Shown: one piece after another, positions 1-64,000 of the stretch | Position numbering within the stretch: position 1 is the stretch's first letter | Layout of the letters: the number at the start of each line of letters is the position of its first letter | Source of the DNA: Escherichia coli | GTDB lineage: Bacteria; Pseudomonadota; Gammaproteobacteria; Enterobacterales; Enterobacteriaceae | Assembly (NCBI RefSeq): GCF_029227855.1 | Contig: NZ_CP074356.1 | DNA length: 64,000 nt | Reading direction: 5' to 3' (one strand) | Translations under genes and position numbers: made by a program | The notes under the pieces: model-generated | Seen by the model: the letters and a program-made list of their open reading frames with translations, nothing else | What the model was told of the DNA's origin: nothing | Databases searched by the model: none

Positions 1-766
1 TTTTTAAGCCGCGAGACGCATAGGATGACGCGAGAAATCCTTTTGACCACGGGGTGTCATCGCCATCGGTGAAAACAGGTTCTGTACCATAGACAGAAAT
101 TGTTTCGGCGTAACAGGTGTGGCCTAACATACCGAGTTTCAGTTCGGTGGCTTCTTCCAGTGAACACTGGGTCAAGACGCCCGGACGTCCCACCTGTGAG
201 CCGACCAGCAGGGCGATGGCGTTGAACGGGGCATAGCGAGCAACGGCAACGGTGGTTTCCTGTTCATCAAACCCGCGCCATGCGCCTTCAGCTGCGTCGG
301 CGGCAATTTGTACCGGGTTATCTTTGACGTTGGTGACGTGAGCCTGTTGTGATGGTGTTCGACGGGCGCGCATTTTCTGCATCGCCATCATCATCTCTAC
401 CACGTTCATCTGCGAAACAACTTCGACGATTTTTGCAGGCGTCATTGCTGTGGTAAGGGGAACGATATCGCTACGTTTGACATTTGGATCGCACAACATA
501 TTGGCAAGTTTTACCGAATCCATCGCGATGACTTCTTCTGCACGCGCGAGATTGATGCCGTAGCGGGCGATAAAGTGGTCGATCAGGTCAAACTGGCTGG
601 CGGGTTTTCCATCCAGTTCGGTAACGACGCCGTTAACAATTTTGATTGACGGTTTAGGATCGTTCGGGCTTTCCATCGCAATGAAGCCTTCTTCAATCCA
701 CTCTTTAACGAAACCGTCCTGGTTGACCGGGCGTTTTGCCAGTGCTTCAAATCTTTTCGATCTCAT
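1..766 (-). CDS. pduC: B12-dependent propanediol (diol) dehydratase large subunit, N-terminal part; truncated by window edge
   Basis: Minus-strand frame open to position 1; predicted N-terminus MRSKRFEALAKRPVNQDGFVKEWIEEGFIAMESPNDP from ATG at about 764-766; lies directly downstream of pduA-pduB. Confidence 0.85.
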   Translation of the reverse strand, partial: MRSKRFEALAKRPVNQDGFVKEWIEEGFIAMESPNDPKPSIKIVNGVVTELDGKPASQFDLIDHFIARYGINLARAEEVIAMDSVKLANMLCDPNVKRSDIVPLTTAMTPAKIVEVVSQMNVVEMMMAMQKMRARRTPSQQAHVTNVKDNPVQIAADAAEGAWRGFDEQETTVAVARYAPFNAIALLVGSQVGRPGVLTQCSLEEATELKLGMLGHTCYAETISVYGTEPVFTDGDDTPWSKGFLASSYASRGLK

Positions 767-784
767 AAATCTGCCTCAGAGAAT

Positions 785-1597
785 TCAGATGTAGGAAGGG
801 CGATCGTTTTTCGGTGTATCGCCGAGAGTCGAAAGCACGGTTTTACCGATTTCGCGTGCGGAGATGACCGCCTGGCGGACTGCGCCGGAGTCACCCGAGA
901 TAATCAGAATGACTTCATTGCTGTAGCTGGTGCCTTGAGCGGGGGAGCTGTATGCCACAACATCCACATTGGCGGACTTCAGCGCGGTGTCTGCCATCAG
1001 AACACCCACAGCAGCCGGAGCGCCGACAATAACGCCGCAAGCCCGTCCCAATGGTGCACCAAACGCTTTTTCCAGTGCATAGCTGGCGCGGGCGGTATAT
1101 TGCAGCTCAAGATGTCCGGCTTCGTTGGCATAGACATCGCCAAAGGTTCGATCGAGTTCTTTCAGGGCAACTTCAATACCGCGTTTCACGTCGGAAACAT
1201 CGTTGCCACCTAAGAGGATCAATGAGCCGTGTCCGGCACCGCCTTTAGTATCGCGAGGAAGTTCAATGCTAATAACTTCAGTGTTGGTGGCTTTTACCGC
1301 TTCATCAGCGGCCATAATGTGTGGACCTGCGCCAATACGCGCACCCAGAATGCCAATGGAACGATAGCGTTTTTCAAGTTTCATTGCGTCCAACAGGGCG
1401 CTATCAACGTTCGCAATGACCAGACCTACAGTGTCGCCAATAGCGGTGCCAACAAATTCTGTTAATGTGCAGCTTTTTTCTGCCATAGCCGTCTCTCGTA
1501 TTTGATGAGTGGTTTTCGGGAGAACCTCATGCTCTGGCGTCGCTACGCGAGCGATGACCTGCGCCATGATCTGTTCGACCAGTTCATTGCTGCTCAT
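785..1597 (-). CDS. pduB: Bacterial microcompartment shell protein PduB (tandem BMC domains)
   Basis: 270-aa ORF in track; 4-nt overlap with pduA stop; length and sequence typical of PduB. Confidence 0.9.
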
Positions 1598-1878
1598 GGG
1601 TTAATTCCCTTTGGTAAGATTTTTTCGACATCGGTATGTGGGCGGGGAATAACATGTACGGCTTTTACTTCGCCGACGTTACGCGCAGCTGCGGCACCTG
1701 CGTCTGTTGCCGCTTTTACCGCCCCGACATCACCACGAACGATGACGGTCACCAGCCCGGAACCTATTTTTTCGTAGCCGACCAGCAAAACATTTGCCGA
1801 CTTCACCATGGCGTCTGCGGCCTCTATGGCGGCAGTTAAGCCTTTGGTTTCTACCATTCCTAACGCTTCTTGTTGCAT
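1594..1878 (-). CDS. pduA: Bacterial microcompartment shell protein PduA (BMC-H)
   Basis: 94-aa ORF with canonical BMC motif ([23 protein letters not shown]...GDVGAVKAA). Confidence 0.9.
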
Positions 1879-2389
1879 AAAGACCTCGCCTGGATTTTTT
1901 TGACGATATGACTATAAAAAAAAGCGAGGAAAAAGAATGGCTGACTTAATCGGCTAATGAGAAAAATTAATAGAGAACAAATATTATAAAATTGCTTTTA
2001 TGAACTATATGTTGTTAATTTATTAGTTGTTTTGTGGATATTTCAATGTGAATTAATTGCGTTGGCTAGTGAGTTTAATCGCGAGTAATATTTCGTTGAG
2101 TTTAGTTCGAGGAAGGAACTGTGATATTTGTTTCAATTTTATTATATCATGATGGCAATTTTTTATTGTGAAAGTTTGACAGTAATTATTACTTTCAACA
2201 CTGATTAACGCTGTGTTGCATGATTCGGCAATGACAATAATTTGTTATGTTAGCACGATTTTTACACGAGTCTGTCATGCATGTTGGCAATATTTTCTGC
2301 AGAGCAATTTTTTATAGTTGCGCTCGGTATACACAACAATCAGCGCGTAGTTGGCTGATAAAGAAAAACTCCGTAAAGAAGGTGTCACT
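1879..2389. promoter_or_regulatory. AT-rich divergent control region between pduA and pduF-pocR
   Basis: About 500 bp of AT-rich non-coding DNA between divergently oriented operons; no ORF. Individual promoters and binding sites not resolved. Confidence 0.4.
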
Positions 2390-3199
2390 ATGAATGATTC
2401 ACTCAAGGCGCAATGCGTTGCCGAGTTTTTAGGCACCGGACTGTTCCTCTTTTTTGGCATTGGTTGTTTGTGCGCCCTGAAAGTTGCCGGGGCAAGTCTG
2501 GGACTGTGGGAAATTTGTATCATTTGGGGGTTAGGGATTTCGCTTGCTGTTTACCTTACGGCAGGTATTTCCGGCGCTCATCTCAACCCGGCAGTTACCA
2601 TTGCTCTGTGGCTGTTTGCCTCTTTCCCAGCCCGTAAAGTGCTGCCATTTTGTGTGGCGCAATTAGCGGGTGCTTTTGGTGGTGCGATTCTGGCATATTC
2701 TCTCTACAGCAGTTTATTTACCGATTTTGAATCTGCTCACAATATGGTGCGTGGTAGCGCAGAAAGTTTACAACTCGCCAGTATCTTCAGTACTTATCCG
2801 GCAGCGGCGATTAATGTATGGCAAGCTGCGTTGGTCGAAGTGGTCATAACGTCCATGTTAATGGGGTTGATTATGGCGTTGACCGATGACGGTAATGGCG
2901 TACCCAAAGGACCACTTGCGCCTTTACTTATTGGTATTCTGGTTGCTGTTATTGGTGCTTCTACCGGACCATTAACCGGTTTTGCCATGAATCCAGCGCG
3001 TGATTTTGGACCTAAGATTTTCACCTGGCTTGCGGGGTGGGGAGAAATTGCGATGACTGGTGGACGCAATATTCCTTATTTCATTGTACCCATTATTGCA
3101 CCGATCATTGGGGCATGTGTTGGTGCGGCGATTTATCGCTATCTCATTGCAAAGAATTTACCTGTCAATAGTGTAGCGCCTAAAGAAATTAGCGAATAA
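2390..3199 (+). CDS. pduF: Propanediol diffusion facilitator (MIP/GlpF-family channel)
   Basis: Track ORF 2351-3199 starts at TTG; ATG at 2390 gives MNDSLKAQCVAEFLGTGLF...; NPA motifs (HLNPAVT, NPARD) typical of aquaglyceroporins. Confidence 0.85.
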   Translation: MNDSLKAQCVAEFLGTGLFLFFGIGCLCALKVAGASLGLWEICIIWGLGISLAVYLTAGISGAHLNPAVTIALWLFASFPARKVLPFCVAQLAGAFGGAILAYSLYSSLFTDFESAHNMVRGSAESLQLASIFSTYPAAAINVWQAALVEVVITSMLMGLIMALTDDGNGVPKGPLAPLLIGILVAVIGASTGPLTGFAMNPARDFGPKIFTWLAGWGEIAMTGGRNIPYFIVPIIAPIIGACVGAAIYRYLIAKNLPVNSVAPKEISE

Positions 3200-3401
3200 C
3201 GAAATAATCTGGCAGTTATAAACGTTTATTTTTTTACTGTTTGTGATCTGCTTTCCGAACTTATTAAAAAGTCTCCCGCTTCATGGAGGCTTTTGTTATT
3301 GTCCTTTGTGCTTCTCGTCAGTAAATCATCAGGGATGATGTGAAGATTAAATGTAAAACAATTGTTTTGCTATAACAATAAATTAACTGGGAGGTTTTAT
3401 C

Positions 3402-4316
3402 ATGATTTCTGCGGCGACACTTAATTCAGAACTCATTAATAAAATCGCGCAGGATTTTGCGCAGGCGACCAGCCTTGCGGTTGTCGTGGTCAATATTCAC
3501 GGCGATGAAATTTCCGAGCTGTTTAACTTCACTCCATTTTGTCAGATGATGCGGCAACACCCTCAGCTAAGCACTCGATGTCGCATGAGCGATCGTTGTG
3601 GGGGCCTGGAAGCCTCTAAATCCGATCAGCCTTGTATTTATCGCTGTCATGCCGGATTAACCGATTTCTCTATTCCACTGGTAATCGCCGGGCATTTAGT
3701 CGGTTTTGTATTGTGCGGGCAAGTTCGTCTGCGTAATGATGATGTCGATTTGGTCGATATTCTGAATGTCGATGATTGCTGGCAGGCAGATCCCGAATTA
3801 CTTAATGAATTCCGCAAAGTTCCTGAGATGGATTACTCAAGAGTTATGGCCTCTGCTGATTTGTTGAAGTTGATTGTGGAAAATTGCCTCAAAAAACAAC
3901 TCAATTTTGTGGTTATTAAAGAGAACAAATTTCAGTCAGATTCGGTGCGCCAGACTCGTGCGCCTAATCCCCACGACAATAAAATGAAAAAAGCTTTACG
4001 CTATATTGATGCGCATTTATCAGACGATTTGCGTCTGGAAGATGTCGCCTCGCACGTTTATCTAAGTCCTTATTATTTCAGTAAGTTATTCAAGAAATAC
4101 CATGGAATCGGTTTTAATGCGTGGGTAAACCAACAACGGATGGCCAGCGCTCGTGAGTTACTGTGCCATAGTGACTGGAGCATCGCCAGTATTGCGCGTA
4201 ATTTAGGTTTTTCGCAAACCAGTTATTTTTGCAAAGTTTTCCGTCAGACTTATCAGGTTACGCCGCAGGTGTATCGACAGCAAGTGAGTGAAAATGCGGT
4301 GATGGAAACGGTATAG
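3402..4316 (+). CDS. pocR: AraC-family regulator of pdu/cob regulon
   Basis: 304-aa ORF; C-terminal AraC-type HTH (YLSPYYFSKLFKK...); position downstream of pduF as in Salmonella. Confidence 0.9.
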   Translation: MISAATLNSELINKIAQDFAQATSLAVVVVNIHGDEISELFNFTPFCQMMRQHPQLSTRCRMSDRCGGLEASKSDQPCIYRCHAGLTDFSIPLVIAGHLVGFVLCGQVRLRNDDVDLVDILNVDDCWQADPELLNEFRKVPEMDYSRVMASADLLKLIVENCLKKQLNFVVIKENKFQSDSVRQTRAPNPHDNKMKKALRYIDAHLSDDLRLEDVASHVYLSPYYFSKLFKKYHGIGFNAWVNQQRMASARELLCHSDWSIASIARNLGFSQTSYFCKVFRQTYQVTPQVYRQQVSENAVMETV

Positions 4317-4419
4317 AGTAAATGCCCCAAAAAAAGAGGACGGTTTAAATAAACTCTGCAATGAATAATTAACGTTATTTACCTGTTATGGGAAAAGTGA
4401 AATCAGCTCATAACATACG

Positions 4420-4700
4420 CTGACAGGTGTGGCACATTTGTGCCTGGGAAGAGGGTGAAAATCCCTCGCAGCCCCCGCTGCTGTAATGCTGACAAACCCG
4501 AAAATGCCACTGATCGCGAGATTGGGAAGGTCGGGAGAGGATGACGCTAAGCCAGAAGACCAGCCAGTCAGTCAATACCAACAACTTCGGTGGGAAGTGG
4601 GTTGCCCGGAAGCGTCCGGTAGAGTACCGGCGCGTCTTTATACCCCTACCACCCTGAAAGGATCAGGGTATGGCGGCATCATTTAGTTCTTTCATCGCAG
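4420..4700 (+). promoter_or_regulatory. Cobalamin (B12) riboswitch-like leader
   Basis: Conserved motifs GGTGAAAATCCC...GCAGCCCCCGCTGCTGTAA and a B12-box-like element AAGCCAGAAGACCAGCC, upstream of ORF 4801-5238 and cobUST. Confidence 0.6.
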
Positions 4701-4800
4701 TGCCGACAGGCACCAGGGCTGCACTTAAGGTGTGGCAATCTTGTTTCATGGCTCATCAACCAGACCGCCATTACAGGAAACTAAGTGGAGGGCGAGAGGC

Positions 4801-5238
4801 ATGAAAACGATAAAACCCGAATCGATAGCTCTTTTTTGCCTCTTATCTGGAGATGTGGATCTGGCGAAACATTTGGCTGAAATATTGCCAATAACTTGTT
4901 TTGTTGGTGAGGACTGGCAGCAAGATTTCCAGCCTCTTGACGGTGGGCCTGTGCAATCGTTATCAGATGTGTATGGCGATTATTCAGTGCTGCTATTGAT
5001 AGCAGCTGAAAGCGAGATATCCGTACCAGAATGGCTCGCTCATTCTGAAGGAACGACGGTAATTGTGATTGCAGAACACAATACCCGTTTGCTGACTGGT
5101 CCGGCTGGTGGGGCTGTAGCATTGATCCATTATCTGAATGAAATCTGTCATTCCAGAGAAACCGCTGTCAATGACGCATTTTGTCGTACGTTAACACGAG
5201 GAAGTCTGGCTATTCCGCAATGCCATCTTCTTTCGTAA
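4801..5238 (+). CDS. Hypothetical protein (145 aa) downstream of riboswitch-like leader
   Basis: ATG at 4801 preceded by GGAGG-like RBS (track ORF 4732-5238 starts at GTG); no family recognised by eye. Confidence 0.45.
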   Translation: MKTIKPESIALFCLLSGDVDLAKHLAEILPITCFVGEDWQQDFQPLDGGPVQSLSDVYGDYSVLLLIAAESEISVPEWLAHSEGTTVIVIAEHNTRLLTGPAGGAVALIHYLNEICHSRETAVNDAFCRTLTRGSLAIPQCHLLS

Positions 5239-5371
5239 TGGATTGAGAATGCTGGATTTTTAATTATATTACGCGCAGTATTAATCGCGTAAATGTTTTG
5301 CGGTCAGCAACGGTGGGGGATCCATTGTTCTGTTCAATGAATACCATCATACAATTGAATCAGGAGTCGGT

Positions 5372-5917
5372 ATGATGATTTTGGTGACAGGTGGAGCACG
5401 GAGCGGGAAGAGTCGCCACGCAGAGGCGCTTATTGGGGACTCTTCACAGGTTCTGTATATCGCCACCTCGCAAATCCTTGATGATGAGATGGCTGCACGG
5501 ATAGAACATCATCGGCAAGGCCGCCCGGCGCACTGGCGCACGGTGGAGCGCTGGCAACATCTTGATGAATTAATTCATGCAGACATTAACCCGCATGAAG
5601 CTGTGTTGCTGGAATGCGTTACAACAATGGTGACTAATCTGTTGTTTGATTATGGCGGCGATAAAGACCCTGATGAATGGGATTATCAGGCGATGGAACA
5701 GGCGATTAATGCTGAGATTCAGTCGTTGATTGCTGCCTGCCAACGTTGCCCCGCGAAGATTGTATTAGTGACTAACGAAGTGGGAATGGGGATTGTGCCG
5801 GAGAGTCGTCTGGCACGACATTTTCGTGATATTGCCGGGCGGGTAAATCAGCAGCTGGCCGCTGCGGCAAATGAAGTGTGGCTGGTGGTTTCGGGTATTG
5901 GAGTAAAAATCAAATGA
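5372..5917 (+). CDS. cobU: Adenosylcobinamide kinase / adenosylcobinamide-phosphate guanylyltransferase
   Basis: 181-aa ORF with P-loop GGARSGKS; overlaps cobS start. Confidence 0.9.
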
Positions 5918-6657
5918 GTAAATTATTTTGGGCGATGCTCTCTTTTATTACGCGTCTGCCTGTGCCGCGTCGCTGGTCCCAGGGACTGGATTTCGAGCAT
6001 TATTCTCGCGGTATTATTACTTTTCCTTTAATTGGTTTATTGCTTGGCGCGATTAGCGGGCTGGTCTTCATGGCGTTGCAGGCATGGTTTGGCGTACCAC
6101 TGGCGGCACTGTTTAGCGTGCTGGTGCTGGCGCTGATGACCGGGGGATTCCACCTGGACGGCCTCGCCGATACCTGTGATGGCGTATTTTCTGCACGTAG
6201 CCGCGATCGCATGTTGGAAATCATGCGTGATAGCCGTTTAGGCACCCACGGCGGTCTGGCATTGATTTTTGTTGTACTGGCAAAGATTCTGGTGTTAAGC
6301 GAGCTGGCTTTGCGTGGCGAACCGATCCTTGCATCGCTGGCGGCAGCATGCGCGGTCAGCCGCGGGACTGCCGCATTATTGATGTATCGTCATCGTTATG
6401 CCCGGGAAGAAGGACTTGGCAATGTGTTCATTGGCAAAATTGATGGGCGACAAACCTGCGTCACACTCGGCTTAGCCGCTATTTTTGCTGCCGTATTATT
6501 GCCGGGTATGCATGGTGTGGCTGCTATGGTGGTGACGATGGTGGCGATTTTCATCCTCGGTCAGCTTCTCAAACGTACGCTGGGCGGGCAAACCGGCGAT
6601 ACGCTGGGAGCAGCCATAGAGCTTGGTGAACTGGTCTTCCTGCTGGCACTGCTATAA
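5914..6657 (+). CDS. cobS: Cobalamin (5'-phosphate) synthase
   Basis: Integral membrane protein; internal ATG at 5914 ([16 protein letters not shown]...) gives 247 aa; ATGA overlap with cobU. Confidence 0.9.
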
Positions 6658-6668
6658 AGAGACGTGAC

Positions 6669-7748
6669 ATGCAAATACTTGCCGATTTACTGAATACGAT
6701 CCCAGCCATCGATCCTACCGCTATGTCGCGTGCACAACGGCATATTGACGGGTTACTCAAACCTGTTGGTAGCCTGGGAAAGCTGGAGGCGCTTGCCATA
6801 CAACTGGCGGGAATGCCGGGGTTGAATGGCATACCGCATGTGGGCAAAAAAGCGGTACTGGTTATGTGTGCCGATCACGGCGTCTGGGAGGAAGGGGTCG
6901 CTATTTCCCCAAAAGAAGTGACAGCCATTCAGGCTGAAAATATGACCCGCGGAACAACCGGCCTGTGTGTGCTGGCAGCACAAGCGGGCGCTAACGTCCA
7001 CGTAATTGATGTTGGTATTGATACTGCTGAGCCTATCCCCGGGCTTATCAACATGCGTGTCGCACGAGGTAGCGGCAATATTGCTTCAGCTCCGGCAATG
7101 AGTCGCCGTCAGGCTGAAAAGTTGTTTTTGGACGTCATATGTTATACGCGGGAGCTGGCAAAAAACGGTGTCACGCTGTTTGGTGTAGGTGAACTGGGGA
7201 TGGCAAACACGACACCGGCAGCGGCAATAGTCAGCACAATCACTGGCCGGGATCCTGAAGAAGTGGTTGGGATTGGCGCAAACCTGCCGACAGATAAACT
7301 GGCTAATAAAATTGATGTTGTGCGTCGGGCGATTACGTTGAATCAACCAAATCCTCAGGATGGTGTTGATGTCCTGGCAAAAGTGGGTGGATTTGATTTG
7401 GTCGGAATAGCTGGAGTGATGTTAGGTGCTGCTTCCTGCGGTTTACCCGTGTTGCTGGATGGATTTCTTTCTTATGCTGCTGCGCTCGCAGCCTGCCAGA
7501 TGTCTCCTGCAATCAAACCGTATCTCATTCCTTCTCACTTGTCGGCAGAAAAAGGCGCGCGTATAGCGCTGTCGCATTTGGGGCTGGAGCCTTATCTCAA
7601 TATGGATATGCGTTTAGGTGAGGGGAGTGGTGCAGCTCTGGCGATGCCCATCATCGAAGCTGCTTGTGCGATATACAACAACATGGGCGAACTTGCTGCC
7701 AGTAATATTGTTCTACCGGGGAATACGACTTCTGATTTGAACAGTTAA
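6669..7748 (+). CDS. cobT: Nicotinate-nucleotide--dimethylbenzimidazole phosphoribosyltransferase
   Basis: 359-aa ORF; cobU-cobS-cobT order. Confidence 0.9.
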
Positions 7749-7809
7749 AAACGAAAAGTCTGATAAAAGCTATACTTAACCGATAGCTTTCGCGACTTAG
7801 GAAAGGGAC

Positions 7810-8745
7810 ATGATGCGTCGTGTAAATATTTTTTGCTCATTTGCTCTACTTTTTGCCAGCCATAATAGCCTGGCGGTAACTTATCCATTACCTCCAGAGG
7901 GTAGCCGTTTAGTGGGACAGTCGCTTACTGTAACTGTTCCTGATCACAATACCCAGCCGCTGGAGACTTTTGCCGCACAATACGGGCAAGGGTTAAGTAA
8001 CATGCTGGAAGCGAATCCGGGCGCTGATATTTTCTTGCCGAAGTCAGGCTCGCAACTCACCATTCCGCAGCAACTGATTTTGCCCGCCACTATTCGTAAA
8101 GGGATTGTGGTTAACGTCGCTGAGATGCGTCTTTATTACTACCCACCAGACAGTAATTCTGTGGAAGTCTTTCCTATTGGTATCGGCCAGGCTGGGCGAG
8201 AAACCCCGCGTAACTGGGTGACTACCGTTGAACGTAAACAAGAAGCACCAACCTGGACGCCAACGCCGAACACCCGGCGCGAATATGCGAAACGAGGGGA
8301 GAGTTTGCCCGCATTTGTTCCTGCGGGGCCTGATAATCCCATGGGGCTGTATGCGATTTATATTGGCAGGCTATATGCCATCCACGGTACCAATGCCAAT
8401 TTTGGTATTGGGCTCCGGGTAAGTCAGGGCTGTATTCGTCTGCGCAATGACGATATCAAATATCTGTTTGATAATGTTCCTGTAGGTACTCGTGTACAAA
8501 TTATTGATCAGCCAGTGAAATACACAACGGAACCGGATGGATCAAAGTGGCTGGAAGTTCATGAGCCGCTGTCGCGCAATCGTGCTGAATATGAGTCTGA
8601 CCGAAAAGTGCCATTGCCGGTAACCCCATCTTTGCGGGCGTTTATCAACGGGCAAGAAGTTGATGTGAATCGCGCAAATGCTGCGTTGCAACGTCGATCG
8701 GGAATGCCTGTGCAAATTAGTTCTGGTTCAAGACAGATGTTTTAA
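7810..8745 (+). CDS. ldtA: L,D-transpeptidase (YkuD/ErfK domain)
   Basis: 311-aa ORF with signal peptide and catalytic motif [20 protein letters not shown]. Confidence 0.85.
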
Positions 8746-8764
8746 GAGCGTTGGTAATTAGAAA

Positions 8765-8797
8765 GCAAAAAGCCTGCTTGAAAGCAGGCTTTTTTGA
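8765..8797 (+). terminator. Rho-independent terminator after ldtA
   Basis: Hairpin AAAGCCTGCTT-GAAA-GCAGGCTTT followed by a T run. Confidence 0.5.
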
Positions 8798-8800
8798 ATT

Positions 8801-8876
8801 TGGCTCCTCTGACTGGACTCGAACCAGTGACATACGGATTAACAGTCCGCCGTTCTACCGACTGAACTACAGAGGA
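8801..8876 (-). tRNA. asnV: tRNA-Asn (GUU)
   Basis: Reverse complement reads TCCTCTGTAGTTCAGTCGGTAGAACGGCGGACTGTTAATCCG...GAGGAGCCA; one of four identical copies in the window. Confidence 0.9.
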
Positions 8877-9131
8877 ATCGTGTGAACGGGGCGCATATTA
8901 ATGGCAGTACATGGTGATGTCAAAGGGTGAAATGCATTTTTTTGTTTGTTTGCTGTCAATTTCAACAAAGTGGTGAGCTTTCAATCTTATTGGGCAATGA
9001 ACCATCGTGGTGCATACCCTCCTTTTATGGGGCAGGGGAACGCGACTGCTGATAAAAAGAACCTATGACGAATCTATCATAATCTCTTATTTGACAGTTG
9101 GTTAGCTTGTACATCAACGCCAAAATAAAAC

Positions 9132-9147
9132 TGGCAAGCATCTTGCA
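9132..9147 (+). promoter_or_regulatory. Sigma-54 (-24/-12) promoter of nac
   Basis: TGGCAAGCATCTTGCA (GG-N10-GC) about 55 bp upstream of nac ATG. Confidence 0.5.
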
Positions 9148-9202
9148 GTCTGGTTGTAAGTAATGGCGGCACTTGGGCCGATTCTTAAAAACCGGAGGCA
9201 AC

Positions 9203-10120
9203 ATGAACTTCAGACGCCTGAAATACTTCGTAAAAATTGTAGATATTGGTAGCCTGACCCAAGCTGCTGAAGTATTGCATATCGCACAACCAGCGCTCAG
9301 TCAGCAGGTTGCCACACTGGAAGGTGAGTTAAATCAACAACTTTTGATTCGCACAAAACGGGGCGTTACGCCAACTGACGCCGGAAAAATTCTCTATACC
9401 CATGCGCGGGCCATTTTACGTCAGTGTGAGCAGGCCCAACTGGCGGTGCATAACGTTGGTCAGGCATTATCGGGGCAAGTCTCGATTGGCTTTGCGCCAG
9501 GAACCGCTGCGTCATCCATCACCATGCCCTTATTACAGGCGGTTCGCGCTGAATTCCCGGAGGTCGTTATCTATCTTCATGAAAATAGCGGTGCAGTGCT
9601 TAACGAAAAACTGATAAATCACCAACTCGATATGGCGGTGATTTATGAGCATTCCCCTGTGGCTGGTGTATCCAGTCAGGCTTTACTGAAAGAAGATCTT
9701 TTTCTGGTAGGAACCCAAGATTGCCCGGGGCAAAGCGTTGATGTTAATGCTATTGCGCAAATGAACCTCTTTCTCCCAAGTGATTACAGTGCTATTAGAC
9801 TTCGTGTTGATGAGGCTTTTTCCCTACGGCGACTCACGGCAAAAGTCATTGGTGAAATTGAGTCTATTGCCACGCTTACCGCAGCGATTGCCAGCGGCAT
9901 GGGCGTTGCAGTATTACCCGAATCGGCCGCGCGTTCGTTATGTGGCGCAGTAAATGGTTGGATGTCACGCATTACCACTCCTTCCATGAGTCTCTCTTTG
10001 TCATTAAATTTACCCGCCAGAGCGAACTTATCGCCACAGGCACAGGCAGTGAAAGAGTTGTTAATGTCAGTGATGAGTTCTCCAGTGATGGAAAAAAGGC
10101 AGTGGCAATTGGTGAGCTAA
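9203..10120 (+). CDS. nac: Nitrogen assimilation control protein (LysR family)
   Basis: Internal ATG at 9203 gives 305 aa starting MNFRRLKYFVKIVDIGSLTQAAEVLHIAQPALSQQV. Confidence 0.9.
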   Translation: MNFRRLKYFVKIVDIGSLTQAAEVLHIAQPALSQQVATLEGELNQQLLIRTKRGVTPTDAGKILYTHARAILRQCEQAQLAVHNVGQALSGQVSIGFAPGTAASSITMPLLQAVRAEFPEVVIYLHENSGAVLNEKLINHQLDMAVIYEHSPVAGVSSQALLKEDLFLVGTQDCPGQSVDVNAIAQMNLFLPSDYSAIRLRVDEAFSLRRLTAKVIGEIESIATLTAAIASGMGVAVLPESAARSLCGAVNGWMSRITTPSMSLSLSLNLPARANLSPQAQAVKELLMSVMSSPVMEKRQWQLVS

Positions 10121-10221
10121 GCGTTATATCGGGATGGAATAAGATGCGGGTTTTTATTATTTGTTATGCCGGGCATTAGACTTTAACAATAACGGGATAT
10201 CTGAACTGCCCGGAGTTTACC

Positions 10222-11172
10222 GTGAATTTCCAACAACTAAAGATAATCCGCGAGGCTGCACGTCAGGATTACAACCTGACAGAGGTTGCGAATATGCTTT
10301 TTACCTCACAGTCAGGCGTCAGCCGTCACATTCGGGAACTGGAGGATGAACTTGGCATCGAAATATTTGTTCGACGAGGTAAGCGACTGCTGGGCATGAC
10401 TGAACCGGGCAAAGCATTACTGGTCATTGCAGAACGCATTCTTAATGAAGCCAGTAATGTTCGTCGGCTTGCAGACCTGTTTACCAACGATACGTCTGGC
10501 GTTCTCACTATTGCAACGACGCATACTCAGGCACGTTATAGCTTGCCTGAGGTCATTAAAGCTTTTCGCGAACTTTTCCCGGAGGTTCGGCTGGAGCTAA
10601 TCCAGGGTACACCACAGGAAATTGCGACGTTGTTGCAAAATGGCGAAGCTGATATTGGTATCGCCAGCGAGCGTTTGAGTAATGACCCGCAGCTCGTCGC
10701 CTTCCCGTGGTTTCGTTGGCACCATAGTTTGCTTGTTCCACTCGATCATCCCTTGACGCAAATTACACCGTTGACGCTGGAATCAATAGCGAAGTGGCCG
10801 TTAATTACTTACCGACAGGGGATTACGGGGCGCTCACGTATTGATGACGCATTTGTCCGCAAAGGTTTGCTGGCAGATATTGTATTAAGTGCGCAGGATT
10901 CTGATGTCATTAAAACCTATGTTGCTCTTGGGCTGGGGATCGGATTAGTTGCCGAACAATCCAGTGGTGAACAAGAGGAAAAGAATTTAATCCGTCTGGA
11001 TACGAGGCATCTTTTCGATGCTAATACTGTCTGGTTGGGACTGAAGCGAGGGCAACTTCAACGTAACTATGTCTGGCGCTTTCTGGAACTTTGTAATGCA
11101 GGACTGTCAGTTGAGGATATCAAGCGCCAGGTGATGGAGAATAGTGAAGAGGAAATTGATTATCAGATATAG
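10222..11172 (+). CDS. cbl: CysB-like LysR-family regulator
   Basis: 316-aa ORF, LysR HTH; adjacent to nac as in E. coli. Confidence 0.9.
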   Translation: MNFQQLKIIREAARQDYNLTEVANMLFTSQSGVSRHIRELEDELGIEIFVRRGKRLLGMTEPGKALLVIAERILNEASNVRRLADLFTNDTSGVLTIATTHTQARYSLPEVIKAFRELFPEVRLELIQGTPQEIATLLQNGEADIGIASERLSNDPQLVAFPWFRWHHSLLVPLDHPLTQITPLTLESIAKWPLITYRQGITGRSRIDDAFVRKGLLADIVLSAQDSDVIKTYVALGLGIGLVAEQSSGEQEEKNLIRLDTRHLFDANTVWLGLKRGQLQRNYVWRFLELCNAGLSVEDIKRQVMENSEEEIDYQI

Positions 11173-11209
11173 CAAAAAGCCCGCTATAAAAGCGGGCTTT
11201 TCAGAAATT

Positions 11210-11285
11210 TGGCTCCTCTGACTGGACTCGAACCAGTGACATACGGATTAACAGTCCGCCGTTCTACCGACTGAACTACAGAGGA
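11210..11285 (-). tRNA. asnU: tRNA-Asn (GUU)
   Basis: Identical 76-nt tRNA-Asn sequence on minus strand; preceded by hairpin terminator 11176-11203. Confidence 0.9.
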
Positions 11286-22755: not shown

Positions 22756-23358
22756 ATGAGGTATTTTCTCTTTATATTTATAACAATCCCCCTTATCTCT
22801 GGAGGTCATATGAGTAATGATAGCGAAAAGATAATATCAACATATTCGCTCAATTTTTTATCACCAGATGATGTGAGGAAAGAAGAACTTAAGGCATCAC
22901 AAGGTGATAGTGATGCTGCATTTAAATTGTACAAATATTACCTTTTTTGCGAGCCAAAATCATACAGAAAACAGCACGAATGGTTAATAATATCGGCAAA
23001 TAATGGAAATGCTATAGCTCAATATAACTTATCAAGAGAACTTGAGTCAGAAGGAAAAGTAGATGAATCAATACAATGGCTGAAAAAATCAGCGGAACAT
23101 GGTAATAATTATGCACAATATCAGATATCAAAATATTTATTAAAAATAGGTGATATTAGAGGATCGGAATATTATCTAAACTTATCTGCGGATAACGGAT
23201 GTGTATTTGCAATAAAAGATATTATCAAAAATATGATGGATAGTGGAAGGTACGATGACGCCCTCATTTGGGTTGAAAAATTGAAAAAATTGTATCCTGA
23301 CACAAATACCGAACTTTACATACAAAAAATAACGCAGAAAAAAAAGCAATCCAAATAA
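22756..23358 (+). CDS. Sel1-repeat protein; putative cognate immunity protein of the Rhs C-terminal toxin
   Basis: Starts 2 nt after the toxin stop; alternative start at 22807 has a strong GGAGG RBS; Sel1-like repeats (GNAIAQYNL..., GNNYAQYQIS...); AT-rich. Confidence 0.6.
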   Translation: MRYFLFIFITIPLISGGHMSNDSEKIISTYSLNFLSPDDVRKEELKASQGDSDAAFKLYKYYLFCEPKSYRKQHEWLIISANNGNAIAQYNLSRELESEGKVDESIQWLKKSAEHGNNYAQYQISKYLLKIGDIRGSEYYLNLSADNGCVFAIKDIIKNMMDSGRYDDALIWVEKLKKLYPDTNTELYIQKITQKKKQSK

Positions 23359-23646
23359 TAATTATATATAATTACTCGCACAGAGTTACAGTATTGCAAG
23401 AAATATATCTAGCATATAAAGTCGCCGCCAGTAAAGATAAAGTACTGTGTAATCCTTCCTCCCATATAGGGGTAAAAACTTAGCATCCAGTGCCCTCGAC
23501 TTAATTTTTAGTATTTTCTCTGTGAAGTGACACTTCGTAGGATTCAGTTCATGTTTACCAGAAAAAAGGTGGTCATTCTGGTGGTCTTGACAATCTCGAT
23601 TTTTTGTTTTAGCTTTCCAATCAGCCAATTAATGGCTACGGCGATC

Positions 23647-23666
23647 CCAGTCAGAGGAGCCAAATT
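23647..23666. repeat. attR-like direct repeat of tRNA-Asn 3' end
   Basis: CCAGTCAGAGGAGCCAAATT matches the asnW 3' end (about 13094-13113); marks distal island boundary. Confidence 0.6.
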
Positions 23667-24113
23667 TTAGTTTTGAGACATCTCTATGAGTCTCAAGACA
23701 GTTAAAAAATAAAAATTATTTTTACCCGGTTACCTTGTAAAAAAGTGACCGGGTTTTTTGATTTCTGTGTTTCGTGCGCTTAATCGAGTCTCACGCTTCA
23801 GTGAGCAAATTGCCCCCCAACAGACATCACGATTCGCAAGGTCAAAAACTTCGTTCCGTGAAGTACCGTACAAAGGTATAGAGAAAAATACCTTATGCTG
23901 GATGTCGCTGTCGCGTTTTTATCGGGAAACTATGCGTAATTGCCACTTTGCCTTCTGTAATCAGAAAAAGAAGAACTGGAATTTTAATAAATATTATTTC
24001 TCTGGGAATGGGGATTTTTTATAATCAATATGACGAGTTGAACATTATATTTTTATAATGATTATATGAGATTAAAGAAATCTGCTATAAAGACAGATTT
24101 CTTTAAAATATAA

Positions 24114-24830
24114 TTAGAGATTTGCGACGTTATGATAAACTTTTTGTACATCGTCGTCATCTTCAAGGGCATCAACAAGCCCTTCAAAGATTTCTAAATC
24201 TTCTGGGGAAAGCTCAACTTCAGATTGAGCAATCATTTCTAATTCTGTTGTTGAGAACTCAGTGATTCCAGCTGCTTTTAGAGCCGCGATTCCTTTATGA
24301 AGGTCAGTAGGTTCAGTATAAATAACAATATTACCTTCTTCTTCAGTTACATCACGAACATCAACTTCAGCTTCAAGTAAAATTTCAAAAATATGGTCAG
24401 GGTCTGTTCCTTTAAATACAATCACACCCGTATTGTCAAACATATAGCTGACAGAACCTGCCGCTCCGATATTGCCGCCTTTTTTATTGAAAATTGTGCG
24501 AACGTTAGCAATCGTACGGTTAACATTGGAAGTCAAGGTCTCAGCGATAATCATTGAGCCATTAGGACCAAAGCCTTCATAACGGCCCTGCACGAACGTT
24601 TCATCTCCGCCGCCTTTGGCTTTATCAATTGCTTTATCAATAACATGCTTTGGAACTTGTGCCTGCTTTGCTCGTTCAATAACGAATTTTAAAGATGTGT
24701 TTAATTCTGGATCGGGTTCACCTTGTTTGGCAGCGGCATAGATTTCTACACCGAATTTTGCATAAATTTTAGACGTCGCACCGTCTTTAGCCGTTTTTTT
24801 AGCAACAATATTGGCCCATTTACGTCCCAC
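24114..24830 (-). CDS. yeeN: YebC/PmpR-family probable transcriptional regulator
   Basis: 238-aa ORF, YebC-family sequence; hairpin terminator at about 24075-24110. Confidence 0.9.
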
Positions 24831-25172
24831 TGGAATGATCTCCTCGAAAATTTATTTACATTACTGGTAAATCGTTAACATGTGTTAATTCGGCATATTA
24901 TATCATAACAGGAAAAATCTCGTCTATTAGAAATAAAAATATTCTAAAGTCATAATCTTATATTTAATTTCATAAAAAATTATATTGTTGGCGGGATTTT
25001 TTATAATTGTGTTTTGAAAGCATACTTGCTTTTAATATGTGGGAATTATTAAGACGATAATAAAACTCGCATCTGTCCAAGAAAGCAAACAGCCCGCGTT
25101 TATTGCAGGCTATTTGCCAGATGTCTTACTTACTCCTTCACATCTATTTCTGATAAGAAGGTTCAGAACTTA

Positions 25173-26627
25173 TTATCGGAACGGCGGCTCATTAAAGGTT
25201 CGTAATTTACGTGAATGCAGTCGGTCGCCTTCTGCGCGCAGCAAATCGATCGCCCGAATGCCAATTTGCAGGTGTTCGGAAATAGCGCCTTCATAAAAAC
25301 GGTTAGCCTGACCGGGAAGTTTAATCTCACCATGTAATGGTTTATCTGAAACACACAGTAGTGTCCCGTATGGCACGCGGAAACGATATCCTTGCGCGGC
25401 AATGGTTGCACTTTCCATATCAATTGCTACGGCCCGGCTTAAGTTAAAACGAAGTGCAGAAGCTGAGTAACGTAATTCCCAGTTCCTGTCATCTGTGGTT
25501 ACCACAGTACCAGTACGTAGCCGCTGTTTGACTTCCTCACCGGGCCTGCCGCTGACTAACTTGGTGGCGTCATAAAGCGCACGTTGCACTTCAGCAATAC
25601 TCGGAATAGGAATATCGGGCGGCAGTACCGCATCAAGAACGTGGTCATCGCGTAAATAAGCGTGTGCAAGTACATAATCTCCAATGGCCTGGCTTTCACG
25701 TAAGCCACCACAGTGACCAATCATCAACCAGACATCCGGGCGCAGCACCGCCAGATGATCGCAGATGGTTTTAGCATTTGACGGTCCCACGCCAATATTC
25801 ACCAGAGTAATACCCTGACCATCGGCGGTAATTAAATGCCATGCGGGCATCTGGTGTTTTTTCCATGCAAGGTCGGAAATGGCTTCTTCTGGCGCTTCGG
25901 TTTCGGCGGTGATCCAGTTCCCGCCAGCACAAGAAAGGGCAATGTAGGGACTATCAGGATCGAGGATCTGGCTGCATCCCCAACGAACGAATTCATCCAC
26001 ATAACGTGTGTAGTTGGTAAACAAGACGAACGGCTGAAAATGTTCAACTGGCGTACCGGTATAATGGCGCAACCGCGCAAGGGAAAAATCGACGCGGCGC
26101 GCATCAAAATGCGATAGCGGGGAGAATTCCGTTGGATGATAAATGCCGTCTGCAGTTTCATCGCCAATTTGCGCCAGTTCTGTTGTCGGGAAATAGCGAG
26201 TTAACCCAGCGCTCATTGAGCGATCAAGTGTCAATTCAGAGCCATCGATGACATAAGGATAAGGGATTTCATGCTGCGAGGGTTGCACCGAGATATGCGC
26301 ACCATAATCCTGATACAGCAACGTAAGTTGTTCATTGAGATACGAACGAAAGAGAGTAGGGCGAGTAATCGTGGTGGTGTAGCTGCCTGCGTGGGTAAAA
26401 CGACCAAATGCGCGCGTTTTGGGGGGATTGGTTGTGCTACCGTCCCAGGTTACGGTCAGTGATGGATAGACAAAAAGACCTTGTTTGCGGGCGTTTTCAT
26501 CAGGTAATTCGCCACTTGTAATATATTTGCCAATGGCGTTGCGTAAAGCGACTACAGATTGCTCATACAGCGCGTCGAGTTTATCCAGTGCCTGAGCTGG
26601 GGTCAGACCGGAGCCCTTATTATTCAT
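25173..26627 (-). CDS. amn: AMP nucleosidase
   Basis: Track ORF 25173-26783; internal ATG at codon 53 gives the 484-aa Amn length (MNNKGSGLTPAQALDKL...). Confidence 0.9.
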   Translation of the reverse strand: MNNKGSGLTPAQALDKLDALYEQSVVALRNAIGKYITSGELPDENARKQGLFVYPSLTVTWDGSTTNPPKTRAFGRFTHAGSYTTTITRPTLFRSYLNEQLTLLYQDYGAHISVQPSQHEIPYPYVIDGSELTLDRSMSAGLTRYFPTTELAQIGDETADGIYHPTEFSPLSHFDARRVDFSLARLRHYTGTPVEHFQPFVLFTNYTRYVDEFVRWGCSQILDPDSPYIALSCAGGNWITAETEAPEEAISDLAWKKHQMPAWHLITADGQGITLVNIGVGPSNAKTICDHLAVLRPDVWLMIGHCGGLRESQAIGDYVLAHAYLRDDHVLDAVLPPDIPIPSIAEVQRALYDATKLVSGRPGEEVKQRLRTGTVVTTDDRNWELRYSASALRFNLSRAVAIDMESATIAAQGYRFRVPYGTLLCVSDKPLHGEIKLPGQANRFYEGAISEHLQIGIRAIDLLRAEGDRLHSRKLRTFNEPPFR

Positions 26628-26728
26628 GTGTGTCTCCTGTTCCATACAATTACCGCACATCCGATAGTATGTCACAGGAATGTGAAACAAAAGTGTAAGG
26701 CGAAGATCGGATGATCTTCGCCAGGCTA

Positions 26729-28045
26729 TTAAGCGCGTTGATTGTCTTTCATCAACAAAGCGGTCATTGCGGAAATCAGGCATCCAGCCAGCAAATAAAT
26801 AGCGACGCTATGCCAGTTCCCGGCAAAGTAAGTGATGAGTGCAGCGGCAATAAAAGGTGTAAATCCACCGCCAACCACACTGGCAACCTGATAACCGACT
26901 CCAGCGCCACTATAGCGATAACTGGCACCAAACATTTCGGTAAACATCGGTTGTTGTACACACACCACCATATCATGCGCAATGTTTGCCAGCATGATGG
27001 AGAAGAAAACTATCCAGAAAATAGATTGTGCTTCAAGCGCCATAAAGAAAGGAAATGCGCTCAACGTTCCGAATAACGCACCTGTGATATAAACCCTGCG
27101 GCGACCAAAACGATCGGCAAGCCAGGCAAAACAGGGAATTGTCAGGCAGCTTAATCCACCGACCAGCAAACCAATATTAAGGAAAAGTTCGCGCGGTAAC
27201 CCCATATTCTGGGTTGAATAATTAAGTGCAAAGGCAGTAACAATGTACATCGTCAGCAACTCGCACAGTCGTAGTGCAATAATCTTCAGGAAAGCACCGG
27301 GATGTCGTAACAGAGCTTCGATAACCGGGATGCGTTTTTTCGCGGCCGCTTGATTATGTTGCTGTTGTTCAAATTCCGCGGACTCCTCCATGCCATTGCG
27401 CACCCACAATGCTCCCAGTACCAGTACGATGCTAAACAGGAAAGGAATGCGCCAGCCCCAGCTTAAAAACTGTTCGTCAGTCGTCATCATACTGATCAAT
27501 GAAACCAGTCCGGTTGAAAGCAGTAAACCTACTCCGTAGCCAACTTGTACACCGCTACTGTAAAAGGCTTTTTTATTTTTCGGCGCACTTTCAACGGAAA
27601 GCAACGCTGCGCCTCCCCATTCGCCGCCGACGGCAAATCCCTGAATGGCACGCAGTGTCACCAGCAAAATAGGTGCCCACCACCCAATGGTCGAGAATGA
27701 AGGAAGAATACCAATCAAGGCTGTCGCGATGCCCATCATCCAGACGGTCAGCATTAACATGCGCTTACGTCCCAGTCGGTCGCCAAAGTGACCGAAAATG
27801 ACACCGCCTAGCGGTCGGAAAAGGAAGCCGACACCAAAGGTGGCAAATGCGGCGAGCGTTCCCATCGCCGGGCTTACTTGCGGGAAAAACTCGCGATTAA
27901 ACACCAGTGCGGCGGTAATGCCATAGAGTAAAAAATCATACCAGTCGACGACGGCACCAGCGAAACTGCCTAACGCAGCTCGTCGGGCGCGACTTAACGA
28001 AAGCGTCCCTTCATCGGGACGAGTGGAGATGAGCGTGGAGTCCAT
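26729..28045 (-). CDS. shiA: Shikimate transporter (MFS)
   Basis: 438-aa 12-TM MFS protein. Confidence 0.9.
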   Translation of the reverse strand: MDSTLISTRPDEGTLSLSRARRAALGSFAGAVVDWYDFLLYGITAALVFNREFFPQVSPAMGTLAAFATFGVGFLFRPLGGVIFGHFGDRLGRKRMLMLTVWMMGIATALIGILPSFSTIGWWAPILLVTLRAIQGFAVGGEWGGAALLSVESAPKNKKAFYSSGVQVGYGVGLLLSTGLVSLISMMTTDEQFLSWGWRIPFLFSIVLVLGALWVRNGMEESAEFEQQQHNQAAAKKRIPVIEALLRHPGAFLKIIALRLCELLTMYIVTAFALNYSTQNMGLPRELFLNIGLLVGGLSCLTIPCFAWLADRFGRRRVYITGALFGTLSAFPFFMALEAQSIFWIVFFSIMLANIAHDMVVCVQQPMFTEMFGASYRYSGAGVGYQVASVVGGGFTPFIAAALITYFAGNWHSVAIYLLAGCLISAMTALLMKDNQRA

Positions 28046-28359
28046 AATGATCCTGTTTGTACTGTCTTTTTATAATTAGTATGGAAAAGGTAACTCACAT
28101 TGCCGTCGATCTATAAACGAACCTTATGAGACTACCTCGACAGAGCGCATCTGCAAATGATTTTATGGCTGATTAGCGGCAACATGAAAAATTCGATGGA
28201 AGATGAAAGCACGGGCGTTGCTGGTGTTGTTTAAGGATTAAGCAGAGCACCCACAGGTTCGAGATATGAAACATAAAAGTCCGCATATGTACAAAATAGC
28301 ACCCTGATGAGTCTGATAGACTGCATTGCATTATAACCAGTAGGGAGGCGAGGTTAGGT

Positions 28360-29412
28360 ATGTTTTTAGCATCATTGTTGAGACGTATTGCATTTAGTTA
28401 CTACGATTATAAAGCTAATAATTTCAATATTGGAAAAACAGACTTTGTTGTCATCCATATTCCCGATCAAATTGGCGATGCTATGGCCATCTTTCCAGTT
28501 ATTCGGGCGATTGAAATGCATAAAATAAAGCATCTTTTAATTGTTACTTCGACTATTAATTTAGAAGTCTTTAATGCGCTCAAACTTGAACAGACTAAAT
28601 TAACATTAGTTACAATGACTATGCAGGATCACGCAACATTAAAAGAAATAAAAAATTTAGCGAAGAACATAACACTGCAATACGGTACGCCGGATCTTTG
28701 TATAGAGGCGATGCGTAAAAAGAACCTGAAAACGATGATATTTATCAGTCAGTTGAAAGCAAAAACGAATTTTCAGGTTGTTGGTTTAACCATGAAGTGC
28801 TATTCCCCTTTGTGTAAGGACGCGTCCCGGATGGATCAGAGTCTCCGGGCTCCCGTACCCATGACATGGGCATTTATGATGCGTGAGGCGGGTTTTCCAG
28901 CAGTCAGGCCAATATATGAATTGCCACTAAGTGAGGATGTACTCGATGAGGTGCGCGAGGAAATGCGATCGTTAGGAGCTTACATTGCGCTCAATTTAGA
29001 AGGTAGTGCACAGGAACGTACATTTTCATTATCGATAGCAGAAAATCTAATAGCAAAAATTCAAAGTGAAACAGATATGCCAATAGTGATCGTTCATGGA
29101 CCAAAAGGGGAAGATAAAGCCAGGGTATTAGTGGATTGTTATAATAATGTCTTCCGTTTATCCTTATCACCCTCGATTAAACGTTCGGCAGCAATCATAA
29201 AAGATGCTTATATCGCAATAACTCCTGACACCTCAATATTACATATGGCAAGTGCCTATAATACCCCCGTTGTTGCAATTTATGCTGATTACAAAACGCG
29301 ATGGCCCGCAATGGCCGATGTTTCGGAGTCAGTCGTCGTTGGGCAAAAAATTGACAATATAAGTCTGGATGAATTCGCAAAGGCATTAAAAAGTGTTTTG
29401 GCGAGAATATGA
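28360..29412 (+). CDS. yeeL: Glycosyltransferase family 9 (heptosyltransferase-like) protein, apparently intact
   Basis: 350-aa uninterrupted ORF in AT-rich DNA at the yeeL position between shiA and yeeJ. Confidence 0.7.
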   Translation: MFLASLLRRIAFSYYDYKANNFNIGKTDFVVIHIPDQIGDAMAIFPVIRAIEMHKIKHLLIVTSTINLEVFNALKLEQTKLTLVTMTMQDHATLKEIKNLAKNITLQYGTPDLCIEAMRKKNLKTMIFISQLKAKTNFQVVGLTMKCYSPLCKDASRMDQSLRAPVPMTWAFMMREAGFPAVRPIYELPLSEDVLDEVREEMRSLGAYIALNLEGSAQERTFSLSIAENLIAKIQSETDMPIVIVHGPKGEDKARVLVDCYNNVFRLSLSPSIKRSAAIIKDAYIAITPDTSILHMASAYNTPVVAIYADYKTRWPAMADVSESVVVGQKIDNISLDEFAKALKSVLARI

Positions 29413-29673
29413 GGCAGTATTTATGCATATTAATGCCGATCTGTTATGAACGGTGGTGTCATCAATACTCTGTGGCTGGTCAATCATTACAGAAAGCCAG
29501 TCTTTGGAGCAAAGCTGTACTCACCGGATACAACCATAGTCACACCGAACGCGAATCTGGCGGTATCGCATTTTTATTTATTCATTTTCTGTGAGAGAAG
29601 GGCAAGTTCTGTAGAGGGAATGTAAAAAAGAGTGCCCCGAATGGAGCACTCTTTAAGGAATTATAGCGGAAAA

Positions 29674-37656
<7,983 letters not shown>

Positions 37657-37968
37657 GCTTACCTTCCCTGAACGAGCTAACATAAATGCGCCCTTTCTAG
37701 CACAGCGAAAAAATATAAATCCTGATAGCAATATGATTGAAAATTAATAACTTTTCGTTAGGCAGTTTTGGGTGTGAGTTGCAAGAGGGGAGACTACTGA
37801 ATTACTCAAGTTTTATAATCGAGGGGAAAATGGTGATGGCGTCCATAGCAAAACGCCCTCAACCATAAAGGTCGAGGGCGCTTAAGATGTCAAAAACCCG
37901 CTATCCGTTAAAAAGCAATGCTCAACTAAGGTCAGTGACATTGCGCTAAAAAGCAAATTTTTAGAATT

Positions 37969-38044
37969 TGGCTCCTCTGACTGGACTCGAACCAGTGACA
38001 TACGGATTAACAGTCCGCCGTTCTACCGACTGAACTACAGAGGA
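37969..38044 (-). tRNA. asnT: tRNA-Asn (GUU)
   Basis: Identical 76-nt tRNA-Asn on minus strand. Confidence 0.9.
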
Positions 38045-38144
38045 ATCGTGTGAACGGGGCGCATATTACTTAGCGGTACCTTGTCTGTCAACACTAAATT
38101 TCATAAGTCATTTCAATTGGTTAATTAATCTGCAAAGTTGTTAA

Positions 38145-38942
38145 TTAATGAACATTCGTCGTCGAAAACGAGTCTGTATCATTAGCGTGGTGCAGTCTCT
38201 GCAAAGGATCTTGTTGATAAAATTGGCAGAAACGTTGCCACAATGAAGGGAAACGAGGAGCAAAAAGTTCTGGGGCGCTAAAGAAATATTCAGAAAGTAC
38301 GGCAAAACATTCAGCAGGATCACTGGCAGCATAAGCATCAATGCTCGCCGCATTCTCGCCAACCAATTCGATTTCTTCCTGAATGTTGTTCATTGCAGCA
38401 TGAAGATCGTATTCCCAGCCAGCAACCTCACGCAACGGAATAAAGGGAACTCCGCTGGCGCGATCGCCGTTACGGGTGTCCAGCTTATGAGCGACTTCAT
38501 GAATAATCAGGTTAAAACCAGAAGCATCAAAAGAATCTTGTATATCCAACCAGTTCAAAACGATAGGCCCTTGCTGCCAGCTCTGACCTGACTGAACAAT
38601 ACGTTGGTTATGCACCAGACCGATATCGTCTTCCCATTCATCATCGACCACAAATGGCGCAGGATAAATTAAGACTTCATGAAAACCATCCAGCCATTCC
38701 AGTCCTAACTCCAGAACGGGCAGGCAAAATAGAAGTGCTATCCGGCAGCTTCTTAATGAATCCAGTTCAAAGCCCTGTAAAGGAACAAGCCGCTTTTGCT
38801 GTAAAAAACGTTCGGCAAGAGTGACTAATTTGCTTTGTTCCTGTTCCGTCAGACACGTTAAAAGGGGGATCGATAGTGCTTCCTGCCAGGGAAGGGCAGT
38901 TTGATGTGCTGATTCTTGTACTTTCCAGGGCCACTTAATCAT
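38145..38942 (-). CDS. mtfA: Mlc titration factor A (zinc-dependent peptidase family)
   Basis: Internal ATG gives 265 aa starting [14 protein letters not shown]; HExxH motif ([10 protein letters not shown]). Confidence 0.85.
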
Positions 38943-39035
38943 CGTTTTGCTCGCAAACTCGTCACTTGAACAAAATTGCACGGACAGGGACTGTTAAAAT
39001 GCCAAATTTCCTGGCATCATGGCAACCATCTGAAC

Positions 39036-39125
39036 GGAGAGATGCCGGAGCGGCTGAACGGACCGGTCTCGAAAACCGGAGTAGGGGCAACTCTACCGGG
39101 GGTTCAAATCCCCCTCTCTCCGCCA
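39036..39125 (+). tRNA. serU: tRNA-Ser (CGA); prophage integration site
   Basis: GGAGAGATGCCGGAGCGGCTGAACGGACCGGTCTCGAAAACCGG...CTCTCCGCCA with long variable arm; integrase gene begins about 50 bp downstream. Confidence 0.9.
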
Positions 39126-39177
39126 AAATTCAATCACTTATACATCATTAAGTCAGTGACAAAAATCACACTTGGAA

Positions 39178-40203
39178 TTACTTGGAATATTTTCTTGGAA
39201 TATTTTCAGGTAACGGGACATCAAGTGTCGGTGAAACTTTAACCTTCCTGTCATAGATTAGCACTTGCCCCTCGGTTTTGTGACCAGAGAAAAGTTGCTT
39301 ATCCCGACTGCTTCCTTCATAGTCTGAAATTCCTTTCGCCTTCAGATCATGAAAGGTGAAGTCGGTTAAAATACCTGAAATTTTGCCTGCGCGATTTCTT
39401 GCTTCTACCCACATTTCGTTAAAGCCTTTGTACATATATCGGTTGCCGTACTGATTGCTGATTACATAGGCGGATGTTGGTAACTGTTTTGCTTTTTCGA
39501 TCGCCGCCTGTAATCGTGGACTCCATGCTTTTATCTGTTTTTTTCCTGTTTTCCCTTGCTGGATAAAGATCCCGTCGTTTCCAATCTGCTCCCATTTCAG
39601 CGATAACACATCGGAAACCCTCGCTGCACACAGATAGGCAATTTCCATTGCGATAAAAACAGGAAGAGGTGCAACGCTTAATACTGCCTGGTATTCTTTG
39701 TCGGTTACATATCGTTCGCGGTTTTTGGCCTTGAATTTACTTACACCTGCACATGGGTTAGCCTTCACGTACCCTCGCTCATACCCCCAACTGTAAACGC
39801 GGGACATACTGCTTTTTTCATGGTTGGCTTGCGTTTTACTCTGTTCCCCTCTCTTGTCCATGTATCGACGGATGTGTTCTGGTTTTATGGAATCTGCCGG
39901 CACCTTACCGAATACGGCAAGCAACTTTTTTTGATGTTGCAGATAATCTTTTTGTGTTCTTGGACTGAGGTCACTGTAATAGGCGCTGGCGAGGAATTTT
40001 TCCCACAAGCGACCGAATGTCATTGCACGATCGCGATTATTTACAGTTTCCTCATACTTTTTCCATAAAGCAGCTAAACCATCCTTGATGGCGGTTAGTG
40101 TTACAGATTCTCTGGATGTTGGTTTCCATACATAACTATATTTATTTGGGTATACATTTGGAGGTAATTTTTCGTGTTCAGGATTTTTCCTTCGTCTTCC
40201 CAT
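39178..40203 (-). CDS. int: Phage integrase (tyrosine recombinase)
   Basis: 341-aa ORF starting MGRRRKNPEHEKLPPNVY (lambda-Int-like N-terminus); adjacent to tRNA-Ser. Confidence 0.9.
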   Translation of the reverse strand: MGRRRKNPEHEKLPPNVYPNKYSYVWKPTSRESVTLTAIKDGLAALWKKYEETVNNRDRAMTFGRLWEKFLASAYYSDLSPRTQKDYLQHQKKLLAVFGKVPADSIKPEHIRRYMDKRGEQSKTQANHEKSSMSRVYSWGYERGYVKANPCAGVSKFKAKNRERYVTDKEYQAVLSVAPLPVFIAMEIAYLCAARVSDVLSLKWEQIGNDGIFIQQGKTGKKQIKAWSPRLQAAIEKAKQLPTSAYVISNQYGNRYMYKGFNEMWVEARNRAGKISGILTDFTFHDLKAKGISDYEGSSRDKQLFSGHKTEGQVLIYDRKVKVSPTLDVPLPENIPRKYSK

Positions 40204-40406
40204 CAGATCGCACCAAAATTCGGCTCTACCTCGCGTGGTGGTAAAGTTTTATTGCAGGTAAATAGATCCCGGCTGACAATCGGTTTGCCACTACGATTGG
40301 TATAGAACGGAAGCCCGTTTTCCATTAACCATTTTCGCTGGTGGCTTGCATATTTGCAGCCCGTTAATATTAGCAATTCATCTTCGGTTAAAAATAAGCT
40401 GCTCAT
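40203..40406 (-). CDS. xis: Excisionase-like protein
   Basis: 67-aa ORF immediately upstream of int and overlapping its start. Confidence 0.6.
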   Translation of the reverse strand: MSSLFLTEDELLILTGCKYASHQRKWLMENGLPFYTNRSGKPIVSRDLFTCNKTLPPREVEPNFGAI

Positions 40407-40464
40407 AGCTATATCTCATAACCGCCGCTAACTATATACGGTTAGCGGCAATTAGGGTTGAACA

Positions 40465-42906
40465 TTAAAAATCAGCCTGACTCGGGATCAGTTTTTGCCA
40501 GATAGCTGAAACGTATTTTGCCTGGTAACGAGCGTCATCAAGTGCATTATGGCGCTCACCTTCGAATGGAATAGCCGTTCTGGCATCGAAGTCTATGGCT
40601 TTCCCCAGCTCAACGATTGTGCGTACATCGCGATCGTTGTAGTAACGCCACGGGCAGGGGATCCCCTGCCGTTCGTATGAACGGCGCAAAATCGTGTTGT
40701 CGAAGTTGGCTCCATTTCCCCAGACCTGAACAAAAAATTCACCGGAGTTTTCGTCGATAAATTCCCGCAATTGTAACAGTGCATCATCTAACGGGATTTC
40801 ATCGGTCATAATGGCAGATTGCGCTTCGCGTGATTGCTTAAGCCACCATTTAATGGTGTCCCGATCAATGACTCCGCCAGCAGTTTCCAGATCGATAGTC
40901 TTACTAAATTCCGGTCCCATATCTCCGGTTTGCGGATCGAAAAATATTGCACCTATTGAGATGATCGGGGCATCAGGATTTTTTCCCATGGTTTCAAGGT
41001 CGATCATTAGATGGTCACACGTCCTGCTGGTGGATGTGATTTCGTGATGACCATTCACCGTAATTAAGGGATCTGCCGTCTCGCCAGTTTTACTATCGCT
41101 GGCGTGGTCCTGAGCGCTGCCAGCATTCTCCTTGTGTGGATGTTCAGCGCCTTCCATTTCCTCCGGATCATTTTCCTGAACTTCAACCTGATTCTCTTCA
41201 TCGAATGTTTTCTGGTATGTTGCGTCGCCCATCACCGCGCCACAATCAGGGCAGTTGCCGCCACCGCTCTGACCGCAGGCGGAGCAGACTTTTTCCGGTT
41301 CCTGTTGCGCTACTGGTTCGGATTGTTTCGTTTCTGGCTCGTTTTGTAACGCATTTGGGCTGTTTTGTTCCGCTTTTTGGTCGTTCCGTTCCGATTCATG
41401 CTGGTTCTGGTTCACAGAATCGCGAGTCTGGATCCCCTTGACCCATTTCGGATCATTAGGGTCGCTAATCCCCTCAACAAATTCACCACGCGATACAGCA
41501 AGTAACTTATCGGCGTCAGGCTGGCTGATATTGGCTGCCTGCATAATTTTGTTTACTTCGTCAGCGGTGACTTTTACTTGGTTAGCGGAACTCACCTGCG
41601 ACTGAGCATCCAGCGACTGCGCGTTCTGGCAATGTTCAGTTGTATCCGGTTCCATTGTTTCAGTTGTTGCCTGTTCACCTGCCATTGCGTCAGATGGTTG
41701 TGGTTTTTCTTCTTCTGTTTCACGCTCAGTAACCACCTCGCGGTTAATTTCTTCCAGGATATCTTTTTCCGGCGTATGCCGGGCAGCTGTGAGAGTTTCC
41801 TTGCTGGGGTTCTCGTGATCAGTTTCCGTCAAATAGGCGTTGATATACCCCTGAAGGCGTCCCGGGTAGTGATAAAATTCAGGGTGTGCGCTTCGGATAA
41901 GTGCAAAAATAGCGGCGCGGGAATAGTCCAGAATACCCGGGGTTGCACGAAGTGCTGCGGACCATTCTTTGAACGGACTTTCTTTTTTCAGGACTACTTC
42001 TTTTGCGCGACGATAAACGCTGCCCGGAATTTCATAAATATTAAAATCCATCGGAAGTGTGGCTGCTGCAATCTCCACATCCAGTGTGTCGAGGGTGTGT
42101 ACTAAATTCGGACTGCGATCGGTTTTGTTCCCACCGCCAGCATTAGCACCGGAAGCCGTGCGGGTGATGCGTGAAACACGATTTCCTTTCATCCACTCTT
42201 TTGTCAGCAGACCCCGATCAGTGTAGTCAGCGTCCAGGTATGCTTCGAAAAAAGCAGTTATTAGTCCCAGGTCTGAATTACCAGGATTAGGGAAAACTTT
42301 GTCAGTGTCACGAACCAGTTTGTGGAGGTCGCGAATCTCCAGCGAGTCGAGCAGACTGGTTTTATGCGAAATAGCCAGGGCAGTAACAGCCGGTAGTTCT
42401 TCAGCCCGTGCAATGTGTAATGCCTGGAGTTCGTCGCGTGAAACGTGCGTTACTGGTTTTTCGCTGCCGTGTTGAGCAAGCCAACGAATGGGCAGTTCCT
42501 GACCGGAGACAGGTAGAAGCATGCTCTCCTCAATCTCAGTCATGTCTTCGCCGTTGATGTTGGTATTATCAGTGCTGGCTGATTTGTCCTGAACAGAGGG
42601 GGAAGGGCCGATAAATGTCATTGTGATGCCATCTTTCCCGCCTTTTTCATAGCGGTTGCAGAATTCAGTATCAAACACGCCTTCTGGCGGAAGGTCGTCA
42701 ACAACGGGCAAATTGACGCGGACGGGTTTTTTAAAGTCGTCTTCATCATAATCGTTGTCATCCATTGCGGTAATGCAGCGGGAGATTGCAACAGATAATT
42801 TTTTTGCTGTAGTCCAGTAAAAACCACCTTTAATTCCTAGGCGTTTTCTTACTTTGTCATTTTTTGCTTCGCAATATAGTGCAAATTCTTCTTTATCAGT
42901 GCTCAT
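40465..42906 (-). CDS. Prophage exonuclease (813 aa) with C-terminal DEDD/DnaQ-like 3'-5' exonuclease domain
   Basis: C-terminal motifs MIDLETMG and HNALDDA; CxxC...CxxC zinc-ribbon-like motif (CSACG...CPDCG); long acidic low-complexity middle. Confidence 0.7.
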
Positions 42907-42999
42907 TATTGATAAACCTCATCACAGATTTAAGGGTGAACAAATCTCTGCCATTGCTGACATATAAGAATGAAACTGGATATTTATTACGGTGCTGTT

Positions 43000-43191
43000 T
43001 TAAAATCCTGCCGGGATTTCGTTATTATCCTGGTGAATAACTTTATCGACCGGATAACAGTTGCCTGGAATTTTCTGTTCGGTTGCTGCTGCCATACATT
43101 CCTGCATTGTTCTGTGAACACTGACTGCAATATCAACTGGCTCTCCGGAAACAAGAAAAACCGTCAGAATAAGTGCAAATACTGGATTCAT
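43000..43191 (-). CDS. ydfD: YdfD-like small lysis/membrane protein
   Basis: Internal start MNPVFALILTVFLVSGEPVDIAVSVHRTMQECM... (63 aa); start overlaps the dicB stop. Confidence 0.6.
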   Translation of the reverse strand: MNPVFALILTVFLVSGEPVDIAVSVHRTMQECMAAATEQKIPGNCYPVDKVIHQDNNEIPAGF

Positions 43192-43376
43192 TGTGCACAT
43201 CCTTTTGGCATCAGACGTAAACGGGCCAGCATTGAAACAATGCATACTTTATTTAATAACTCCCGTTCGTGTTTTCTTTTGTTAATGGCCTCTTCAGTAA
43301 ATACAGGATTACTGATAGTGACACCAATTTCAAAACAACCTTCAGACGTATTAACGTTTGGTAATAACGTTTTCAT
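43188..43376 (-). CDS. dicB: Cell-division inhibitor DicB
   Basis: 62-aa ORF MKTLLPNVNTSEGCFEIGVTISNPVFTEEAINKRK... essentially matches the Qin prophage DicB as recalled. Confidence 0.8.
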   Translation of the reverse strand: MKTLLPNVNTSEGCFEIGVTISNPVFTEEAINKRKHERELLNKVCIVSMLARLRLMPKGCAQ

Positions 43377-43544
43377 TATCGCGCCCCAACAATGAGTTTT
43401 GTGATGCGGTGCCTGGTGCCTCCAGGTGACGTTAACCAGTTAACAATTAACGCCGGATACAGAGAATCCACCCATAACACTGTTTTTGGTTTTAACTGTT
43501 CCGCGTGCGCTTAGCCGCATTCACCGCATCACAAAATTCACTTT

Positions 43545-43602
43545 AAAAAGGGCGGCAGAGCAGTCACGGAGTAAAACTGATACCGCCAAACGTCACCAGA
43601 AA
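43545..43602 (-). ncRNA. dicF: DicF small RNA (ftsZ-targeting antisense sRNA)
   Basis: Reverse complement reads TTTCTGGTGACGTTTGGCGGTATCAGTTTTACTCCGTGACTGCTCTGCCGCCCTTTTT, including a terminator hairpin; immediately upstream of dicB. Confidence 0.8.
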
Positions 43603-43943
43603 ATTGATAACAGAGGGCGTTGCAGCGGGGTTGTCACTTAAGCGTATGGTCAACCTGACAACCCGGTGTCCTCAACGGGGGAAGGAATAACCCCGCCATA
43701 CTTACCGCCGCGCCATTTCGCGGATTGCCACAACCGGAAGCGCACGGTCGACGAAAATTTAACGACAGGCTATCTATGAACCAGCTACCTCGCCGTGCGC
43801 TTTCGCGTTATGGTCTGACTTTTCAGGGAAATATCCTTTCAGTAAACTGTCAGTGCCGGATGCTCACCCGTGTCCGGCGCACGCACTCCACCTCACCCGT
43901 GGAGAACTCCTTAATTACTAACCTTAGCTTTGTTGATTAGCTA

Positions 43944-44162
43944 CTAACGCGGGTATGTAATCATTCTGGCAATGCTTAATGCCGCTGCTTTTTCCAGATT
44001 GGTGATATCCTGCTCCAGAGCGGACAGATTTTCAGCCTGCTTAGCCCTGGCTTCATTAGCCCATTTCAGATCCTGCGCTGCATTAATTTTCTGGCGCATC
44101 CACTCATAAAGTTCATCATCGGTATAGTCTGGCGCGATGATGACGGGTTCTCGTTTCTGCAC
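43944..44162 (-). CDS. ydfC: YdfC-like prophage protein
   Basis: 72-aa ORF in the ydfA-ydfB-ydfC-dicF-dicB arrangement. Confidence 0.55.
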   Translation of the reverse strand: MQKREPVIIAPDYTDDELYEWMRQKINAAQDLKWANEARAKQAENLSALEQDITNLEKAAALSIARMITYPR

Positions 44163-44191
44163 GCTGATTCCTCGCGGTGCTGTTTCGCTTA

Positions 44192-44320
44192 TCAGCCGTT
44201 AGATTTTGCCGAACTGGAAAGCGCCTGTTTAAATTCGCTGAAGCTGAGAGCTTCTTCGCCTTCGGCAAGGCCTTCGAAGTATTCTTCGTAAGCCTTTTCC
44301 ATGATTGTGTCGAAATCCAT
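44192..44320 (-). CDS. ydfB: YdfB-like small protein (42 aa)
   Basis: Hand-translated ORF MDFDTIMEKAYEEYFEGLAEGEEALSFSEFKQALSSSAKSNG; below track size cutoff. Confidence 0.55.
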   Translation of the reverse strand: MDFDTIMEKAYEEYFEGLAEGEEALSFSEFKQALSSSAKSNG

Positions 44321-44321
44321 A

Positions 44322-44477
44322 TCACCCACCTGAATTTCTTTCCAGCCAGCGACGCGCTCCAGATTCGGTTTTAAACGTTTTGCTTTTGGTATACGTCATT
44401 GCGGTGAAGGTGCCGTCCTGGTTGGGAAACACGCCGTACACCAGAGATTCGTTGTTGCCAAGATCGATAGTATCCAT
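44322..44477 (-). CDS. ydfA: YdfA-like small protein (DUF1391-like, 51 aa)
   Basis: Internal start MDTIDLGNNESLVYGVFPNQDGTFTAMTYTK within track ORF 44322-44558. Confidence 0.6.
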   Translation of the reverse strand: MDTIDLGNNESLVYGVFPNQDGTFTAMTYTKSKTFKTESGARRWLERNSGG

Positions 44478-44774
44478 GCTGACCTCATTTCCCCTTAACG
44501 CCGGGGTAGCGGAACAAAAACCTGCTGCATAGTTATTAAAGTTGAACCCTGCCGTCATGTTCTTACGCCTCGGGCTGGCTACTTAACCCCTGACCACTGC
44601 CTGGTAACTCGAAGTATTGCCCTGCATTCTGTGGGGCGGGGTGGGTGGTAGGTATATAATGTACTTTTCGTTCATTGTTGTAAAGTACTTTTAGTACATT
44701 TTGTGTGTAAAAAAATGAGATGGGATAAAGTGAAGCACAAACCCGGAGGAAGGCGCTACCGGATTTATGCTGGT

Positions 44775-45194
44775 TTAAGAGGCTTTTTGTTTTTTCTTTC
44801 GTGCTAACTCTTCGTAAATTGCATTGTACTTCTGTTTTTTCTCTTCAAGAGTTTTTAAAAGTTCATCTGTCTCACTGTCAGGGAGCTCGTCCAGAAGGTC
44901 AATGATGATTTTTTGTCTTGGATTTAACTCCTGATAGAAACGTACCTGTCCACTTTCTTCTGTATCCTCTCCCAAAAGATAGGTTGGTGTTGTTCCTATT
45001 AGTGTTGCTAATTCCCTTAATTTCTCCCGGCGAGGAATTGTTTCGCCATTAAACCATTTGCTAACCGCTTTTGGTGTTAATTTCATTCGACGGGCAATTT
45101 CTGCCTGCCTTCCATGTTGTTCATAACCAGCGTTTTCACAGGCTAGCGCAAGCCTACTGGCGAACTCTTTACGCGCTTTATCTTCATGAACCAT
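44775..45194 (-). CDS. Prophage repressor (XRE-family HTH; DicA/RacR/CI-like)
   Basis: 139-aa ORF with HTH (GRQAEIARRMKLTPKAVSKWFNGE); divergent from cro-like gene; same direction as the leftward dicB operon. Confidence 0.7.
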   Translation of the reverse strand: MVHEDKARKEFASRLALACENAGYEQHGRQAEIARRMKLTPKAVSKWFNGETIPRREKLRELATLIGTTPTYLLGEDTEESGQVRFYQELNPRQKIIIDLLDELPDSETDELLKTLEEKKQKYNAIYEELARKKKQKAS

Positions 45195-45273
45195 AAGTTC
45201 AATGATATTCGCTCTTGAATGTACTGTCAGTTCTGTTATAGCATGTACTCAAAGTTCACATTGTGAGGGTGAT
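45195..45273. promoter_or_regulatory. Putative immunity-region operator/promoter interval between repressor and cro-like genes
   Basis: Short divergent intergenic region with repeated ATGTACT(G/C) motifs. Confidence 0.4.
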
Positions 45274-45528
45274 ATGAACCAGAAAACACTTGAAGATGTA
45301 ATCAAAACTGTTCGCGTTGCTGTTGTGGCCGACGTTTGTGGTGTCAGCCAAAGAGCAATCTATAAATGGATGGATAACGGAAAATTGCCTCGCACAGAAT
45401 ATACCGGCGAAACAAATTACGCTGAAAAAATCGCTCTTGCATCAAACGGATTATTTTCTGCCGATGCAATTTTAACTATTGGCAGGAATAAAACTACTAC
45501 GAAAAAGCTGATGGGAGTTGATTCATGA
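45274..45528 (+). CDS. Cro/YdaS-like HTH protein
   Basis: Internal ATG (MNQKTLEDVIKTVRVAVVADVCGVSQRAIYKWMDNGKLP) within track ORF 45202-45528. Confidence 0.6.
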   Translation: MNQKTLEDVIKTVRVAVVADVCGVSQRAIYKWMDNGKLPRTEYTGETNYAEKIALASNGLFSADAILTIGRNKTTTKKLMGVDS

Positions 45529-45950
45529 AAATCAAGCATGAACACATCCGCATGGCGATGAATGCCTGGGCGCATCCGGACGGCGAAAAAGTACCGGCTG
45601 TGAAAATTACCAAAGCGTATTTCGAGCTGGGAATGACGTTCCCGGAACTGTATGACGACAGCCATCCGGAAGCCCTGGCTCGCAATACTCAGAAAATTTT
45701 CCGCTGGGTGGAGAAAGACACCCCTGATGCGGTTAAAAAAATTCAGGCGTTGTTACCAGCTATCGAAAAAGCAATGCCACCTCTGCTGGTGGCCCGAATG
45801 CGCAGTCATAGCTCAGCCTATTTTCGGGAACTAGTGGAGACGCGGGAACGACTGGTGAGAGACGCTGATGATTTTGTCGCAGTGGCGATCGCTGGTTTCA
45901 ACCAGATGAATCGTGGTGGCCCTGCAGGAAATATTGTGGCTGTGCATTGA
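45525..45950 (+). CDS. YdaT-like prophage protein
   Basis: 141-aa ORF translationally coupled to the cro-like gene, in the YdaS/YdaT arrangement of Rac-type prophages. Confidence 0.5.
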   Translation: MKIKHEHIRMAMNAWAHPDGEKVPAVKITKAYFELGMTFPELYDDSHPEALARNTQKIFRWVEKDTPDAVKKIQALLPAIEKAMPPLLVARMRSHSSAYFRELVETRERLVRDADDFVAVAIAGFNQMNRGGPAGNIVAVH

Positions 45951-46015
45951 CTCGCAATATTCATACCGGATCACTTCCGGCAATTTGTGAGTAAAAAGAT
46001 TCGGTATCAAAAGAG

Positions 46016-47104
46016 GTGAGTATGGCTAACGCCTGGCTCAGATTATGGCATGACATGCCAAATGACCCTAAGTGGCGAACAATTGCCAGGGTGTCAGGGC
46101 AGCCAATTGCAACAGTGATGGCAGTGTATATCCACCTCCTGGTGAGCGCGTCACGAAATGTCACGCGAGGTCACATTGATGTCACGACAGAAGATTTGGC
46201 AAGTGCGCTCGACGTGACAGAAGAGGTAATTGATTCAATTTTGCAGACGATGCAGGGGCGGGTACTTGATGGTGATTTAATCACTGGATGGGAAAAACGC
46301 CAGGTGCTTAAAGAGGACAACGGCAATATTTCGCAAACCGCAAAATCTCCTGCAGAGCGCAAGAGGGCGCAGCGAGAGAGGGAAAGAAAGCGGGAACAAA
46401 ATGGCGATTGTCACGGCGCGTCACGAAATGTCACGCACATGTCACGACGAGTCACGACAGATAAAGATACAGATAAAGATACAGATAAAGATACAGATCA
46501 AGAAGATCAAAACACTATGGTCCATGGCGTAAAAAACGCCACGAACCAGGCAGGGGATGTTCAGACCGTCAATCTTGGTCAGCCAGCAGGCACGACACCG
46601 GAAGCCGATTCAGCGTATGCGCTGAAAGCCGATTCGGGCGCTGTGCAGCAGGTGATGACCGCAAGGCCGGAGCAATCACACCAACTGCAGCAGCCCGAAG
46701 CCGATTCCGCCATTCAGCGGGAAGCCGATCGGGTAGTCCCGGAAAACACCGGGCAGTCTGTGGGACGAGTGGATTATCCGGATGTGTTCGAACAGGTCTG
46801 GCGGGAGTACCCGTTGCGTGCCGGAGCAAACCCGAAGAAATCCGCTTTCAGTGCCTGGAAGGCCAGATTACGCGAGGGGGTGCCACCAGAGGCCATGCTG
46901 GATGGCGTGAGGCGTTACGCAAGATACTTGGCGGCTACCGGGAAAACGGGAACGGAATTTGTTCAGCGAGCGACGACGTTTTTTGGACCGGACCGGAATT
47001 TTGAGAACCCCTGGTTGCTCCCGGTAAGCGGCACGAACAACCAGCGTTGTGTGAATCATATTTCTGAACCGGATAACGAAATTCCGCCGGGCTTCAGGGG
47101 GTAA
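46016..47104 (+). CDS. Putative phage replication initiation protein (O-like) containing internal iterons
   Basis: 362-aa ORF with N-terminal HTH-like region, low-complexity middle (DKDTDKDTDKDTD) and two clusters of GTCACG direct repeats inside the coding sequence. Confidence 0.55.
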   Translation: MSMANAWLRLWHDMPNDPKWRTIARVSGQPIATVMAVYIHLLVSASRNVTRGHIDVTTEDLASALDVTEEVIDSILQTMQGRVLDGDLITGWEKRQVLKEDNGNISQTAKSPAERKRAQRERERKREQNGDCHGASRNVTHMSRRVTTDKDTDKDTDKDTDQEDQNTMVHGVKNATNQAGDVQTVNLGQPAGTTPEADSAYALKADSGAVQQVMTARPEQSHQLQQPEADSAIQREADRVVPENTGQSVGRVDYPDVFEQVWREYPLRAGANPKKSAFSAWKARLREGVPPEAMLDGVRRYARYLAATGKTGTEFVQRATTFFGPDRNFENPWLLPVSGTNNQRCVNHISEPDNEIPPGFRG

Positions 47105-47144
47105 GTGTTAATTTCTGGTCATGAGGTAATTTTCAGGAGGGCTT

Positions 47145-47567
47145 GTGGCAAAAGTTTTTACACAAGAAGAGCGGGAAAAAATTAAAGGGCAGGTTGTTGA
47201 ACTCGTACGCCAGAGTGGGCGCGAGACGTTACGACAACTGGAAACTAAAACTGGGGCAACAAGATATCTGATGAGCGTTCTGGCCAGAGAGCTGGTTGCC
47301 AGTGGCGATGTATACAACTCTGGTTACGGGTTATTCCCGTCTGAACAGGCGCGTAAGGACTGGCAAAATGCCCGTAAAAAGCTCTCAAGGGCAAAGCCGA
47401 AGAAACCATCTGCGGTTGATCCGGACCTAATCTGGTCATTACCAGACGGAGAAATACGCCGCTACGACAGGCGCCTGAATATAATCTGTCGCGAGTGCCG
47501 GAAGAGCGAAGCTATGCAGCGTGTACTGGCTTTCTATCAGGGTAATTTTCAGGAGGCGGTACTGTGA
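47145..47567 (+). CDS. Hypothetical prophage protein (140 aa)
   Basis: Track ORF; good spacing after replication gene; no family recognised. Confidence 0.5.
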   Translation: MAKVFTQEEREKIKGQVVELVRQSGRETLRQLETKTGATRYLMSVLARELVASGDVYNSGYGLFPSEQARKDWQNARKKLSRAKPKKPSAVDPDLIWSLPDGEIRRYDRRLNIICRECRKSEAMQRVLAFYQGNFQEAVL

Positions 47568-48074
47568 GTGAAATTAGCTATCAGGCTTCAATTGCCGCTG
47601 GCATTCGCATCAAAGGAGAGGAGCATGGAAATAAAACCAGAGGATTAGTTAAGCAATATCGTTTTATTTCCGATAAAAGAGGATGACCCTCGTAATCAGG
47701 TTAATTTTCTTTATGAGCCATCGGAAAGACCATATTGCCATCACGCTTCTGTCCGGGTTGACGAAAAAGAGCGTCAGGTCCGCTGTAAAATCTGCGGTGC
47801 AGTTGTGGAGCCATTTGACTGGATGCTCTCTGTGGCGAAAAGAGAAACCAGACTGGCAGATGATGTAAGGCTCTTGCGCCAGGAGGAACGGGAAAGGCGA
47901 AAAAATATAGAAAAGCTAATTCAGATTGAGCGTAACGGGAAAGCGCGGATACGCAGGGTGACAAAATCCAAAACTGAATAATTAAATTTAGCACTGTTAA
48001 AAATTTAATCCTTAACCGGAGGGATTTCTGCACCCTCAGAACAGCAGGAGGCCACCCGAAAGGGCGGTAGTGAA

Positions 48075-48257
48075 ATGCGAAAGTTCAAAATAATTATTGA
48101 AACGGGAATGGCTGGTGGAGATTTCGAGGATGAATTCGAAGTGGATGCTGATGCGACGCCTGATGAAATACATGACGAAGCAAAAGATATTTTCTTTAAC
48201 TACTGCAATTACTCATATCACGAAATAAAAGACGAAGAGGAAGAGCAAAATGGCTGA
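48075..48257 (+). CDS. Small acidic hypothetical prophage protein (60 aa)
   Basis: Track ORF, highly acidic; followed by two further coupled small ORFs (about 48250-48425 and 48423-48533). Confidence 0.4.
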   Translation: MRKFKIIIETGMAGGDFEDEFEVDADATPDEIHDEAKDIFFNYCNYSYHEIKDEEEEQNG

Positions 48258-49401
48258 TTTTGGTTCAACTAAATACAACGTCAGTTTTGAAAAATGGCAT
48301 GAACTGTTAATGGACTATGCAGAGTTACGTGGTGGCAGTGCTGCTGATGCTGAAGCATGGCGTGATGATTATGAAGCAGGAAAAAATCCGGTCGAAGCAT
48401 ATTGTGATGAGTGGGGCGATGAATGAGCGAGATTAATTATCAGGAAGGGTATGAAACGGCGGGGCAAGCAAAACCAGTGGCATGGCGATATCGCTACGTG
48501 AAAAAAGGCGTTACGGACTTTCAGGAGAAGTAGTGGTCTGTTGACTGGAAATATGTACCGAAAAAAGAGGATTGTAACGACAGGCCGAACTATCAAATTC
48601 AGGCCTTATTCACTGCCTCACCAGCCCTGGTTACATCAGAAGAACTGGTTAAAGCTGTGCACTTTTATGAACAACTAAAACGCGAAAATCCACCAACATC
48701 CGGCAACTAGATTAATGGGTTAACTATGTCGGTTAAACGACCAGCCAACTGAAAAAGCGGAAACCTGATTATAGGTTGCCAGATAAGGCAATAAGCTACC
48801 TGGCGCGGAACGGACTGATAAGTATGGGGAATGTTTTACGATGAACCTTTAGACTAAAGAGTTTGTAACGCTATGTAAGTGATTTTTTCTAGTTTAGATA
48901 TTTATATGTCCGGCCAAATTGAGGTGTGTTTAAATGTAATTGCACATTGATTGTAGGAGGAATAATGAAAAACGCATTGCAGTTTTTGTTTGTTGCGTTC
49001 TGGTTGTTCGTATCATGTATGCCCATCATCTTCACAGCAAGGTATATGGAAAAAGTTGATGTTTTGATATTAATATTTGGATATATAAATGCCCTTTTTT
49101 TAGGGGTGTTCATGGCGGTCATGTGCATTGAATACTGGCGGTAAATACAGCGAACTCCATTGGTTTAGTTGGATATTTATTGTGCTGGACAAAAACGGTT
49201 TGCGGGGAAATCTTAGTTAAGTAGAATGACTGCGGGTGCTTGAGGCTATCTGCCTCGGGCATGAACACCAACGGCAGATAGAGAAAAGCCCCAGGTAACA
49301 TTACGCGTCCTGCAAGACGTTTAACATTAATCTGAGGCCATATCTATGCGACACATAGAGATTAGCCTCTTACGGACCGAAAGGTCAAGGAGAAGCAGGC
49401 T

Positions 49402-49557
49402 ATGAAGCAGCAAAAGGCGATGTTAATCGCCCTGATCGTCATCTGTTTAACCGTCATAGTGACGGCACTGGTAACGAGGAAAGACCTCTGCGAGGTACGA
49501 ATCCGAACCGGCCAGACGGAGGTCGCTGTCTTCACAGTTTACGAACCTGAGGAGTAA
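49402..49557 (+). CDS. hokD: Hok/Gef-family type I toxin (51 aa)
   Basis: Hand-translated MKQQKAMLIALIVICLTVIVTALVTRKDLCEVRIRTGQTEVAVFTVYEPEE; short upstream ORF ends at the hok ATG; terminator hairpin at about 49626-49650. Confidence 0.85.
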   Translation: MKQQKAMLIALIVICLTVIVTALVTRKDLCEVRIRTGQTEVAVFTVYEPEE

Positions 49558-50015
49558 GAGACCCGGCGAGGGAGAAATCCCTCGCCACCTCTGATGTGTC
49601 AGGCATCCTCAATGCACCCGCACTTAACCCGCTTCGGCGGGTTTATTTTATCTGTGAATATTTTTATAAAAATAATGCCCACACACAGCATAAAACAAAA
49701 AGTATCACAGATAAAAAAGGAGCGTAATGTGCAGATTTGTTGTTTTCCATATTTACTCACTTTAACATAATCAATATTGATATGGTTGTTGTTTCGGTGG
49801 TTTCAAACGAGATGTTATGATGATCTGGTAAAATTGCATAACATTAAAATTTAATTTATCTAATCGCTTTTAATAATAAGCGTTGTGTTTATCCCAACAA
49901 TCTGTTGTTTGACTTTTATTCCATTAATGTAGGGGCTTTACACTGGAACCAGTTTATTTATACTTTATACGCCAGCCTGAACAACTGGCACCTGCTGCGC
50001 CAGCAGAGACAACCG

Positions 50016-50294
50016 ATGGCGCACGATACCAAATTACACAATTCTGATGATTCTGCCGTCTTTGCCAGCAGGTGCGGACGGCGTTTTCATGCATTCAAAT
50101 CGGACTGGTTCCAGCATCCACCATGCACTGAAGAGCAGGCTGAATGGATAATTCAGTGTTACCGCAGGCGCGGATACGAGGTTAAAAAAGCCCTTAGCCT
50201 CGACTACCGTCACTGGATAATCTCAGTCAGATTGCCTTACTCCGAACGCCCACCGCGTCCATCCCGCACATTCCAGCAACGCATCTGGAGGTAA
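50016..50294 (+). CDS. Hypothetical prophage protein (92 aa)
   Basis: Internal ATG within track ORF 49905-50294 (which starts at TTG); ends 1 nt before the DUF968 gene. Confidence 0.4.
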   Translation: MAHDTKLHNSDDSAVFASRCGRRFHAFKSDWFQHPPCTEEQAEWIIQCYRRRGYEVKKALSLDYRHWIISVRLPYSERPPRPSRTFQQRIWR

Positions 50295-50295
50295 C

Positions 50296-62802: not shown

Positions 62803-64000
62803 TCTCCCGCATATTGCCAGCATGGCCTTTAATGAGCCGCTGATGCTTGAACCCGCCTATGCGCGGGTTTTCTTTTGTGCGCTTGCAGGCCAGCTTGGGA
62901 TCAGCCGCCTGACGGATGCGGTGTCCGGCGACAGCCTGACTGCCCAGGAGGCACTCGCGACGCTGGCATTATCCGGTGATGATGACGGACCACGACAGGC
63001 CCGCAGTTATCAGGTCATGAACGGCATCGCCGTGCTGCCGGTGTCCGGCACGCTGGTCAGCCGGACGCGGGCGCTGCAGCCGTACTCGGGGATGACCGGT
63101 TACAACGGCATTATCGCCCGTCTGCAACAGGCTGCCAGCGATCCGATGGTGGACGGCATTCTGCTCGATATGGACACGCCCGGCGGGATGGTGGCGGGGG
63201 CATTTGACTGCGCTGACATCATCGCCCGTGTGCGTGACATAAAACCGGTATGGGCGCTTGCCAACGACATGAACTGCAGTGCAGGTCAGTTGCTTGCCAG
63301 TGCCGCCTCCCGGCGTCTGGTCACGCAGACCGCCCGGACAGGCTCCATCGGCGTCATGATGGCTCACAGTAATTACGGTGCTGCGCTGGAGAAACAGGGT
63401 GTGGAAATCACGCTGATTTACAGCGGCAGCCATAAGGTGGATGGCAACCCCTACAGCCATCTTCCGGATGACGTCCGGGAGACACTGCAGTACCGGATGG
63501 ACGCAACCCGCCAGATGTTTGCGCAGAAGGTGTCGGCATATACCGGCCTGTCCGTGCAGGCTGTGCTGGATACCGAGGCTGCAGTGTACAGCGGTCAGGA
63601 GGCCATTGATGCCGGACTGGCTGATGAACTTGTTAACAGCACCGATGCGATCACCGTCATGCGTGATGCACTGGATGCACGTAAATCCCGTCTCTCAGGA
63701 GGGCGAATGACCAAAGAGACTCAATCAACAACTGTTTCAGCCACTGCTTCGCAGGCTGACGTTACTGACGTGGTGCCAGCGACGGAGGGCGAAAACGCCA
63801 GCGCGGCGCAGCCGGACGTGAACGCGCAGATCACCGCAGCGGTTGCGGCAGAAAACAGCCGCATTATGGGGATCCTCAACTGTGAGGAGGCTCACGGACG
63901 CGAAGAACAGGCGCGCGTTCTGGCAGAAACCCCCGGTATGACCGTGGAAACGGCCCGCCGCATTCTGGCCGCAGCACCACAGAGTGCACAGGCGCGCAGT
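62783..64000 (+). CDS. C: Head protease / scaffold gene C (S49 family), partial; in-frame Nu3 start expected near 63497
   Basis: GTG start at 62783 reading VTAELRNLPHIASMAFNEPLMLEPAYARVF; frame open to window end. Confidence 0.85.

Follow-up and report, generated by a model that had tools for sequence, protein, structure and literature searches.

In the Escherichia coli strain studied here, a pdu microcompartment locus lies next to the cobUST genes, which raises the question whether such strains gained the pdu genes or whether others lost them, and what is left of the cob operon between the two gene sets. We analyzed a stretch of 64,000 nucleotides (the window), which enters the locus at its left edge. 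Positions 1-4316 very probably represent the promoter-proximal end of the chromosomal pdu locus in an apparently ancestral arrangement, which has lost its cbi genes and is kept by about 12% of complete E. coli genomes.

A sequence-only reading of this DNA had described the end of a pduC-pduB-pduA operon and a divergent pduF-pocR pair. Profile scores placed all five genes where they had been proposed (Table 1), and the divergent pair was confirmed with both proteins above their model cut-offs. The term "end" had to be revised because the operon begins with pduA and the window therefore contains its promoter-proximal start. The pduC frame (2-766, minus strand) has no stop in 255 codons and reached 504 bits with NCBIfam NF011979 over profile positions 2-256 of 555, a score under the full-length cut-off only because the window edge cuts the gene. 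The fragment is identical to the matching part of the full 1,665-nt pduC of NZ_AP045174.1. Moreover, our gene names agree with the RefSeq annotation of this genome, which is 100% identical over window positions 1-9000 and in which PduA is listed as WP_001183614.1. The hallmarks of a Pdu microcompartment locus are present: the BMC-domain shell proteins PduA and PduB in the window, with PduJ, a PduK-like protein, PduN, PduT and PduU annotated in NZ_AP045174.1; the signature enzyme PduCDE, of which the window holds the 255 N-terminal residues of PduC and NZ_AP045174.1 the full-length pduC, pduD and pduE; and PocR and PduF encoded divergently from pduA. The pduA/pduF intergenic region contains two weak promoter-like sites (2121-2150 on the plus strand, 2046-2017 on the minus strand) and by analogy to the Salmonella pdu/pocR system probably has a regulatory role.

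Table 1. Features of the pdu-cob locus, with positions in the 64,000-nucleotide window.
Feature	Position	Strand	Description
pduC, first 255 codons	1..766 (frame 2-766)	-	B12-dependent diol dehydratase large subunit; runs off the left window edge
pduB	785..1597	-	Tandem-BMC-domain microcompartment shell protein; NF011944 474 bits (cut-off 173), TIGR04501 398 bits (310)
pduA	1594..1878	-	Hexameric shell protein, first gene of the operon; Pfam BMC domain PF00936 103 bits
pduA/pduF divergent control region (putative)	1879..2389		AT-rich, GC about 0.35 (composition profile)
pduF	2390..3199	+	Propanediol diffusion facilitator, MIP-family channel; TIGR00861 225 bits (cut-off 171); RefSeq name PduF
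pocR	3402..4316	+	AraC-family activator of pdu and cob genes; NF047788 553 bits (cut-off 500)
Cobalamin riboswitch aptamer (predicted)	4408..4582	+	RF00174 109.4 bits (gathering score 31.5), E = 2.7e-27, full model matched
44-codon frame	4670..4804	+	Starts at the ribosome-binding hairpin and ATG conserved from cbiA; stop (TGA) and start of the following cbiG remnant overlap as ATGA
cbiG remnant, 145-codon frame	4801..5238	+	From the N-terminal part of cbiG; annotated as hypothetical or cobalamin biosynthesis protein
Promoter-like site	5243..5270	+	TTGAGA and TATATT with a 16-nt spacer, shortly before cobU; 10 of 12 consensus positions matched in the scan
cobU (5372-5917), cobS (5914-6657), cobT (6669-7748)	5372..7748	+	Cobalamin nucleotide-loop assembly from salvaged cobinamide

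The same divergent organization of pduA and pduF-pocR is found in the cob-pdu regulon of Salmonella enterica (pocR, pduF, pduA-pduX, cbiA-cobT), and in both species cobT lies at one end of the cluster (PMC3158058). PduA, PduB and the PduC fragment are 90-98% identical to their Salmonella counterparts and PocR about 90%, whereas the pdu DNA of E. coli is only about 77% identical (PMC9997745). At the far end the E. coli operon is annotated only up to pduV, with no pduW or pduX before tmaR, while the last gene of the Salmonella cluster is pduX (PMC3158058).

The pdu genes had also been described as directly linked to cobUST. The neighborhood was borne out, but 1,055 bp (4317-5371) separate pocR from cobU. 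In the Citrobacter, Salmonella and Klebsiella loci compared, pocR is followed by cbiA to cbiG (the Salmonella and Citrobacter loci reached about 10 kb past pocR), and it is because these genes are missing here that the pdu locus adjoins cobUST. Only the 1,055 bp stand in the place of an operon for de novo (anaerobic) cobalamin synthesis, and of the cbi genes found in Salmonella only the beginning of cbiA and an N-terminal piece of cbiG are present. CobU (NF004469, 247 bits, cut-off 161), CobS (TIGR00317, 304, 110) and CobT (NF000996, 465, 306) each exceed their equivalog cut-off, so that cobinamide salvage is represented by three intact proteins.

The spacer is a decayed cob-operon leader composed of a predicted cobalamin riboswitch, a putative 44-codon cbiA remnant and a 145-codon N-terminal cbiG remnant. 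Window positions 4404-4678 share 82% identity with the cob leader of Salmonella, in which the same B12 riboswitch follows pocR, through the ATG of cbiA inclusive; pocR and the leader stand about 230 nt closer together here. The predicted aptamer scores well above the gathering threshold, lies in the leader of a B12-related operon and belongs to the former cbiA-cobT operon as its leader. Behind it come the ribosome-binding hairpin and ATG of cbiA, which do not vary between Escherichia and Salmonella. It is this invariance, not thermodynamics, that supports the predicted hairpin, since shuffled sequences fold just as well (z = 0.1). The N-terminus of the 44-codon frame looks like a cbiA remnant, sharing MAA..FI..TG with Salmonella CbiA. 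The tblastn match covers 15 N-terminal residues (E = 1.9) and is not significant alone, and the putative cbiA identity is backed by where the frame lies, immediately behind the conserved leader and ATG.

The cbiG remnant is 42% identical to residues 3-125 of Salmonella CbiG (E = 1e-22). With 145 codons it falls short of the full-length cobalt-precorrin-5A hydrolase (about 350 residues), and with NF004463 it scored 67.7 bits against a cut-off of 546, covering positions 1-125 of 351. The Salmonella CbiG motifs IGATGIAVRV and SGHAGGAN read IAAES---EISV and TGPAGGAV in the remnant, and its dN/dS ratio of 0.43-0.61 compares with 0.02-0.16 in neighboring genes. A Pfam search gave no match for the cbiG remnant or the 44-codon frame. 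When Salmonella CbiA-CbiJ were searched against the 1,055-bp spacer by tblastn at E values up to 10, only CbiG was significant. Besides, the consensus match just upstream of cobU may act as a promoter; the site is kept in K-12, in a near-identical region.

The same locus has been described in other pdu-positive E. coli. LF82, NC101, CUMT8 and ST372 carry it at the same site and in the same gene order, including the riboswitch and the 145-codon frame, which is annotated in LF82 as LF82_328 "CbiG" (PMC4509574). We found no structural difference from these strains and only allelic ones at core-genome level. In comparison to LF82, the pdu DNA of the source strain is 97.5-98.3% identical without gaps and the flanking core genes 96.9-98.2%. 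Among 5,426 complete E. coli genomes, window positions 1-4316 are carried by 639 (11.8%), and the suggested presence/absence polymorphism, at one fixed chromosomal site, was thereby substantiated. At least 80% of the 13.4-kb stretch from pduV to pduC is present in 637 of them. The 3' end of pduV is kept beside tmaR in nearly all genomes (5,409/5,426), and all or part of the 1,055-bp spacer is matched in 5,397 of the 5,426, in most of them just the end that faces cobU. Some of the pdu-negative genomes are clean deletions without any island.

For K-12, the suggested placement of IS5 and CP4-44 material next to cobU was correct: IS5H and CP4-44 (annotated at 2066020-2078748) occupy the same slot, in the order cobUST-yeeH-IS5H-CP4-44-yoeF-tmaR. 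K-12 has the same flanking genes, cobUST, ldtA and tmaR (96-98% identical), and also shares the last 260-300 bp or so upstream of cobU, promoter-like site included. It lacks a segment of about 17.6 kb from nucleotide 183 of pduV to the middle of the cbiG remnant, comprising the pdu operon, pduF, pocR and the riboswitch, and has in its place a 12.7-kb CP4-44 element with IS5 and IS2. This element fills exactly the gap between two scars, yoeF and yeeH. The pseudogene yoeF consists of 183 nt of pduV, its 3' end, and yeeH is the 3' end of the cbiG remnant, the homology to K-12 beginning at about window position 5070-5112. Since K-12 thus bears scars of both ends of the lost segment, its state is derived. 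The layout is also found in Escherichia whittamii and in two further loci from distinct GTDB species representatives titled E. coli, which carry pduA, pduF, pocR, the riboswitch, the cbiG remnant, cobUST and ldtA. Scars and shared layout together argue that the pdu-positive arrangement appears to be the ancestral one in Escherichia.

The opposite history, in which pdu is a genomic island recently acquired from another genus such as Salmonella or Citrobacter and the K-12 layout is ancestral, has some support in the literature. The ST372 study read the patchy pdu distribution as multiple acquisitions, not losses, linked to genomic islands (PMC9997745), and Lawrence and Roth in 1996, as cited in PMC3158058, proposed a loss of cob/pdu in the ancestor of E. 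coli and Salmonella. The patchy occurrence in about 12% of genomes and the site of the locus, among tRNA-Asn genes and islands, fit such a view. However, truncated pduV and cbiG remnants stand at both edges in K-12 and nearly all pdu-negative genomes, so pdu was there first, and the layout recurs at the same site in other Escherichia species. The pdu divergence matches that of flanking core genes within E. coli and is of the same order between Escherichia species, where synonymous divergence is 0.24-0.60 for pocR and pduF and 0.35-0.73 for ldtA and cobT. Moreover, the identity of PocR is 96-97% with other Escherichia against about 90% with Citrobacter and Salmonella, and the E. coli operon DNA is only 77.5% identical to that of LT2 (PMC9997745). 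These pairwise divergence data point toward E. coli pdu as sister to the pdu genes of other Escherichia, with core-gene-like branch lengths. We therefore regard a recent import as highly unlikely. Because scars are left at both edges, the genomes compared show loss, not gain, as the probable explanation for most of the species-wide pdu pattern; regain within E. coli by homologous recombination across the conserved flanks is possible.

An ancestral locus may still have decayed in this particular strain, and as the window ends at codon 255 of pduC, with the rest of the operon beyond it, a non-functional remnant truncated upstream was considered. The neighboring cbi genes are decayed, and in 2 of the 639 genomes that carry this end most of the operon is missing. 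Against this, the sequence-only reading's own concern that the upstream pdu genes might be truncated or absent is contradicted in about 99.7% of the genomes with this end, since the other 637 have the whole operon, at least 80% of its 13.4 kb. Four genomes are identical over 9 kb, and the one inspected for operon annotation is fully intact: NZ_AP045174.1, with 6 mismatches over 29 kb, carries pduA-B-C-D-E-G-H-J-K-L-M-N-O-P-Q-S-T-U-V between tmaR and pocR without pseudogene flags. PduGH, PduL, PduO, PduP, PduQ and PduS are annotated intact in this genome and in LF82, and as they lie outside the window we infer them for the source strain. Within the window, dN/dS is 0.03-0.08 for pduF and pocR, and PduA, PduB and the PduC fragment are 97-100% identical to their orthologues in other Escherichia, which argues for strong purifying selection. 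A decayed operon is thus extremely improbable, and judging from the near-identical genomes the source strain is expected to carry a complete one. The source strain and NZ_AP045174.1 are collinear up to position 39141; from 39142 onward the source strain carries a prophage absent in the other genome.

Another question is whether the decayed leader itself still has a function. Riboswitch, 44-codon frame and cbiG remnant could form a selected regulatory relay, or the cbiG remnant could have taken on a new role as a small protein, but both proposals are tentative and we consider them rather unlikely. In such a relay the B12 riboswitch would control translation at the former cbiA start, and the open frames would transmit this control to cobUST, by translational coupling through the ATGA overlap and by preventing transcriptional polarity. 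Both frames, of 44 and 144-145 codons, are open in four Escherichia lineages, which share the ATGA overlap, and 144-residue homologues of the cbiG remnant exist in E. albertii and E. marmotae. The dN/dS of the remnant is relaxed yet below 1, and the chance of seeing no stop codon under random placement of the observed substitutions is 0.07-0.13 per pair. The 145-codon frame is transcribed in LF82 (PMC4509574, Table 3). A literature search for an explicit description of this riboswitch-remnant-cobUST leader in E. coli found nothing relevant, and that both remnant frames are open throughout the genus is the one point of our analysis that is mildly new. If the relay is true, the approximately 88% of E. 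coli without the leader, K-12 included, would express cobUST without B12 feedback.

According to the preferred explanation of an ancestral locus, the genes run from tmaR through pduV back to pduA, then pduF, pocR, the decayed cob leader, cobUST and ldtA. As suggested by the Salmonella system and the knock-out literature in E. coli, PocR with bound 1,2-propanediol would activate the pdu operon, PduF would admit the diol to the cell, and PduA, PduB and other shell proteins would build the microcompartment. Inside it, B12-dependent PduCDE and downstream enzymes would convert propanediol to propionyl-CoA and propanol, with propionaldehyde contained. In the adherent-invasive strain CUMT8, deletion of pduC abolished growth on 1,2-propanediol (PMC9220930). 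Escherichia no longer has the cbi genes for making B12 de novo, and what remains of them is the riboswitch leader, the 44-codon frame from the cbiA ATG and the N-terminal cbiG; owing to this loss the pathway would rely on imported corrinoids completed by CobUST. In the other 88% or so, including K-12, the locus has probably been deleted or replaced by mobile DNA, with scars at both ends.

Taken together, the finding is confirmed as real but ordinary, namely the known pdu operon polymorphism of E. coli, which has already been published (PMC4509574, PMC9997745, PMC9220930). The source strain belongs to the pdu-positive 12% or so and reveals no new system. Carriage of pdu by some E. coli is a recognized strain marker, which is enriched among adherent-invasive isolates from Crohn's disease and in ST372, a canine lineage. 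With the locus a strain can utilize 1,2-propanediol, which is formed when fucose and rhamnose are fermented, if corrinoids are available. What our analysis adds is that the K-12 pseudogenes yoeF and yeeH are the two edges of a lost pdu-cob segment, and that pdu-positive strains keep a second cobalamin riboswitch before cobUST which K-12 lacks.

All genes named in the sequence-only reading (pduC, pduB, pduA, pduF, pocR and cobUST) were recovered by listing ORFs in all six frames and searching curated profiles. The assignment of pduC-pduB-pduA to pdu was thus right, but the operon begins with pduA and therefore the window holds its promoter-proximal start, not the operon end that had been proposed. 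The reported closeness of pdu to cobUST also held, although the two are not directly adjacent, as pocR and cobU lie 1,055 bp apart. The composition profile showed an AT-rich stretch between pduA and pduF (GC about 0.35). An enterobacterial small RNA, STnc230, was matched in the pduF-pocR intergenic region, where it overlaps a terminator-like hairpin.

Features located in the window and the evidence for each
Feature	Position	Strand	Evidence
pduC, first 255 codons, off window edge	2-766	-	NF011979 504 bits, profile positions 2-256 of 555
pduB	785-1597	-	NF011944 474 bits vs cut-off 173
pduA	1594-1878	-	Pfam BMC domain 103 bits
pduF	2390-3199	+	MIP channel model 225 bits vs 171
STnc230 match	3258-3341	-	Rfam 71 bits vs gathering score 50
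Terminator-like hairpin	3267-3294		
pocR	3402-4316	+	NF047788 553 bits vs 500
Cobalamin riboswitch, full-length	4408-4582		Rfam 109.4 bits vs gathering score 31.5
44-codon frame from cbiA ATG	4670-4804	+	
cbiG remnant, 145 codons	4801-5238	+	67.7 bits vs CbiG family cut-off 546
Promoter-like site	5243-5270	+	TTGAGA, 16-nt spacer, TATATT; 10/12 matches, best in region
cobU	5372-5917	+	ORF list / profile search
cobS	5914-6657	+	ORF list / profile search
cobT	6669-7748	+	ORF list / profile search
ldtA	7810-8745	+	ORF list / profile search
Degenerate island	~13271-23358		Mapped from 33271-43358 of a genome locus (L001)
Prophage	39142-64000		Terminase, portal protein and S49 peptidase genes

The spacer between pocR and cobU is a decayed cob operon. 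Besides the riboswitch, window 4404-4678 shares 82% identity with the cob operon leader of Salmonella and Citrobacter, and the similarity extends through the ribosome-binding hairpin to the cbiA ATG at 4670. This 36-nt stretch of hairpin and ATG is invariant in four Escherichia loci, Salmonella and Citrobacter. The ATG opens a 44-codon reading frame beginning MAASFSSFIAVPTG, with likeness to Salmonella CbiA MAARHHAFILAGTG, whose TGA stop overlaps the ATG (4801) of the 145-codon frame. The latter aligned with residues 3-125 of Salmonella CbiG at 42% identity (E = 1e-22), with IGATGIAVRV and SGHAGGAN of the Salmonella protein appearing as IAAES---EISV and TGPAGGAV. It stays below the CbiG family cut-off and returned no match in a Pfam search, and no significant trace of any other cbi gene was found in the spacer. 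A run of cbi genes instead comes after pocR in Citrobacter, Salmonella, Klebsiella, Yersinia and related genera, where cbiG lies some 7.5 kb downstream. Accordingly, pdu and cobUST are linked because the de novo B12 genes were lost.

Two records deserve mention in this context. In Escherichia sp. MOD1-EC7003 (locus L037, 10001-17839) cbi genes lie after a pocR of 84% identity, and cbiG is matched some 7.5 kb downstream, a layout like that of Citrobacter and Salmonella and unlike the other Escherichia loci. Moreover, the metagenome-assembled genome Citrobacter sp. MAG HRGM_Genome_0066 holds two pocR loci (L003 and L020), one E. coli-like (98% PocR identity, cbiG remnant present) and one Citrobacter-like (88% PocR identity, cbiG far downstream); this bin is probably a mix of E. 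coli and Citrobacter contigs.

Four complete genomes are 100% identical to window 1-9000. One of them, the comparator E. coli NZ_AP045174.1, with 6 differences in the first 29,000 positions, is annotated with pduA-B-C-D-E-G-H-J-K-L-M-N-O-P-Q-S-T-U-V between pocR/pduF and tmaR, with zero pseudogene flags, and the adherent-invasive strain LF82 has the same arrangement. Neither pduW nor pduX is annotated after pduV in NZ_AP045174.1; the Salmonella cluster ends with pduX (PMC3158058). Collinearity with NZ_AP045174.1 stops at window 39141, where the prophage begins. As this prophage has no counterpart in the otherwise near-identical genome, the window comes from a different strain, and that the source strain has a complete pdu operon is therefore a strong inference and not an observation. 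The prophage adjoins a tRNA-Ser gene and is at least 80% covered in 32 E. coli genomes, the six listed having 99.4-99.5% identity. Beyond the third tRNA-Asn gene comes the degenerate island, which carries two integrase genes with frameshifts, small hypothetical genes, an RHS core protein gene of 4.2 kb and a gene for a TPR protein.

Of 5,426 complete E. coli genomes, 639 had 80% or more of window 1-4316, and 637 had 80% or more of the 13.4-kb stretch from pduV to pduC. As the sequence-only reading stated, K-12 has IS5 and CP4-44 near cobU: in MG1655 the order is cobU, the pseudogene yeeH, IS5H, the rest of CP4-44 (annotated 2066020-2078748), yoeD/yoeF and tmaR. In the alignments, the final ~260-300 bp upstream of cobU are retained in K-12, with yeeH in them as the 3' end of the cbiG remnant; yoeF, adjoining tmaR, is the 3' ~183 nt of pduV. 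The CP4-44 annotation exactly fills the gap between these two scars and therefore the K-12 state derives from a pdu-positive one. The suspected presence/absence polymorphism is thus borne out; it is already known, with annotation in RefSeq and publications on adherent-invasive E. coli and on ST372.

The 3' pduV scar is kept in 5,409 of the 5,426 genomes, and its breakpoint at nucleotide 183 is common to about four fifths of the sampled rows. On the cobU side the breakpoints fall into several classes (spacer positions 582/590, 751, 787, 796, 868/873 and 916/928), 796 being that of K-12. In some genomes a clean deletion brings the pduV and cbiG remnants into direct contact without an island, and others, e.g. 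O104:H4, carry different island or IS content. Outside E. coli, the order pduA, pduF, pocR, riboswitch, cbiG remnant, cobUST, ldtA is common to the E. whittamii locus and two further loci, which belong to separate GTDB species representatives in records titled E. coli. For synonymous divergence, pocR and pduF (0.24-0.60) are in the same order of magnitude as ldtA and cobT (0.35-0.73). Between the window strain and LF82, pdu differs by 1.7-2.5% and the flanks by 1.8-3.1%, with zero gaps over the pduV-to-pduC stretch. Together, the shared layout in the genus, the core-like divergence and the scars and breakpoints favour a pdu locus that was ancestral in Escherichia and was lost repeatedly; its acquisition from a different genus is unlikely. 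Recombination within the species could have restored it, as has been proposed for ST372 (PMC9997745). In the search with window 1-4316, one of 646 matching E. coli genomes had its best match at only 60-80% identity, and its pdu locus may be foreign, with a source outside Escherichia.

Gene content and integrity, the presence of the riboswitch and the absence of cbi genes are directly observed. By analogy with Salmonella, PocR with propanediol would activate pdu, PduF would let the substrate in, and shell proteins would surround PduCDE and the downstream enzymes; B12 would have to be taken up, unless CobUST completed it from cobinamide. At plentiful adenosylcobalamin the riboswitch would repress translation at the old cbiA start. 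The pdu locus is overrepresented among adherent-invasive E. coli (PMC4509574), and deletion of pduC in other pdu-positive E. coli abolished growth on 1,2-propanediol (PMC9220930).

The cbiG remnant evolves fast, with 68-72% protein identity between Escherichia lineages and a dN/dS of 0.43-0.61 versus 0.02-0.16 in neighbouring genes. It is open in four lineages (144-145 codons), E. albertii and E. marmotae have 144-residue homologues as well, and the upstream frame retains its length and the ATGA overlap. With the observed substitutions placed at random, a stop-free frame arises by chance with a probability of 0.07-0.13 per pair. Modest evidence of this kind suggests that weak selection keeps the leader frames open, and their upkeep possibly relays riboswitch control to cobUST. 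The leader is missing in ~88% of E. coli. The promoter-like site, located after the cbiG remnant's stop and ahead of cobU, is conserved in K-12. It may drive cobUST independently and may account for cobUST expression in strains without the riboswitch leader.

Follow-up and report, generated by a model that had tools for sequence, protein, structure and literature searches.

Introduction

In Salmonella enterica, the leader of the cob operon, which precedes cbiA, is an AdoCbl riboswitch with a hairpin over the Shine–Dalgarno sequence; this hairpin is the translational control element, and the unit is kept at the locus described here. Two further systems are close to it. The btuB leader of Escherichia coli is a translational OFF switch, as is well established and has been reviewed (PMC5282855). 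In Mycobacterium tuberculosis, the B12 riboswitch of ppe2 gates the ribosome-binding site of a short upstream ORF, uPPE2, and experiments have shown that the overlap between its stop codon and the following start codon drives the downstream gene (PMC11260477).

Here, we describe part of a window of 64,000 nucleotides (the whole stretch of E. coli DNA that was analyzed), for which an earlier note had proposed that a B12-sensing leader survived the loss of the de novo pathway and may now regulate the salvage genes cobUST together with an uncharacterized protein. The leader proves by Rfam to contain a full-length cobalamin riboswitch aptamer, followed by what read as the remains of a Salmonella-type cob operon, and it is under strong purifying selection throughout the Escherichia lineages compared.

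Results

A cobalamin riboswitch between pocR and cobUST

The host is a pdu-positive E. coli, and positions 4300–5400 of the window are 100% identical to E. coli strain NRZ14408. The local order is pduB and pduA (both on the − strand), pduF, pocR, riboswitch, 145-codon ORF, cobU, cobS, cobT and ldtA, so that the riboswitch sits between pocR and cobUST, and pocR and pduF lie upstream of it in the same order as in Salmonella (Table 1).

Table 1. Features of the pocR–cobUST region, in window coordinates
Feature	Coordinates	Strand	Basis and remarks
pduF	2390–3199		Upstream of pocR
pocR, pdu/cob regulator	3402–4316	+	NCBIfam NF047788, 553 bits (cutoff 500); RefSeq annotation
Spacer, pocR to aptamer	4317–4407	+	91 nt; 325 nt in Salmonella
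Cobalamin (AdoCbl-type) riboswitch aptamer, full length	4408–4582	+	Rfam RF00174
B12-box core, AGCCAGAAGACCAGCC	4550–4565	+	Sequence; conserved across taxa
Expression platform	4583–4669	+	Folding; includes the helix and the ribosome-binding-site hairpin
Platform helix	4593–4602 / 4642–4650	+	Folding
Ribosome-binding-site hairpin	arms 4651–4657 and 4663–4669	+	Folding; loop AAGGA
44-codon relic ORF (cbiA')	4670–4804	+	Begins at the old cbiA start codon; ATGGCGGCA conserved
145-codon cbiG relic (cbiG')	4801–5238	+	ATG at 4801, stop ending at 5238; residues 1–118 correspond to the CbiG N-terminal domain
Spacer before cobU	5239–5371	+	133 nt; last 31 nt (5341–5371) homologous to the 3' end of Salmonella cbiP
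Promoter-like TTGAGA-16-TATATT	5243–5270	+	Promoter scan
TACAAT	5350–5355	+	Promoter scan
cobU, cobS, cobT (cobinamide salvage and nucleotide-loop assembly)	5372–7748	+	NCBIfam equivalogs above cutoff; RefSeq annotation
cobU	5372–5917	+	Above its own NCBIfam cutoff
cobS	5914–6657	+	Above its own NCBIfam cutoff
cobT	6669–7748	+	Above its own NCBIfam cutoff

The riboswitch-like leader that had been noted upstream of the 145-codon ORF and cobUST was confirmed by the Rfam scan proposed for it: the aptamer scores 109.4 bits (gathering threshold 31.5; E = 1.7e-26) and covers model positions 1–189 of 189. Its start has to be moved slightly, since position 4420, where the earlier note had it begin, lies 12 nt inside the aptamer; the platform carries the element on to position 4669. 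In the RefSeq annotation of an E. coli genome with 100% identity, this element is likewise marked as a riboswitch. Within the B12-box core, 15 of the 16 positions are invariant in all seven aligned taxa, position 14 being A or T, and the consensus fold of the seven aptamers (alifold) has 45 pairs, five with compensatory double changes and few broken, the sample of seven giving this analysis modest power. A 58-aa minus-strand ORF (4408–4584), which coincides exactly with the aptamer, was treated as a by-product.

Downstream of the aptamer, folding predicts a helix and, following it, the hairpin ACCCUGA-AAGGA-UCAGGGU (4651–4669), in which the Shine–Dalgarno sequence forms the loop and behind which the cbiA ATG follows directly at 4670. 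Both helix and hairpin are essentially identical in every Escherichia lineage and in Salmonella. The aptamer and this expression platform precede, in cis and on the same strand, the 145-codon ORF and cobUST. We regard the element, on the strength of its sequence and predicted fold, as a genuine riboswitch of a known class and the direct orthologue of the studied Salmonella leader.

On the other side of the aptamer, a terminator scan found no + strand terminator after pocR, and no sigma-70-like site in the 91-nt spacer passed the promoter scan. When the Salmonella cob promoter and 5' leader were sought in this spacer, a 16-nt patch aligned and nothing more. That this promoter and leader region is not retained upstream of the aptamer is an observation that speaks against gating of downstream genes by the switch.

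A stretch in which neither terminator nor promoter was found would suit a riboswitch that acts on pocR or pdu, either as a B12-responsive 3' element of the pocR transcript or as part of a riboswitch-terminated regulatory RNA, by analogy with Listeria, where B12 riboswitches control non-coding RNAs. Linkage of the switch to pocR and pdu is invariable, and riboswitch-controlled regulatory RNAs are known in B12-dependent catabolism (reviewed in PMC5282855). However, an antisense RNA is impossible here, as the switch lies downstream of pocR on the same strand, and the conserved platform of the Salmonella type, together with the cbiA start, points to translation downstream. We therefore judge an action on pocR or pdu to be very unlikely indeed.

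Remnants of a Salmonella-type cob operon

The Salmonella reference region (L008), which was recovered through its PocR homologue and one walking step, has the order pocR, leader, cbiABCDETFGHJKLMNQOP, cobUST, ldtA. Comparison of window positions 4200–5500 with this region by blastn gave four meaningful matches: (i) the 3' end of pocR; (ii) window 4404–4678 with L008 1133–1416, at 82% identity, extending from the aptamer to 9 nt inside cbiA; (iii) window 4797–4841 with the start of cbiG; and (iv) window 5341–5496 with the last 31 nt of cbiP and with cobU. By this pattern of matches, the leader is the evident orthologue of the Salmonella cob-operon (cbiA) leader, and the locus reads as a Salmonella-type operon with two large deletions: the first removed the sequence between about cbiA codon 17 and a point shortly ahead of cbiG, and the second that between about cbiG codon 120 and a point shortly ahead of the cbiP end.

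The proposal that the leader outlasted the de novo pathway is thus borne out, with cbiA–cbiP lost and the leader orthologous to that of Salmonella. Moreover, the cbiA start, the cbiG N-terminus and the cbiP end, found in the Salmonella locus and order, indicate that a cbi operon of the Salmonella type once occupied this place in the ancestor of Escherichia. This bears on the model of 'loss and reacquisition' that Lawrence and Roth are said to have put forward for B12 synthesis in enteric bacteria.

Origin of the 145-codon ORF

The 145-codon ORF had been listed as one of unknown function, and the earlier note had named its turning out to be a fragment of a cbi gene as an outcome that would refute its proposal; for residues 1–118, a homology search gave just this result. 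These residues match positions 1–125 of the 351 positions of NCBIfam NF004463 (CbiG, cobalt-precorrin-5A hydrolase) with an E-value of 5.9e-19 and 68.4 bits, below the whole-protein cutoff of 546, and blastx aligned the ORF with residues 1–119 of Salmonella CbiG at 43% identity (E = 1.5e-20). On this homology, the ORF is a fragment of cbiG that corresponds to its N-terminal third. A profile of the relic family also matches the solved CbiG homologue 3EEQ (E = 4e-4). The relationship is visible only through NCBIfam and blastx and not through Pfam, a scan of which returned nothing for the ORF, even at E ≤ 10. While Salmonella CbiG has all three domains of the family (CbiG_N, CbiG_mid and CbiG_C), the middle and C-terminal domains are missing from the relic, and the CbiG motif LLSGH(A/V)GGAN is degenerate, reading LLTGPAGGAV in the relic and LSSSSGKAT in E. 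fergusonii.

An AlphaFold model of moderate confidence (mean pLDDT 63.8) predicts a compact alpha/beta domain for residues 1–122 and a disordered tail for residues 121–145 (pLDDT < 50). Searching the PDB with this model, Foldseek returned no match at E ≤ 0.001; the CbiG homologue 3eeq_B ranks third (TMq 0.54), a likeness that may lend weak support to a CbiG origin. No origin could be traced for the last ~27 residues. A MAFFT alignment of this tail with the CbiG C-terminus was rejected as evidence of descent, with 130 of 2000 shuffles scoring as well for E. coli and no signal in the shuffle test for the tails of five other lineages.

The relic has a GGAGG of its own at 4787–4791, 9 nt before the ATG. 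Its relatives are few: a scan of genome contigs with the ORF found three loci, all Escherichia-like; a word-based protein search found relatives in Escherichia and Shigella only; and a phmmer search of 1.84 billion representatives gave 33 matches and no wider family of stand-alone CbiG_N proteins.

A 44-codon ORF at the old cbiA start

Ahead of the cbiG relic lies a 44-codon ORF (4670–4804), which is absent from the earlier note. Its peptide begins MAAS..FIAVPTGT, compared with MAARHHAFILAGTGSG in Salmonella, and the stretch ATGGCGGCA is nearly identical in all taxa compared. The TGA of this ORF (4802–4804) overlaps the ATG of the cbiG relic (4801–4803), forming ATGA (4801–4804). Five lineages retain this arrangement, and in E. 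fergusonii, the overlap is 20 nt long and resembles that of cbiF and cbiG in Salmonella. The E. fergusonii counterpart is unalignable beyond its first three codons, and still open.

Although the 44-codon ORF is nearly neutral (dN/dS 0.24–1.9), it is open in all six lineages. As simulated neutral survival is 0.46–0.54 per branch, its persistence is only suggestive of selection. A terminator-like hairpin and U-run within the ORF (4718–4746) was considered and rejected: it is predicted to fold no more stably than shuffled sequences do (z −0.4 to +0.8), and a scan yields equally many such sites by chance. The U-run is longer in other Escherichia.

Selection on the riboswitch and the cbiG relic

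In the neighboring genes (pduF, pocR, cobU, cobS, cobT and ldtA), dS among four to five close lineages is 0.24–0.82, mostly 0.3–0.5, rising to ~1.0–1.25 for E. albertii pairs (cobS, ldtA) and to 1.1–3 in comparisons with E. fergusonii; dN/dS is 0.02–0.15. The Jukes–Cantor distance of the aptamer is 0.02–0.07 between close Escherichia lineages, 0.12–0.14 to E. fergusonii and 0.17–0.19 to Salmonella, with zero indels over 175 nt, and the platform diverges as slowly. Aptamer and platform thus evolve 6–8 times more slowly than the synonymous sites of flanking genes in the same genomes. The aptamer of E. fergusonii is no faster than the rest (0.166 to Salmonella, versus 0.18–0.195 for the others). 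From the slow divergence, the lack of indels and the compensatory pairs, we conclude that strong purifying selection acts on the riboswitch RNA in every lineage, even where cobUST is absent.

For the cbiG relic, dN/dS is 0.27–0.57 (~0.35; Fisher p from 3e-2 to 1e-8, and ≤ 1.4e-3 in 14 of the 15 pairs), with ~0.18 in the first 45 codons and ~0.45 in the rest, while its synonymous divergence is as high as that of the neighboring genes. The frame is open in all six Escherichia lineages and its indels are all in-frame. Neutral simulations conditioned on an open frame gave an NG86 dN/dS of 0.68–0.98 (5th percentile 0.45–0.67), and the neutral probability that a 145-codon frame stays open was 0.09–0.14 per branch of 0.15–0.2 substitutions per site and 0.004–0.012 for branches of 0.5–0.8. 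Because its dN/dS is below the neutral values and the probability of an open frame is low, the cbiG relic is constrained, weakly but genuinely. The broken frame and the neutral dN/dS of a neutrally decaying pseudogene were found in none of the six lineages.

These results weigh on the idea that riboswitch and ORFs are inert, non-functional remains that have not yet decayed. No cbi pathway is left, the ORF represents only part of a gene and its motif has degenerated, and ~88% of E. coli genomes have deleted the riboswitch region without evident harm, all of which would be expected of such remains. Aptamer and platform, however, combine their slow divergence with a lack of indels and with compensatory pairs, the Rfam score is undiminished in every lineage, and neutral survival of the 145-codon ORF in six lineages would be a most improbable event. 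We hold inertness to be very improbable.

Distribution across Escherichia

The leader is present in 644 of 5426 complete E. coli genomes (~12%), and pduAB in 642 of the same 5426. In most other E. coli genomes, just the 3' part of the cbiG relic remains, beside cobU, and the break points vary: IS5 marks them in K-12-like strains, an IS4 fragment in another case and a pduV' junction in a third. Truncated forms of the relic exist in pdu-negative E. coli. The layout pocR–riboswitch–small ORF–cbiG relic recurs, with aptamers of 105–113 bits, in five further Escherichia lineages: "E. coli E69" (a separate GTDB species representative), E. marmotae, Escherichia sp. E4736, E. albertii and E. fergusonii.

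Two of these lineages are informative with respect to cobUST. In E. fergusonii, cobUST is absent and the relic ORF is followed by ldtA in all six contexts examined; a 112.9-bit aptamer and both relic ORFs are kept. In one E. albertii genome, the cobU start is broken and cobT is absent, and again the riboswitch and both relic ORFs are kept. As the switch is retained in these genomes without an intact cobUST, control of cobUST cannot be the sole reason for its retention.

Published expression data are available for adherent-invasive E. coli (AIEC) LF82, in which LF82_328, a 'cobalamin biosynthesis protein CbiG', has RPKM values of 16.7 and 13.0, versus 7.3 and 10.8 for pocR (PMC4509574, Table 4). 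In locus-tag numbering, LF82_328 adjoins the pdu/cob regulator and pduF (PMC4509574), and, judged solely by this gene order, it is evidently the cbiG relic gene. The RPKM values thus show that the region is transcribed without propanediol induction.

It is conceivable that the N-terminal fragment of cbiG was domesticated as a small B12-regulated protein that has its own function, linked to pdu and pocR, and that this protein keeps the riboswitch under selection. A dN/dS below the neutral range at neighbor-like synonymous divergence, in-frame indels only in six lineages, and maintenance of the fragment where cobUST is gone are what such a history would leave behind, and the co-occurrence with pduAB in E. 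coli (642 versus 644 genomes), transcription in LF82 (the gene being identified by its order) and a predicted compact domain resembling 3EEQ fit as well. Yet the constraint is 3–10 times weaker than in the neighboring genes, the GH(A/V)GGAN part of the CbiG motif is lost, there is no Pfam match and the C-terminal 25 residues are predicted to be disordered; in addition, members of the family occur in Escherichia and Shigella only, truncation is frequent among E. coli, and the co-occurrence with pdu may be mere physical linkage. Domestication is therefore a tentative reading, possible rather than probable.

In a literature search, we found no description of a relic cob leader in Escherichia. Relative to the literature found, three points are new: (i) genus-wide retention of a riboswitch under purifying selection after loss of its operon; (ii) a pair of relic ORFs, cbiA' and cbiG', behind the switch, which would gate them; and (iii) the persistence of the switch without cobUST.

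Control of cobUST

The spacer before cobU contains promoter-like sites (Table 1), and its 133 nt are nearly identical in K-12-like strains, which have IS5 upstream and no riboswitch. Lawrence and Roth (1995) reportedly described several promoters for cobUST of K-12. The cobUST genes appear to have a promoter region of their own. A scan found no strong terminator between the relic ORF and cobU, and control of cobUST by the switch is plausible from the arrangement of the locus.

Were cobUST the main target, the switch would have been kept for B12-repressible cobinamide salvage, and the relic ORFs would be open only as a ribosome-protected path for the transcript. The distance from the relic ORF to cobUST is 134 nt, both are read in the same direction, and no strong terminator was found in the interval; the Salmonella cobUST genes form the distal part of the operon that this riboswitch controls there; a 44-codon ORF that is near-neutral and yet keeps its frame would fit a translated spacer. 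We nevertheless rate this account well short of an even chance, given that (i) E. fergusonii, in six of six contexts without cobUST, and (ii) the E. albertii genome without cobU and cobT keep aptamer and both ORFs; that (iii) the cobU spacer is so well preserved in switch-less K-12-like strains; and that (iv) the low dN/dS of the first 45 cbiG-relic codons is a constraint for which a spacer has no need.

Discussion

The account that we favor, and consider somewhat better than an even proposition, is that the element was the leader of an ancestral cob (cbiA...cbiP–cobUST) operon, that it was left behind when the Escherichia ancestor deleted almost all of cbi, and that its AdoCbl switch now gates the relic ORFs. 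The remnants would then be, in order, the riboswitch, the platform, the cbiA' ORF, the cbiG' ORF, 31 nt of cbiP and cobUST. With AdoCbl bound, the ribosome-binding-site hairpin would stay closed and the old cbiA start would go untranslated, as in the Salmonella cob leader. Failure to translate the 44-codon ORF may in turn lower translation of the cbiG relic through the ATGA coupling, and the resulting long untranslated stretch could reduce read-through into cobUST by polarity, possibly Rho-dependent, or by mRNA decay. Such coupling may be dispensable, as the cbiG relic is preceded by a GGAGG of its own. Given the promoter region that cobUST itself appears to possess, the contribution of the switch to cobUST expression would be, at most, a component repressible by B12. 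As for the cbiG relic, it may act as an independent small protein or serve as a translated spacer, relaying the decision of the switch downstream.

A more far-reaching proposal, which we offer as speculative and think rather doubtful, is that Escherichia, having lost B12 synthesis, retained the cob riboswitch to sense B12 on behalf of pdu/pocR and domesticated the N-domain of CbiG as a small protein, repressed by B12 and given a new role connected with corrinoids. Neither would depend on cobUST, as both are still found in E. fergusonii and in at least one E. albertii genome, which have lost cobUST function.

Whatever the target, a riboswitch can evidently outlive its operon and stay under selection genus-wide, which makes this locus a natural example of a regulatory element kept after its pathway was lost. 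In addition to the btuB riboswitch, about 12% of complete E. coli genomes, the pdu-positive ones, AIEC LF82 among them, have this second AdoCbl riboswitch. It adjoins genes for B12-dependent propanediol use and for cobinamide salvage, two capacities that matter to bacteria growing in the gut. In practical terms, the gain is modest and consists of an existing element, predicted to be B12-responsive, and a small ORF for functional study.

Of the known systems, the leader of the Salmonella enterica cob operon (cbiA leader) is the most similar, with the same locus (pduF–pocR–leader–...–cobUST–ldtA), the same hairpin and the same upstream helix. However, where Salmonella has 17 cbi genes, only a 44-codon cbiA' and a 145-codon cbiG' are found here, and the locus lacks ~235 nt of the promoter and 5' leader region present in Salmonella. 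CbiG itself is represented by residues 1–118 of the relic, and its substrate pathway is absent from the relic-bearing genome. The arrangement also resembles that of M. tuberculosis ppe2, in that a short upstream ORF behind a riboswitch has a stop codon overlapping the downstream start, the gating being a prediction in our case; here, dependence on the upstream ORF is suggested only by the ATGA overlap, whereas in ppe2 it comes from experiment, and, unlike in ppe2, the upstream ORF is what is left of cbiA, and a separate Shine–Dalgarno sequence precedes the downstream ORF. Finally, the element shares its Rfam family and its species with the btuB leader, but differs from it in locus and target, and while btuB is found in essentially all E. 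coli, the relic switch is restricted to a minority of complete genomes, those with pdu.

Loss of the riboswitch region and of salvage genes in Escherichia

In the pdu-negative E. coli loci L002, L011 and L012, the block comprising pdu, pocR and the riboswitch has been deleted, with end points that all lie inside the cbiG relic (the 145-codon ORF upstream of cobU). One end point, in a K-12-like strain, corresponds to window position 5112 and has IS5 upstream; another lies at position 5067, adjoining an IS4 fragment; and a third, at approximately position 4898, is joined to a pduV remnant. Since these end points differ, several independent losses of the block within E. coli are suggested.

Salvage genes have also been lost outside E. 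coli. E. fergusonii (L006, 11903-20918) is without any cobUST, and ldtA comes right after the relic ORF. Adjoining ldtA at this locus is a glycyl-radical-enzyme microcompartment cluster, which contains a PFL-like enzyme, a radical-SAM activase, BMC shell proteins and PTAC. In E. albertii NBRC 107761 (L005, 950-2390), CTG replaces ATG as the cobU start and the cobU ORF is uncalled, cobT is absent, and cobS is intact, as are the riboswitch and the relic ORFs. In this strain, the salvage genes thus look to be in piecemeal decay while the riboswitch and relic ORFs persist.

Additional features of the window

Further elements detected near the aptamer and elsewhere in the window are collected in the table. 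ATGTTTTG follows the inverted repeat upstream of cobU; this repeat, which is only partially conserved in other Escherichia species, may serve as a binding site for a protein or as a weak terminator. For the hairpin within the 44-codon relic ORF, a candidate attenuator, E. marmotae, E. albertii and E4736 have a U-run of 6–7 U, and substitutions in the stem exchange G-U for G-C pairs; its folding energy was not better than that of shuffled sequences. The minus-strand ORF over the aptamer almost certainly arises from conservation of the RNA sequence rather than representing a gene.

STnc230, an enterobacterial sRNA, is also matched in the Escherichia loci L003, L004, L009 and L010 and in E. fergusonii L006. 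Farther along the window, the EFASI, C4, DicF, sok and STnc100 matches, together with the tRNA matches, suggest prophage or island material.

Features detected in the window
Feature	Position	Strand	Remarks
STnc230	3258-3341	-	Rfam, 71.1 bits (gathering score 50); pduF-pocR intergenic region
58-codon ORF	4408-4584	-	Coincides exactly with aptamer
Weak hairpin, then U-run	4718-4746	+	Within 44-codon relic ORF
Perfect 7-bp inverted repeat, TTACGCG-N10-CGCGTAA	5269-5292	+	Spacer between cbiG relic and cobU
tRNA (repeated matches)	8804, 11213, 13034, 37972		Rfam; 8804 and 11213 are tRNA-Asn in RefSeq
EFASI RNA	16543-16670		Rfam
C4 antisense RNA	18104-18192		Rfam
DicF	43550-43601		Rfam
sok antitoxin RNA	49234-49404		Rfam
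STnc100	53648-53837		Rfam

A possible second type of pdu region in E. coli

Another PocR labelled E. coli (P0119) shares just 81% identity with the PocR of the window, and in one complete E. coli genome the identity of pduAB is no more than 80–90%. A second pdu region of foreign type, perhaps including cbi, may be present in some E. coli strains.

Follow-up and report, generated by a model that had tools for sequence, protein, structure and literature searches.

Intact yeeL in Escherichia coli: an ordinary allele of a family 9 glycosyltransferase gene that is independent of the neighbouring adhesin gene yeeJ

The window analysed here is a 64,000-nucleotide stretch of an Escherichia coli genome (contig NZ_CP074356.1 of assembly GCF_029227855.1). 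Our analysis showed that the uninterrupted yeeL gene within it is an ordinary intact allele, the norm in most E. coli. The allele of K-12, B and some relatives, in which Gln235 is replaced by a stop codon, is derived, and the intact gene is the ancestral and majority state. We are highly confident of four points taken together, namely that the intact allele is common, that the K-12 gene carries a nonsense lesion, that the product has the fold and motifs of glycosyltransferase family 9 (GT9), and that the gene is independent of yeeJ. The fuller account, in which ancestral, intact yeeL is a stand-alone GT9 gene with a WaaU-like role in envelope glycans, includes an inferred acceptor, and we give it a probability of roughly 0.55.

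The yeeL locus

An earlier note on this DNA had described an uninterrupted, 350-codon, family-9-like reading frame in AT-rich DNA between shiA and yeeJ, and we found exactly this. The frame begins with ATG, encodes 350 amino acids followed by a stop codon, has zero internal stops, and matches Pfam PF01075. Its GC content is 39.0%, compared to about 47-56% for shiA and 47-53% for yeeJ. The encoded protein is an exact match to RefSeq WP_000477867.1, annotated as "glycosyltransferase family 9 protein", and RefSeq genomes with the identical allele are annotated with the same shiA/yeeL/yeeJ layout. K-12 and the window also share the gene order shiA-yeeL-yeeJ-asnT-mtfA. The features of the locus are as follows:

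26729..28045, minus strand: shiA (ORF list)
28046..28359, no strand: shiA-yeeL divergent intergenic region, 314 bp, presumed place of the yeeL promoter (promoter scan)
28343..28353, plus strand: Shine-Dalgarno-like GGGAGGcGAGG, its 3' end 6 nt from the yeeL ATG (sequence reading)
28360..29412, plus strand: yeeL coding sequence, intact, GT9-family GT-B glycosyltransferase (identical to WP_000477867.1)
29627..29654, minus strand: hairpin with a 12-bp stem and a downstream T-run, present only on the minus strand, yeeJ terminator (terminator scan and sequence reading)
29674..37731, minus strand: yeeJ inverse-autotransporter adhesin, long variant, between yeeL and tRNA-Asn (ORF; RefSeq annotation of the identical locus)
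37969..38044, minus strand: tRNA-Asn, asnT (ARAGORN on the window)

The position of the yeeL start codon is kept across genera in the family alignment. A promoter scan found no consensus sigma-70 site within 28046..28359, and the five promoter-like sites in the whole scanned region are at chance level (5.8 expected by shuffling). With an upstream interval free of sites and counts equal to the shuffled expectation, we regard promoter prediction for yeeL as uninformative. As an AT-rich gene without a consensus promoter, yeeL may be poorly expressed. No Rfam RNA element matched the yeeL locus at E<=0.1, and a role in anti-phage defence was considered and rejected, as PADLOC gave no match.

The K-12 lesion and the frequency of intact alleles

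The yeeL gene of K-12 MG1655 (b4497) is annotated as a pseudogene, as the earlier note had said. It lies at the orthologous locus in the same position and has the same 1,053-bp length as the window ORF, with about 95% DNA identity. Both the translations and the DNA alignment place its sole lesion at codon 235 (window position 29062), where CAA has become an in-frame TAA; 22 further amino-acid changes separate it from the window protein.

29062..29064, plus strand: yeeL codon 235, CAA (Gln) in the window and a TAA nonsense codon in K-12, BL21 and ABWA45 (translations, DNA alignment, probe counts)

The ABWA45 gene is annotated with an "internal stop". Of the complete E. coli genomes (5,426), 5,343 (98%) contain the yeeL locus, and 4,939 have a full-length match to the ORF. 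Probes for codon 235 gave an exact TAA match in 765 genomes, with at most about 65 more, and an exact CAA match in 1,185. The nonsense allele of K-12 and B is thus present in about 14-15% of complete genomes, and uninterrupted yeeL with Gln235 in at most about three quarters of them. Consistent with this, yeeL is annotated as intact in five of six genomes drawn from a spread ranking. Other inactivations in E. coli include IS insertions and truncations, and some truncated products are named as Shigella sonnei. The intact copy is not unusual, as the nonsense allele is in the minority and the exact window allele is already in RefSeq. The gene, its family assignment and its pseudogene status in K-12 are all already in public annotation.

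YeeL belongs to a distinct GT9 subfamily

The match of YeeL to PF01075 (Glyco_transf_9) covers residues 233-321 only, at 29.1 bits against a gathering threshold of 22 (E = 7.6e-7), and distant members of the YeeL family score 28-52 bits. Because direct sequence and profile searches of the PDB gave only marginal matches (E = 0.076-1.5), structure prediction and fold search were required. These gave a GT-B fold of two Rossmann domains that is closest to solved GT9 enzymes, and closer to the LPS heptosyltransferases than to TibC. Four features of the protein are discussed below:

28474..28479, plus strand: Gly39-Asp40, the "GD" motif between beta1 and alpha1, presumed catalytic base equivalent to WaaC Asp13 (alignment)
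28780..28848, plus strand: residues 141-163, a loop with Cys147 and Cys152, candidate acceptor-binding loop (pLDDT, conservation)
29017..29019, plus strand: Arg220, aligned to WaaC Lys192, a donor phosphate contact (hhalign of the family alignment against WaaC)
29224..29244, plus strand: Pro289-Asp-Thr-Ser-Ile-Leu-His295, GT9 donor-sugar motif, WaaC Asp261-Thr-Gly...His266 (HMM and hhalign to WaaC, WaaF and WaaU)

The Gly39-Asp40 pair aligns with the GD of WaaC, WaaF, WaaQ and WaaU, and 20 sequences, with identities as low as 22%, all retain it; Asp13 is the catalytic Asp of WaaC. Arg220, a conservative change from Lys192 of WaaC, does not vary within the core family, and its conservation in the extended family is 90% or more. 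In the hhalign comparison to WaaC, D290/T291 correspond to D261/T262 and H295 to H266, with Ser292 in place of Gly, and P289, D290, T291 and H295 are all invariant in the extended family, again down to 22% identity. A check of catalytic residues had been proposed for this gene, and the GD pair and the D-T-S...H motif were both present, so the key motifs are not missing. In the family alignment the putative catalytic Asp40, the predicted phosphate-contact Arg220 and Asp290-Thr-Ser...His295 are the most conserved residues of YeeL. The equivalent of WaaC Glu222 is not clearly conserved and, together with the change of Lys192 to Arg, this means that the donor of YeeL could differ from that of WaaC.

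YeeL shares only 11-15% identity with WaaC, WaaF and the Veillonella GT9 enzyme (PDB 2GT1/2H1H/6DFE, 1PSW and 3TOV, respectively), which are LPS heptosyltransferases. Unlike these, it has an extra N-terminal helix of about 27 residues with a conserved Asp-Tyr, as well as the conserved, family-specific loop at residues 141-163, which is predicted with a pLDDT below 50 and yet is strongly conserved in sequence in the core family. A metal site formed by Cys114, Cys147 and Cys152, by analogy to the iron finger of TibC, was considered and dropped, as these cysteines are invariant in the core family only and not in distant members. Against the NCBIfam heptosyltransferase equivalogs for WaaC (TIGR02193), WaaF (TIGR02195) and WaaQ (TIGR02201 and NF007742), YeeL falls far below every cut-off (38.1 vs 185.3, 18.7 vs 134.6, 16.9 vs 170.2 and 15.3 vs 467 bits, respectively). 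By these sequence comparisons, YeeL is a distinct, small and highly conserved subfamily of GT9.

Selection on yeeL

Among deep pairs of intact alleles, the dN/dS of yeeL is 0.13-0.38, significantly below neutrality in every comparison (P from 0.009 to 2e-9), and amino-acid polymorphism at family-invariant sites (2/96) falls short of the 8.8 expected (P = 0.002). In addition, 98 alignment columns show no variation across genera, with identities as low as 52%. Judged from these patterns, yeeL is under purifying selection and, because the catalytic motifs are also kept, the window YeeL is probably a working enzyme. The same dN/dS values are 3-5 times those of shiA (0.05-0.10) and the gene has been inactivated more than once, so its role is dispensable.

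These data bear on a different reading of the intact frame, namely that yeeL is an AT-rich, horizontally acquired gene that is kept silent in the manner of H-NS targets and is drifting to loss, so that the window copy is simply not yet broken. We consider this unlikely. It would fit the 39% GC of the gene against about 50% in the flanks, its place in a variable region beside tRNA-Asn, the upstream region without a consensus sigma-70 promoter and the elevated dN/dS relative to shiA. It would also fit the independent inactivations (the TAA allele, IS insertions, truncations and the products named as Shigella sonnei), and close pairs of alleles reach a dN/dS of 0.56-0.84, a value that comes from only 3-7 differences per pair. 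A silent gene would nevertheless not be expected to show significant constraint in every deep comparison, avoidance of family-invariant sites and invariant columns across genera. Furthermore, a strong ribosome-binding site is retained, and each of the three sampled genomes with the same yeeJ remnant has an unbroken frame.

A proposed WaaU-like role in envelope glycans

The K-12 paralogue that scores best with the extended-family HMM is WaaU (RfaK of K-12, a putative ADP-heptose:LPS heptosyltransferase IV of the outer core), at 74.9 bits over its full length, followed by WaaQ (50.7), WaaC (35.2) and WaaF (30.3). WaaU is also first among K-12 paralogues with the core-family HMM, and its hhalign probability is 80%, vs 40% and 13%. 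Although the sequence similarity between them is very low, WaaU and YeeL share an N-terminal extension before beta1 and the common motifs "IIHxxxxxGD" and "SxDT..VHIAAAY". Their contexts differ, as waaU of K-12 lies inside the waa cluster and adjoins waaL, whereas yeeL is solitary between shiA and yeeJ/asnT. This holds throughout the core family (E. coli, Erwinia, Rosenbergiella, E. albertii and Pseudocitrobacter), in which yeeL is a solitary gene in at least five contexts and glycan genes are not nearby.

The association of YeeL-like proteins with envelope glycans comes from more distant relatives, 24-33% identical to the window YeeL. One of these (P0108) lies among genes for GT1, GT9, GT2, two Wzy_C proteins, WecG and Bac_transf; another (P0111) is beside Wzy_C, Bac_transf, WecG, GT4 and a flippase; and a third (P0115) is 32 bp downstream of a GT8 gene whose best match is LPS 3-alpha-galactosyltransferase. 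A fourth (P0136) is a fusion of Wzy_C, an O-antigen-ligase domain, to a YeeL-like protein. The contig of a further relative (P0109) is too short for informative gene context. As none of the neighbours of these distant relatives reached the NCBIfam equivalog cut-offs, the clusters can be named only as envelope-glycan clusters, and the term "LPS core" is not proven even there.

From these comparisons, we propose that YeeL would act as a cytoplasmic inverting GT-B glycosyltransferase. Its C-terminal domain would bind a nucleotide-sugar, most probably ADP-L-glycero-D-manno-heptose because most GT9 enzymes that have been characterised use this donor. Asp40 would deprotonate the acceptor hydroxyl, with the acceptor held by the basic N-terminal domain. 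Transfer of the sugar, with inversion, would then take place on the cytoplasmic side of the inner membrane. As the most likely acceptor, by analogy with WaaU, we propose the LPS core or a different lipid-linked glycan of the envelope, because WaaU is the closest K-12 paralogue and because distant relatives occur in Wzy_C/WaaL-type clusters and as a fusion to an O-antigen ligase domain. Envelope glycosylation, which the earlier note had offered as an example of a function, is thus a reasonable guess, and LPS-type heptosylation appears to be the likeliest form of it. Our literature search returned no functional study of yeeL and no substrate experiment on YeeL, and the name "yeeL" mostly matches authors. 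Six papers name both yeeL and yeeJ; three of these are, going by their titles, on metabolic engineering, and none of the six deals with yeeL function.

It is also conceivable that YeeL has the GT9 fold and is active, with a donor or acceptor that is non-canonical, for example a sugar other than heptose, ECA or some other glycan linked to Und-PP, or else a soluble metabolite. GT9 in the CAZy classification includes a GlcNAc-transferase activity, and the great distance of YeeL from the curated heptosyltransferase models (38 bits vs the 185-bit cut-off), the Arg220 replacement and the lack of a clear Glu222 equivalent would all leave room for another donor. In addition, the pathways of the Bac_transf, WecG and flippase neighbours of the distant relatives are Und-PP-linked ones and not the core waa pathway, and the core-family gene is solitary. 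We nevertheless regard this as improbable, since the closest structures and paralogues of YeeL are all ADP-heptose enzymes, the D-T-[GS]...H motif for sugar binding is preserved without change, and the O-antigen-ligase fusion points to LPS assembly. In Erwinia and Rosenbergiella an MFS gene lies about 155 bp upstream of the yeeL homologue, which would fit this reading. A conserved pairing of yeeL with an MFS transporter was rejected, however, because the Erwinia protein is not an orthologue of ShiA (E=0.1) and other lineages have no MFS neighbour.

If YeeL is a WaaU-like heptosyltransferase whose gene lies outside the waa locus, it may attach a heptose or other sugar, conditionally and non-stoichiometrically, to the LPS core or the O-antigen attachment region in most natural E. 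coli. This would have been overlooked because K-12 and B carry the Gln235 stop and because expression of this AT-rich gene would be poor under laboratory conditions. As far as we know, waa-locus genes account for the published core structures of E. coli, and we put this proposal forward as a tentative and rather doubtful one.

yeeL is independent of yeeJ

With the terminator at 29627..29654 on the minus strand between them, yeeL (plus strand) and yeeJ (minus strand) are convergent, separate transcription units and do not form an operon. Their states are also uncoupled among the 10 genomes compared: yeeL is intact alongside a remnant or disrupted yeeJ in JJ1886, Seattle 1946, MIN10, UMNK88 and O103, and it is a pseudogene alongside intact yeeJ in K-12, BL21 and ABWA45. 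Beyond E. coli, yeeJ is absent beside the yeeL orthologues of Erwinia, Rosenbergiella, E. albertii, a clade at 73% identity, Pseudocitrobacter and one further organism (P0072). The orthologues of Pseudocitrobacter and the 73%-identity clade, which lack yeeJ, abut tRNA-Asn: with tRNAs located by ARAGORN on L017 and L008, the 3' end of yeeL is 50-95 bp from this tRNA. Thus yeeL is evolutionarily and transcriptionally independent of yeeJ, and the adjacency of the two genes would be best explained by both residing in the variable region beside tRNA-Asn (asnT). The earlier note had suggested that an intact copy next to yeeJ may be functional; a working enzyme is probable given its motifs and the purifying selection, and lying close to yeeJ gives no indication of function.

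There are GT9-related heptosyltransferases that act on an adhesin encoded next to them. Aah and TibC heptosylate AIDA-I and TibA, respectively, in the cytoplasm before export, and these enzymes (PDB 4RAP for TibC/Aah) are GT-B heptosyltransferase relatives of YeeL whose genes adjoin the adhesin gene, as yeeL adjoins yeeJ in E. coli. It is very unlikely that YeeL is likewise a dedicated protein glycosyltransferase for YeeJ or other surface adhesins, as the convergent arrangement with a terminator, the uncoupled states and the orthologues in six other lineages without an adjoining yeeJ show neither co-transcription nor co-inheritance with an adhesin, TibC/Aah are not its closest structural or sequence relatives, the yeeL locus is present in 98% of genomes compared to about 40% with intact yeeJ (PMC5595812), and YeeJ functions in K-12, a natural yeeL null (PMC5595812). 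In that strain YeeJ is surface-displayed and promotes biofilm formation, and glycosylation is not mentioned (PMC5595812). On present evidence, yeeJ is not supported as a functional partner of yeeL.

Implications

The intact form of yeeL is the norm and its annotation is public, so the finding in itself matters little. Two points are of modest value: one is the recognition of the YeeL subfamily of GT9, and the other concerns laboratory strains. As K-12 and B are natural yeeL nulls through a single CAA-to-TAA change, any YeeL-dependent modification of the envelope, if there is one, would be invisible in standard laboratory work, and those who engineer K-12 with yeeL as a "neutral" integration site are right for K-12 only.

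Intact and disrupted yeeL alleles

The earlier note had described an uninterrupted, AT-rich ORF of 350 codons between shiA and yeeJ that resembled family 9 glycosyltransferases (GT9), and ORF calling, base composition and Pfam bore this description out throughout. The features of the region are as follows:

26729..28045, minus strand, shiA, flanking yeeL
Shine-Dalgarno-like GGGAGGcGAGG, plus strand, last base 6 nt ahead of the yeeL ATG
28360..29412, plus strand, yeeL, ATG start, 350 codons plus stop without interruption (ORF call)
29674..37731, minus strand, yeeJ, a very long ORF on the other flank of yeeL
37969..38044, minus strand, tRNA-Asn (asnT), beyond yeeJ

Past yeeJ, the tRNA-Asn gene is followed by an ORF at the mtfA position, with a tRNA-Ser also there, and the gene order around yeeL is that of K-12 in reverse reading. 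The yeeL start is well supported, since alignments with homologues of other genera begin at this first methionine. The gene has 39.0% GC and forms a composition trough with windows down to 34%, compared with 47-56% in shiA and 47-53% in yeeJ. Pfam Glyco_transf_9 matched YeeL at 29.1 bits (curated threshold 22), over residues 233-321 only.

The earlier note's statement that yeeL is a pseudogene in K-12 proved correct. In MG1655 it is annotated as such (b4497, exactly 1,053 bp), and alignment and translation revealed a single lesion, an in-frame stop at codon 235, with no frameshifts. This codon is CAA in the window (position 29062) and in UMNK88, and TAA in K-12 and BL21; an “internal stop” is flagged there in both BL21 and strain ABWA45. 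Every outgroup homologue carries a sense codon here, which makes TAA the derived state.

The shiA-yeeJ interval holding yeeL was matched in 5,343 of 5,426 complete E. coli genomes, and the yeeL ORF alone in 4,939 (coverage of at least 80%). Using two 57-nt probes centred on codon 235, we found the exact K-12 TAA context in 765 genomes and the exact CAA context in 1,185. Arithmetic on identity bands and an evenly spaced ranking limits TAA with one flanking SNP to at most about 65 genomes, and together these values place the nonsense allele in roughly 14-15% of complete genomes, many of them K-12 and B laboratory derivatives. No more than about three quarters of genomes have an uninterrupted Gln-235 yeeL; among six sampled down the spread ranking, five had an annotated intact 350-aa YeeL and one an internal stop. 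Further independent lesions among the genome matches include IS1 insertions (within yeeL in matches H3 and H31) and truncations. Three clusters of truncated “partial” YeeL proteins (P0042, P0052 and P0091, with 1,596, 1,984 and 421 members) are named Shigella sonnei, which suggests that yeeL was disrupted independently in that lineage.

At least 25 complete genomes carry the window allele with 100% identity, and 105 carry it with at least 99%; RefSeq lists it as WP_000477867.1, a “glycosyltransferase family 9 protein”, with gene order unchanged. Strain KE55 (NZ_CP141061.1; matches H1/H113) has an identical yeeL ORF and an IS3-family ISEc31 transposase in the shiA-yeeL-yeeJ interval (window-equivalent 28046-29673), placed outside the yeeL ORF because the match is broken into two pieces. 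An intact yeeL is not unusual among E. coli: the window gene, orthologous to a named K-12 pseudogene but intact, already carries annotation in thousands of genomes, and the finding is real but ordinary.

Conservation of the YeeL family

YeeL is a GT9 member by profile, fold and motifs. In a word-index search, its close homologues make up a narrow family with a sharp boundary, the next match having E ~1e-3.

Identity of close homologues to the window YeeL
E. coli: 93-96%
Second Escherichia-like clade: 71-73%
E. albertii: 67%
Pseudocitrobacter: 66%
Erwinia: 59-64%
Rosenbergiella: 52-56%

In nr, a protein of 353 aa with 73% identity to YeeL (P0078) bears the name “glutathione transporter [Rattus norvegicus]”, almost certainly through bacterial contamination or a misannotated eukaryotic record.

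A 26-sequence alignment has 98 invariant columns, and the AlphaFold2 model built on it (pLDDT 84.6, pTM 0.83) is confident except at residues 141-163. What the WaaC residues do is known from established structural work on that enzyme. In hhalign, Arg220 of YeeL corresponds to WaaC Lys192, a Lys-to-Arg difference, while Asp290-Thr291-Ser292 corresponds to Asp261-Thr262-Gly263 and His295 to His266; Gly39-Asp40, in beta1-alpha1, aligns with the Gly-Asp of WaaC (Asp13), WaaF, WaaQ and WaaU. An exhaustive profile search added relatives reaching down to 22% identity, across which V31, G39, D40, L132, N212, P289, D290, T291, H295, S298, A299, P303 and W315 are invariant and R220 is at least 90% conserved. 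The few positions without variation thus include the catalytic and donor-binding residues of GT9.

In the model, pLDDT drops below 50 only at residues 141-163 (window 28780-28848). This loop is near-invariant in the core family (VGLxMKCYSPxCKxASRMDQxxRAPVPMTW), contains two of its three invariant cysteines, and may serve to bind the acceptor or contact the membrane.

Deeply diverged pairs of intact E. coli alleles give dN/dS values of 0.13-0.38 (P against neutrality 0.009 to 2e-9), and of 96 family-invariant sites only 2 carry amino-acid polymorphism, where 8.8 would be expected (P=0.002). The earlier suggestion that the intact copy may be functional is a reasonable one, given the retained motifs and the signature of purifying selection. 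Constraint is weaker than on shiA (dN/dS 0.05-0.10), which, together with the recurrent knockouts, is the mark of a function that is useful but dispensable.

Relationship to yeeJ

Genomic context of yeeL homologues
Pseudocitrobacter: amn-shiA-yeeL-asnT-mtfA, yeeL end 50 bp from the tRNA, yeeJ absent
73%-identity clade: hchA-yeeL-asnT-mtfA
E. albertii: between a tonB-position gene and a yciA-like thioesterase gene
Erwinia and Rosenbergiella: after an unrelated MFS gene
One further organism: between maeB-like and eut-type genes

These contexts make yeeJ an E. coli-specific occupant of a variable region between yeeL and asnT. In the window, yeeJ fills the interval from the yeeL 3' end to asnT (29413-38044); the gap is 50-95 bp in Pseudocitrobacter and the 73%-identity Escherichia-like clade (L017 9053-9280; L008 11059-11331), so that yeeJ appears either to have inserted at a variable site next to tRNA-Asn or to have been retained there in this lineage alone. 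The AT-rich yeeL may be an older islet there. The window yeeJ is a long variant, with a 2,685-codon ORF from an upstream TTG; its CDS is annotated as 7,983 bp in an identical-allele RefSeq genome versus 7,020 bp in K-12, and its translation has near-identical internal repeats (PVTFVADKDSAVVVLQTSKAEIIGNGVDETTLTATVKDPFDNVV is present twice). This fits the UMN026-type variant, which has 906 bp more of Big domains (PMC5595812).

State of the two genes in compared genomes
K-12, BL21, ABWA45: yeeL stop, yeeJ intact
O157:H7 BB24-1: yeeL intact, yeeJ intact
JJ1886 (ST131), Seattle 1946, MIN10: yeeL intact, yeeJ remnant of ~2.1 kb
UMNK88: yeeL intact, yeeJ frameshifted
O103 ML775: yeeL intact, yeeJ truncated fragment adjoining an IS element

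The earlier note had also tied yeeL to the neighbouring adhesin, and this tie is unsupported. The two genes are convergent, and a strong hairpin at 29627-29654 terminates yeeJ, as its T-run is on the minus strand only. Their intact and decayed states are uncoupled across the genomes compared, the homologues in the relatives above have no yeeJ beside them, and YeeL lacks the contextual features that define the TibC/Aah adhesin-glycosylase family. Judged on predicted structure, the autotransporter heptosyltransferase TibC is a clearly poorer match to YeeL than the LPS enzymes. Intact yeeJ is found in only ~40% of genomes, and YeeJ expressed in K-12 is surface-exposed and promotes biofilm (PMC5595812); K-12, the strain of those experiments, is a yeeL null, and the paper mentions neither yeeL nor glycosylation.

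The yeeJ remnant common to JJ1886, Seattle 1946 and MIN10 (loci L012, L013 and L016) is annotated as a frameshifted partial Ig-like-domain pseudogene, and the match to the window ends at ~93% of the query. This indicates that an old deletion removed most of yeeJ in this lineage while yeeL stayed intact.

Predicted role of YeeL

Our literature search found no experimental work on yeeL. The core family offers no context clue to its role, since yeeL stands alone in each of at least five different surroundings. Informative contexts come from relatives with just 24-33% identity to the window YeeL. P0108 (E 2e-81 to the family profile) neighbours GT1, GT9, GT2, two Wzy_C genes, WecG and Bac_transf; P0111 neighbours Wzy_C, Bac_transf, WecG, GT4 and a flippase; and the GT8 gene that lies 32 bp upstream of P0115 has LPS 3-alpha-galactosyltransferase as its best NCBIfam match. 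P0136 (777 aa; L019 1955-4288) joins an O-antigen-ligase (Wzy_C) domain to a following full-length YeeL-like domain. No neighbour of these distant relatives reached an NCBIfam equivalog threshold. The P0136 record is metagenomic, its membrane domain is Wzy_C/WaaL-like, and its gene adjoins a GT4-polysaccharide deacetylase fusion gene; we are not aware of an earlier description of such a ligase-glycosyltransferase fusion.

Among the K-12 GT9 paralogues, the extended-family HMM scored WaaU highest (74.9 bits, full-length), followed by WaaQ (50.7), WaaC (35.2) and WaaF (30.3), with GT4 controls negative; WaaU was also the best of the four by the core-family HMM and by hhalign. WaaU, the putative outer-core heptosyltransferase IV, is encoded next to waaL in K-12. 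YeeL falls far under the cut-offs of the heptosyltransferase I, II and III models and lies outside the WaaC, WaaF and WaaQ equivalog families. Its N-terminal (acceptor) domain has invariant basic residues (R49, R119, K124, R163 and R175) and an “MRKKNxK” patch, which would suit an anionic glycolipid acceptor. The best explanation we can offer is that YeeL is a cytoplasmic, membrane-peripheral, inverting GT9 enzyme, with Asp40 as the predicted general base, that would use ADP-heptose as donor and the LPS core or another lipid-linked envelope glycan as acceptor. Points to set against this are the low identity of the informative relatives, the sub-threshold scores of their neighbours, the distance of YeeL from the heptosyltransferase cut-offs and the Arg at the Lys192 position; to our knowledge, waa genes also account for the core structures known from E. 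coli.

The remaining interest of yeeL is that it represents a well-conserved, uncharacterised, WaaU-like GT9 subfamily in most natural E. coli, and that, despite this presence, both main laboratory lineages are YeeL null.

Follow-up and report, generated by a model that had tools for sequence, protein, structure and literature searches.

It was found that the 813-aa protein encoded at one end of an Escherichia coli prophage is, judged by its sequence, a chimera in which the N-terminal region of RecE is joined to an unrelated DEDDh domain. The gene lies in a 64,000-nucleotide stretch of E. coli DNA (GCF_029227855.1, NZ_CP074356.1), which is called the window below and by whose positions all coordinates are given. 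In this protein, the PD-(D/E)XK 5′-3′ nuclease of RecE appears to have been swapped for an unrelated nuclease of predicted 3′-5′ polarity. From the analysis as a whole, I give about an even chance to the reading that the protein is an early-lytic 3′-5′ exonuclease of DNA ends, which acts with no annealing protein and has the RecE scaffold as its means of delivery, and that it is not a RecET-type recombinase. In the literature searched, neither the chimera nor its prevalence is described. The sequence itself is very common and already annotated, and the domain pair is recorded in Pfam.

The initial annotation of this gene described a large prophage exonuclease with a C-terminal DEDD-type domain, and this description stands. 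It missed that the N-terminal 616 residues are the N-terminal region of RecE. It had also proposed a search of the N-terminal part for domains and a comparison with RecE-family and DnaQ-family proteins. Both were run, and they returned the RecE N-terminus and a DexA-type DEDDh domain. Full-length homology to a RecE-type exonuclease with a partner gene had been named as the result that would overturn the annotation; the homology stops at aa 616, and the window contains no partner. Its conclusion that the role of the protein is unclear still holds.

Domain composition of the protein

The gene and the parts of its product are as follows.

40465..42906, minus strand: whole gene, RecE-N-terminal-region::DEDDh exonuclease chimera by sequence, from ATG to stop, 813 aa
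42607..42906, minus strand: N-terminal domain 1 (aa 1-100), alpha/beta fold, pLDDT mostly >90
42166..42540, minus strand: N-terminal domain 2 (aa 123-247), helical, 93% identical to Rac RecE, dN/dS 0.14
41812..42123, minus strand: N-terminal domain 3 (aa 262-365), helical, dN/dS 0.05 against the relative L009
41023..41811, minus strand: acidic, Gln-rich tether (aa 366-628), predicted to be disordered, dN/dS 0.44-0.75
41443..41490, minus strand: conserved short motif of 16 residues in the tether (aa 473-488), family consensus RGxxxxGISDPxDPKW
41242..41286, minus strand: CxxC-x7-CxxC (C541, C544, C552, C555), possible zinc knuckle, present in Rac RecE and missing from many family members
41059..41063, minus strand: junction of the RecE-derived part and the DEDDh cassette, placed at the end of Rac recE homology (DNA 41063, protein aa 616)
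40477..41019, minus strand: predicted DEDDh 3′-5′ exonuclease domain of the DexA/Rv2179c family (aa 630-810), with D636, E638, D736, H786 and D791

The ORF is intact. It runs uninterrupted for 813 codons to a stop codon at 40465-40467, all catalytic residues are kept, and the ATG has a Shine-Dalgarno-like GAGG 10 nt before it. The same CDS was called by PGAP as '3'-5' exonuclease' in another E. coli chromosome, which is 99.9% identical to the window over 39100-45600. The protein matches the database entry P0001 exactly, and a sequence present on 474 contigs differs from it at a single residue.

Pfam, NCBIfam, and BLASTP agree on the division of the protein into two parts, which supports the chimeric architecture. 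In NCBIfam, aa 1-616 match positions 1-603 of the 877 positions of PRK09709, the RecE equivalog model, with a score of 945; this falls below the cutoff of 1269, as model positions beyond 603 find no counterpart in the protein. When compared with K-12 Rac RecE by BLASTP, aa 58-616 align to RecE 50-592 with 59% identity, and no similarity was found past RecE residue 592, that is, none to the RecE nuclease domain. The N-terminal RecE family of Pfam, PF06630 (Exonuc_VIII), is matched with an E value of 7e-36 by aa 57-189, a match that starts inside domain 1 (aa 57-100). Pfam gave no match to DUF3799, and a PD-(D/E)XK domain of the kind formed by RecE 606-866 is lacking. At the DNA level, the homology to recE ends at window position 41063.

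An AlphaFold2 model of the N-terminal region, built on an alignment of 24 family members, has three confident domains with disordered linkers between them. For these three domains, no structural homologue was found in PDB or BFVD, and no sequence homologue indicating a function was found. According to reviews, the RecE N-terminus has no known role, and in full-length RecE this region enhances linear-linear recombination (PMC11611040, PMC11610958).

The tether had been noticed before as an acidic Glu/Gln-rich region, and the composition agrees: Asp and Glu account for 14 of 40 residues at aa 361-400 and for 13 of 40 at aa 561-600, and aa 401-560 are rich in Gln. Residues 401-628 are disordered in the AlphaFold2 prediction, and the tether evolves faster than the folded domains (dN/dS 0.44-0.75). 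The motif at aa 473-488 is common to RecE-type and DEDDh-type proteins and may be a protein-binding motif. The CxxC...CxxC motif of the initial annotation is present (C541/C544/C552/C555). Its description as a zinc-ribbon-like folded domain is not borne out, with a Pfam DZR match of E 0.095 and a pLDDT of about 50-60 in this region. Since the C4 motif is missing from many relatives, it is not a defining part of the family.

The DEDD-type domain at the C-terminus was confirmed. The Pfam family PF16473 (Rv2179c-like) is matched by aa 632-803 with an E value of 8e-68 and 228 bits against a cutoff of 27, and the match covers model positions 2-177 of 177. The AlphaFold2 model of aa 630-810 has a pLDDT above 90 and an RNase H-like alpha/beta fold. 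In the Foldseek search of PDB, the top match is T4 DexA (8KEL, E 6e-12), followed by RNase T, REXO2, and Orn, and Cap18 is also among the structural neighbours. T4 DexA is the sole sequence match in PDB. The counterparts in the DexA alignment are D7 for D636, E9 for E638, the Asp of motif II (next after F118) for D736, H186 for H786, and D191 for D791. By sequence and predicted fold together, the domain is a member of the DexA/Rv2179c DEDDh family. DexA and its E. coli homologue EcD are reported as 3′-5′ DNA exonucleases (PMC12153337), while Pfam names the PF16473 family 3'-5' exoribonuclease after Rv2179c, so that the family includes an RNA exonuclease. Production of a free nuclease domain from an internal start at M634 was also considered and rejected, as no Shine-Dalgarno-like sequence lies at a workable distance.

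Position in the prophage

The leftward operon has the exonuclease gene as its last large member, and the excisionase and integrase genes come directly after it.

40203..40406, minus strand: DUF4224 excisionase-like gene, directly downstream, in the place of recT in a RecE-type prophage
39178..40203, minus strand: tyrosine integrase, adjoining tRNA-Ser (39036-39122, plus strand); end of the prophage
43000..44477, minus strand: upstream members of the leftward operon: DUF1391, ydfB, ydfC, the DicF sRNA (43550-43601), dicB, and a ydfD-like DUF1482 gene
44656..44684, minus strand: sigma-70-like site, candidate pL-type promoter, a consensus match only, downstream of the repressor gene (44775-45194)

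Over 42915-44515, which spans ydfA to ydfD and takes in the DicF sRNA, the window shares 96.6% identity with K-12 Qin. A collinear locus annotated by PGAP is 97-99% identical from window position 33188 to 64000. The integrase is flagged as frameshifted by PGAP in a near-identical strain. In the consensus promoter scan, no sigma-70-like site was found directly upstream of the exonuclease gene, and the site at 44656-44684 is the nearest candidate on that strand; neither the promoter scan nor the terminator scan exceeded the shuffled expectation. In K-12 Qin, the slot after ydfD is occupied by ydfE. It was assessed as a truncated orthologue and rejected, as BLASTP gave no similarity.

The absence of a RecT/Bet-like annealing protein nearby, claimed in the initial annotation, was confirmed in two ways. 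The tblastn search of the whole 64 kb with RecT, lambda Bet, Erf, phage SSB, lambda Exo, and Abc2 gave nothing with E <0.1, and the PGAP annotation of the collinear locus has no annealing protein among its genes. A Gam-like tblastn match at 51025-51135 (E 0.002) covers 37 aa on the strand opposite to a YdfU/DUF968 gene and was treated as chance.

Family, partner genes, and prevalence

A direct homologue search with aa 1-620 yielded E. coli sequences almost identical to the query and no diversity. A clustered search was therefore used instead, in which aa 1-620 were compared with 1.84 billion cluster representatives (50%-clustered). Only 265 clusters matched, and the family is therefore narrow. 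A census of the modules revealed that its members share the same N-terminal modules with mosaic shuffling and have three kinds of C-terminal end: the RecE-type PD-(D/E)XK domain, the DEDDh domain, and a third domain that carries no annotation. Domain 3 is the most widely shared module of the family. The DEDDh end was found in 15 representative clusters, with 52-99% identity to the query domain.

Is the absence of a partner gene common to the DEDDh-type genes? At the four PD-(D/E)XK-type loci examined (Rac, L043, L044, and L045), the next gene downstream always encodes RecT. At the nine DEDDh-type loci, namely those of the window, an Stx2a phage, vB_EcoS-640R1, L009/L010, L011, L012, and three E. 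coli prophages at other attachment sites, there is no gene for RecT or another annealing protein, and all nine run straight into xis and int. The relative in the Stx2a phage is frameshifted. A gene of the third type is followed by a Sipho_Gp157-family gene, the stop codon of the one overlapping with the start codon of the other. The partner gene goes with the C-terminal cassette, not with the scaffold.

The third C-terminal domain was considered as an annealing helix of the Rad52/Erf type. Since neither hhalign against Erf, Bet, and RecT nor a profile search of PDB gave a significant result, it is kept as a lead only. YdfE domains, which are not related to the query, occur in other mosaic family members with the third C-terminal type. 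Set side by side, the end-effectors on the scaffold are the PD-(D/E)XK 5′-3′ nuclease with RecT, the predicted DEDDh 3′-5′ nuclease with no partner, and the third domain with a Gp157-like gene.

The prevalence of the fusion was estimated with a probe of 501 nt across the junction, at least 80% of which had to be covered, in 5426 complete E. coli genomes. The junction was found in 4024 of them (about 74%), with as many as 8 sites in a single genome. For the canonical recE nuclease end together with the start of recT, the count was 1730 of the same 5426 genomes (32%). With about 74% against 32%, the DEDDh form is therefore among the commonest uncharacterised prophage enzymes of E. coli. It is also the commonest version of the scaffold in this species.

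The folded domains are conserved. Against L011 (dS 1.14), the DEDDh domain has a dN/dS of 0.13; the value is 0.14 for domain 2 when compared with Rac and 0.05 for domain 3 when compared with L009. Judging from these values and the spread of the fusion, it is old and has been maintained under selection.

Comparison with known nucleases

The closest relative of the N-terminal region is Rac RecE. The N-terminal 616 residues are homologous to RecE 1-592, with 59% identity overall and 93% in domain 2, and both the tether motif, compared over 14 residues, and the CxxC..CxxC motif are present in the two proteins. The two genes also share a slot: each is the final large gene ahead of xis-int in its leftward early operon. 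In contrast, the toroid-forming PD-(D/E)XK domain (RecE 606-866) is replaced here by the DEDDh fold, and recT, ralR, and rcbA are absent at the window locus. Thus, two of the three features that define RecE, the PD-(D/E)XK end and the adjacent RecT gene, are lacking.

T4 DexA (exonuclease A; PDB 8KEL/8KEN) shares with the C-terminal domain the DEDDh catalytic set and PF16473, and it is the best structural match. However, DexA is a stand-alone protein of 227 aa with extra loops, from a lytic phage, and the identity is only 26%. The stand-alone DEDDh exonucleases of the lambdoid phages mEp235 and PhiR47_1 are much closer, being 59-60% identical to aa 631-809, and their genes, too, are found close to xis-int at that end of the leftward operon, although they have no RecE-derived N-terminus. 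The mEp235 homologue is embedded in an Erf-SSB-exonuclease-Abc2 module. Other stand-alone homologues are found in P2-like early operons that have no recombination genes. Rv2179c (RNase AS) of Mycobacterium tuberculosis, compared through the Pfam match only, belongs to PF16473 and gave this family its name. It differs from the prophage protein in being chromosomal and of a single domain, and it is described as a 3′-5′ exoribonuclease.

Possible function

The reading to which I give an even chance is that of a modular nuclease, in which the delivery part of RecE would have been kept and its engine would not. The C-terminal domain would be a Mg2+-dependent 3′-5′ exonuclease acting on DNA 3′ ends, like EcD and T4 DexA. 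The protein would be made in the early lytic phase, from the last gene before xis-int of a repressor-controlled leftward operon of the dicB type. The N-terminal module and the tether motif would bring the nuclease to its substrate or to a host partner, presumably as in RecE. There, the protein alone, with no annealing protein, might trim or degrade the 3′-ended strands of linear DNA, acting perhaps on intermediates of replication or recombination, or on DNA of the host or of foreign origin. The early-lytic timing is suggested by the operon position and by a consensus promoter scan that was not above shuffled controls, and the delivery role of the N-terminal module is pure conjecture on my part.

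A 3′-5′ nuclease leaves 5′ overhangs and removes the 3′ tails used by annealing proteins and RecA (Red/RecET and ExoI/sbcB pathways). Together with the lack of an annealing gene at all nine DEDDh-type loci, this argues against a RecET-like recombinase. The place of the mEp235 homologue within an Erf-SSB-exonuclease-Abc2 module supports a role in DNA transactions; the stand-alone homologues of P2-like early operons, which lack recombination genes, count against it.

In the HREX defence that has been proposed, the DexA homologue of E. coli is EcD, which was reported to digest T4 DNA and to protect against T4 (PMC12153337). Could the prophage protein be an exclusion or defence nuclease of the EcD/'HREX' type, by which the lysogen is protected through selective breakdown of modified DNA (with 5hmC or another modification) from superinfecting phages? 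EcD belongs to the same family, and an EcD-like protein of 189 aa with Ala at position 78 shares 37% identity with aa 634-806; this protein is a stand-in, found via the 5′ primer in the supplement of PMC12153337, and differs from EcD at the 3′ end of the gene. The presence of the prophage gene in most E. coli genomes, often in several copies, would also fit. Nevertheless, I consider this function unlikely. The DexA residues assigned to 5hmC recognition, W152 and D169 (PMC12153337), are not kept and are replaced by Y756 and A770, whereas the tetramer-forming D90, which is Ala78 in EcD, is kept as D708. DexA S87 aligns with P705. EcD is a stand-alone protein, while the query has an N-terminal extension of 630 aa, and there is no PADLOC match for the protein. 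Furthermore, the gene is the distal one in a repressor-controlled lytic operon, a position that argues for lytic, not lysogenic expression, and it has no promoter-like site of its own. The EcD-like gene itself sits in the early operon of a P2-like prophage.

Early-lytic placement of the gene would be in keeping with a counter-defence enzyme, which at induction would destroy nucleic acids of host immunity, such as retron msDNA, other defence-made DNA, or RNA 3′ ends. DEDDh enzymes act on short ssDNA and on RNA 3′ ends, and RNase T, Orn, and Cap18 are among the structural neighbours. Rac RecE was shown to degrade retron msDNA in vivo, but this degradation triggered the retron toxin and did not disarm it (bioRxiv 10.1101/2020.06.22.160242). 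As the protein also matched no defence or anti-defence family, a counter-defence role seems rather improbable.

Another explanation is that the protein is a recombination exonuclease whose annealing protein is supplied in trans, by RecT, Bet, or Erf of another prophage or by host RecA/RecFOR. The gene holds the recE slot and has kept the whole N-terminal region of RecE, the stand-alone homologue of mEp235 lies between SSB and Abc2 and beside Erf, and a passage in PMC12153337 ascribes to T4 DexA a function in intron homing. However, an enzyme of 3′-5′ polarity would remove the very 3′ tails that annealing proteins and RecA need, and an annealing-protein gene accompanies none of the nine DEDDh-type loci as against all four RecE-type loci. 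I therefore give this explanation little credence.

It is highly improbable that the gene is a non-functional relic of illegitimate recombination in a decaying prophage, since, in spite of the resemblance of the prophage to the cryptic Qin, the frameshifted integrase of the near-identical strain, and the frameshifted relative in the Stx2a phage, the ORF is intact with all catalytic residues, the dN/dS values of the folded domains are 0.05-0.14, and diverged forms of the fusion occur in 15 representative clusters and the fusion in 74% of E. coli genomes.

Implications

A more general proposal can also be made, which I regard as doubtful. The RecE N-terminal module might be a general plug-in scaffold of enterobacterial lambdoid phages with interchangeable end-effectors, targeting a DNA end or a host factor. 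Its DEDDh version would then be a conflict nuclease for exclusion or counter-defence, which destroys the 3′ ends of rival DNA, and not a recombination enzyme.

Linear-linear recombineering and direct cloning are built on full-length RecE, whose N-terminal region of 600 aa has had no assigned function since the description of the enzyme. The prophage protein represents a natural domain swap, in which one scaffold carries nucleases of opposite predicted polarity. The annealing partner is tied to the PD-(D/E)XK cassette, and thus the function of the scaffold would be separable from RecT-dependent annealing. The two proteins are available as a natural pair of constructs for probing this function.

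The protein is named inconsistently in public records, as 'exodeoxyribonuclease VIII', 'RecE family', '3'-5' exoribonuclease', or 'exonuclease'. It should not be called exodeoxyribonuclease VIII or 'RecE family exodeoxyribonuclease'. The results also have a bearing on 'bacterial' DexA homologues, which were recently claimed to be host defence genes; many of them are probably prophage early genes.

Variation in the C-terminal part of RecE-like proteins

In P0124, a related protein of 703 aa, the nuclease is deleted, and the RecE N-terminal region (to about residue 525) is fused, in frame and without anything in between, to a domain that matches Pfam RecT (E = 1e-42). It was also found that the same N-terminal scaffold bears a third type of C-terminal domain of about 200 aa, at the following related loci and in the following proteins.

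L046, 5001-7996, third C-terminal type
L048, 5001-7921, third C-terminal type
Proteins P0129, P0179, P0198, P0200, P0203, P0226 and P0265, third C-terminal type

Searches of Pfam, NCBIfam and PDB sequences gave no match for this domain, in which the motif KKSLTDAxKKxLSxLGF is invariant. The motif looks like the conserved helix of the Rad52/Erf/RecT annealing proteins, but the hhalign comparisons of the domain with Erf, Bet and RecT were not significant. In both loci examined (L046 and L048), a Sipho_Gp157-family gene directly follows the third-type gene and overlaps with it translationally.

Stand-alone DexA homologues

EcD is an E. coli DexA homologue proposed to act in HREX defence (PMC12153337). 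EcD-like stand-alone genes were found as follows.

L025, 6401-6991, IMG/VR prophage
L015, 4004-4570, Klebsiella phage ST16-OXA48phi5.4

The EcD-like homologue has Ala at position 78, as does the published EcD. Its gene is housed in the early operon of a P2-like prophage (int, repressor, cox, DUF4761, exonuclease, ParE-like, Dam). Thus, the "bacterial" defence gene of PMC12153337, a paper that nowhere mentions prophages, is probably prophage-borne.

The prophage of the window

43550-43601, minus strand, DicF antisense sRNA (full-length Rfam match, 76.7 bits)
39178-40203, minus strand, prophage integrase ORF (341 aa)

The DicF gene sits between ydfC and dicB, the same order as in K-12 Qin, and the window is 96.6% identical to Qin over the whole stretch from 42915 to 44515. 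In strain AST240, whose locus is 99.9% identical, the integrase gene is marked as frameshifted by PGAP; thus, the prophage may no longer be able to excise. Near its C-terminus, the window integrase still has a Tyr within a GH...Y context.

Other features of the window

A giant ORF (29674-37731, minus strand; 2685 aa counted from TTG) encodes a YeeJ-like Ig-repeat adhesin, whose internal repeats align ambiguously with those of AST240, which suggests that the repeat number varies. At about 20034-21800, a GC-rich block (0.61 versus about 0.47 in the flanking DNA) coincides with the 3′ part of a gene for the core protein of an RHS element.

Follow-up and report, generated by a model that had tools for sequence, protein, structure and literature searches.

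A dicBF Cell-Division-Inhibition Cassette Closely Similar to That of Qin, but Adjoining a Different Control Region, in an Escherichia coli Prophage at serU

Introduction

Work on the dicBF operon dates back to the 1980s, and the dicF-dicB module is already known and common in Escherichia coli.

In K-12, the operon (ydfABC-dicF-dicB-ydfDE; b1571-b1577) belongs to the Qin prophage, and ydfE is counted in the literature on that strain as its last gene. A 190-nt DicF species was shown there to depend on RNase III (PMC10448788), and K-12 DicF, an RNA identical to the one described below, was shown to repress ftsZ translation by base pairing in an Hfq-dependent manner (PMC5069750). Disassembly of the FtsZ ring in a MinC-dependent manner is established for K-12 DicB in work cited in PMC10448788. 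Two other systems are relevant: the PL operon of lambda, a phage early-left operon in which kil encodes a division inhibitor directed at FtsZ (PMC3961180, PMC10448788), and the short repressors of the DicA/Gifsy type (DicA, GfoR, and GftR), which are controlled by antirepressors (PMC10448788).

Results

From the window, i.e., the whole 64,000-nucleotide stretch of E. coli DNA analysed, we read how far the sequence agrees with K-12, whether the genes are intact and to which families they belong, the conservation of the processing hairpins, the layout of operators and promoter, and the prophage context. The minus strand of positions 43000-44477 carries, in the same order as K-12, intact ydfA, ydfB, ydfC, dicF, dicB, and ydfD. 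This interval, which runs exactly from the stop codon of ydfD to the start codon of ydfA, had been put forward in a preliminary description as a complete module with a K-12-like DicF, to be checked by alignment with the K-12 Qin dicF/dicB region and by the Rfam DicF model, and to be abandoned if the RNA diverged in its seed or terminator. The block aligned with Qin over 1602 bp at 96.6% identity in one gapped alignment with two single-base indels, and the proposed order and completeness were thus upheld, all six elements being collinear with K-12. The spacers are 341 nt (ydfC-dicF) and 173 nt (dicF-dicB), compared with 340 and 174 nt in K-12; both non-coding spacers are 96.6-98.5% conserved, at least as well as the coding parts. 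In its order on one strand and its K-12 spacing, the locus agrees with a Qin-type dicBF operon, and chance can be excluded as its source because DicF scored 76.7 bits and is identical at 53 of 53 bases, in addition to the 96.6% identity to Qin.

The five reading frames are all full length and unbroken. YdfA (44322..44477; minus strand, as are all cassette elements; 51 aa, DUF1391, Pfam PF07151 at 99.4 bits, PHROG 751) has two amino acid changes when its translation is compared with that of K-12, the gene being 94.9% identical at the nucleotide level. YdfB (44192..44320; 42 aa, PHROG 2061; 98.4% nucleotide identity) and YdfC (43944..44162; 72 aa, PHROG 1744) are identical to their K-12 counterparts as proteins; the sole nucleotide difference in ydfC makes its start codon GTG here and ATG in K-12. 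The 62 aa cell division inhibition protein DicB (43188..43376) matches Pfam PF05358 over all 62 residues at 132.1 bits against a cut-off of 27 and NCBIfam NF049927 at 130.7 bits against a cut-off of 100; 59 of its 62 residues are those of K-12 DicB, the changes being D29E, Q36H, and I44V. The dicB gene overlaps ydfD (43000..43191; 63 aa, DUF1482, Pfam PF07358 at 87.9 bits) by 4 nt, exactly as in K-12, where the ydfD product is annotated as a "lysis protein"; the two ydfD genes are 91.7% identical in nucleotide sequence. The ORFs antisense to the module on the plus strand (141, 71, 65, 75, and 51 aa) had no Pfam match and were treated as spurious.

The 53-nt dicF RNA (43550..43602) matched Rfam RF00039 over model positions 1-52 of 52, with the 76.7 bits quoted above comparing to a gathering score of 48 (E = 3.6e-15). 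It is identical to K-12 dicF (b1574) throughout, including the U-tract, and the next 23 nt on its 3' side are also the same, the first difference occurring 24 nt past the 3' end. The RNA is therefore the DicF of K-12 with the same terminator tail, as the preliminary description had it, and the alignment contains no divergence in either seed or terminator. In the minimum free energy fold, the 5' 15 nt are single-stranded and are followed by a hairpin and UUUUU, in agreement with the Rfam consensus. When DicF was paired with the K-12 ftsZ leader in RNAduplex, which allows large loops, the energy was -40.8 kcal/mol, compared with a mean of -36.5 kcal/mol for shuffled DicF, of which 141/1000 did as well; DicF was thus no better than its shuffled controls, and the calculation lends the pairing no support. 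The ftsZ leader of the host itself is not within the window. In the RefSeq annotation of a near-identical prophage, the five proteins are listed and dicF is missing; the sRNA is therefore easily missed.

Some loci possess dicF without dicB, as in Stx phages and EHEC, where the RNA acts mainly on host or virulence mRNAs, and 13 of 113 DicF loci in IMG/VR indeed have no dicB within 400 nt, while several Stx phage records match the dicF region alone. That the present locus is of this kind has next to no probability and is refuted by the intact dicB that lies 173 nt downstream of dicF and scores above both family cut-offs.

Upstream of dicF, in a ydfC-dicF spacer that is 98.5% identical to that of K-12, RNAfold of 43943..43545 predicted a long hairpin (43728..43813, minus strand) formed by pairing of 43813..43787 with 43754..43728; blastn also showed this 19-bp inverted repeat. 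An RNA of 190 nt ending at the DicF terminator would start at about 43735-43740, i.e., within the 3' arm, and the hairpin is probably the RNase III substrate yielding the 190-nt DicF precursor.

The dicF-dicB spacer also has a structured core, of 150 nt (43392..43541, minus strand), which is related to the STnc100 sRNA family. Its predicted energy is -65.2 kcal/mol (z = -4.92), and none of 200 shuffled sequences folded as well. Against the Rfam STnc100 model (RF02076), the core scored 38.8 bits (E = 2.5e-6) over model positions 21-154 only, the K-12 spacer 34.4 bits, and two variant spacers 36.8 and 33.9 bits. Rfam membership takes at least 47 bits, the gathering score, over the full length including the 3' terminator; the spacer lies below that score and is therefore, by Rfam's criterion, related to the family without belonging to it. 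Nothing but DicF and this sub-threshold match came from a permissive Rfam search over 42900-45300. A true STnc100 was found by Rfam search in the same prophage at 53648-53837, and a covariance model built from 34 spacer variants (model R1) detected it at 40.3 bits (E = 1.7e-9), the next unrelated match being at 13 bits. In the R1 alignment all four helices are retained in STnc100 via different base pairs, i.e., the shared core structure is held by compensatory changes, and nhmmer found the hairpin TCACCnGGAGGCACCnGGCACC common to both. Within the spacer family itself, 56 variants gave a consensus structure of 42 pairs, just four of which have a double change (covariation term -0.61 kcal/mol), the sequences being too similar; the structure therefore rests on stability, conservation, and the comparison with STnc100. 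A put-type antiterminator RNA was also considered, but the best score in an R1 search of phage HK022 was 15 bits, to trivial hairpins. Just past the core, the dicB AUG is predicted to lie inside a 9-bp hairpin.

We consider it about an even bet that the 173-nt spacer is a second functional RNA element, with a multi-branched core of ~150 nt that shares ancestry with STnc100/PasD and accompanies DicF even in loci without dicB. Such a core might be an RNase III entry site that parts DicF from the dicB mRNA, it might stabilise the 5' end of dicB or gate its translation, or it might be the source of a further sRNA. A limited literature search yielded no link between STnc100 and the dicBF operon.

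Homology to Qin ends 38 bp upstream of ydfA, with none upstream of 44515, and ~85 bp downstream of ydfD; K-12 dicA, dicC, dicBp, ydfE, and rem are all absent. Where ydfE would be the last operon gene, there is instead a gene for an 813 aa exonuclease (40465..42906, minus strand) with Pfam Exonuc_VIII and Rv2179c-like 3'-5' exoribonuclease domains. This protein was considered as the intact form of the product of the K-12 pseudogene ydfE, but BLASTP found no similarity (best E = 3.1).

In place of the DicA-repressed dicBp with its divergent DicC and Rem, an analogous layout of repressor, cro-like gene, and operators is found on the other side of the cassette. The repressor gene (44775..45194, minus strand) encodes a short DicA-like helix-turn-helix protein of 139 aa with Pfam HTH_3 only, no peptidase domain being found by Pfam. 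It is 29% identical to K-12 DicA over 112 aa (E = 5e-15) and scores 56.8 bits with the NCBIfam DicA model, under the cut-off of 101; its counterpart in phage Tritos is annotated as a "CI repressor". Judged by this alignment and domain content, it is a distant homolog of DicA with the same short architecture. The divergent plus-strand genes are a cro-like HTH gene (45274..45528; 84 aa; a weak Pfam HTH_17 match, PHROG 35 transcriptional repressor, Cro in phage Tritos) and a cII-like gene of the YdaT family (45525..45950; 141 aa; PHROG 163 CII-like activator at 152.8 bits), the counterpart of which in the near-identical MLI121 prophage is a "toxin YdaT family protein". A tblastn search of the window for the K-12 antirepressor Rem gave no homolog (best E = 0.68).

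A PL-like promoter, TTTACA-17-CATTAT (44684..44656, minus strand), matches 9 of 12 consensus positions, and two predicted 17-bp operators (44659-44675 and 44683-44699; repeat families D1, D2, and D4) lie 24 bp apart and flank its -35 and -10. This DNA (44656..44699) has no homology to K-12 dicBp. In the 64 kb of the window, five of ~10 distinct sites matching the operator pattern cluster around the repressor gene; an OR-like cluster (45186..45259, with sites at 45219-45235, 45243-45259, and possibly 45186-45202) is located between the repressor and cro-like genes. The promoter scan gave seven sites compared with 5.0 expected in shuffled sequences, and the promoters and operators are matches to consensus or to repeats only; the PL-like promoter and its flanking operators are presumed to be functional. 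The scan also gave a PRM-like promoter, CTGACA-17-TATCAT (45230..45202); its -10 hexamer stops 7 nt short of the repressor ATG, a position that suggests a leaderless repressor mRNA, as for lambda cI.

The cassette resides in a prophage inserted exactly at the 3' end of serU, a tRNA-Ser(cga) gene detected by ARAGORN (39036-39125, plus strand): the match to JNEC-KY178, a strain in which the site is empty, breaks off at 39125, and prophage DNA begins at 39126, its left end. A 341 aa integrase ORF follows (40203..39178, minus strand), annotated as an integrase, frameshifted, in MLI121. From 37965 to 64000, the window is collinear, at 99.26%, with a serU prophage whose annotation includes Q, lysis, terminase, portal, and head genes. 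Temperate phages that have been sequenced (e.g., Tritos, PhiR42_1, and vB_EcoS-689R5) also carry this cassette, which is matched in 4760 of 5426 complete E. coli genomes (88%), at a median of two places per genome. Other Qin-like segments in the window (hokD, ydfU, rrrQ, ynfO/ydfO, and nohA) are 85-98% identical to their Qin counterparts.

Those segments, together with the 96.6% identity of the six-element block, could be taken to mean that the window holds the cryptic Qin of K-12 itself, with the operon under DicA, DicC, and Rem as in that strain. This is very improbable: the homology is confined to the cassette and its immediate margins, the repressor falls under the DicA cut-off, neither Rem nor YdfE is in the window, and, unlike Qin, the element at serU carries genes for integrase, terminase, portal, and head. 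The boundaries of the alignment refute it, K-12 dicA, dicC, and dicBp sequence being absent at 44516-45300.

It is also unlikely, albeit less so, that the cassette is a decaying remnant that is no longer expressed or active. The K-12 operon, it is true, belongs to a prophage that is defective and is silent in standard conditions (PMC10448788), ydfC here starts with GTG, and the promoter has just 9 of the 12 consensus bases. However, the five frames are intact, YdfB, YdfC, and DicF are identical to those of K-12, the spacers are as conserved as noted above, the operators and promoter are arranged like those of a working immunity region, and, within the window, the integrase of the prophage is intact and its early, lysis, and packaging genes are present as full sets.

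Discussion

We conclude that the intact dicBF cassette very probably serves a lambdoid prophage at tRNA-Ser serU as its early-left, PL-type operon and that it acts as follows; what is said of repression, processing, and cell division is carried over from work on K-12 (PMC10448788, PMC5069750). The operon would be silent in the lysogen, where the short DicA-like repressor would bind the 17-bp operators over the PL-like promoter, ~170 nt upstream of ydfA. Once repression was lifted, a polycistronic RNA would be made, RNase III would cleave the long hairpin that precedes dicF, and RNase E would then trim the product to the 53-nt DicF. Most transcripts would terminate at the DicF hairpin and U-tract, and those that read through would continue into the structured spacer and then dicB and ydfD. 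With Hfq, the 3' part of DicF would pair with the ftsZ mRNA leader and lower FtsZ synthesis, other parts of the RNA acting on the xylR, pykA, and manX mRNAs. DicB would bind MinC and bring it to the septum, where the FtsZ ring would be taken apart, and would also block phage DNA entry via ManYZ; YdfD would be a lysis protein. Derepression can thus soundly be expected to block FtsZ function, as had been proposed beforehand, given the K-12 experiments, the identical DicF, and a DicB with 59 of 62 residues in common. The repressor to be lifted is, going by its sequence, not K-12 DicA; it is a heterologous protein resembling DicA, with predicted operators of its own.

Compared with the Qin dicBF operon, the six elements, their order and spacing, the sequence of the probable RNase III hairpin, and the dicF-dicB spacer are alike, but a heterologous immunity region takes the place of the control region (dicA, dicC, dicBp, and operators), the 813 aa exonuclease stands in place of ydfE, and rem is absent. 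The host elements also differ, a serU-integrated prophage with structural genes here and a truncated one in the case of Qin. The conserved unit is the six-element cassette only; from one prophage to another, its regulators and the genes downstream are exchanged, and therefore DicA, DicC, Rem, and the urea or heat induction of K-12 are not transferable to this copy.

Like the short repressors of the DicA/Gifsy type (PMC10448788), the repressor of this prophage has an N-terminal HTH and a short helical tail in its 139 aa, with no S24 peptidase domain found. It differs from them in its subthreshold NCBIfam DicA score and in having operators unlike those of K-12, and no cognate antirepressor was identified within the window. 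The lambda PL operon with kil resembles the present one in being leftward, in having a repressor-controlled promoter that adjoins the repressor gene, in encoding a small division inhibitor, and in that recombination, xis, and int genes come after the inhibitor. Here, however, the inhibitor is double (sRNA plus protein) and the repressor is without a LexA-type cleavage domain by Pfam; neither an N gene nor a nut site was identified, and no sequence relation between DicB and Kil is claimed.

The resemblance of the spacer to STnc100 is a side lead and an addition to a well-studied system. With STnc100/PasD the spacer has in common a closing helix (GNNUGGUG/CACCANNC), an internal GC hairpin, a variable middle, a long hairpin, and a CCNGG-AGGCA-CCNGG hairpin, but it is without the STnc100 3' arm and terminator. 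If an STnc100-like core after DicF is real, two prophage RNA families would be linked by it. The settings differ: STnc100 is a free-standing sRNA gene, whereas the spacer is embedded in an operon, between the terminator of an sRNA and a start codon.

Integrity of the dicB cassette

The ydfA-ydfB-ydfC-dicF-dicB-ydfD order given in the preliminary description was borne out by the ORF list and by alignment to K-12, with all six parts present in 43000-44477; those limits are exactly the ydfD stop codon and the ydfA start codon, and the module, whose strand had not been given, lies on the minus strand. Coordinates were taken from the ORF list, the sequence, and a base-by-base alignment to the Qin cryptic prophage region of E. 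coli K-12 MG1655. Window 44515..42915 and K-12 1648470-1650070 form one continuous alignment of 1602 bp with 96.6% identity. The ORF list and K-12 alignment place ydfA (51 aa; DUF1391) at 44477..44322, ydfB (42 aa) at 44320..44192, and ydfC (72 aa) at 44162..43944, with 94.9%, 98.4%, and 99.5% nucleotide identity to K-12, respectively; the sole ydfC difference changes its ATG start to GTG (window 44162). The ydfC-dicF spacer is 98.5% identical, dicF (43602..43550; Rfam RF00039) 100%, and the dicF-dicB spacer 96.6%, followed by dicB (43376..43188; 62 aa; Pfam 132.1 bits; NCBIfam 130.7 bits, cut-off 100) at 95.8% and ydfD (43191..43000; 63 aa; DUF1482) at 91.7%. Comparing translations, the YdfB and YdfC proteins are those of K-12 without change, YdfA has two amino acid changes, and DicB has three (D29E, Q36H, and I44V). 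The identity and integrity of all cassette parts are established. PHROG assigns each of the five proteins to a family without known function. In the RefSeq/PGAP annotation of a near-identical cassette (NZ_CP117016.1, 808080-809558), ydfA, ydfB, ydfC, dicB, and ydfD are called with no dicF ncRNA, and other RefSeq cassette matches likewise have a ydfC-dicB gap lacking that annotation.

DicF and its processing

DicF had been described as matching K-12, and this held: all 53 of 53 nucleotides are identical. A check for divergence in the seed or terminator was negative, because the nearest mismatch to K-12 past DicF is 24 nt beyond its 3' end. The RNA matches the whole RF00039 model (76.7 bits, gathering score 48, E 3.6e-15) and folds with a 15-nt free 5' end, the bipartite hairpin of the family, and a UUUUU tail. 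K-12 experiments, having used this same exact RNA, should apply to the window copy. There, DicF is excised from a polycistronic RNA starting at dicBp, RNase III yielding a 190-nt species and RNase E the 53-nt DicF (PMC10448788). The ydfC-dicF spacer, nearly unchanged from K-12, folds as a long hairpin with arms at 43813..43787 and 43754..43728, and the expected 5' end of the 190-nt species falls within its 3' arm, which is consistent with the RNase III scheme of K-12. The processing hairpins are conserved.

A predicted STnc100-like structure past DicF

The dicF-dicB spacer RNA (43549..43370) has a predicted folding energy of -65.2 kcal/mol (z -4.92), a stability that not one of 200 shuffled sequences reached. 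The fold consists of a closing helix of ~15-20 bp around several hairpins, the multi-branched core lying at 43392-43541 on the minus strand (z -4.9), and then a 9-bp hairpin that covers the dicB AUG. The Rfam STnc100 model (positions 21-154) matches spacer 43538..43398 at 38.8 bits and E 2.5e-6, under its gathering score of 47; the same model gives 34.4 bits for the spacer of K-12 and 36.8 and 33.9 bits for two divergent ones. Scanning IMG/VR with a DicF pattern located 120 loci, and alignment of 56 distinct spacers showed a conserved 42-pair consensus structure with a variable middle. Covariation among these 56 variants is too sparse to serve as proof of structure. At loci without dicB, homology still spans the structured core, joined to DicF.

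A covariance model built from 34 of the spacers (R1) finds the true, full-length STnc100 of the window (53648-53837, plus strand; 132.4 bits in Rfam) at 40.3 bits and E 1.7e-9, the next unrelated match being at 13 bits; the alignment retains all helices via different base pairs. Covariance-model matches between spacer and STnc100 thus run both ways, that in the Rfam direction being under the gathering score. A put-type antiterminator is an unlikely identity for the spacer, because an R1 search of phage HK022 gave no match. Two recent sources (bioRxiv 10.64898/2026.05.13.724894; PMC12370729) describe STnc100 as a PasD-related sRNA of prophages, which in Stx phages lies immediately downstream of stx2. 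Neither dicF nor dicB appears in the former; the latter mentions DicF once, as an Stx-modulating sRNA, unconnected to STnc100 structure. The window STnc100 lies in the prophage late region, downstream of the prophage tRNAs and ahead of IraM-like and lysis genes; a related contig has two tandem copies adjoining its tRNAs.

Control region and cassette boundaries

On the upstream side, homology to K-12 reaches just 38 bp beyond the ydfA ATG; downstream, it stops ~85 bp past ydfD. Alignment to K-12 Qin shows that dicA, dicC, and dicBp are absent upstream of the cassette, and the control elements (immunity region 44516-45960) are heterologous to K-12. They include a short DicA-like HTH repressor (45194..44775, minus strand; 139 aa; 29% identity to DicA over 112 aa), which has no detected peptidase domain and scores under the NCBIfam DicA cut-off, a divergent cro-like gene (45274-45528, plus strand), and a cII-like/YdaT-family gene (45525-45950, plus strand; PHROG and annotation of strain MLI121). 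This immunity region is shared, at 97.8% identity, by the temperate phage Tritos, where CI and Cro are annotated.

Five sites of a 17-bp motif, ATGTAC-N5-GTWCAT, surround the repressor gene; the other 63 kb hold only ~5 further loose matches. One pair (44659-44675 and 44683-44699, spacing 24 bp) overlaps the -10 and -35 of a PL-like promoter (44684..44656, minus strand; TTTACA-17-CATTAT), a second (45219-45235 and 45243-45259, also 24 bp) lies between the repressor and cro-like genes, and a weaker site is at 45186-45202. From their sequences, sites and promoter form a classical OL/PL and OR layout, at which the repressor would bind and repress. The predicted repressor-promoter -10, TATCAT (45207..45202), ends 7 nt ahead of the repressor ATG, which suggests that its mRNA may be leaderless, like that of lambda cI.

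Prophage context and other features of the window

The cassette is part of a lambdoid prophage starting at 39126, directly past the 3' end of the tRNA-Ser(cga) gene serU (39036-39125, plus strand). Strain JNEC-KY178 (NZ_AP045174.1), which is 100.0% identical to window 13100-37900, has the empty site: identity from the serU start stops exactly at 39125, and zinT is next. Window 37965-64000 is collinear at 99.26% with the serU prophage of MLI121, annotated with an integrase, the dicB operon, immunity region, replication-region genes, hokD, RusA, Q, tRNAs, lysis genes, terminase, portal, and head genes; the integrase frame is a full 341 aa in the window but frameshifted in MLI121. The prophage extends past the window end and is covered here up to 64000. 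It carries a hokD-type toxin-antitoxin locus with a sok antitoxin RNA (49234-49404, plus strand; 100.8 bits), this segment being 98.4% identical to the hokD region of K-12 Qin. Downstream of the Q antiterminator are tRNA genes at 52694-52769 (anticodon CAT; Met by ARAGORN, tRNA-Ile in the MLI121 annotation) and 52875-52951 (tRNA-Arg(tct)), both on the plus strand.

Elsewhere, tRNA-Asn(gtt) genes of the asnV/U/W/T region lie at 8801-8876, 11210-11285, 13034-13109, and 37969-38044. The ~25 kb between the third and fourth starts with a tyrosine integrase whose identity to the HPI integrase of MLI121 is only 73%, and, by annotation of identical genomes, contains an RHS element, an Ig-like-domain protein, amn, and shiA. 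Two RNAs lie in the region between tRNA-Asn genes: EFASI RNA (16543-16670, minus strand; 100.8 bits) and, from the P1/P7/P4-type immunity RNA family, a C4 antisense RNA (18104-18192, minus strand; 62.2 bits). Their presence suggests an island that derives from a satellite or phage. A cobalamin riboswitch aptamer (4408-4582, plus strand; 109.4 bits) and the sRNA STnc230 (3258-3341, minus strand; 71.1 bits) are found in the chromosomal part of the window.

Distribution and comparison with known systems

Among 5426 complete E. coli genomes, 4760 have a match to the cassette, and 2123 of these have a place that covers at least 80% of its length. Places per genome number two at the median and ten at most. 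Sixty phage records match, five of them (Tritos, PhiR42_1, vB_EcoS-689R5, and others) over at least 80%, and the DicF 53-mer is identical to that of the window in 91 of 123 copies, mostly from IMG/VR contigs. Aeromonas phage AP1 (MT713136.1, 254 kb) carries, at 249906-250152, 246 bp that are 98% identical to window 43612..43367, i.e., dicF and the dicF-dicB spacer, with nothing annotated there; this stretch may come from contamination, chimeric assembly, or recent transfer.

The earlier interpretation of a complete cell-division-inhibition module is supported in its order, DicF identity, and completeness, with heterologous control and with ydfE and rem absent. In K-12, ydfE follows ydfD, whereas the window has in its place an unrelated 813-aa exonuclease (40465-42906, minus strand) with an N-terminal Exonuc_VIII (RecE-like) and a C-terminal Rv2179c-like 3'-5' exoribonuclease domain; no gene for the Rem antirepressor was found in the 64-kb window. 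The functional steps rest on K-12 work with identical or nearly identical molecules (PMC10448788), and the repressor, putative operators, and promoter have a layout of the PL type. By analogy, the operon would be repressed in the lysogen, and derepression would yield a polycistronic transcript from which RNase III and RNase E would mature DicF, with partial read-through past dicF into dicB-ydfD. DicF would then reduce FtsZ synthesis, DicB with MinC would take the FtsZ ring apart and also block ManYZ-dependent phage entry, and YdfD would lead to lysis. This very common module was known before, and the STnc100-like core past DicF is the sole element of it that may be new. A 2016 paper reported zero DicF or DicB matches among ~2000 phage genomes (PMC5069750); unlike in that survey, both are found in present phage collections.

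What the first reader, a model, noticed from the sequence alone, without database searches (positions are those of the whole stretch)
44775..45528. Compact divergent repressor/cro switch with repeated ATGTACT motifs
An XRE-family repressor and a Cro-like gene are divergent with only about 80 bp between the likely starts. The spacer carries ATGTACTG/ATGTACTC repeats that could be operators; the leftward operon behind the repressor leads to dicF-dicB.
Basis: inference. Interest (0 to 1): 0.3.

Follow-up and report, generated by a model that had tools for sequence, protein, structure and literature searches.

The report
HK022-type prophage repressor/Cro switch
This is the on/off switch of a lambda-like E. 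coli prophage: the ATGTACT repeats are halves of five repressor-binding sites of the type known from phage HK022, so it is ordinary, except that its repressor has a DicA-like tail in place of the usual self-cleaving domain.

Summary
A 139-aa HTH repressor (44775-45194, -) and an 84-aa Cro-like gene (45274-45528, +) diverge across 79 bp. The leftward operon reaches DicF and dicB.

The two ATGTACT repeats are the left halves of 15-bp operators, TG(T/A)AC-N5-GT(T/A)CA.
- OR3 (45187-45201) covers the repressor start codon.
- An OL pair (44660-44674, 44684-44698) sits on a pL-like promoter.

A matrix built only from the five operators annotated in phage HK022 ranks these five sites among the six best in the 64-kb window. 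The OR spacing (33/24 bp) and OL spacing (24 bp) are the same as in HK022. In eleven homologous immunity regions from six genera, half-sites are 97% conserved against 79% for the other columns between OR3 and OR1.

- The repressor's DNA-binding domain is 47% identical to HK022 CI over 99 residues, with a near-identical recognition helix. Cro is 60% identical to HK022 Cro.
- The repressor lacks the S24 self-cleavage domain. Its helical tail is homologous to DicA's.
- It is 100% identical to the CI of phage Tritos. A paper on strain LF82 does not list Tritos among the ciprofloxacin-induced prophages.

An exact YdaT (CII-like) site lies at the cro/ydaT junction. Verdict: a known kind of switch, low interest.

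The parts
44660..44674 (.). OL1 operator TGTACTTTTCGTTCA, overlapping the -10 of the pL-like promoter
   Evidence: HK022-derived PWM score 16.6. It corresponds to the first oL site annotated in X16093 and is conserved in 9 loci.
44684..44698 (.). OL2 operator AGTACTTTTAGTACA, 24 bp from OL1 and abutting the -35 of pL
   Evidence: PWM score 17.5. Same 24-bp spacing as the HK022 oL pair.
44656..44684 (-). pL-like promoter TTTACA-17-CATTAT, driving ydfA/ydfB/ydfC-like genes, DicF and dicB
   Evidence: Consensus scan, 9 of 12 matches. The position corresponds to the pL -35/-10 annotated in HK022. The function is inferred.
44775..45194 (-). Immunity repressor, 139 aa: HK022-CI-like HTH domain (aa 1-75), disordered linker, DicA-like two-helix tail (aa 92-138), no S24 peptidase domain
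   Evidence: Pfam HTH_3. 47% identity to HK022 CI over aa 4-102. Motif TPKA[V/I]SKWFNGE conserved in 9 homologues. 29% identity to DicA over aa 30-137, E 5e-15. AlphaFold model, pLDDT 82.8. 100% identical to Tritos CI.
45187..45201 (.). OR3 operator TGAACCATAAGTTCA, a perfect half-site palindrome containing the repressor start codon (CAT 45192-45194)
   Evidence: Identical to HK022 oR3 and oR1. PWM score 19.96, the best in the window. Conserved in all 11 loci.
45202..45230 (-). pRM-like promoter CTGACA-17-TATCAT. The -10 ends 7 nt before the repressor ATG, so the mRNA is probably leaderless.
   Evidence: Consensus scan, 10 of 12 matches. A TATnnT hexamer sits at the same position in all 11 aligned loci (my reading). 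The leaderless start is inferred by analogy with lambda cI and PaaR2.
45220..45234 (.). OR2 operator TGTACTGTCAGTTCT.
   Evidence: PWM score 14.6. HK022 oR2 is TGTACTATCAGTTCC. It lies 33 bp from OR3, as in HK022.
45215..45242 (+). pR-like promoter: -35 TTGAAT (45215-45220), 16-bp spacer, -10 TATAGC (45237-45242)
   Evidence: Placed by position against the annotated HK022 pR, TTGACT-16-CATAAT. It fell below the consensus scan's threshold, so it is an inference.
45244..45258 (.). OR1 operator TGTACTCAAAGTTCA.
   Evidence: PWM score 17.1. It lies 24 bp from OR2, as in HK022.
45274..45528 (+). Cro-like repressor, 84 aa
   Evidence: 60% identity to HK022 Cro, E 1e-33. Matches phrog_35, a transcriptional repressor family. 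Homologues at 49-100% identity occur in every locus that carries the operator array.
45518..45535 (.). YdaT (CII-analogue) operator TTGATTCATGAAAATCAA at the cro stop / ydaT start
   Evidence: The only exact match in 64 kb to the published YdaT OM motif TTGATT-N6-AATCAA. The same site is present in Tritos, L010 and L011.
45525..45950 (+). YdaT-family protein, functional analogue of lambda CII
   Evidence: Pfam YdaT_toxin. Matches phrog_163, a CII-like activator family. Near-identical to PDB 3c4r and E 6e-80 to 8bt1.
43000..44558 (-). Leftward early operon: ydfA-like 44322-44558, ydfB-like 44192-44329, ydfC-like 43944-44162, DicF sRNA 43550-43601, dicB 43188-43376, ydfD-like 43000-43245
   Evidence: Pfam DUF1391, DicB and DUF1482. 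Rfam DicF. Same gene order as Qin in K-12 and as Tritos.

Best explanation
This is the immunity (lysis/lysogeny) switch of a lambdoid prophage integrated beside tRNA-Ser. It is built like the HK022 switch.

The 139-aa repressor binds, probably as a dimer or higher oligomer formed through its helical tail, to 15-bp inverted repeats of the form TG(T/A)AC-N5-GT(T/A)CA. Binding at OR1 and OR2 covers pR and silences cro, ydaT and the replication genes. Binding at OL1 and OL2 covers pL and silences the ydfABC-dicF-dicB operon. OR3 contains the repressor's own start codon and the probable leaderless pRM start, so it should give negative autoregulation by the repressor and shut-off by Cro. The 84-aa Cro is expected to use the same sites with the opposite preference.

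After infection, YdaT (the CII analogue) binds the exact TTGATT-N6-AATCAA site at the cro/ydaT junction. From there it would boost leftward repressor synthesis from a pRE-like promoter.

The repressor has a DicA-type tail and no S24 domain. The switch should therefore not be flipped by RecA-stimulated self-cleavage. Release would come either from RecA-independent stochastic or instability-driven switching, as reported for DicA/DicC, or from an antirepressor not yet identified.

What is shown here: the gene and site anatomy, the homologies, and the conservation. What is inferred: binding itself, the order in which sites fill, the leaderless pRM start, the oligomeric state, and the induction route.
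For: - **Independent motif test.** A PWM built only from the five operators annotated in HK022 record X16093 finds six sites scoring at least 14.5 in 64 kb. Five of them are the OL and OR sites. Shuffled windows give a mean of 0.41 and a maximum of 3.
- **Spacing.** The 33/24-bp OR spacing and 24-bp OL spacing match HK022 and the ten other loci, from six genera in all.
- **Conservation.** Half-site columns are 0.967 conserved against 0.788 for the other columns between OR3 and OR1. Conservation peaks at register 0, and only 2 of 100,000 random column sets reach it.
- **Repressor domain.** The HTH domain is 47-58% identical to HK022 CI and 51-75% identical to the heterologous CI homologues. The motif TPKA[V/I]SKWFNGE is conserved.
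- **Cro.** It is 60% identical to HK022 Cro.
- **Promoters.** Promoter-like hexamers overlap the sites as they do in HK022.
- **Published behaviour of HK022 CI.** It binds OR and OL cooperatively and loops them (PMC8053113).
- **YdaT.** The site and the protein match published work.
- **Tail and induction.** The tail is homologous to DicA's. DicA is reported to be insensitive to mitomycin C and independent of RecA, and to form a bistable switch with DicC (bioRxiv 10.1101/2023.04.14.536235).
- **The module works in a live phage.** The repressor is 100% identical to that of plaque-forming phage Tritos. It is transcribed 24-fold above background in the LF82 lysogen. The paper reports only Gally and Cyrano as strongly ciprofloxacin-induced, not Tritos.
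Against: - No binding experiment exists for this protein.
- If pRM starts at the ATG, OR2 is centred near -33 and overlaps the predicted -35. That geometry differs from lambda's activating OR2 at -42, so positive autoregulation is doubtful and the pRM assignment could be wrong.
- The proposed pR -10 (TATAGC) is weak and was not picked up by the consensus scan.
- HK022's extra operators are absent: OL3 (53 bp beyond OL2) and the site about 300 bp downstream of OR. Cooperativity and looping may therefore differ.
- HK022 CI's cooperativity resides in a domain this protein lacks.
- No antirepressor was found. There is no Rem homologue, no ImmA gene and no strict LexA box in the window. The induction route is open.
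- The Tritos result is what the paper reports for one strain and one drug dose.
Confidence: 0.85

Rival explanations
1. The ATGTACT repeats are chance similarity, or merely parts of promoter hexamers, and are not protein-binding sites.
For: The 7-mer is not enriched window-wide: 8 found against 5.4 expected. The repeats overlap promoter-like hexamers.
Against: Four of the 8 copies cluster in about 600 bp. The extended 15-bp sites are recovered by a matrix derived from another phage. Their spacing and half-sites are conserved across six genera while the central 5 bp and the flanks vary.
Confidence: 0.03
2. The switch is of the DicA/DicC (Qin) or RacR/YdaS (Rac) type, uses their operators, and is homoimmune with those cryptic prophages.
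For: The flanking genes are Qin-like (ydfABC-dicF-dicB) and Rac-like (ydaT). The repressor tail is DicA-like.
Against: The HK022 matrix finds nothing in the dicC-dicA or racR-ydaS intergenic regions (best score in either K-12 locus 10.7, outside those spacers). Those spacers carry different repeats: TGTTAG..CTAACA in Qin and CATTAGGC/GCCTAATG in Rac. Identity to RacR covers only 33 aa, there is no YdaS or DicC similarity, and the HTH region matches HK022 CI far better than DicA. K-12 DNA matches only the ydfA/ydfB flank.
Confidence: 0.04
3. The module is an inert relic of a decayed prophage, and its sites are conserved only because of recent common descent.
For: The window shares only the early region with Tritos. 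The completeness of this prophage cannot be judged because the window ends in the head genes.
Against: The repressor and Cro are 100% identical to those of Tritos, which forms plaques and expresses the repressor in lysogens. Conservation holds at 49-75% protein identity across genera, far beyond recent descent. All ORFs are intact.
Confidence: 0.08

Closest known systems
Phage HK022 immunity region (cI, cro, OR1-3, OL; GenBank X16093; Carlson & Little 1993, cited through PMC8053113)
   Same: Divergent repressor and cro genes. Same operator sequences: OR3 is identical to HK022 oR3/oR1, and OR2 differs at 2 of 15 positions. Same 33/24-bp OR and 24-bp OL spacing, same overlap of sites with pR and pL, and the repressor start codon lies inside OR3. 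The HTH domain is 47% identical over 99 aa (58% over the core 72 aa) and Cro is 60% identical.
   Different: The repressor is 139 aa, not about 235, and lacks the S24/LexA-like cleavage and cooperativity domain. There is no OL3 and no downstream extra operator. The pL operon encodes ydfABC-dicF-dicB rather than nun. CII is replaced by YdaT.
DicA/DicC switch of cryptic prophage Qin (E. coli K-12)
   Same: A short, non-S24 repressor with an HTH domain and a homologous helical tail (29% identity, E 5e-15). It sits upstream of the same ydfA-ydfB-ydfC-dicF-dicB-ydfD operon, and a Cro-like partner is transcribed divergently.
   Different: Different operator motif and hence different immunity. DicC is not homologous to this Cro. 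The Rem antirepressor that relieves DicA has no homologue here.
PaaR2/YdaS/YdaT switch of CP-933P and RacR/YdaS/YdaT of Rac
   Same: A lambdoid switch with a non-S24 repressor, a probably leaderless repressor mRNA, and YdaT as the CII analogue binding TTGATT-N6-AATCAA at the cro/ydaT junction.
   Different: PaaR2 operators have a different reported consensus, GTTTAGTAA. RacR and YdaS show no meaningful similarity to this repressor or Cro. No toxin-antitoxin pair follows the repressor here, although the Salmonella relatives have HigB plus an HTH gene at that position.
Escherichia phage Tritos (prophage 3 of AIEC strain LF82, OV696610)
   Same: The same module: 97% DNA identity over 44300-46000, with repressor and Cro proteins 100% identical. 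The operators are identical except for one central base each in OL1 and OR1.
   Different: The rest of the genome is mosaic, with a different integrase and late genes. Tritos carries an ImmA-like gene that is absent here. The Tritos record annotates no operators, extends Cro to 108 aa, and labels YdaT as 'Rha family'.

Membership tests
HK022-type lambdoid immunity region | Divergent repressor and cro genes separated by a tripartite OR | tested here: met
   Three PWM sites at 45187, 45220 and 45244, between the ATG at 45194 (-) and the ATG at 45274 (+).
HK022-type lambdoid immunity region | Operator sequence of the HK022 type | tested here: met
   A PWM built from the five annotated HK022 sites scores the five window sites 14.6-20.0. 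Shuffled windows give a mean of 0.41 sites at or above 14.5.
HK022-type lambdoid immunity region | Same operator spacing and a second operator set (OL) on pL beyond the repressor gene | tested here: met
   OR spacing 33/24 bp and OL spacing 24 bp, identical to X16093.
HK022-type lambdoid immunity region | Repressor DNA-binding domain and Cro homologous to those of HK022 | tested here: met
   47% identity over 99 aa, E 6e-32, and 60% over 73 aa, E 1e-33. The recognition-helix motif is conserved.
HK022-type lambdoid immunity region | Repressor C-terminal LexA-like (S24) domain for RecA-stimulated cleavage and cooperativity | tested here: not met
   No Peptidase_S24 match. The protein ends at residue 139 and similarity to HK022 CI stops near residue 100.
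HK022-type lambdoid immunity region | Accessory operators: OL3 53 bp beyond OL2, and a site about 300 bp downstream of OR | tested here: not met
   No PWM hit of 8 or more at either position. OL3 is seen only in loci with the S24 long form of the repressor.
HK022-type lambdoid immunity region | Repressor and Cro actually bind these sites; cross-immunity with HK022 | not testable with these tools
   This needs EMSA or footprinting and plating of HK022 on a lysogen.
DicA-type short prophage repressor (Qin) | HTH_3 domain plus a homologous helical C-terminal tail of about 50 aa, with no S24 domain | tested here: met
   BLASTP against K-12 DicA gives 29% identity over aa 30-137, E 5e-15, including the tail. 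The model shows helices 92-102 and 106-138.
DicA-type short prophage repressor (Qin) | Placed upstream of a promoter driving ydfABC-dicF-dicB | tested here: met
   Gene order and a pL-like promoter with OL1/OL2. Repression itself is inferred.
DicA-type short prophage repressor (Qin) | DicA operator specificity | tested here: not met
   No HK022-type site in the Qin dicC-dicA or dicA-ydfA spacers, which carry different repeats.
DicA-type short prophage repressor (Qin) | Cognate Rem antirepressor on the same prophage | tested here: not met
   tblastn with Rem finds nothing in the window (best E 0.68) or in Tritos. The slot between hokD and ydfU holds no ORF. The right end of the prophage is outside the window.
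Rac / CP-933P type (RacR or PaaR2, YdaS, YdaT) | YdaT-family CII analogue after cro, with its TTGATT-N6-AATCAA site at the junction | tested here: met
   Pfam YdaT_toxin. PDB 3c4r and 8bt1 match at E 4e-90 and 6e-80. Exact motif at 45518-45535.
Rac / CP-933P type (RacR or PaaR2, YdaS, YdaT) | Repressor homologous to RacR and Cro homologous to YdaS | tested here: not met
   RacR gives 36% identity over 33 aa only, E 4.5e-4. YdaS gives E 0.48.

The most novel reading that the evidence does not exclude
A non-cleavable, DicA-tailed repressor has acquired HK022 operator specificity by domain shuffling. The same HTH domain occurs with an S24 domain in HK022 and in Klebsiella and Raoultella phages, and with the helical tail in E. 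coli and Salmonella prophages. If the specificity is truly shared, a cell carrying this prophage would be immune to HK022-immunity phages. It would also hold any co-resident SOS-inducible HK022-type prophage repressed after DNA damage. That would be a dominant 'immunity lock' acting between prophages. The loss of OL3 in every short-form locus would reflect re-tuned cooperativity.
Probability: 0.2. Interest if true: 0.45.

Novelty: new member of a known kind. Interest (0 to 1): 0.2.

Why it matters
This finding mainly tidies annotation.
- It assigns five operators, three promoters and a YdaT site to an immunity module present in about 400 complete E. coli genomes and in the AIEC LF82 phage Tritos, whose record has none of these features.
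- It offers an explanation for why the LF82 paper does not list Tritos among the ciprofloxacin-induced prophages: the repressor has no self-cleavage domain.
- It shows that one DNA-binding specificity is paired with two different C-terminal modules, a clear example of domain-level mosaicism in lambdoid repressors.
- It predicts cross-immunity with HK022, which can be tested.
- Because pL controls DicF and DicB, which inhibit cell division, the switch also sets when these host-affecting products are made.

Tried and rejected
- **SOS control.** A strict LexA box (CTGT-N8-ACAG) has no match in the window.
- **Rem antirepressor of Qin.** It has no homologue in the window or in Tritos. The equivalent slot between hokD and ydfU is AT-rich and holds no ORF.
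- **ImmA/IrrE protease of Tritos as the inducer.** The gene is absent from the window, so it cannot be a required part of the module.
- **PDB sequence and Foldseek searches with the repressor.** They returned only generic HTH domains (P22 C2, 434, LexA N-terminal domain, SinR-like architectures), with no match below E 0.001. Nothing informative came back for the tail.
- **A sixth PWM hit at 61647-61661.** It lies inside a 533-aa late-gene ORF and is treated as chance.
- **HK022's OL3 and downstream extra operator.** Neither is present.
- **The YdaT motif with up to 3 mismatches.** It occurs at chance level (42 found, 41.8 expected). Only the single exact match is meaningful.
- **The 108-aa reading of cro from ATG 45202.** Rejected in favour of ATG 45274 on the basis of the SD sequence, the HK022 alignment and the 84-aa call in L010.
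- **tblastn of the tail against phage genomes.** It found only Tritos and three near-identical E. coli phages.
- **The Carlson & Little J. Bacteriol. paper.** It is not held in the library.
Full report
**What is in the sequence**

The interval holds two intact, divergent genes. ORF 44775..45194 (-) encodes a 139-aa protein with an HTH_3 domain, E 1.8e-9. The rightward ORF ends at 45528. The mechanical ORF starts at 45202. The start that follows a GAGG Shine-Dalgarno sequence is ATG 45274. It also aligns with the HK022 cro start and matches the 84-aa gene called on metagenomic contig L010.

ATGTACTG is at 45219-45226 and ATGTACTC at 45243-45250. The bare 7-mer is not enriched in the window: 8 found against 5.4 expected. 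However, four of the eight copies lie between 44659 and 45249. The repeat finder extends them to 15-22-nt families spaced 24 bp apart at two places, 560 bp from each other (D1, D2, D4, I13).

Downstream of the repressor, on its strand, lie:
- a DUF1391 (ydfA-like) gene and ydfB/ydfC-like genes;
- a DicF RNA at 43550-43601 (Rfam, 76.7 bits);
- dicB at 43188-43376 (Pfam, E 5.7e-39);
- a ydfD-like gene.

To the right of cro is a YdaT-family gene at 45525-45950, followed by replication genes. The prophage starts at an integrase gene (39178..40203, -) next to tRNA-Ser(cga). It runs past the right end of the window.

**What the repeats are**

DNA search against phage genomes showed that window 45034-45443 is about 70% identical to the cI/oR/cro region of phage HK022 and to several Klebsiella, Citrobacter and Providencia phages. 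That stretch covers the 5' part of the repressor gene, the spacer and the 5' part of cro.

The HK022 record X16093 annotates three oR and two oL 15-bp "potential repressor binding sites", plus pR and pL. Its sites read as follows:

| HK022 site | Sequence |
|---|---|
| oR3 and oR1 | TGAACCATAAGTTCA |
| oR2 | TGTACTATCAGTTCC |
| first oL site | TGTACTTAAAGTTCA |
| second oL site | AGTACCAATAGTACA |

The window carries these sites:

| Window site | Coordinates | Sequence |
|---|---|---|
| OR3 | 45187-45201 | TGAACCATAAGTTCA (identical to HK022 oR3/oR1) |
| OR2 | 45220-45234 | TGTACTGTCAGTTCT |
| OR1 | 45244-45258 | TGTACTCAAAGTTCA |
| OL1 | 44660-44674 | TGTACTTTTCGTTCA |
| OL2 | 44684-44698 | AGTACTTTTAGTACA |

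OR3 contains the repressor's start codon. The OL pair sits just beyond the 3' end of the repressor gene.

**Tests**

1. *An independent matrix.* I built a symmetrised weight matrix from the five annotated HK022 sites only and scanned the whole window. Six sites score at least 14.5, and five of them are the sites above. Two hundred shuffled windows gave a mean of 0.41 and a maximum of 3. The sixth hit (61647-61661) lies inside a 533-aa late ORF and is taken as chance.

   - HK022 and Tritos;
   - two Klebsiella phages, Citrobacter phage Omnitron and Providencia phage PSTNGR2lys;
   - two Salmonella contigs, a Raoultella contig and a JGI contig.

   Every one has the three-site array at the repressor start with the same 33/24-bp spacing. 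Those whose locus reaches far enough also have the OL pair at 24-bp spacing.

3. *Column conservation.* I aligned the 11 distinct sequences without gaps from OR3 to OR1.
   - The 30 half-site columns are 96.7% conserved, against 78.8% for the remaining 42 columns.
   - Only 2 of 100,000 random 30-column sets reach that value.
   - Conservation peaks exactly at register 0.

   The central five bases and the inter-operator DNA vary. That is the pattern expected for a dimeric HTH operator.

4. *Proteins travel with the sites.* Each locus encodes a Cro homologue (49-100% identity) and a repressor N-domain homologue (51-100%). The segment TPKA[V/I]SKWFNGE, which contains the recognition helix, is conserved in all nine aligned repressors.

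**Promoters**

The consensus scan finds two promoter-like sites, both on the minus strand.
- TTTACA-17-CATTAT (44684..44656) overlaps OL1 and abuts OL2. It is at the position of HK022 pL.
- CTGACA-17-TATCAT (45230..45202) has its -10 ending 7 nt before the repressor ATG. A TATnnT hexamer occupies that position in all 11 aligned loci (my reading). The repressor mRNA is therefore probably leaderless, as reported for lambda cI and PaaR2 (PMC8630535).

By position against HK022 pR, the rightward promoter is TTGAAT (45215-45220), a 16-bp spacer, then TATAGC (45237-45242). OR2 lies between the hexamers and OR1 lies over the start site. This promoter is weak by consensus and is an inference.

One caveat applies. 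With a start at the ATG, OR2 is centred near -33 of pRM. That geometry is not lambda's activating one.

**The repressor is a domain mosaic**

Similarity to HK022 CI ends near residue 100. There is no Peptidase_S24 match. The AlphaFold model (pLDDT 82.8) shows three parts:
- a five-helix HTH domain (residues 2-74);
- a disordered linker (residues 78-89);
- two helices (residues 92-102 and 106-138).

That tail is homologous to the C-terminus of DicA of prophage Qin: 29% identity over residues 30-137, E 5e-15.

In the protein database, the same N-terminal domain occurs with the short tail (138-151 aa; E. coli, Salmonella) or with an S24 domain (195-240 aa; Raoultella, Klebsiella, HK022). In the loci examined, the third OL site (53 bp beyond OL2, as described for HK022 in PMC8053113) appears only with the S24 form.

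**DicA and RacR operators**

The Qin dicC-dicA and dicA-ydfA spacers and the Rac racR-ydaS spacer have no HK022-type site (best score in either K-12 locus 10.7, outside those spacers). They carry different repeats. RacR, YdaS and DicC show no meaningful similarity to this repressor or Cro.

In E. coli genomes the flanks are widespread, matching in 4,398 of 5,426 genomes. Only 409 genomes hold this particular immunity cassette. Others have a LexA-family or RacR cassette between the same flanks. This is the classical mosaic pattern of lambdoid phages.

**How it probably works**

- *Maintenance.* The repressor occupies OR1/OR2 and OL1/OL2 and silences pR and pL. OR3, over its own start, limits its synthesis.
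- *Lytic development.* Cro takes over the same sites.
- *Establishment.* An exact TTGATTCATGAAAATCAA lies at 45518-45535, at the cro stop and ydaT start.
  - It is the only exact match in 64 kb to the YdaT operator defined by footprinting in CP-933P.
  - In CP-933P the site lies at the same gene junction, near the pRE analogue (PMC9986795).
  - The window's YdaT is nearly identical to PDB 3c4r and very close to the studied protein 8bt1.
  - The site recurs in Tritos, L010 and L011.
- *Induction.* Without an S24 domain, RecA-stimulated self-cleavage is not expected. Three published observations point the same way.
  - The repressor is 100% identical to that of Tritos, a plaque-forming prophage of AIEC strain LF82 whose CI gene is expressed 24-fold above background.
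  - Tritos is released spontaneously at about 3x10^6 genomes/mL. The paper reports only Gally and Cyrano as strongly induced by ciprofloxacin, not Tritos (PMC9928086).
  - For DicA, dicBp is reported not to be induced by mitomycin C and to switch spontaneously in about 1% of cells. That switching is independent of RecA and depends on DicC. dicBp can also be derepressed by the antirepressor Rem, by urea or by heat (bioRxiv 10.1101/2023.04.14.536235).

I found no Rem homologue, no ImmA gene and no strict LexA box in the window. The trigger is therefore unknown. My working view is RecA-independent bistable switching, possibly aided by an unidentified antirepressor encoded outside the window.

**Comparison and novelty**

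For DNA recognition and site layout, the switch is a member of the HK022 immunity type. It fails the HK022 features that depend on the C-terminal domain: the S24 domain, OL3 and the downstream extra operator.

In repressor architecture and in the operon it controls, it resembles DicA of Qin. It fails DicA's operator specificity and lacks Rem. In its CII analogue it is like Rac and CP-933P.

All parts are known kinds, and the exact module already sits in a sequenced phage annotated "CI repressor" and "Cro". The new contributions are the operator, promoter and YdaT-site assignment and the recognition of the domain swap. Interest is low.

The most novel reading still open is that this non-cleavable repressor shares specificity with SOS-inducible HK022-type repressors. 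If so, it could dominantly lock such phages in the repressed state.

Noticed in passing
window 45518-45535: TTGATTCATGAAAATCAA is the only exact match in the window to the published YdaT operator TTGATT-N6-AATCAA. It sits at the cro stop / ydaT start, as in CP-933P, and is also present in Tritos, L010 and L011.
   Followed up: yes
window 61647-61661: TGAACTGTTCGTTCA scores 15.6 with the HK022 operator matrix but lies inside a 533-aa late-gene ORF (61201..62802), 16 kb from the switch. It is probably chance.
   Followed up: partly
window 49234-49404 and 49402-49557: A sok antisense RNA (Rfam, 100.8 bits) and a hokD-like toxin ORF. In K-12 Qin the antirepressor gene rem lies between hokD and ydfU. 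Here that slot (49645-49998) is AT-rich with no ORF and no Rem homologue.
   Followed up: yes
L007 5067-6481 and L008 5061-6475 (reverse-complement coordinates): In the Salmonella relatives with the short repressor, a HigB-toxin gene plus an HTH gene sit between the repressor gene and OL, pushing OL about 1.3 kb from OR. This parallels paaR2-paaA2-parE2 in CP-933P.
   Followed up: partly
L001, L003, L004, L012 versus window, L002, L007, L008, L010 (OL alignment): A third OL site 53 bp beyond OL2 is present only where the repressor has the S24 domain, and is absent from all short-tail loci.
   Followed up: partly
L002 4903-5229 and 5226-5651 (Tritos OV696610): The public annotation extends Cro to 108 aa, starting inside the operator/pRM region. 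It also labels the YdaT-family gene 'Rha family transcriptional regulator'. Both look like annotation errors.
   Followed up: partly
window 37969-38044, 39036-39125, 39178-40203: tRNA-Asn(gtt) and tRNA-Ser(cga) flank an M90-peptidase gene (38145-38981). The prophage integrase gene begins 53 bp after tRNA-Ser, the likely attachment site. A 2,685-aa ORF (29674..37731, -) lies just outside the prophage.
   Followed up: no
window 40457-47542 versus Tritos: Only the early region (exonuclease VIII gene through the DUF977 gene) is about 96.5% identical to Tritos. The integrase, nin-region and late genes differ, and the Tritos ImmA-like gene is absent, so the prophage is a mosaic.
   Followed up: partly

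Follow-up and report, generated by a model that had tools for sequence, protein, structure and literature searches.

Sequence analysis of a 64-kb stretch of Escherichia coli DNA (the window) indicates that the replication initiator gene of a prophage probably harbors the replication origin of that same prophage. The candidate origin is of the iteron type, includes a DNA unwinding element, and is embedded in the gene for its own initiator. An origin lodged in the initiator gene and marked by putative iterons had been proposed in the initial annotation, and the proposal gains support from selection on the repeats at the DNA level, from a layout that recurs in homologs, from an easily melted tract, and from co-occurrence of the repeats with the N-terminal domain (N-domain) of the initiator. 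As expected of an origin lodged in the gene for a phage initiator, the repeats of array 2 lie in the linker portion of the initiator ORF and are adjoined by an A+T-rich tract. Furthermore, the repeats are selected as DNA and co-vary with the DNA-binding domain of the initiator, as indicated by a codon test, by the concordance of seven motif types, and by N-domain co-occurrence. The relevant features are listed in Table 1.

Table 1. Features of the initiator gene and of the candidate origin within it (positions are those of the window).
Feature	Position	Strand	Details
Replication initiator gene, "phage replisome organizer"	46022..47104	+	360 aa; ORF list, PHROG, PGAP
Winged-helix N-terminal domain, coding region	46022..46300	+	aa 1-93; presumed iteron reader
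Iteron array 1 (auxiliary)	46148..46190	+	GTCACG at 46150, 46160, 46181; GTCACA at 46171
Single inverted iteron copy	46208..46219	-	CGTGAC at 46213-46218
Iteron array 2 (putative core origin array)	46408..46458	+	GTCACG at 46410, 46420, 46430, 46441, 46451
A+T-rich, purine-rich tandem tract, (ACAGATAAAGAT) x3.9, then CAAGAAGATCAAAAC	46457..46515	.	Putative DNA unwinding element
Two GATC (Dam methylation) sites, 9 bp apart	46496..46508	.	Distal end of A+T-rich tract
Imperfect inverted repeat (hairpin), TGGTCCATGGCG-TAAAAAA-CGCCACGAACCA	46518..46548	.	Directly 3' of A+T-rich tract
DnaT-like C-terminal tail, QRCVNHISEPDNEIPPGFRG	47042..47101	+	Alignments to PDB 9zbt_D, 2ru8, 6aep

Two clusters of GTCACG repeats had been described inside the replication gene, and both are present at the positions given in Table 1. 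Their content, initially put at four to six repeats each, is better described as four to five because array 1 is made of four direct units and one inverted unit, and array 2 of five units. Successive units are separated by 10, 11 and 10 nt in array 1, and by 10, 10, 11 and 10 nt in array 2. A direct-repeat array is expected to contain at least three to four units in the same orientation at intervals of about one helical turn; five such units are found in array 2 and four in array 1. The two elements had also been described as related, about 270 bp apart and sharing a sequence, and indeed a 19-mer common to both (GCGTCACGAAATGTCACGC) is found at 46148-46166 and at 46418-46436, at a distance of exactly 270 bp. 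The window contains 42 GTCACG sites, compared with 25.8 ± 5.1 expected, and a stretch of about 310 bp accounts for nine of them. In dinucleotide shuffles of the 1080-nt gene, a single hexamer attained eight copies in only 2 of 2000 cases, a test that leaves out the five successive spacings of 10/11 nt. Array 1 encodes residues 43-56 of the protein (where helix 1 ends, followed by a loop and the first winged-helix strand), and the inverted copy encodes L-D-V-T, the turn of the helix-turn-helix. Array 2 lies in a disordered interdomain linker (residues 130-146), downstream of the winged-helix domain and of a basic helix.

The 12-bp tandem repeat noted after the second cluster was recovered by Tandem Repeats Finder as 3.9 copies of a 12-nt unit (46457-46503, 97% matches) that encode TDKDTDKDTDKDTD. 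The tandem tract doubles as the coding sequence of an acidic TDKDTDKDTDKDTDQEDQ linker, and array 2 and the tract together encode residues 130-165. The tract varies in copy number, and genes of 1068, 1080 and 1092 nt are found. When duplex stability was calculated as nearest-neighbour free energy, the least stable 40-mer of the gene was found at 46459-46498 (-42.4 kcal/mol vs. a regional mean of -54.3, sd 4.5); this segment is 75% A+T and 75% purine. The tract would thus be the site of DNA melting. The inverted repeat that follows it has a predicted single-strand DNA fold of -8.7 kcal/mol (z -2.7), and is kept in the replication gene of Shigella phage 75/02 Stx, which has only the C-terminal module in common with the window gene. 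The possibility that the tandem tract is made of DnaA boxes was discarded, as inspection by eye revealed no fit to the consensus TTATCCACA. An Rfam scan of positions 44000-49000 yielded no match.

The initiator itself, whose ATG at 46022 is preceded by AGAGGTGA, matches PHROG 3729, "replication initiation protein" (E 4e-256), and the identical span is labeled "phage replisome organizer" by PGAP in E. coli genomes. We are confident that its N-domain is a winged helix, with the N-terminal domain of DnaD as the most similar fold: helices are found at residues 16-25, 29-45, 56-63 and 67-77, the last of which is the recognition helix, and the wing at residues 82-87. Residues 5-123 align with positions 1-119 of the 121-position Pfam model Phage_rep_org_N, albeit weakly (E 0.022-0.25), and one of 75 N-domain homologs matches the model at E ≤ 0.001 (best value, 2.5e-5). 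Neither the 360-aa protein nor the 75 N-domain homologs matched Pfam Phage_rep_O at E ≤ 10. Hence, the initial description of the gene as "O-like" is valid as an analogy only: the product is not a lambda O homolog, and sequence comparison points to a replisome organizer of the DnaD-like type that is probably a distant relative of SPP1 G38P. An AlphaFold2 model of the whole protein (6 sequences, mean pLDDT 50) was poor, and served only to mark the linker, not to assign the fold of the C-terminal domain (C-domain); the interdomain segment comprising residues 131-253 is of low confidence or disordered.

In its last 20-21 residues or so, the initiator nearly reproduces the tail of host DnaT. The alignment is confined to residues 337-360 of the initiator and 156-179 of DnaT, and the protein as a whole does not qualify as DnaT (19.1 bits for NF002770, vs. 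a cut-off of 201 bits). Annotation as "primosomal protein I" is nevertheless frequent among homologs of the initiator. The tail is presumed to be a handle for host helicase-loading or primosome proteins; a 2026 paper on the DnaT preprimosome does not state the binding partner of the extreme C-terminal tail. No P-like, DnaC-like or DnaB-like protein is encoded next to the initiator gene in the 64-kb window, and the gene directly 3' is Ren-like/DUF977. Mimicry of the DnaT tail without a nearby loader gene suggests a route for a phage initiator into the host primosome.

The arrangement found in the window was sought in 77 non-redundant N-domain homologs using a simple NNNACG search. Both arrays were found in 42 genes, the linker array only in 20, the upstream array only in one, and no array in 14; therefore, the layout is either not universal or has diverged in the latter. 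Comparison with related initiator genes had been suggested initially as a check, and the repeats proved not to be absent from them, as 62 of the 77 possess a linker array. Successive copies were spaced by 10 nt in 189 instances and by 11 nt in 48. Seven motif types that share the form NNN-ACG(C) were distinguished by lineage (GTCACG, GTGACG, GTAACG, GCAACG, CGAACG, GGAACG and GAAACG), and the type is always concordant between both arrays of one gene. A rough tree requires at least 17 changes of motif type, and E. coli and Pseudomonas phages whose N-domains are 70% identical have GTCACG in common. Array 1 is expanded to six units in one locus (L169), which differs from the window by a 21-nt unit made of two iterons. 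In 57 of 57 homologs, the 50 nt located 3' of the linker array exceeded the gene in A+T content, and a tract equivalent to 46457-46515 follows array 2. A scan of viral contigs led by the window sequence returned only 100%-identical E. coli copies, and was rerun with distant-only alignment. Matches in a plasmid collection were only very large or chromosome-like records, uninformative on autonomous replication, and yielded a variant with a swapped C-domain.

These observations can be accommodated in a tentative mechanism. We infer that the DnaD-like winged-helix N-domain is the iteron reader: it would bind the 10-11-bp units, whose core is GTCACG, and all units of one array would be placed on the same face of the helix. 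The five-unit linker array would nucleate an initiator oligomer beside the A+T- and purine-rich tract, and the latter, as the least stable duplex in the gene, would melt under negative supercoiling. The C-domain, which ends in the copy of the DnaT tail, would then recruit the host helicase-loading machinery. Array 1 and the inverted copy, 260-270 bp upstream, would make up an auxiliary binding block that may load additional initiator, or may loop or wrap the intervening DNA. An alternative role for array 1 might be that of a copy-control site or a fork barrier.

The latter possibility can be extended to both arrays, which would then be initiator-binding sites of purely regulatory function, with DNA opening and helicase loading taking place elsewhere in the prophage. 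Conceivable roles are roadblock autorepression, titration or handcuffing for copy control (as in P1 incA), and a fork barrier as the trigger of the theta-to-sigma transition (as proposed for SPP1 oriR). Iteron plasmids have bipartite control arrays, and the two separate arrays of the window resemble them. Array 1 lacks an A+T-rich partner, as a YAGAKA tract was found after it in 0 of 38 genes, and binding of SPP1 G38P to a second site has been proposed to stall forks (PMC6316719). However, array 2 precedes a tract of low stability, which is the signature of an opening site: the 50 nt that follow the linker array contain the least stable 40-mer of the gene in 48 of 57 homologs. In addition, the 64-kb window does not contain any other GTCACG cluster phased at 10-11 bp that might be a candidate for the real origin. 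We thus consider a regulatory role for both arrays unlikely. For array 1 alone it may well hold, and in that form it is compatible with an origin embedded in the initiator gene.

Modules have been exchanged among related elements. Plasmid pMY504-2 carries the same N-domain and both arrays together with another C-domain, and the gene that comes next is lambda-P-like ("replication protein P"). Phages 75/02 Stx and mEp460 have the C-domain in common with the window gene, and possess other N-domains and other linker repeats. The recombination junctions are located at the linker/tract. In 85 diverse loci that keep the arrays, the sole protein feature that co-occurs with them is the winged-helix N-domain of the initiator, and homologs of the YdaT-like, Cro-like, repressor and Ren-like genes are missing from all 85. 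The latter finding argues against binding of the repeats by a protein other than the initiator, either a host factor or a cII/YdaT-like activator, which might drive an antisense promoter in the gene. Lambda cII, to which the neighbouring YdaT-like activator can be likened, does recognise direct repeats one helical turn apart (TTGC-N6-TTGC); read as its reverse complement, GTGACA, the unit resembles a -35 hexamer; and a weak promoter-like match is found on the minus strand at 46434-46407. However, a promoter and terminator scan gave no excess over shuffles (3 promoters found vs. 3.8 expected from shuffled sequence), and an antisense promoter in array 2 was rejected as the main explanation on this ground. 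The remaining motif types are unlike the -35 hexamer, and a host factor is disfavoured because the motif changes by phage lineage both within and across hosts. Altogether, involvement of a non-initiator protein appears very unlikely.

Selection on the repeats as DNA was examined at the codon level. The GTCACG copies of the initiator gene are 10-11 nt apart and occupy all three reading frames; therefore, no repeated peptide is encoded. Occurrence of the motif in all three frames within a single gene was observed in 42 of 58 homologs. In contrast, a repeat located downstream in the same gene, GAAGCCGAT x4 (EADS/KADS), which provides an internal control, shows spacing in multiples of 3 and a single frame. 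When the gene was compared with that of Pseudomonas phage phita81A, codons for the same residue were unchanged in 17 of 18 cases inside the hexamers and in 33 of 77 outside (Fisher p = 4.7e-5), and the codons of the inverted copy (GAC GTG ACA) were identical. This comparison between an E. coli and a Pseudomonas phage was used because close relatives diverge too little: when 60 near-identical E. coli-type genes were compared site by site, the arrays were not clearly more conserved than the remaining N-domain. Frame usage and codon conservation thus indicate that the GTCACG repeats are under selection at the DNA level and are not peptide repeats. The tract is a different case: of 450 GA[TGA] triplets, 302 lie in frame 0, so that the tract is constrained also as an acidic linker, and its conservation is therefore not purely a DNA signal. 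An origin of the repeats as by-products of coding or replication slippage, devoid of function as DNA, might account for the repetitive acidic linker encoded by the 12-bp tract, for the strain-to-strain variation in copy number expected of slippage, and for the separate in-frame EADS/KADS repeat, but is hardly tenable, as it is already contradicted for the GTCACG arrays by their use of all three frames with no repeated peptide, by the frozen synonymous sites of the units, and by the identical layout with different motifs in distant genes. Mutual information between iteron type and columns of the protein alignment was highest for the columns encoded by the arrays themselves; columns of the recognition helix did not rise above phylogenetic background, in a test confounded by the array-encoded columns.

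A more ambitious reading, which we find possible rather than probable, is that the family as a whole shares a bipartite origin design not described previously, distinguished by three unusual traits. In such a design, an auxiliary array would be written into the winged-helix coding sequence of the initiator itself and, therefore, a change in binding specificity would force a change in the protein. The second trait would be a 7-bp iteron, NNN-ACGC, whose specificity triplet would have been switched in at least seven ways, many times, with both arrays changing in concert. Lastly, the YAGAKA/(ACAGAK)n tract, which is conserved and begins 0-3 nt past the last iteron, would be a sequence-specific single-strand element for the DnaD-/DnaT-like C-terminal part of the protein. 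If the tract is indeed a single-strand element, beyond mere easy melting, its analogues would be the DnaA-trios and the DnaD recognition element.

Of 5426 complete E. coli genomes, 1646 carry the initiator gene at a coverage of at least 80%; it is located in Rac/Qin-like lambdoid prophages. No account of GTCACG iterons or of this origin was found in a literature search, and the origin of Rac/Qin-like prophages seems never to have been defined before. The repeats are very probably the origin of the phage itself, an element of an expected kind that had not been described for this very common gene family. Knowledge of the origin provides a handle on prophage induction and "onion-skin" replication, and bears on cross-talk or incompatibility among co-resident prophages of the same iteron type. 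Cloned arrays might be used as initiator decoys or as vector parts. Furthermore, homologous winged-helix domains combined with seven iteron variants that differ in three bases make up a compact specificity series, which includes pairs of close homologs with different motifs (for example, locus L120, with GTCACG, and locus L131, with GTAACG). Such a series could reveal the rules of DNA recognition by the winged-helix fold, and the way in which an initiator and an origin that share one coding sequence evolve together.

Comparison with known systems reveals both similarities and differences. In lambda, four 18-bp iterons and 38 bp of A+T-rich DNA within gene O make up the origin (PMC3349717). As in lambda, the candidate origin lies in the initiator gene, between a presumably origin-specific DNA-binding N-domain and a C-domain that would act in helicase loading, and the iteron array is followed by an A+T-rich tract downstream (PMC3349717). 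Exchange of modules at the interdomain junction is likewise a trait of lambdoid O/ori modules. However, the window protein has no sequence homology to the N-domain of O; its units are 6-7-bp cores, one per 10-11 bp and all direct within the arrays, unlike the 18-bp lambda iterons; a second array is present 260 bp upstream, in the segment that encodes the DNA-binding domain; and the window contains no P gene, the next gene being the Ren-like/DUF977 one instead.

Bacillus phage SPP1 initiates replication from oriL, a site within gene 38 that combines direct repeats bound by G38P with an A+T-rich unwinding element and suffices for replication in vitro (PMC5737612, PMC6316719). G38P is, like the window protein, a non-AAA+ initiator of the DnaD-like or replisome-organizer type, and SPP1 has two separate initiator-binding regions, as would the prophage. 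Differences are also found: sequence similarity to G38P is under the family threshold; SPP1 oriR is intergenic and lies about 13 kb off, whereas the second array of the window is 260 bp off in the same gene; and SPP1 encodes a loader and a helicase (G39P and G40P), neither of which is encoded by the prophage beside the initiator gene.

In the lactococcal phages TP901-1 (ORF13) and Tuc2009 (rep2009), direct repeats essential for replication are found within the replisome-organizer gene, and the cloned origin titrates the initiator, a phenomenon known as "phage-encoded resistance". Unlike the prophage origin, these origins belong to other hosts and have other repeat sequences, and we know of no bipartite layout among them. 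Bacillus subtilis DnaD, whose N-terminal winged-helix scaffold domain has only about 8% sequence identity to the window N-domain, serves as a host adaptor that DnaA recruits, and no reading of phased duplex iterons is known for it. With E. coli DnaT (primosomal protein I), the window protein is unrelated outside the tail, but the final ~20 residues, EPDNEIPPGFRG in the window protein, are nearly identical.

The prophage replication ORF (hereafter, the initiator gene) contains two blocks of GTCACG direct repeats, array 1 upstream and array 2 in the region encoding the interdomain linker, with neighbouring copies at intervals of 10 or 11 nt within each block. The 19-mer GCGTCACGAAATGTCACGC is common to both blocks, at a distance of 270 bp. 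Two such clusters and a 12-bp tandem repeat had been described in the initial annotation and are indeed present, with four to five units per element instead of the four to six given there. GTCACG occurs 42 times in the window (25.8 ± 5.1 expected); nine of these sites are packed into about 310 bp, and no further phased cluster was found elsewhere in the window. Of 2000 dinucleotide shuffles of the gene, 2 reached eight copies of a single hexamer; this figure does not count the regular spacing. Judged from its sequence, the region is most likely an iteron-type origin within the initiator gene; this proposal, already made in the initial annotation, is supported by the anatomy of the repeats, by selection acting on them and by their co-variation among relatives.

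Table. Coordinates of the features discussed
Feature	Position	Strand	Description
DUF1482 family ORF	43000-43245	-	C-terminus ...HQDNNEIPAGF
Initiator ORF	46022-47104	+	360 aa; AGAGGTGA precedes ATG
Array 1	46150, 46160, 46181; 46171	coding	GTCACG; variant GTCACA at 46171
Inverted GTCACG copy	46213-46218	opposite to arrays	
Array 2	46410, 46420, 46430, 46441, 46451	coding	GTCACG
12-nt tandem repeat	46457-46503		3.9 copies, directly after array 2; encodes TDKDTDKDTDKDTD
Least stable 40-mer	46459-46498		A+T 75%; purine 75% on coding strand
GATC (Dam) pair	46496-46508		9 bp apart
Imperfect inverted repeat	46518-46548		TGGTCCATGGCG-TAAAAAA-CGCCACGAACCA; directly past A+T-rich tract
Peptide-type repeat	46601, 46625, 46697, 46721 (span 46601-46729)		GAAGCCGAT (once as AAAGCCGAT); EADS/KADS/EADS/EADR
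DnaT-like tail	47042-47101	+	QRCVNHISEPDNEIPPGFRG

The A+T-rich tract past array 2, a putative DNA unwinding element, includes the least stable 40-mer of the gene, with a nearest-neighbour free energy of -42.4 kcal/mol compared with a regional mean of -54.3 (sd 4.5). When we examined the 50 nt past the linker array in 57 homologs that have one, A+T was above gene level in 57/57 and purine content in 51/57, and the least stable 40-mer of the gene fell there in 48/57. A YAGAKA motif (CAGATA, TAGATA, CAGAGA) begins at most 14 nt past the last iteron in 38/57, in most of them at 0-3 nt, against one occurrence per ~3,550 nt in the rest of those genes. (ACAGAT)n, (ACAGAG)n or (GAGAA)n repeats usually follow. 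By this comparison, the sequence of the tract is not arbitrary. The tract also codes for an acidic (D/E)(T/K/R) linker, GA[TGA] triplets being in codon frame in 302 of 450 cases, and constraint at the DNA level cannot be separated from constraint at the protein level. Its copy number differs among E. coli strains, with gene lengths of 1068, 1080 and 1092 nt.

Of only four GATC sites in 45900-47200, two form the pair listed above, located at the distal end of this putative unwinding element. The inverted repeat found next folds as single-stranded DNA with -8.7 kcal/mol (z -2.7) and resembles a terminator on the minus strand; it is kept in the replication gene of Shigella phage 75/02 Stx, where only the C-terminal module is common.

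One alternative is that the arrays are purely regulatory. Such a role is unlikely for array 2 because an unwinding-type tract adjoins it and because the window has no other phased cluster; for array 1, it may well apply.

Related genes were examined for repeats at two scales. Among five phage relatives with only the N-domain (the winged-helix part, aa 1-93) in common, the two-array layout is kept at the same gene positions in three: Pseudomonas phage phita81A (motif GTCACG), a spring-water podovirus (CGAACGC) and Ralstonia phage Firinga (GCAACGC). In a spring-water myovirus, the linker array ([G/A/T]AACGC) is clear and the upstream array weak, and the Microcystis phage homolog shows no evident repeats. 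A survey of 80 diverse viral contigs and 80 E. coli-type copies, which gave 77 non-redundant genes, revealed both arrays in 42 (gene positions nt 60-280 and 290-520), the linker array alone in 20 and the upstream array alone in one; a simple NNNACG search detected no array in 14. Hence, the linker array recurs in 62/77 related initiator genes, accompanied in 42 by the upstream array. Pooled spacings were 10 nt (n=189) and 11 nt (n=48).

Seven motif types were found (CGAACG, GGAACG, GAAACG, GCAACG, GTAACG, GTCACG and GTGACG), each made of a constant ACG(C) half and a variable triplet. The type is always concordant between the two arrays of one gene, and at least 17 changes of type are required on a rough neighbour-joining tree. 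In ~2.5 kb of flanking DNA, most loci have 0-4 motif copies, with a maximum of 8. The upstream array varies in position (nt 120-182 in most genes, nt 67-107 in some, nt 148-274 in two), and in the E. coli variant L169 a 21-nt in-frame insertion brings it from four units to six. This pattern suggests that an upstream array as such is selected, placed in any coding stretch that tolerates it. The family offers a clean natural series of initiator/iteron specificity switches. Two fairly close initiator pairs from IMG/VR contigs, L120/L131 and L111/L106, have iterons one base apart (GTCACG vs GTAACG) and are good material for finding specificity-determining residues. L120 (nine same-strand copies) and L131 (seven plus four inverted) also have unusually long upstream arrays, which overlap the helix-turn-helix coding region.

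A second alternative is that a protein other than the initiator binds the arrays. This is disfavoured by gene co-occurrence: homologs of the neighbouring regulator genes are absent from all 85 diverse loci, the C-terminal domain (C-domain) is present in one only, and the sole common part is the N-domain. Motif changes are, in addition, lineage-specific. The initiator is a modular protein. Locus L169 (1501-2995; E. coli plasmid record pMY504-2, NZ_AP026904.1) joins the same N-domain and both GTCACG arrays to another C-domain, annotated 'DnaT-like ssDNA-binding domain'; the fusion point is exactly the tandem tract, and a lambda 'replication protein P' gene lies downstream. Reciprocally, in Shigella phage 75/02 Stx and phage mEp460 the C-domain found in the window follows unrelated N-domains, and these genes bear their own, different linker repeats.

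With units 10-11 nt apart, the hexamer falls in every reading frame: TCA-CGA (S-R), GTC-ACG (V-T) and GGT-CAC (G-H). Codons for the same residue were compared with the phita81A homolog (N-domain ~70% identical), and 17/18 were identical in iteron hexamers, inverted copy included, versus 33/77 elsewhere (Fisher p = 4.7e-5). Therefore, synonymous iteron sites are under selection as DNA and, by codon usage, the GTCACG iterons are DNA elements rather than peptide repeats. In contrast, copies of GAAGCCGAT in the same gene are separated by multiples of 3 in a single frame, a peptide-level pattern; this repeat, located in the linker, is also found in phage 75/02 Stx. Three-frame reading and the codon test exclude that the iterons are a coding or slippage artefact. 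At aa 48-50, in array 1 and homologs, one iteron's invariant ACGC half overlaps conserved T/E-R-G winged-helix codons (ACG CGN GG or GAA CGC GG), and the conserved Arg-Gly and the constant iteron half may constrain each other.

The initiator is a full-length match to PHROG 3729 'replication initiation protein' (E 4e-256); profiles named 'DnaD-like helicase loader' align to its C-terminal half, and the NCBI genome annotation calls it 'phage replisome organizer'. In E. coli the gene is very widespread (1646/5426 complete genomes at >=80% coverage). When mapped on a structural model, array 1 codes for residues 43-56 (end of the first helix, loop and first winged-helix strand), the inverted copy for the turn of the helix-turn-helix, and array 2 with the tandem tract for the start of the disordered interdomain linker.

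The last ~20 residues match the C-terminal tail of E. coli DnaT almost exactly, with no resemblance in the rest of the initiator; this probably explains the 'primosomal protein I' labels on homologs. The likeness suggests mimicry of a host primosome contact, a testable route to helicase loading. Within the preprimosome, DnaT docks on PriA through its C-terminal domain, and this domain also assembles into filaments on single-stranded DNA; the partner of the extreme tail is not stated (PMC13377028). A small ORF, labelled in E. coli genomes as a DUF1482 family protein, has a similar acidic-IPxGF end, which may be the same docking motif or a coincidence. The neighbourhood is a Rac/Qin-like lambdoid early region, with genes for a DicA-like repressor, Cro-like, cII/YdaT-like, initiator and Ren-like/DUF977 proteins in this order and hokD, rusA and Q farther on; no P-like, DnaC-like or DnaB-like gene follows the initiator.

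We infer binding, melting and recruitment steps for an origin within the gene. The winged-helix N-domain would bind the phased units from a single side of the DNA helix, and the linker array would place an oligomer of the initiator next to the tract of low duplex stability, which would open under supercoiling. The upstream array would supply extra sites 260-270 bp off, for looping or wrapping, control or fork arrest. The C-terminal domain would recruit the host helicase-loading machinery, a step proposed because the initiator tail is almost the same as the end of DnaT.

No published description of this origin was found in the literature, and an element of this kind is to be expected. In function it parallels lambda ori, which has four 18-bp iterons and a 38-bp A+T-rich stretch in gene O (PMC3349717), and SPP1 oriL in gene 38, with G38P-bound direct repeats and an A+T-rich unwinding element; in vitro, a 356-bp SPP1 fragment is both necessary and sufficient, and the initiator has a second binding region, oriR (PMC5737612, PMC6316719). 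The 'O-like' label of the ORF holds for its role as replication initiator but not for homology: neither the initiator nor 75 relatives match Pfam Phage_rep_O, and it departs from the lambda O family also in iteron form and partner gene, being instead a DnaD-like replisome organizer. Its full-length match to the SPP1 G38P family, Phage_rep_org_N, is weak (E 0.022; best relative 2.5e-5), with a DnaD-like fold predicted by modelling of the N-domain. The modular exchange of N- and C-domains is of the kind seen in lambdoid O genes, and the variant features here are short 10-11-bp units, a conserved purine-repeat tract and, in the region coding for the DNA-binding domain, a second array.

Follow-up and report, generated by a model that had tools for sequence, protein, structure and literature searches.

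The run of small plus-strand open reading frames at positions 47564-48535 of the window, a stretch of 64,000 nucleotides from Escherichia coli (RefSeq assembly GCF_029227855.1, contig NZ_CP074356.1), is quite probably a mosaic cassette of non-essential lambdoid accessory genes, three of whose five units are dead in this lineage. The order of the cassette would be Ead/Ea22-like gene, Zn-ribbon protein, DUF7167, 58-aa acidic protein and Ea22-type gene. The upstream Ea22-like gene has collapsed to a 27-codon stub; a GAG to TAG change at codon 8 ends the Zn-ribbon gene and, through the same base change, extends the stub to 40 codons; and the lesions of the downstream Ea22-type gene are a pair of TAGs, a frameshift and a deletion of 90 bp. 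Among the five cassette ORFs only those for DUF7167 (60 aa) and for the 58-aa acidic protein are intact. As a block of accessory genes the cassette is common among lambdoid phages and movable.

Prophage setting and gene order

The host element of the run is a Rac/Qin-like E. coli prophage. E. coli chromosomes match the 1.7-kb stretch 47100-48800 with 100% identity, and their records show it flanked by dicB, ydfABC, a YdaT-family gene, DUF977, hokD, rusA and Q, and the window also contains an integrase adjoining tRNA-Ser together with lysis and head genes. Within the rightward early operon the cassette comes immediately after an O-like replication gene and the DUF977/LygF gene (Table 1). The Rac prophage of K-12 is without any cassette gene, rzpR following there directly after ydaW.

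A preliminary description of this DNA had reported a run of small ORFs with overlapping stop and start codons behind the replication module, some of them acidic. All of them were found on the plus strand within 47564-48535, and the 60-aa and 58-aa ORFs are indeed acidic (for pI values see Table 1). Conservation of the reading frames, on which that description had let its proposal depend, was found in related phages and prophages for three of them, the Zn-ribbon, DUF7167 and 58-aa frames. As genes of their own the ORFs of 40 aa and 36 aa did not hold up; both are remnants of Ead/Ea22-type genes.

Read from the sequence, stop and start codons overlap on the plus strand in GTGA at 47564, where the TGA stop of the DUF977 gene meets the GTG start of the stub (ORF A), in ATGGCTGA at 48250 and in ATGA at 48423; in the common GAG allele there is in addition a 23-nt overlap (47625-47647) between ORF A and the Zn-ribbon gene. 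Shine-Dalgarno sequences inside upstream genes, together with overlapping or abutting stops and starts, make up what looks like the sequence pattern of coupled operon genes. We infer that the cassette would be transcribed as part of a PR read-through transcript after induction or infection and that its translation would be coupled, ribosomes being handed from gene to gene. On the plus strand of 47100-49626 a search for promoter and terminator consensus sites found none, and Rfam gave no RNA match in 47564-48535. The antisense strand has a 110-codon shadow ORF at 47701-48033.

Table 1. Features of the cassette and of the gene preceding it (positions in the window)
Feature	Position	Strand	Basis or remark
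DUF977 / LygF gene (Ren-like exclusion, phrog_142)	47145..47567	+	Pfam PF06163, E=1.6e-29; phrog_142; RefSeq annotation of identical locus
Shine-Dalgarno AGGAGG, 7 nt before GTG 47564	47551..47556	+	Read from sequence
ORF A, 40 codons, GTG start	47564..47686	+	Collapsed Ead/Ea22-like gene
Mosaic junction GCTGGCATTCGCATCAAAGGAGAGGAGC	47597..47624	+	3' end common to several different upstream genes; holds Shine-Dalgarno of Zn-ribbon gene
Gene of Zn-ribbon + long-helix protein, 118 codons, inactivated by amber codon 8	47625..47981	+	phrog_1621 profile; selection counts; AF2 model
TAG replacing GAG (Glu8)	47646..47648	+	Alignment with phage vB_EcoS-640R1
DUF7167 initiation region	48046..48077	+	Shine-Dalgarno AGGAGG 48046-51; hairpin 48052-67; 7-nt spacer; ATG 48075
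DUF7167 family protein, 60 aa, pI 4.06, intact	48075..48257	+	Pfam PF23768; phrog_1997
58-aa acidic protein, pI 4.17, intact	48250..48426	+	phrog_519, C-terminal part
Pseudogene of 171-codon gene, Ea22-type N-terminus (MSEINYQ)	48423..48844	+	Translation; alignment with intact 171-aa alleles; allele spectrum across loci
ORF E, 36 aa	48423-48533	+	First segment of the 171-codon pseudogene

The two intact genes

The DUF7167 gene and the 58-aa ORF, whose start overlaps the DUF7167 stop by 8 nt, occur together in 54 of 55 cases. The 60-aa ORF, named DUF7167 family protein in RefSeq, scores 52.6 bits with PF23768 (cutoff 24.4), its residues 2-53 aligning with profile positions 1-60. The AF2 model of the protein consists of a beta-hairpin and a helix (pLDDT 78), and 18 of the 27 variable sites in its frame are at codon position 3. 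A literature search found no papers on DUF7167. Its leader contains a 6-bp GNRA hairpin, CCACCC-GAAA-GGGCGG (48052-67), in which this window has an A.C mismatch; in relatives, G-U wobbles and a single compensatory change (G-C to A-U) keep the variants paired. Pairing holds in 97.9% of the cells scored, a level also reached by 129 of 500 shuffles.

The 58-aa protein has homologues of similar length in E. coli and, in prophages, in the Enterobacter cloacae complex and Salmonella. Half of the variable sites in the 58-aa frame (12/24) are at position 3, and with 9 synonymous and 15 non-synonymous differences the synonymous excess is modest. The two acidic proteins would most likely bind or inhibit a protein of the host or of a rival phage. 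Strong acidity typifies some DNA-mimic anti-restriction proteins as well.

The preliminary description had seen in the ORFs candidates for host takeover or anti-defence. That all of them are functional, translationally coupled early proteins for host takeover or defence blocking is in our judgment rather unlikely, even though three frames (Zn-ribbon, DUF7167, 58-aa) are conserved, two of the proteins are very acidic (pI about 4.1) and the cassette is found in the accessory regions (exo-xis, nin) where such genes usually occur. Two of the ORFs, those of 40 aa and 36 aa, are remnants, codon 8 truncates the window's copy of the Zn-ribbon gene, the literature search found no experiment on any cassette member, and the searches run gave no sequence or fold likeness to a known defence or anti-defence protein. 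PADLOC (5027 models) had no match for the Zn-ribbon, DUF7167, 58-aa or 171-aa protein, NCBIfam none for the cassette proteins and the PDB sequence search no significant one for the Zn-ribbon protein; the fold search, run against PDB for both the Zn-ribbon and the DUF7167 model and against BFVD for the former, returned nothing below E=0.1.

The upstream stub

ORF A consists of an N-terminal MSEISYQASI joined to the C-terminal tail AAGIRIKGEEHGNKTRG, and by direct comparison of gene ends it keeps about the first 10 and the last 17 codons of an Ead/Ea22-like gene. Full-length genes with these ends match PF13935 (Ead_Ea22) with E=8e-34 and 3.5e-11; ORF A itself has no match in Pfam, the Ead_Ea22 domain (about 139 profile positions) being absent. 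The AGGAGG at 47551-47556 is the original ribosome-binding site of the Ead/Ea22-like gene, and this Shine-Dalgarno sequence and the start accompany the MSEI.YQ 5' end in other upstream contexts too. The tail of ORF A recurs at the end of upstream genes with products of 153, 195 and 239 aa. There are 16 different upstream contexts, all but one of which are identical from the mosaic junction onward; the exception (locus L064) has only the last ~20 nt of the junction in common.

In its common form, with 53 occurrences among 82 related loci, ORF A has 27 codons and ends with a TGA at 47645-47647. The 40-codon form is found only with the TAG allele of the Zn-ribbon gene: G>T at 47646 converts the TGA of ORF A to TTA and by the same change generates the TAG in the Zn-ribbon frame. 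All 12 variants in the ORF A frame are non-synonymous or nonsense and there is no synonymous variation; the frame shows no coding selection and does not exceed chance.

The Zn-ribbon gene and its amber allele

The Zn-ribbon gene starts with ATG 47625, preceded by a good Shine-Dalgarno sequence (AAGGAG). Searched with Glu restored at codon 8, its product matches phrog_1621 with E=1.3e-54, residues 1-117 aligning from the initiator Met with profile positions 1-120 of 134. The family, which comprises at least 1393 clusters at 50% identity and is without a Pfam or NCBIfam model of its own, has the signature CxH..x13..CxxC..PFD..helix..EERNxKARIR. Two of the four Zn ligands, C38 and H40, are nearly invariant and the other two, C54 and C57, are invariant. 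Ten distant relatives gave against Pfam only sub-threshold matches, to zinc ribbons or coiled coils. In the AF2 model (pLDDT 72) two beta-hairpins are followed by a 55-residue helix. The predicted product would most likely be a small dimeric adaptor with a CHCC zinc ribbon and a basic helix of 55 residues, which, going by the model, would bind nucleic acid or a host protein.

In the window an uninterrupted frame from the conserved ATG is absent, codon 8 being TAG. The rest of the C/H frame (...YCHHASVRVDEKERQVRCKICGAVVEPFDWM...) stays open over 47649-47981, and the next in-frame ATG, GTG or TTG after the TAG is codon 61 (GTG 47805), past all four Zn ligands. The preliminary description had listed a small C/H-containing protein without an obvious ATG start. 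It was right in that within the open stretch from 47649 no in-frame ATG, GTG or TTG precedes GTG 47805, but the real gene starts with ATG 47625, and its start went unseen because codon 8 is amber.

Codon 8 is GAG in 79 and TAG in 4 of the 83 related copies fetched, and an exact 78-mer was found in complete E. coli genomes in ~98 records with TAG versus ~1173 with GAG; by these counts TAG is the minority allele. The TAG is a single-base difference from phage vB_EcoS-640R1, and in the C-terminal helix the allele also has, within the NAKAR segment, Gly at the site of the family-consensus Ala. RefSeq annotates as proteins both the 40-aa ORF A (WP_001345625.1, "hypothetical protein") and the ATC-started 107-aa remainder of the Zn-ribbon gene (WP_225104553.1), for which reason weak re-initiation past the TAG may still be considered.

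The Zn-ribbon protein may work with Ead/Ea22-like proteins, a connection that we regard as improbable. The 3' end of an Ea22-like gene and the Zn-ribbon gene overlap in the Stx phages as well as in the distantly related Enterobacter phage Tyrion (31% identity), and in both cases a PAPS-reductase-like gene precedes the Zn-ribbon gene. If the connection were true, the Zn-ribbon protein would be a missing partner in the Ea22 pro-lysogenic pathway; the copy in the window is in either case knocked out.

The downstream pseudogene and the nonsense codons

The last gene, flagged by RefSeq as 'frameshifted; internal stop', carries a TAG at 48531-48533, a 90-bp in-frame deletion (junction 48696/48697), a second TAG at 48708-48710 and a 4-bp deletion (junction 48741/48742). 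With a frameshift and a deletion besides its TAGs it is therefore simply decaying. The intact 171-aa allele has no Pfam match at E<=0.1, so no PF13935 domain; it has only the MSEINYQ N-terminus in common with Ead/Ea22-like proteins, and a weak match to phrog_660.

One may ask whether the TAG at codon 8 is itself functional, either read through with the help of a suppressor or acting as a one-base switch between overlapping products (the 118-aa Zn-ribbon protein plus a 27-aa peptide, or a 40-aa peptide without Zn-ribbon protein). One base change does alter both frames, the allele persists in ~98 complete genomes from varied hosts, and each of the region's three nonsense codons is a TAG, but three out of three amounts to only a ~1-in-9 coincidence. 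We consider a functional TAG highly improbable: the search for a suppressor tRNA was negative, as a CUA anticodon is absent from the 7 tRNAs in the window; the 40-aa frame is without coding constraint; the allele is a minority one, not conserved, and also has the Gly for consensus Ala in the NAKAR segment; and the neighbouring TAG-bearing gene has a frameshift and a deletion as well.

In the Zn-ribbon frame 30 of 40 variable sites are at codon position 3, with 31 synonymous versus 9 non-synonymous differences, and as judged from such variation coding selection is above chance for three frames: Zn-ribbon, DUF7167 and 58-aa. The idea that these ORFs are frames open by chance, in DNA that is spacer or otherwise non-coding, hardly deserves credence: ORFs of 36-60 codons do arise by chance, an antisense shadow ORF of 110 codons is present and the 40-aa frame behaves as non-coding, but the third-position bias in these three frames, Pfam and PHROG membership and homologues across Enterobacterales, with the Zn-ribbon family of at least 1393 clusters at 50% identity, refute it for three of the five ORFs.

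Significance

The main outcome is a correction of annotation, of small weight for biology at large. WP_225104553.1, WP_001345625.1 and the 40-residue PHROG phrog_37408 seem all three to have arisen as by-products when a single nonsense mutation struck the Zn-ribbon gene. Beyond that, the mosaic cassette shows how lambdoid accessory genes move between PL and PR operons via recombination at short shared gene ends, which double as ribosome-binding sites. The large zinc-ribbon family and the acidic two-gene pair are candidates for prophage accessory-gene screens.

Comparison with known systems

The best likeness of the Zn-ribbon protein in both Pfam and Foldseek is to the N-terminal ribbon of TFIIB (TFIIB-type zinc ribbon, PF08271, Zn_Ribbon_TF), with which it shares four ligands and, in the model, two beta-hairpins; membership was rejected, the score of 21.6 bits being below the cutoff of 29 and the Foldseek match (E 0.57 over 27 columns) not significant. 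In contrast to TFIIB, which is without such a helix, its ribbon is followed by a helix of 55 residues with the conserved EERNxKARIR. Lambda Orf73, TraR and DksA, which bind RNA polymerase, are alike in kind only, in that there too a small zinc protein of phage early regions has its zinc site beside a long helix; Orf73 is encoded in the exo-xis region (PMC9239242). A DksA/TraR zinc finger was rejected for the Zn-ribbon protein, with no Pfam match at E<=1 and a different order of elements.

The nin region (ninB to ninH) resembles the cassette in its position between the replication genes and rusA/Q, in its stop/start overlaps of 4 nt to 8 nt and in its dispensable small genes, but no cassette ORF matches a Nin Pfam family. 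In a Yersinia prophage a Zn-ribbon homologue (48% identical) lies between ninH and Q, and other members of the family are found in nin or early-left accessory regions.

The exo-xis (ea) region of lambda and Stx phages and the ea region of P22-like phages (ea22, ea8.5, orf60a, orf61, orf63, orf73) likewise consist of small, non-essential, packed early genes bounded by Ead/Ea22-like genes. Genes of the exo-xis region have been described as modulating the choice between lysis and lysogeny (PMC7093339, PMC3824215). The three conserved proteins (Zn-ribbon, DUF7167, 58-aa) are absent from the exo-xis and Ea22 papers, and they are without Pfam homology to the characterised exo-xis proteins of lambda. 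Unlike exo-xis, which belongs to the PL operon, the cassette in the window lies in the rightward (PR) operon behind the replication genes, and its flanking Ea22-type genes are a stub and a pseudogene. The Stx phage ArgO145 has the identical gene order, Ea22-like, Zn ribbon, DUF7167, 58-aa and Ea22-like, between exo and int.

Layout of the cassette

The run of small open reading frames (ORFs) following the DUF977 gene is real but ordinary: it is a lambdoid accessory-gene cassette that is partly decayed. The preliminary description, which had reported overlapping stop and start codons and acidic products in this run, was borne out at 47564-48535 on both points. All units of the cassette lie on the + strand, on which no promoter-like or terminator-like site was found from 47100 to the terminator after hokD at 49626; an Rfam scan revealed no RNA within the cassette region. 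Transcription would start from the early rightward promoter, and translation would be coupled via the stop/start overlaps.

Features of the cassette and its surroundings
Feature	Position	Remarks
40-codon ORF (stub)	47564-47686	GTG start at 47564, lying in the GTGA end of the DUF977 gene
60-codon ORF	48075-48257	pI 4.06
58-codon ORF	48250-48426	pI 4.17; overlaps 60-codon ORF in ATGGCTGA
36-codon ORF	48423-48533	ATGA overlap with 58-codon ORF
Lesion 1 vs intact 171-aa alleles	48531	In-frame TAG
Lesion 2 vs intact 171-aa alleles		In-frame deletion, 90 bp
Lesion 3 vs intact 171-aa alleles	48708	Second in-frame TAG
Lesion 4 vs intact 171-aa alleles		4-bp deletion, frame shifted
sok RNA	49234-49404	Rfam RF01794, 100.8 bits
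hokD	49402-49557
Terminator-like hairpin	49626-49643	Behind hokD
tRNA-Met (CAT) and tRNA-Arg (TCT) genes	52694-52951	Directly 3' of the Q antiterminator gene

An amber codon in the zinc-ribbon gene

One frame had been described as encoding a C/H-containing protein without an obvious ATG. The frame is indeed open over 47649-47981 and lacks any ATG, GTG or TTG before GTG 47805, which lies downstream of all four zinc ligands, but a same-frame ATG at 47625, with AAAGGAGAGGAGC before it, precedes a TAG. The reading from this ATG is MEIKPED, TAG (47646-47648), then LSNIVLFP...YCHH...CKIC.... Phage vB_EcoS-640R1 (640R1) has GAG in place of TAG, giving a gene of 118 codons counted from ATG 47625; its record annotates a longer ORF of 137 codons with an upstream GTG start. 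In loci taken from viral contigs and reference records, codon 8 is GAG in 79 copies and TAG in 4, the latter including the chromosome that is identical to the window. The exact 78-mer centred on this site is found in complete E. coli genomes with TAG in 98 records and with GAG in 1173 (the ≥99% band counted may take in a small number of perfect matches that are shorter). When Glu is restored at codon 8, phrog_1621 is matched from profile position 1 (E = 1.3e-54). Of 40 variable sites in the frame 30 are at codon position 3, and there are 31 synonymous versus 9 non-synonymous changes, a pattern indicating purifying selection. The missing start is therefore genuine: it is an amber mutation at codon 8, inherited in a minority allele, and the start-less protein is accounted for by this nonsense mutation. 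It is neither a sequencing error nor a case of unusual initiation. RefSeq WP_225104553.1, a 107-aa protein (47658-47981), begins with ATC at 47658, best read as an annotation work-around.

Close homologues of the protein, all annotated as hypothetical, span the Enterobacterales, and a profile search with the family yielded 1393 clusters (50% identity) at E ≤ 1e-3. The signature is CxH, 13 residues, CxxC, PFD and a long helix with EERNxKARIR at its end; in the structure model (pLDDT 72) the N-terminus is disordered and is followed by a small ribbon and a helix of 55 residues. The sole resemblance in Pfam and Foldseek is to the TFIIB ribbon (21.6 bits, below the cutoff of 29; Foldseek E = 0.57). 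A BFVD fold search with the model gave nothing significant, nor did NCBIfam, PADLOC and PDB sequence searches (top PDB chain E = 0.54). Most likely, although with low confidence, the protein is a putative small dimeric zinc-ribbon adaptor, lost in the window's lineage.

The stub and the downstream pseudogene

The G>T change that makes TAG in the zinc-ribbon frame also converts TGA (47645-47647) to TTA in the stub frame, and the 40-codon form occurs only with the TAG allele; in 53 occurrences among related loci the stub has 27 codons, (M)SEISYQASI[A/T]AGIRIKGEEHGNKTRG. Genes that begin with MSEI[ND]YQ or MREVNYE and finish ...AGIRIKGEEHGNKTRG are present in other phages, with lengths of 153, 207 and 239 codons, and both proteins scanned (153 and 239 aa) match Pfam Ead_Ea22. 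The stub is therefore an Ead/Ea22-like gene of which only about 10 codons at the start and 17 at the end are left. Each of the 12 variants seen is non-synonymous or nonsense in the stub frame; in the overlap with the zinc-ribbon gene, four ordinary substitutions read in the zinc-ribbon frame are synonymous (3) or conservative (I17V), the fifth variant being the TAG/GAG site itself. Thus the 40-residue phrog_37408 and WP_001345625.1 (the extended stub) appear to describe a by-product; together with WP_225104553.1 they look like database artefacts of the amber allele.

There are 16 distinct sequence contexts 5' of the zinc-ribbon ATG. In 15 of them identity begins at GCTGGCATTCGCATCAAAGGAGAGGAGC (47597-47624) and continues downstream, the exception (L064) having only the last ~20 nt in common. 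A K/R-G-E tripeptide is reported as the unexplained ending of all Ea22 proteins (PMC7093339). Window 47603-47620 (ATTCGCATCAAAGGAGAG) encodes IRIKGE, the K-G-E codons (AAAGGAGAG) being the Shine-Dalgarno (SD) sequence of the next gene; in one related locus (L016) a different gene finishes ...NIRIKGE* right before the next ATG. The motif is probably not a feature of the protein but a ribosome-binding site and a joint for recombination.

The 36-codon ORF is the opening segment of a gene with 171-aa intact alleles in 9 loci. RefSeq labels the window's copy "frameshifted; internal stop", and the alleles are damaged in most related prophages too.

The intact acidic pair

The 60-aa protein is a genuine member of DUF7167, with 52.6 bits (cutoff 24.4), and is modelled as a beta-hairpin plus helix (pLDDT 78), and a PDB fold search with the model found no significant neighbour. 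Homologues of the 58-aa protein, also about 58 aa long, occur in E. coli, Enterobacter and Salmonella prophages. The two ORFs are together in 54 of 55 cases and behind the zinc-ribbon gene in 54 of 73 analysable loci. The small ORFs may, as had been suggested, be host-takeover or anti-defence factors; for the two acidic proteins the most likely role, at low confidence, is that of putative protein binders or inhibitors.

The DUF7167 gene has a strong SD (AGGAGG) 23 nt 5' of its ATG (window 48046-48077), separated from it by a 6-bp GNRA hairpin that, if formed, would cut the effective spacing to about 7 nt. Pairing is kept in relatives by G-U wobbles and one compensatory G-C to A-U change, the window having an unpaired A.C intermediate; statistical support for the pairing is weak (equalled by 129 of 500 shuffles).

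Prophage setting

Many E. coli chromosomes are 100% identical to window 47100-48800. In NZ_AP022261 the upstream neighbours are a recE-like exonuclease, ydfD, dicB, ydfC/B/A and a dicA-like repressor, then a second HTH protein, a YdaT-family protein, a 362-aa O-like replication protein and the DUF977 protein (LygF, "Ren-like exclusion protein"); downstream are hokD, DUF968, rusA and antiterminator Q. In the window an integrase gene adjoins tRNA-Ser, the tRNA pair behind Q is an arrangement shared with Stx-type lambdoid phages, and lysis, terminase and portal-sized ORFs are present. The element is therefore a Rac/Qin-like lambdoid prophage.

NZ_AP022261, which matches the region perfectly, carries the IS21-family ISEc62 inside its DUF968 gene (L001 9886-12010); the window is without it at 50980-50985, its DUF968 ORF being intact (349 codons). 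The (DKDT)n stretch of the O-like replication gene (46016-47104) is encoded by a 12-bp repeat at 46420-46530, with one copy more in the window (TDKDTDKDTDKDTDQ) than in 640R1 (TDKDTDKDTDQ), a copy-number variation within the initiator gene that is possibly iteron-like. The unannotated gap 48845-49230, between the pseudogene and a complete hok/sok-type toxin-antitoxin locus (49234-49557), contains a 72-codon ORF (48926-49144, +) in which two segments are strongly hydrophobic (MKNALQFLFVAFWLFVSCMPIIF..., ...VLILIFGYINALFLGVFMAVMCI); the ORF is identical in 640R1 and without RefSeq annotation.

Mobility of the cassette

The order PAPS-reductase-like gene, 0-2 small ORFs, Ead/Ea22-like gene and overlapping zinc-ribbon gene is kept in the Stx lambdoid phage ArgO145 (L083 2773-5385) and the epsilon15-like Enterobacter phage Tyrion (L092 662-2896), whose zinc-ribbon proteins are only 31% identical; this synteny points to a possible functional link.

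Distant zinc-ribbon genes are flanked by ninH and Q in a Yersinia prophage, lie behind exo/SSB genes in a Salmonella prophage and overlap the end of an Ead/Ea22-like gene in Tyrion. In ArgO145 the order is Ead/Ea22-like gp18, zinc ribbon gp17, gp16, DUF7167 gp15, 58-aa gp14 and Ead/Ea22-like gp13, placed between exo/ssb and int, within the leftward operon's exo-xis region. Recombination appears to take place at short end sequences that the genes have in common. Given these differing settings, the cassette is an accessory module of the usual movable kind.
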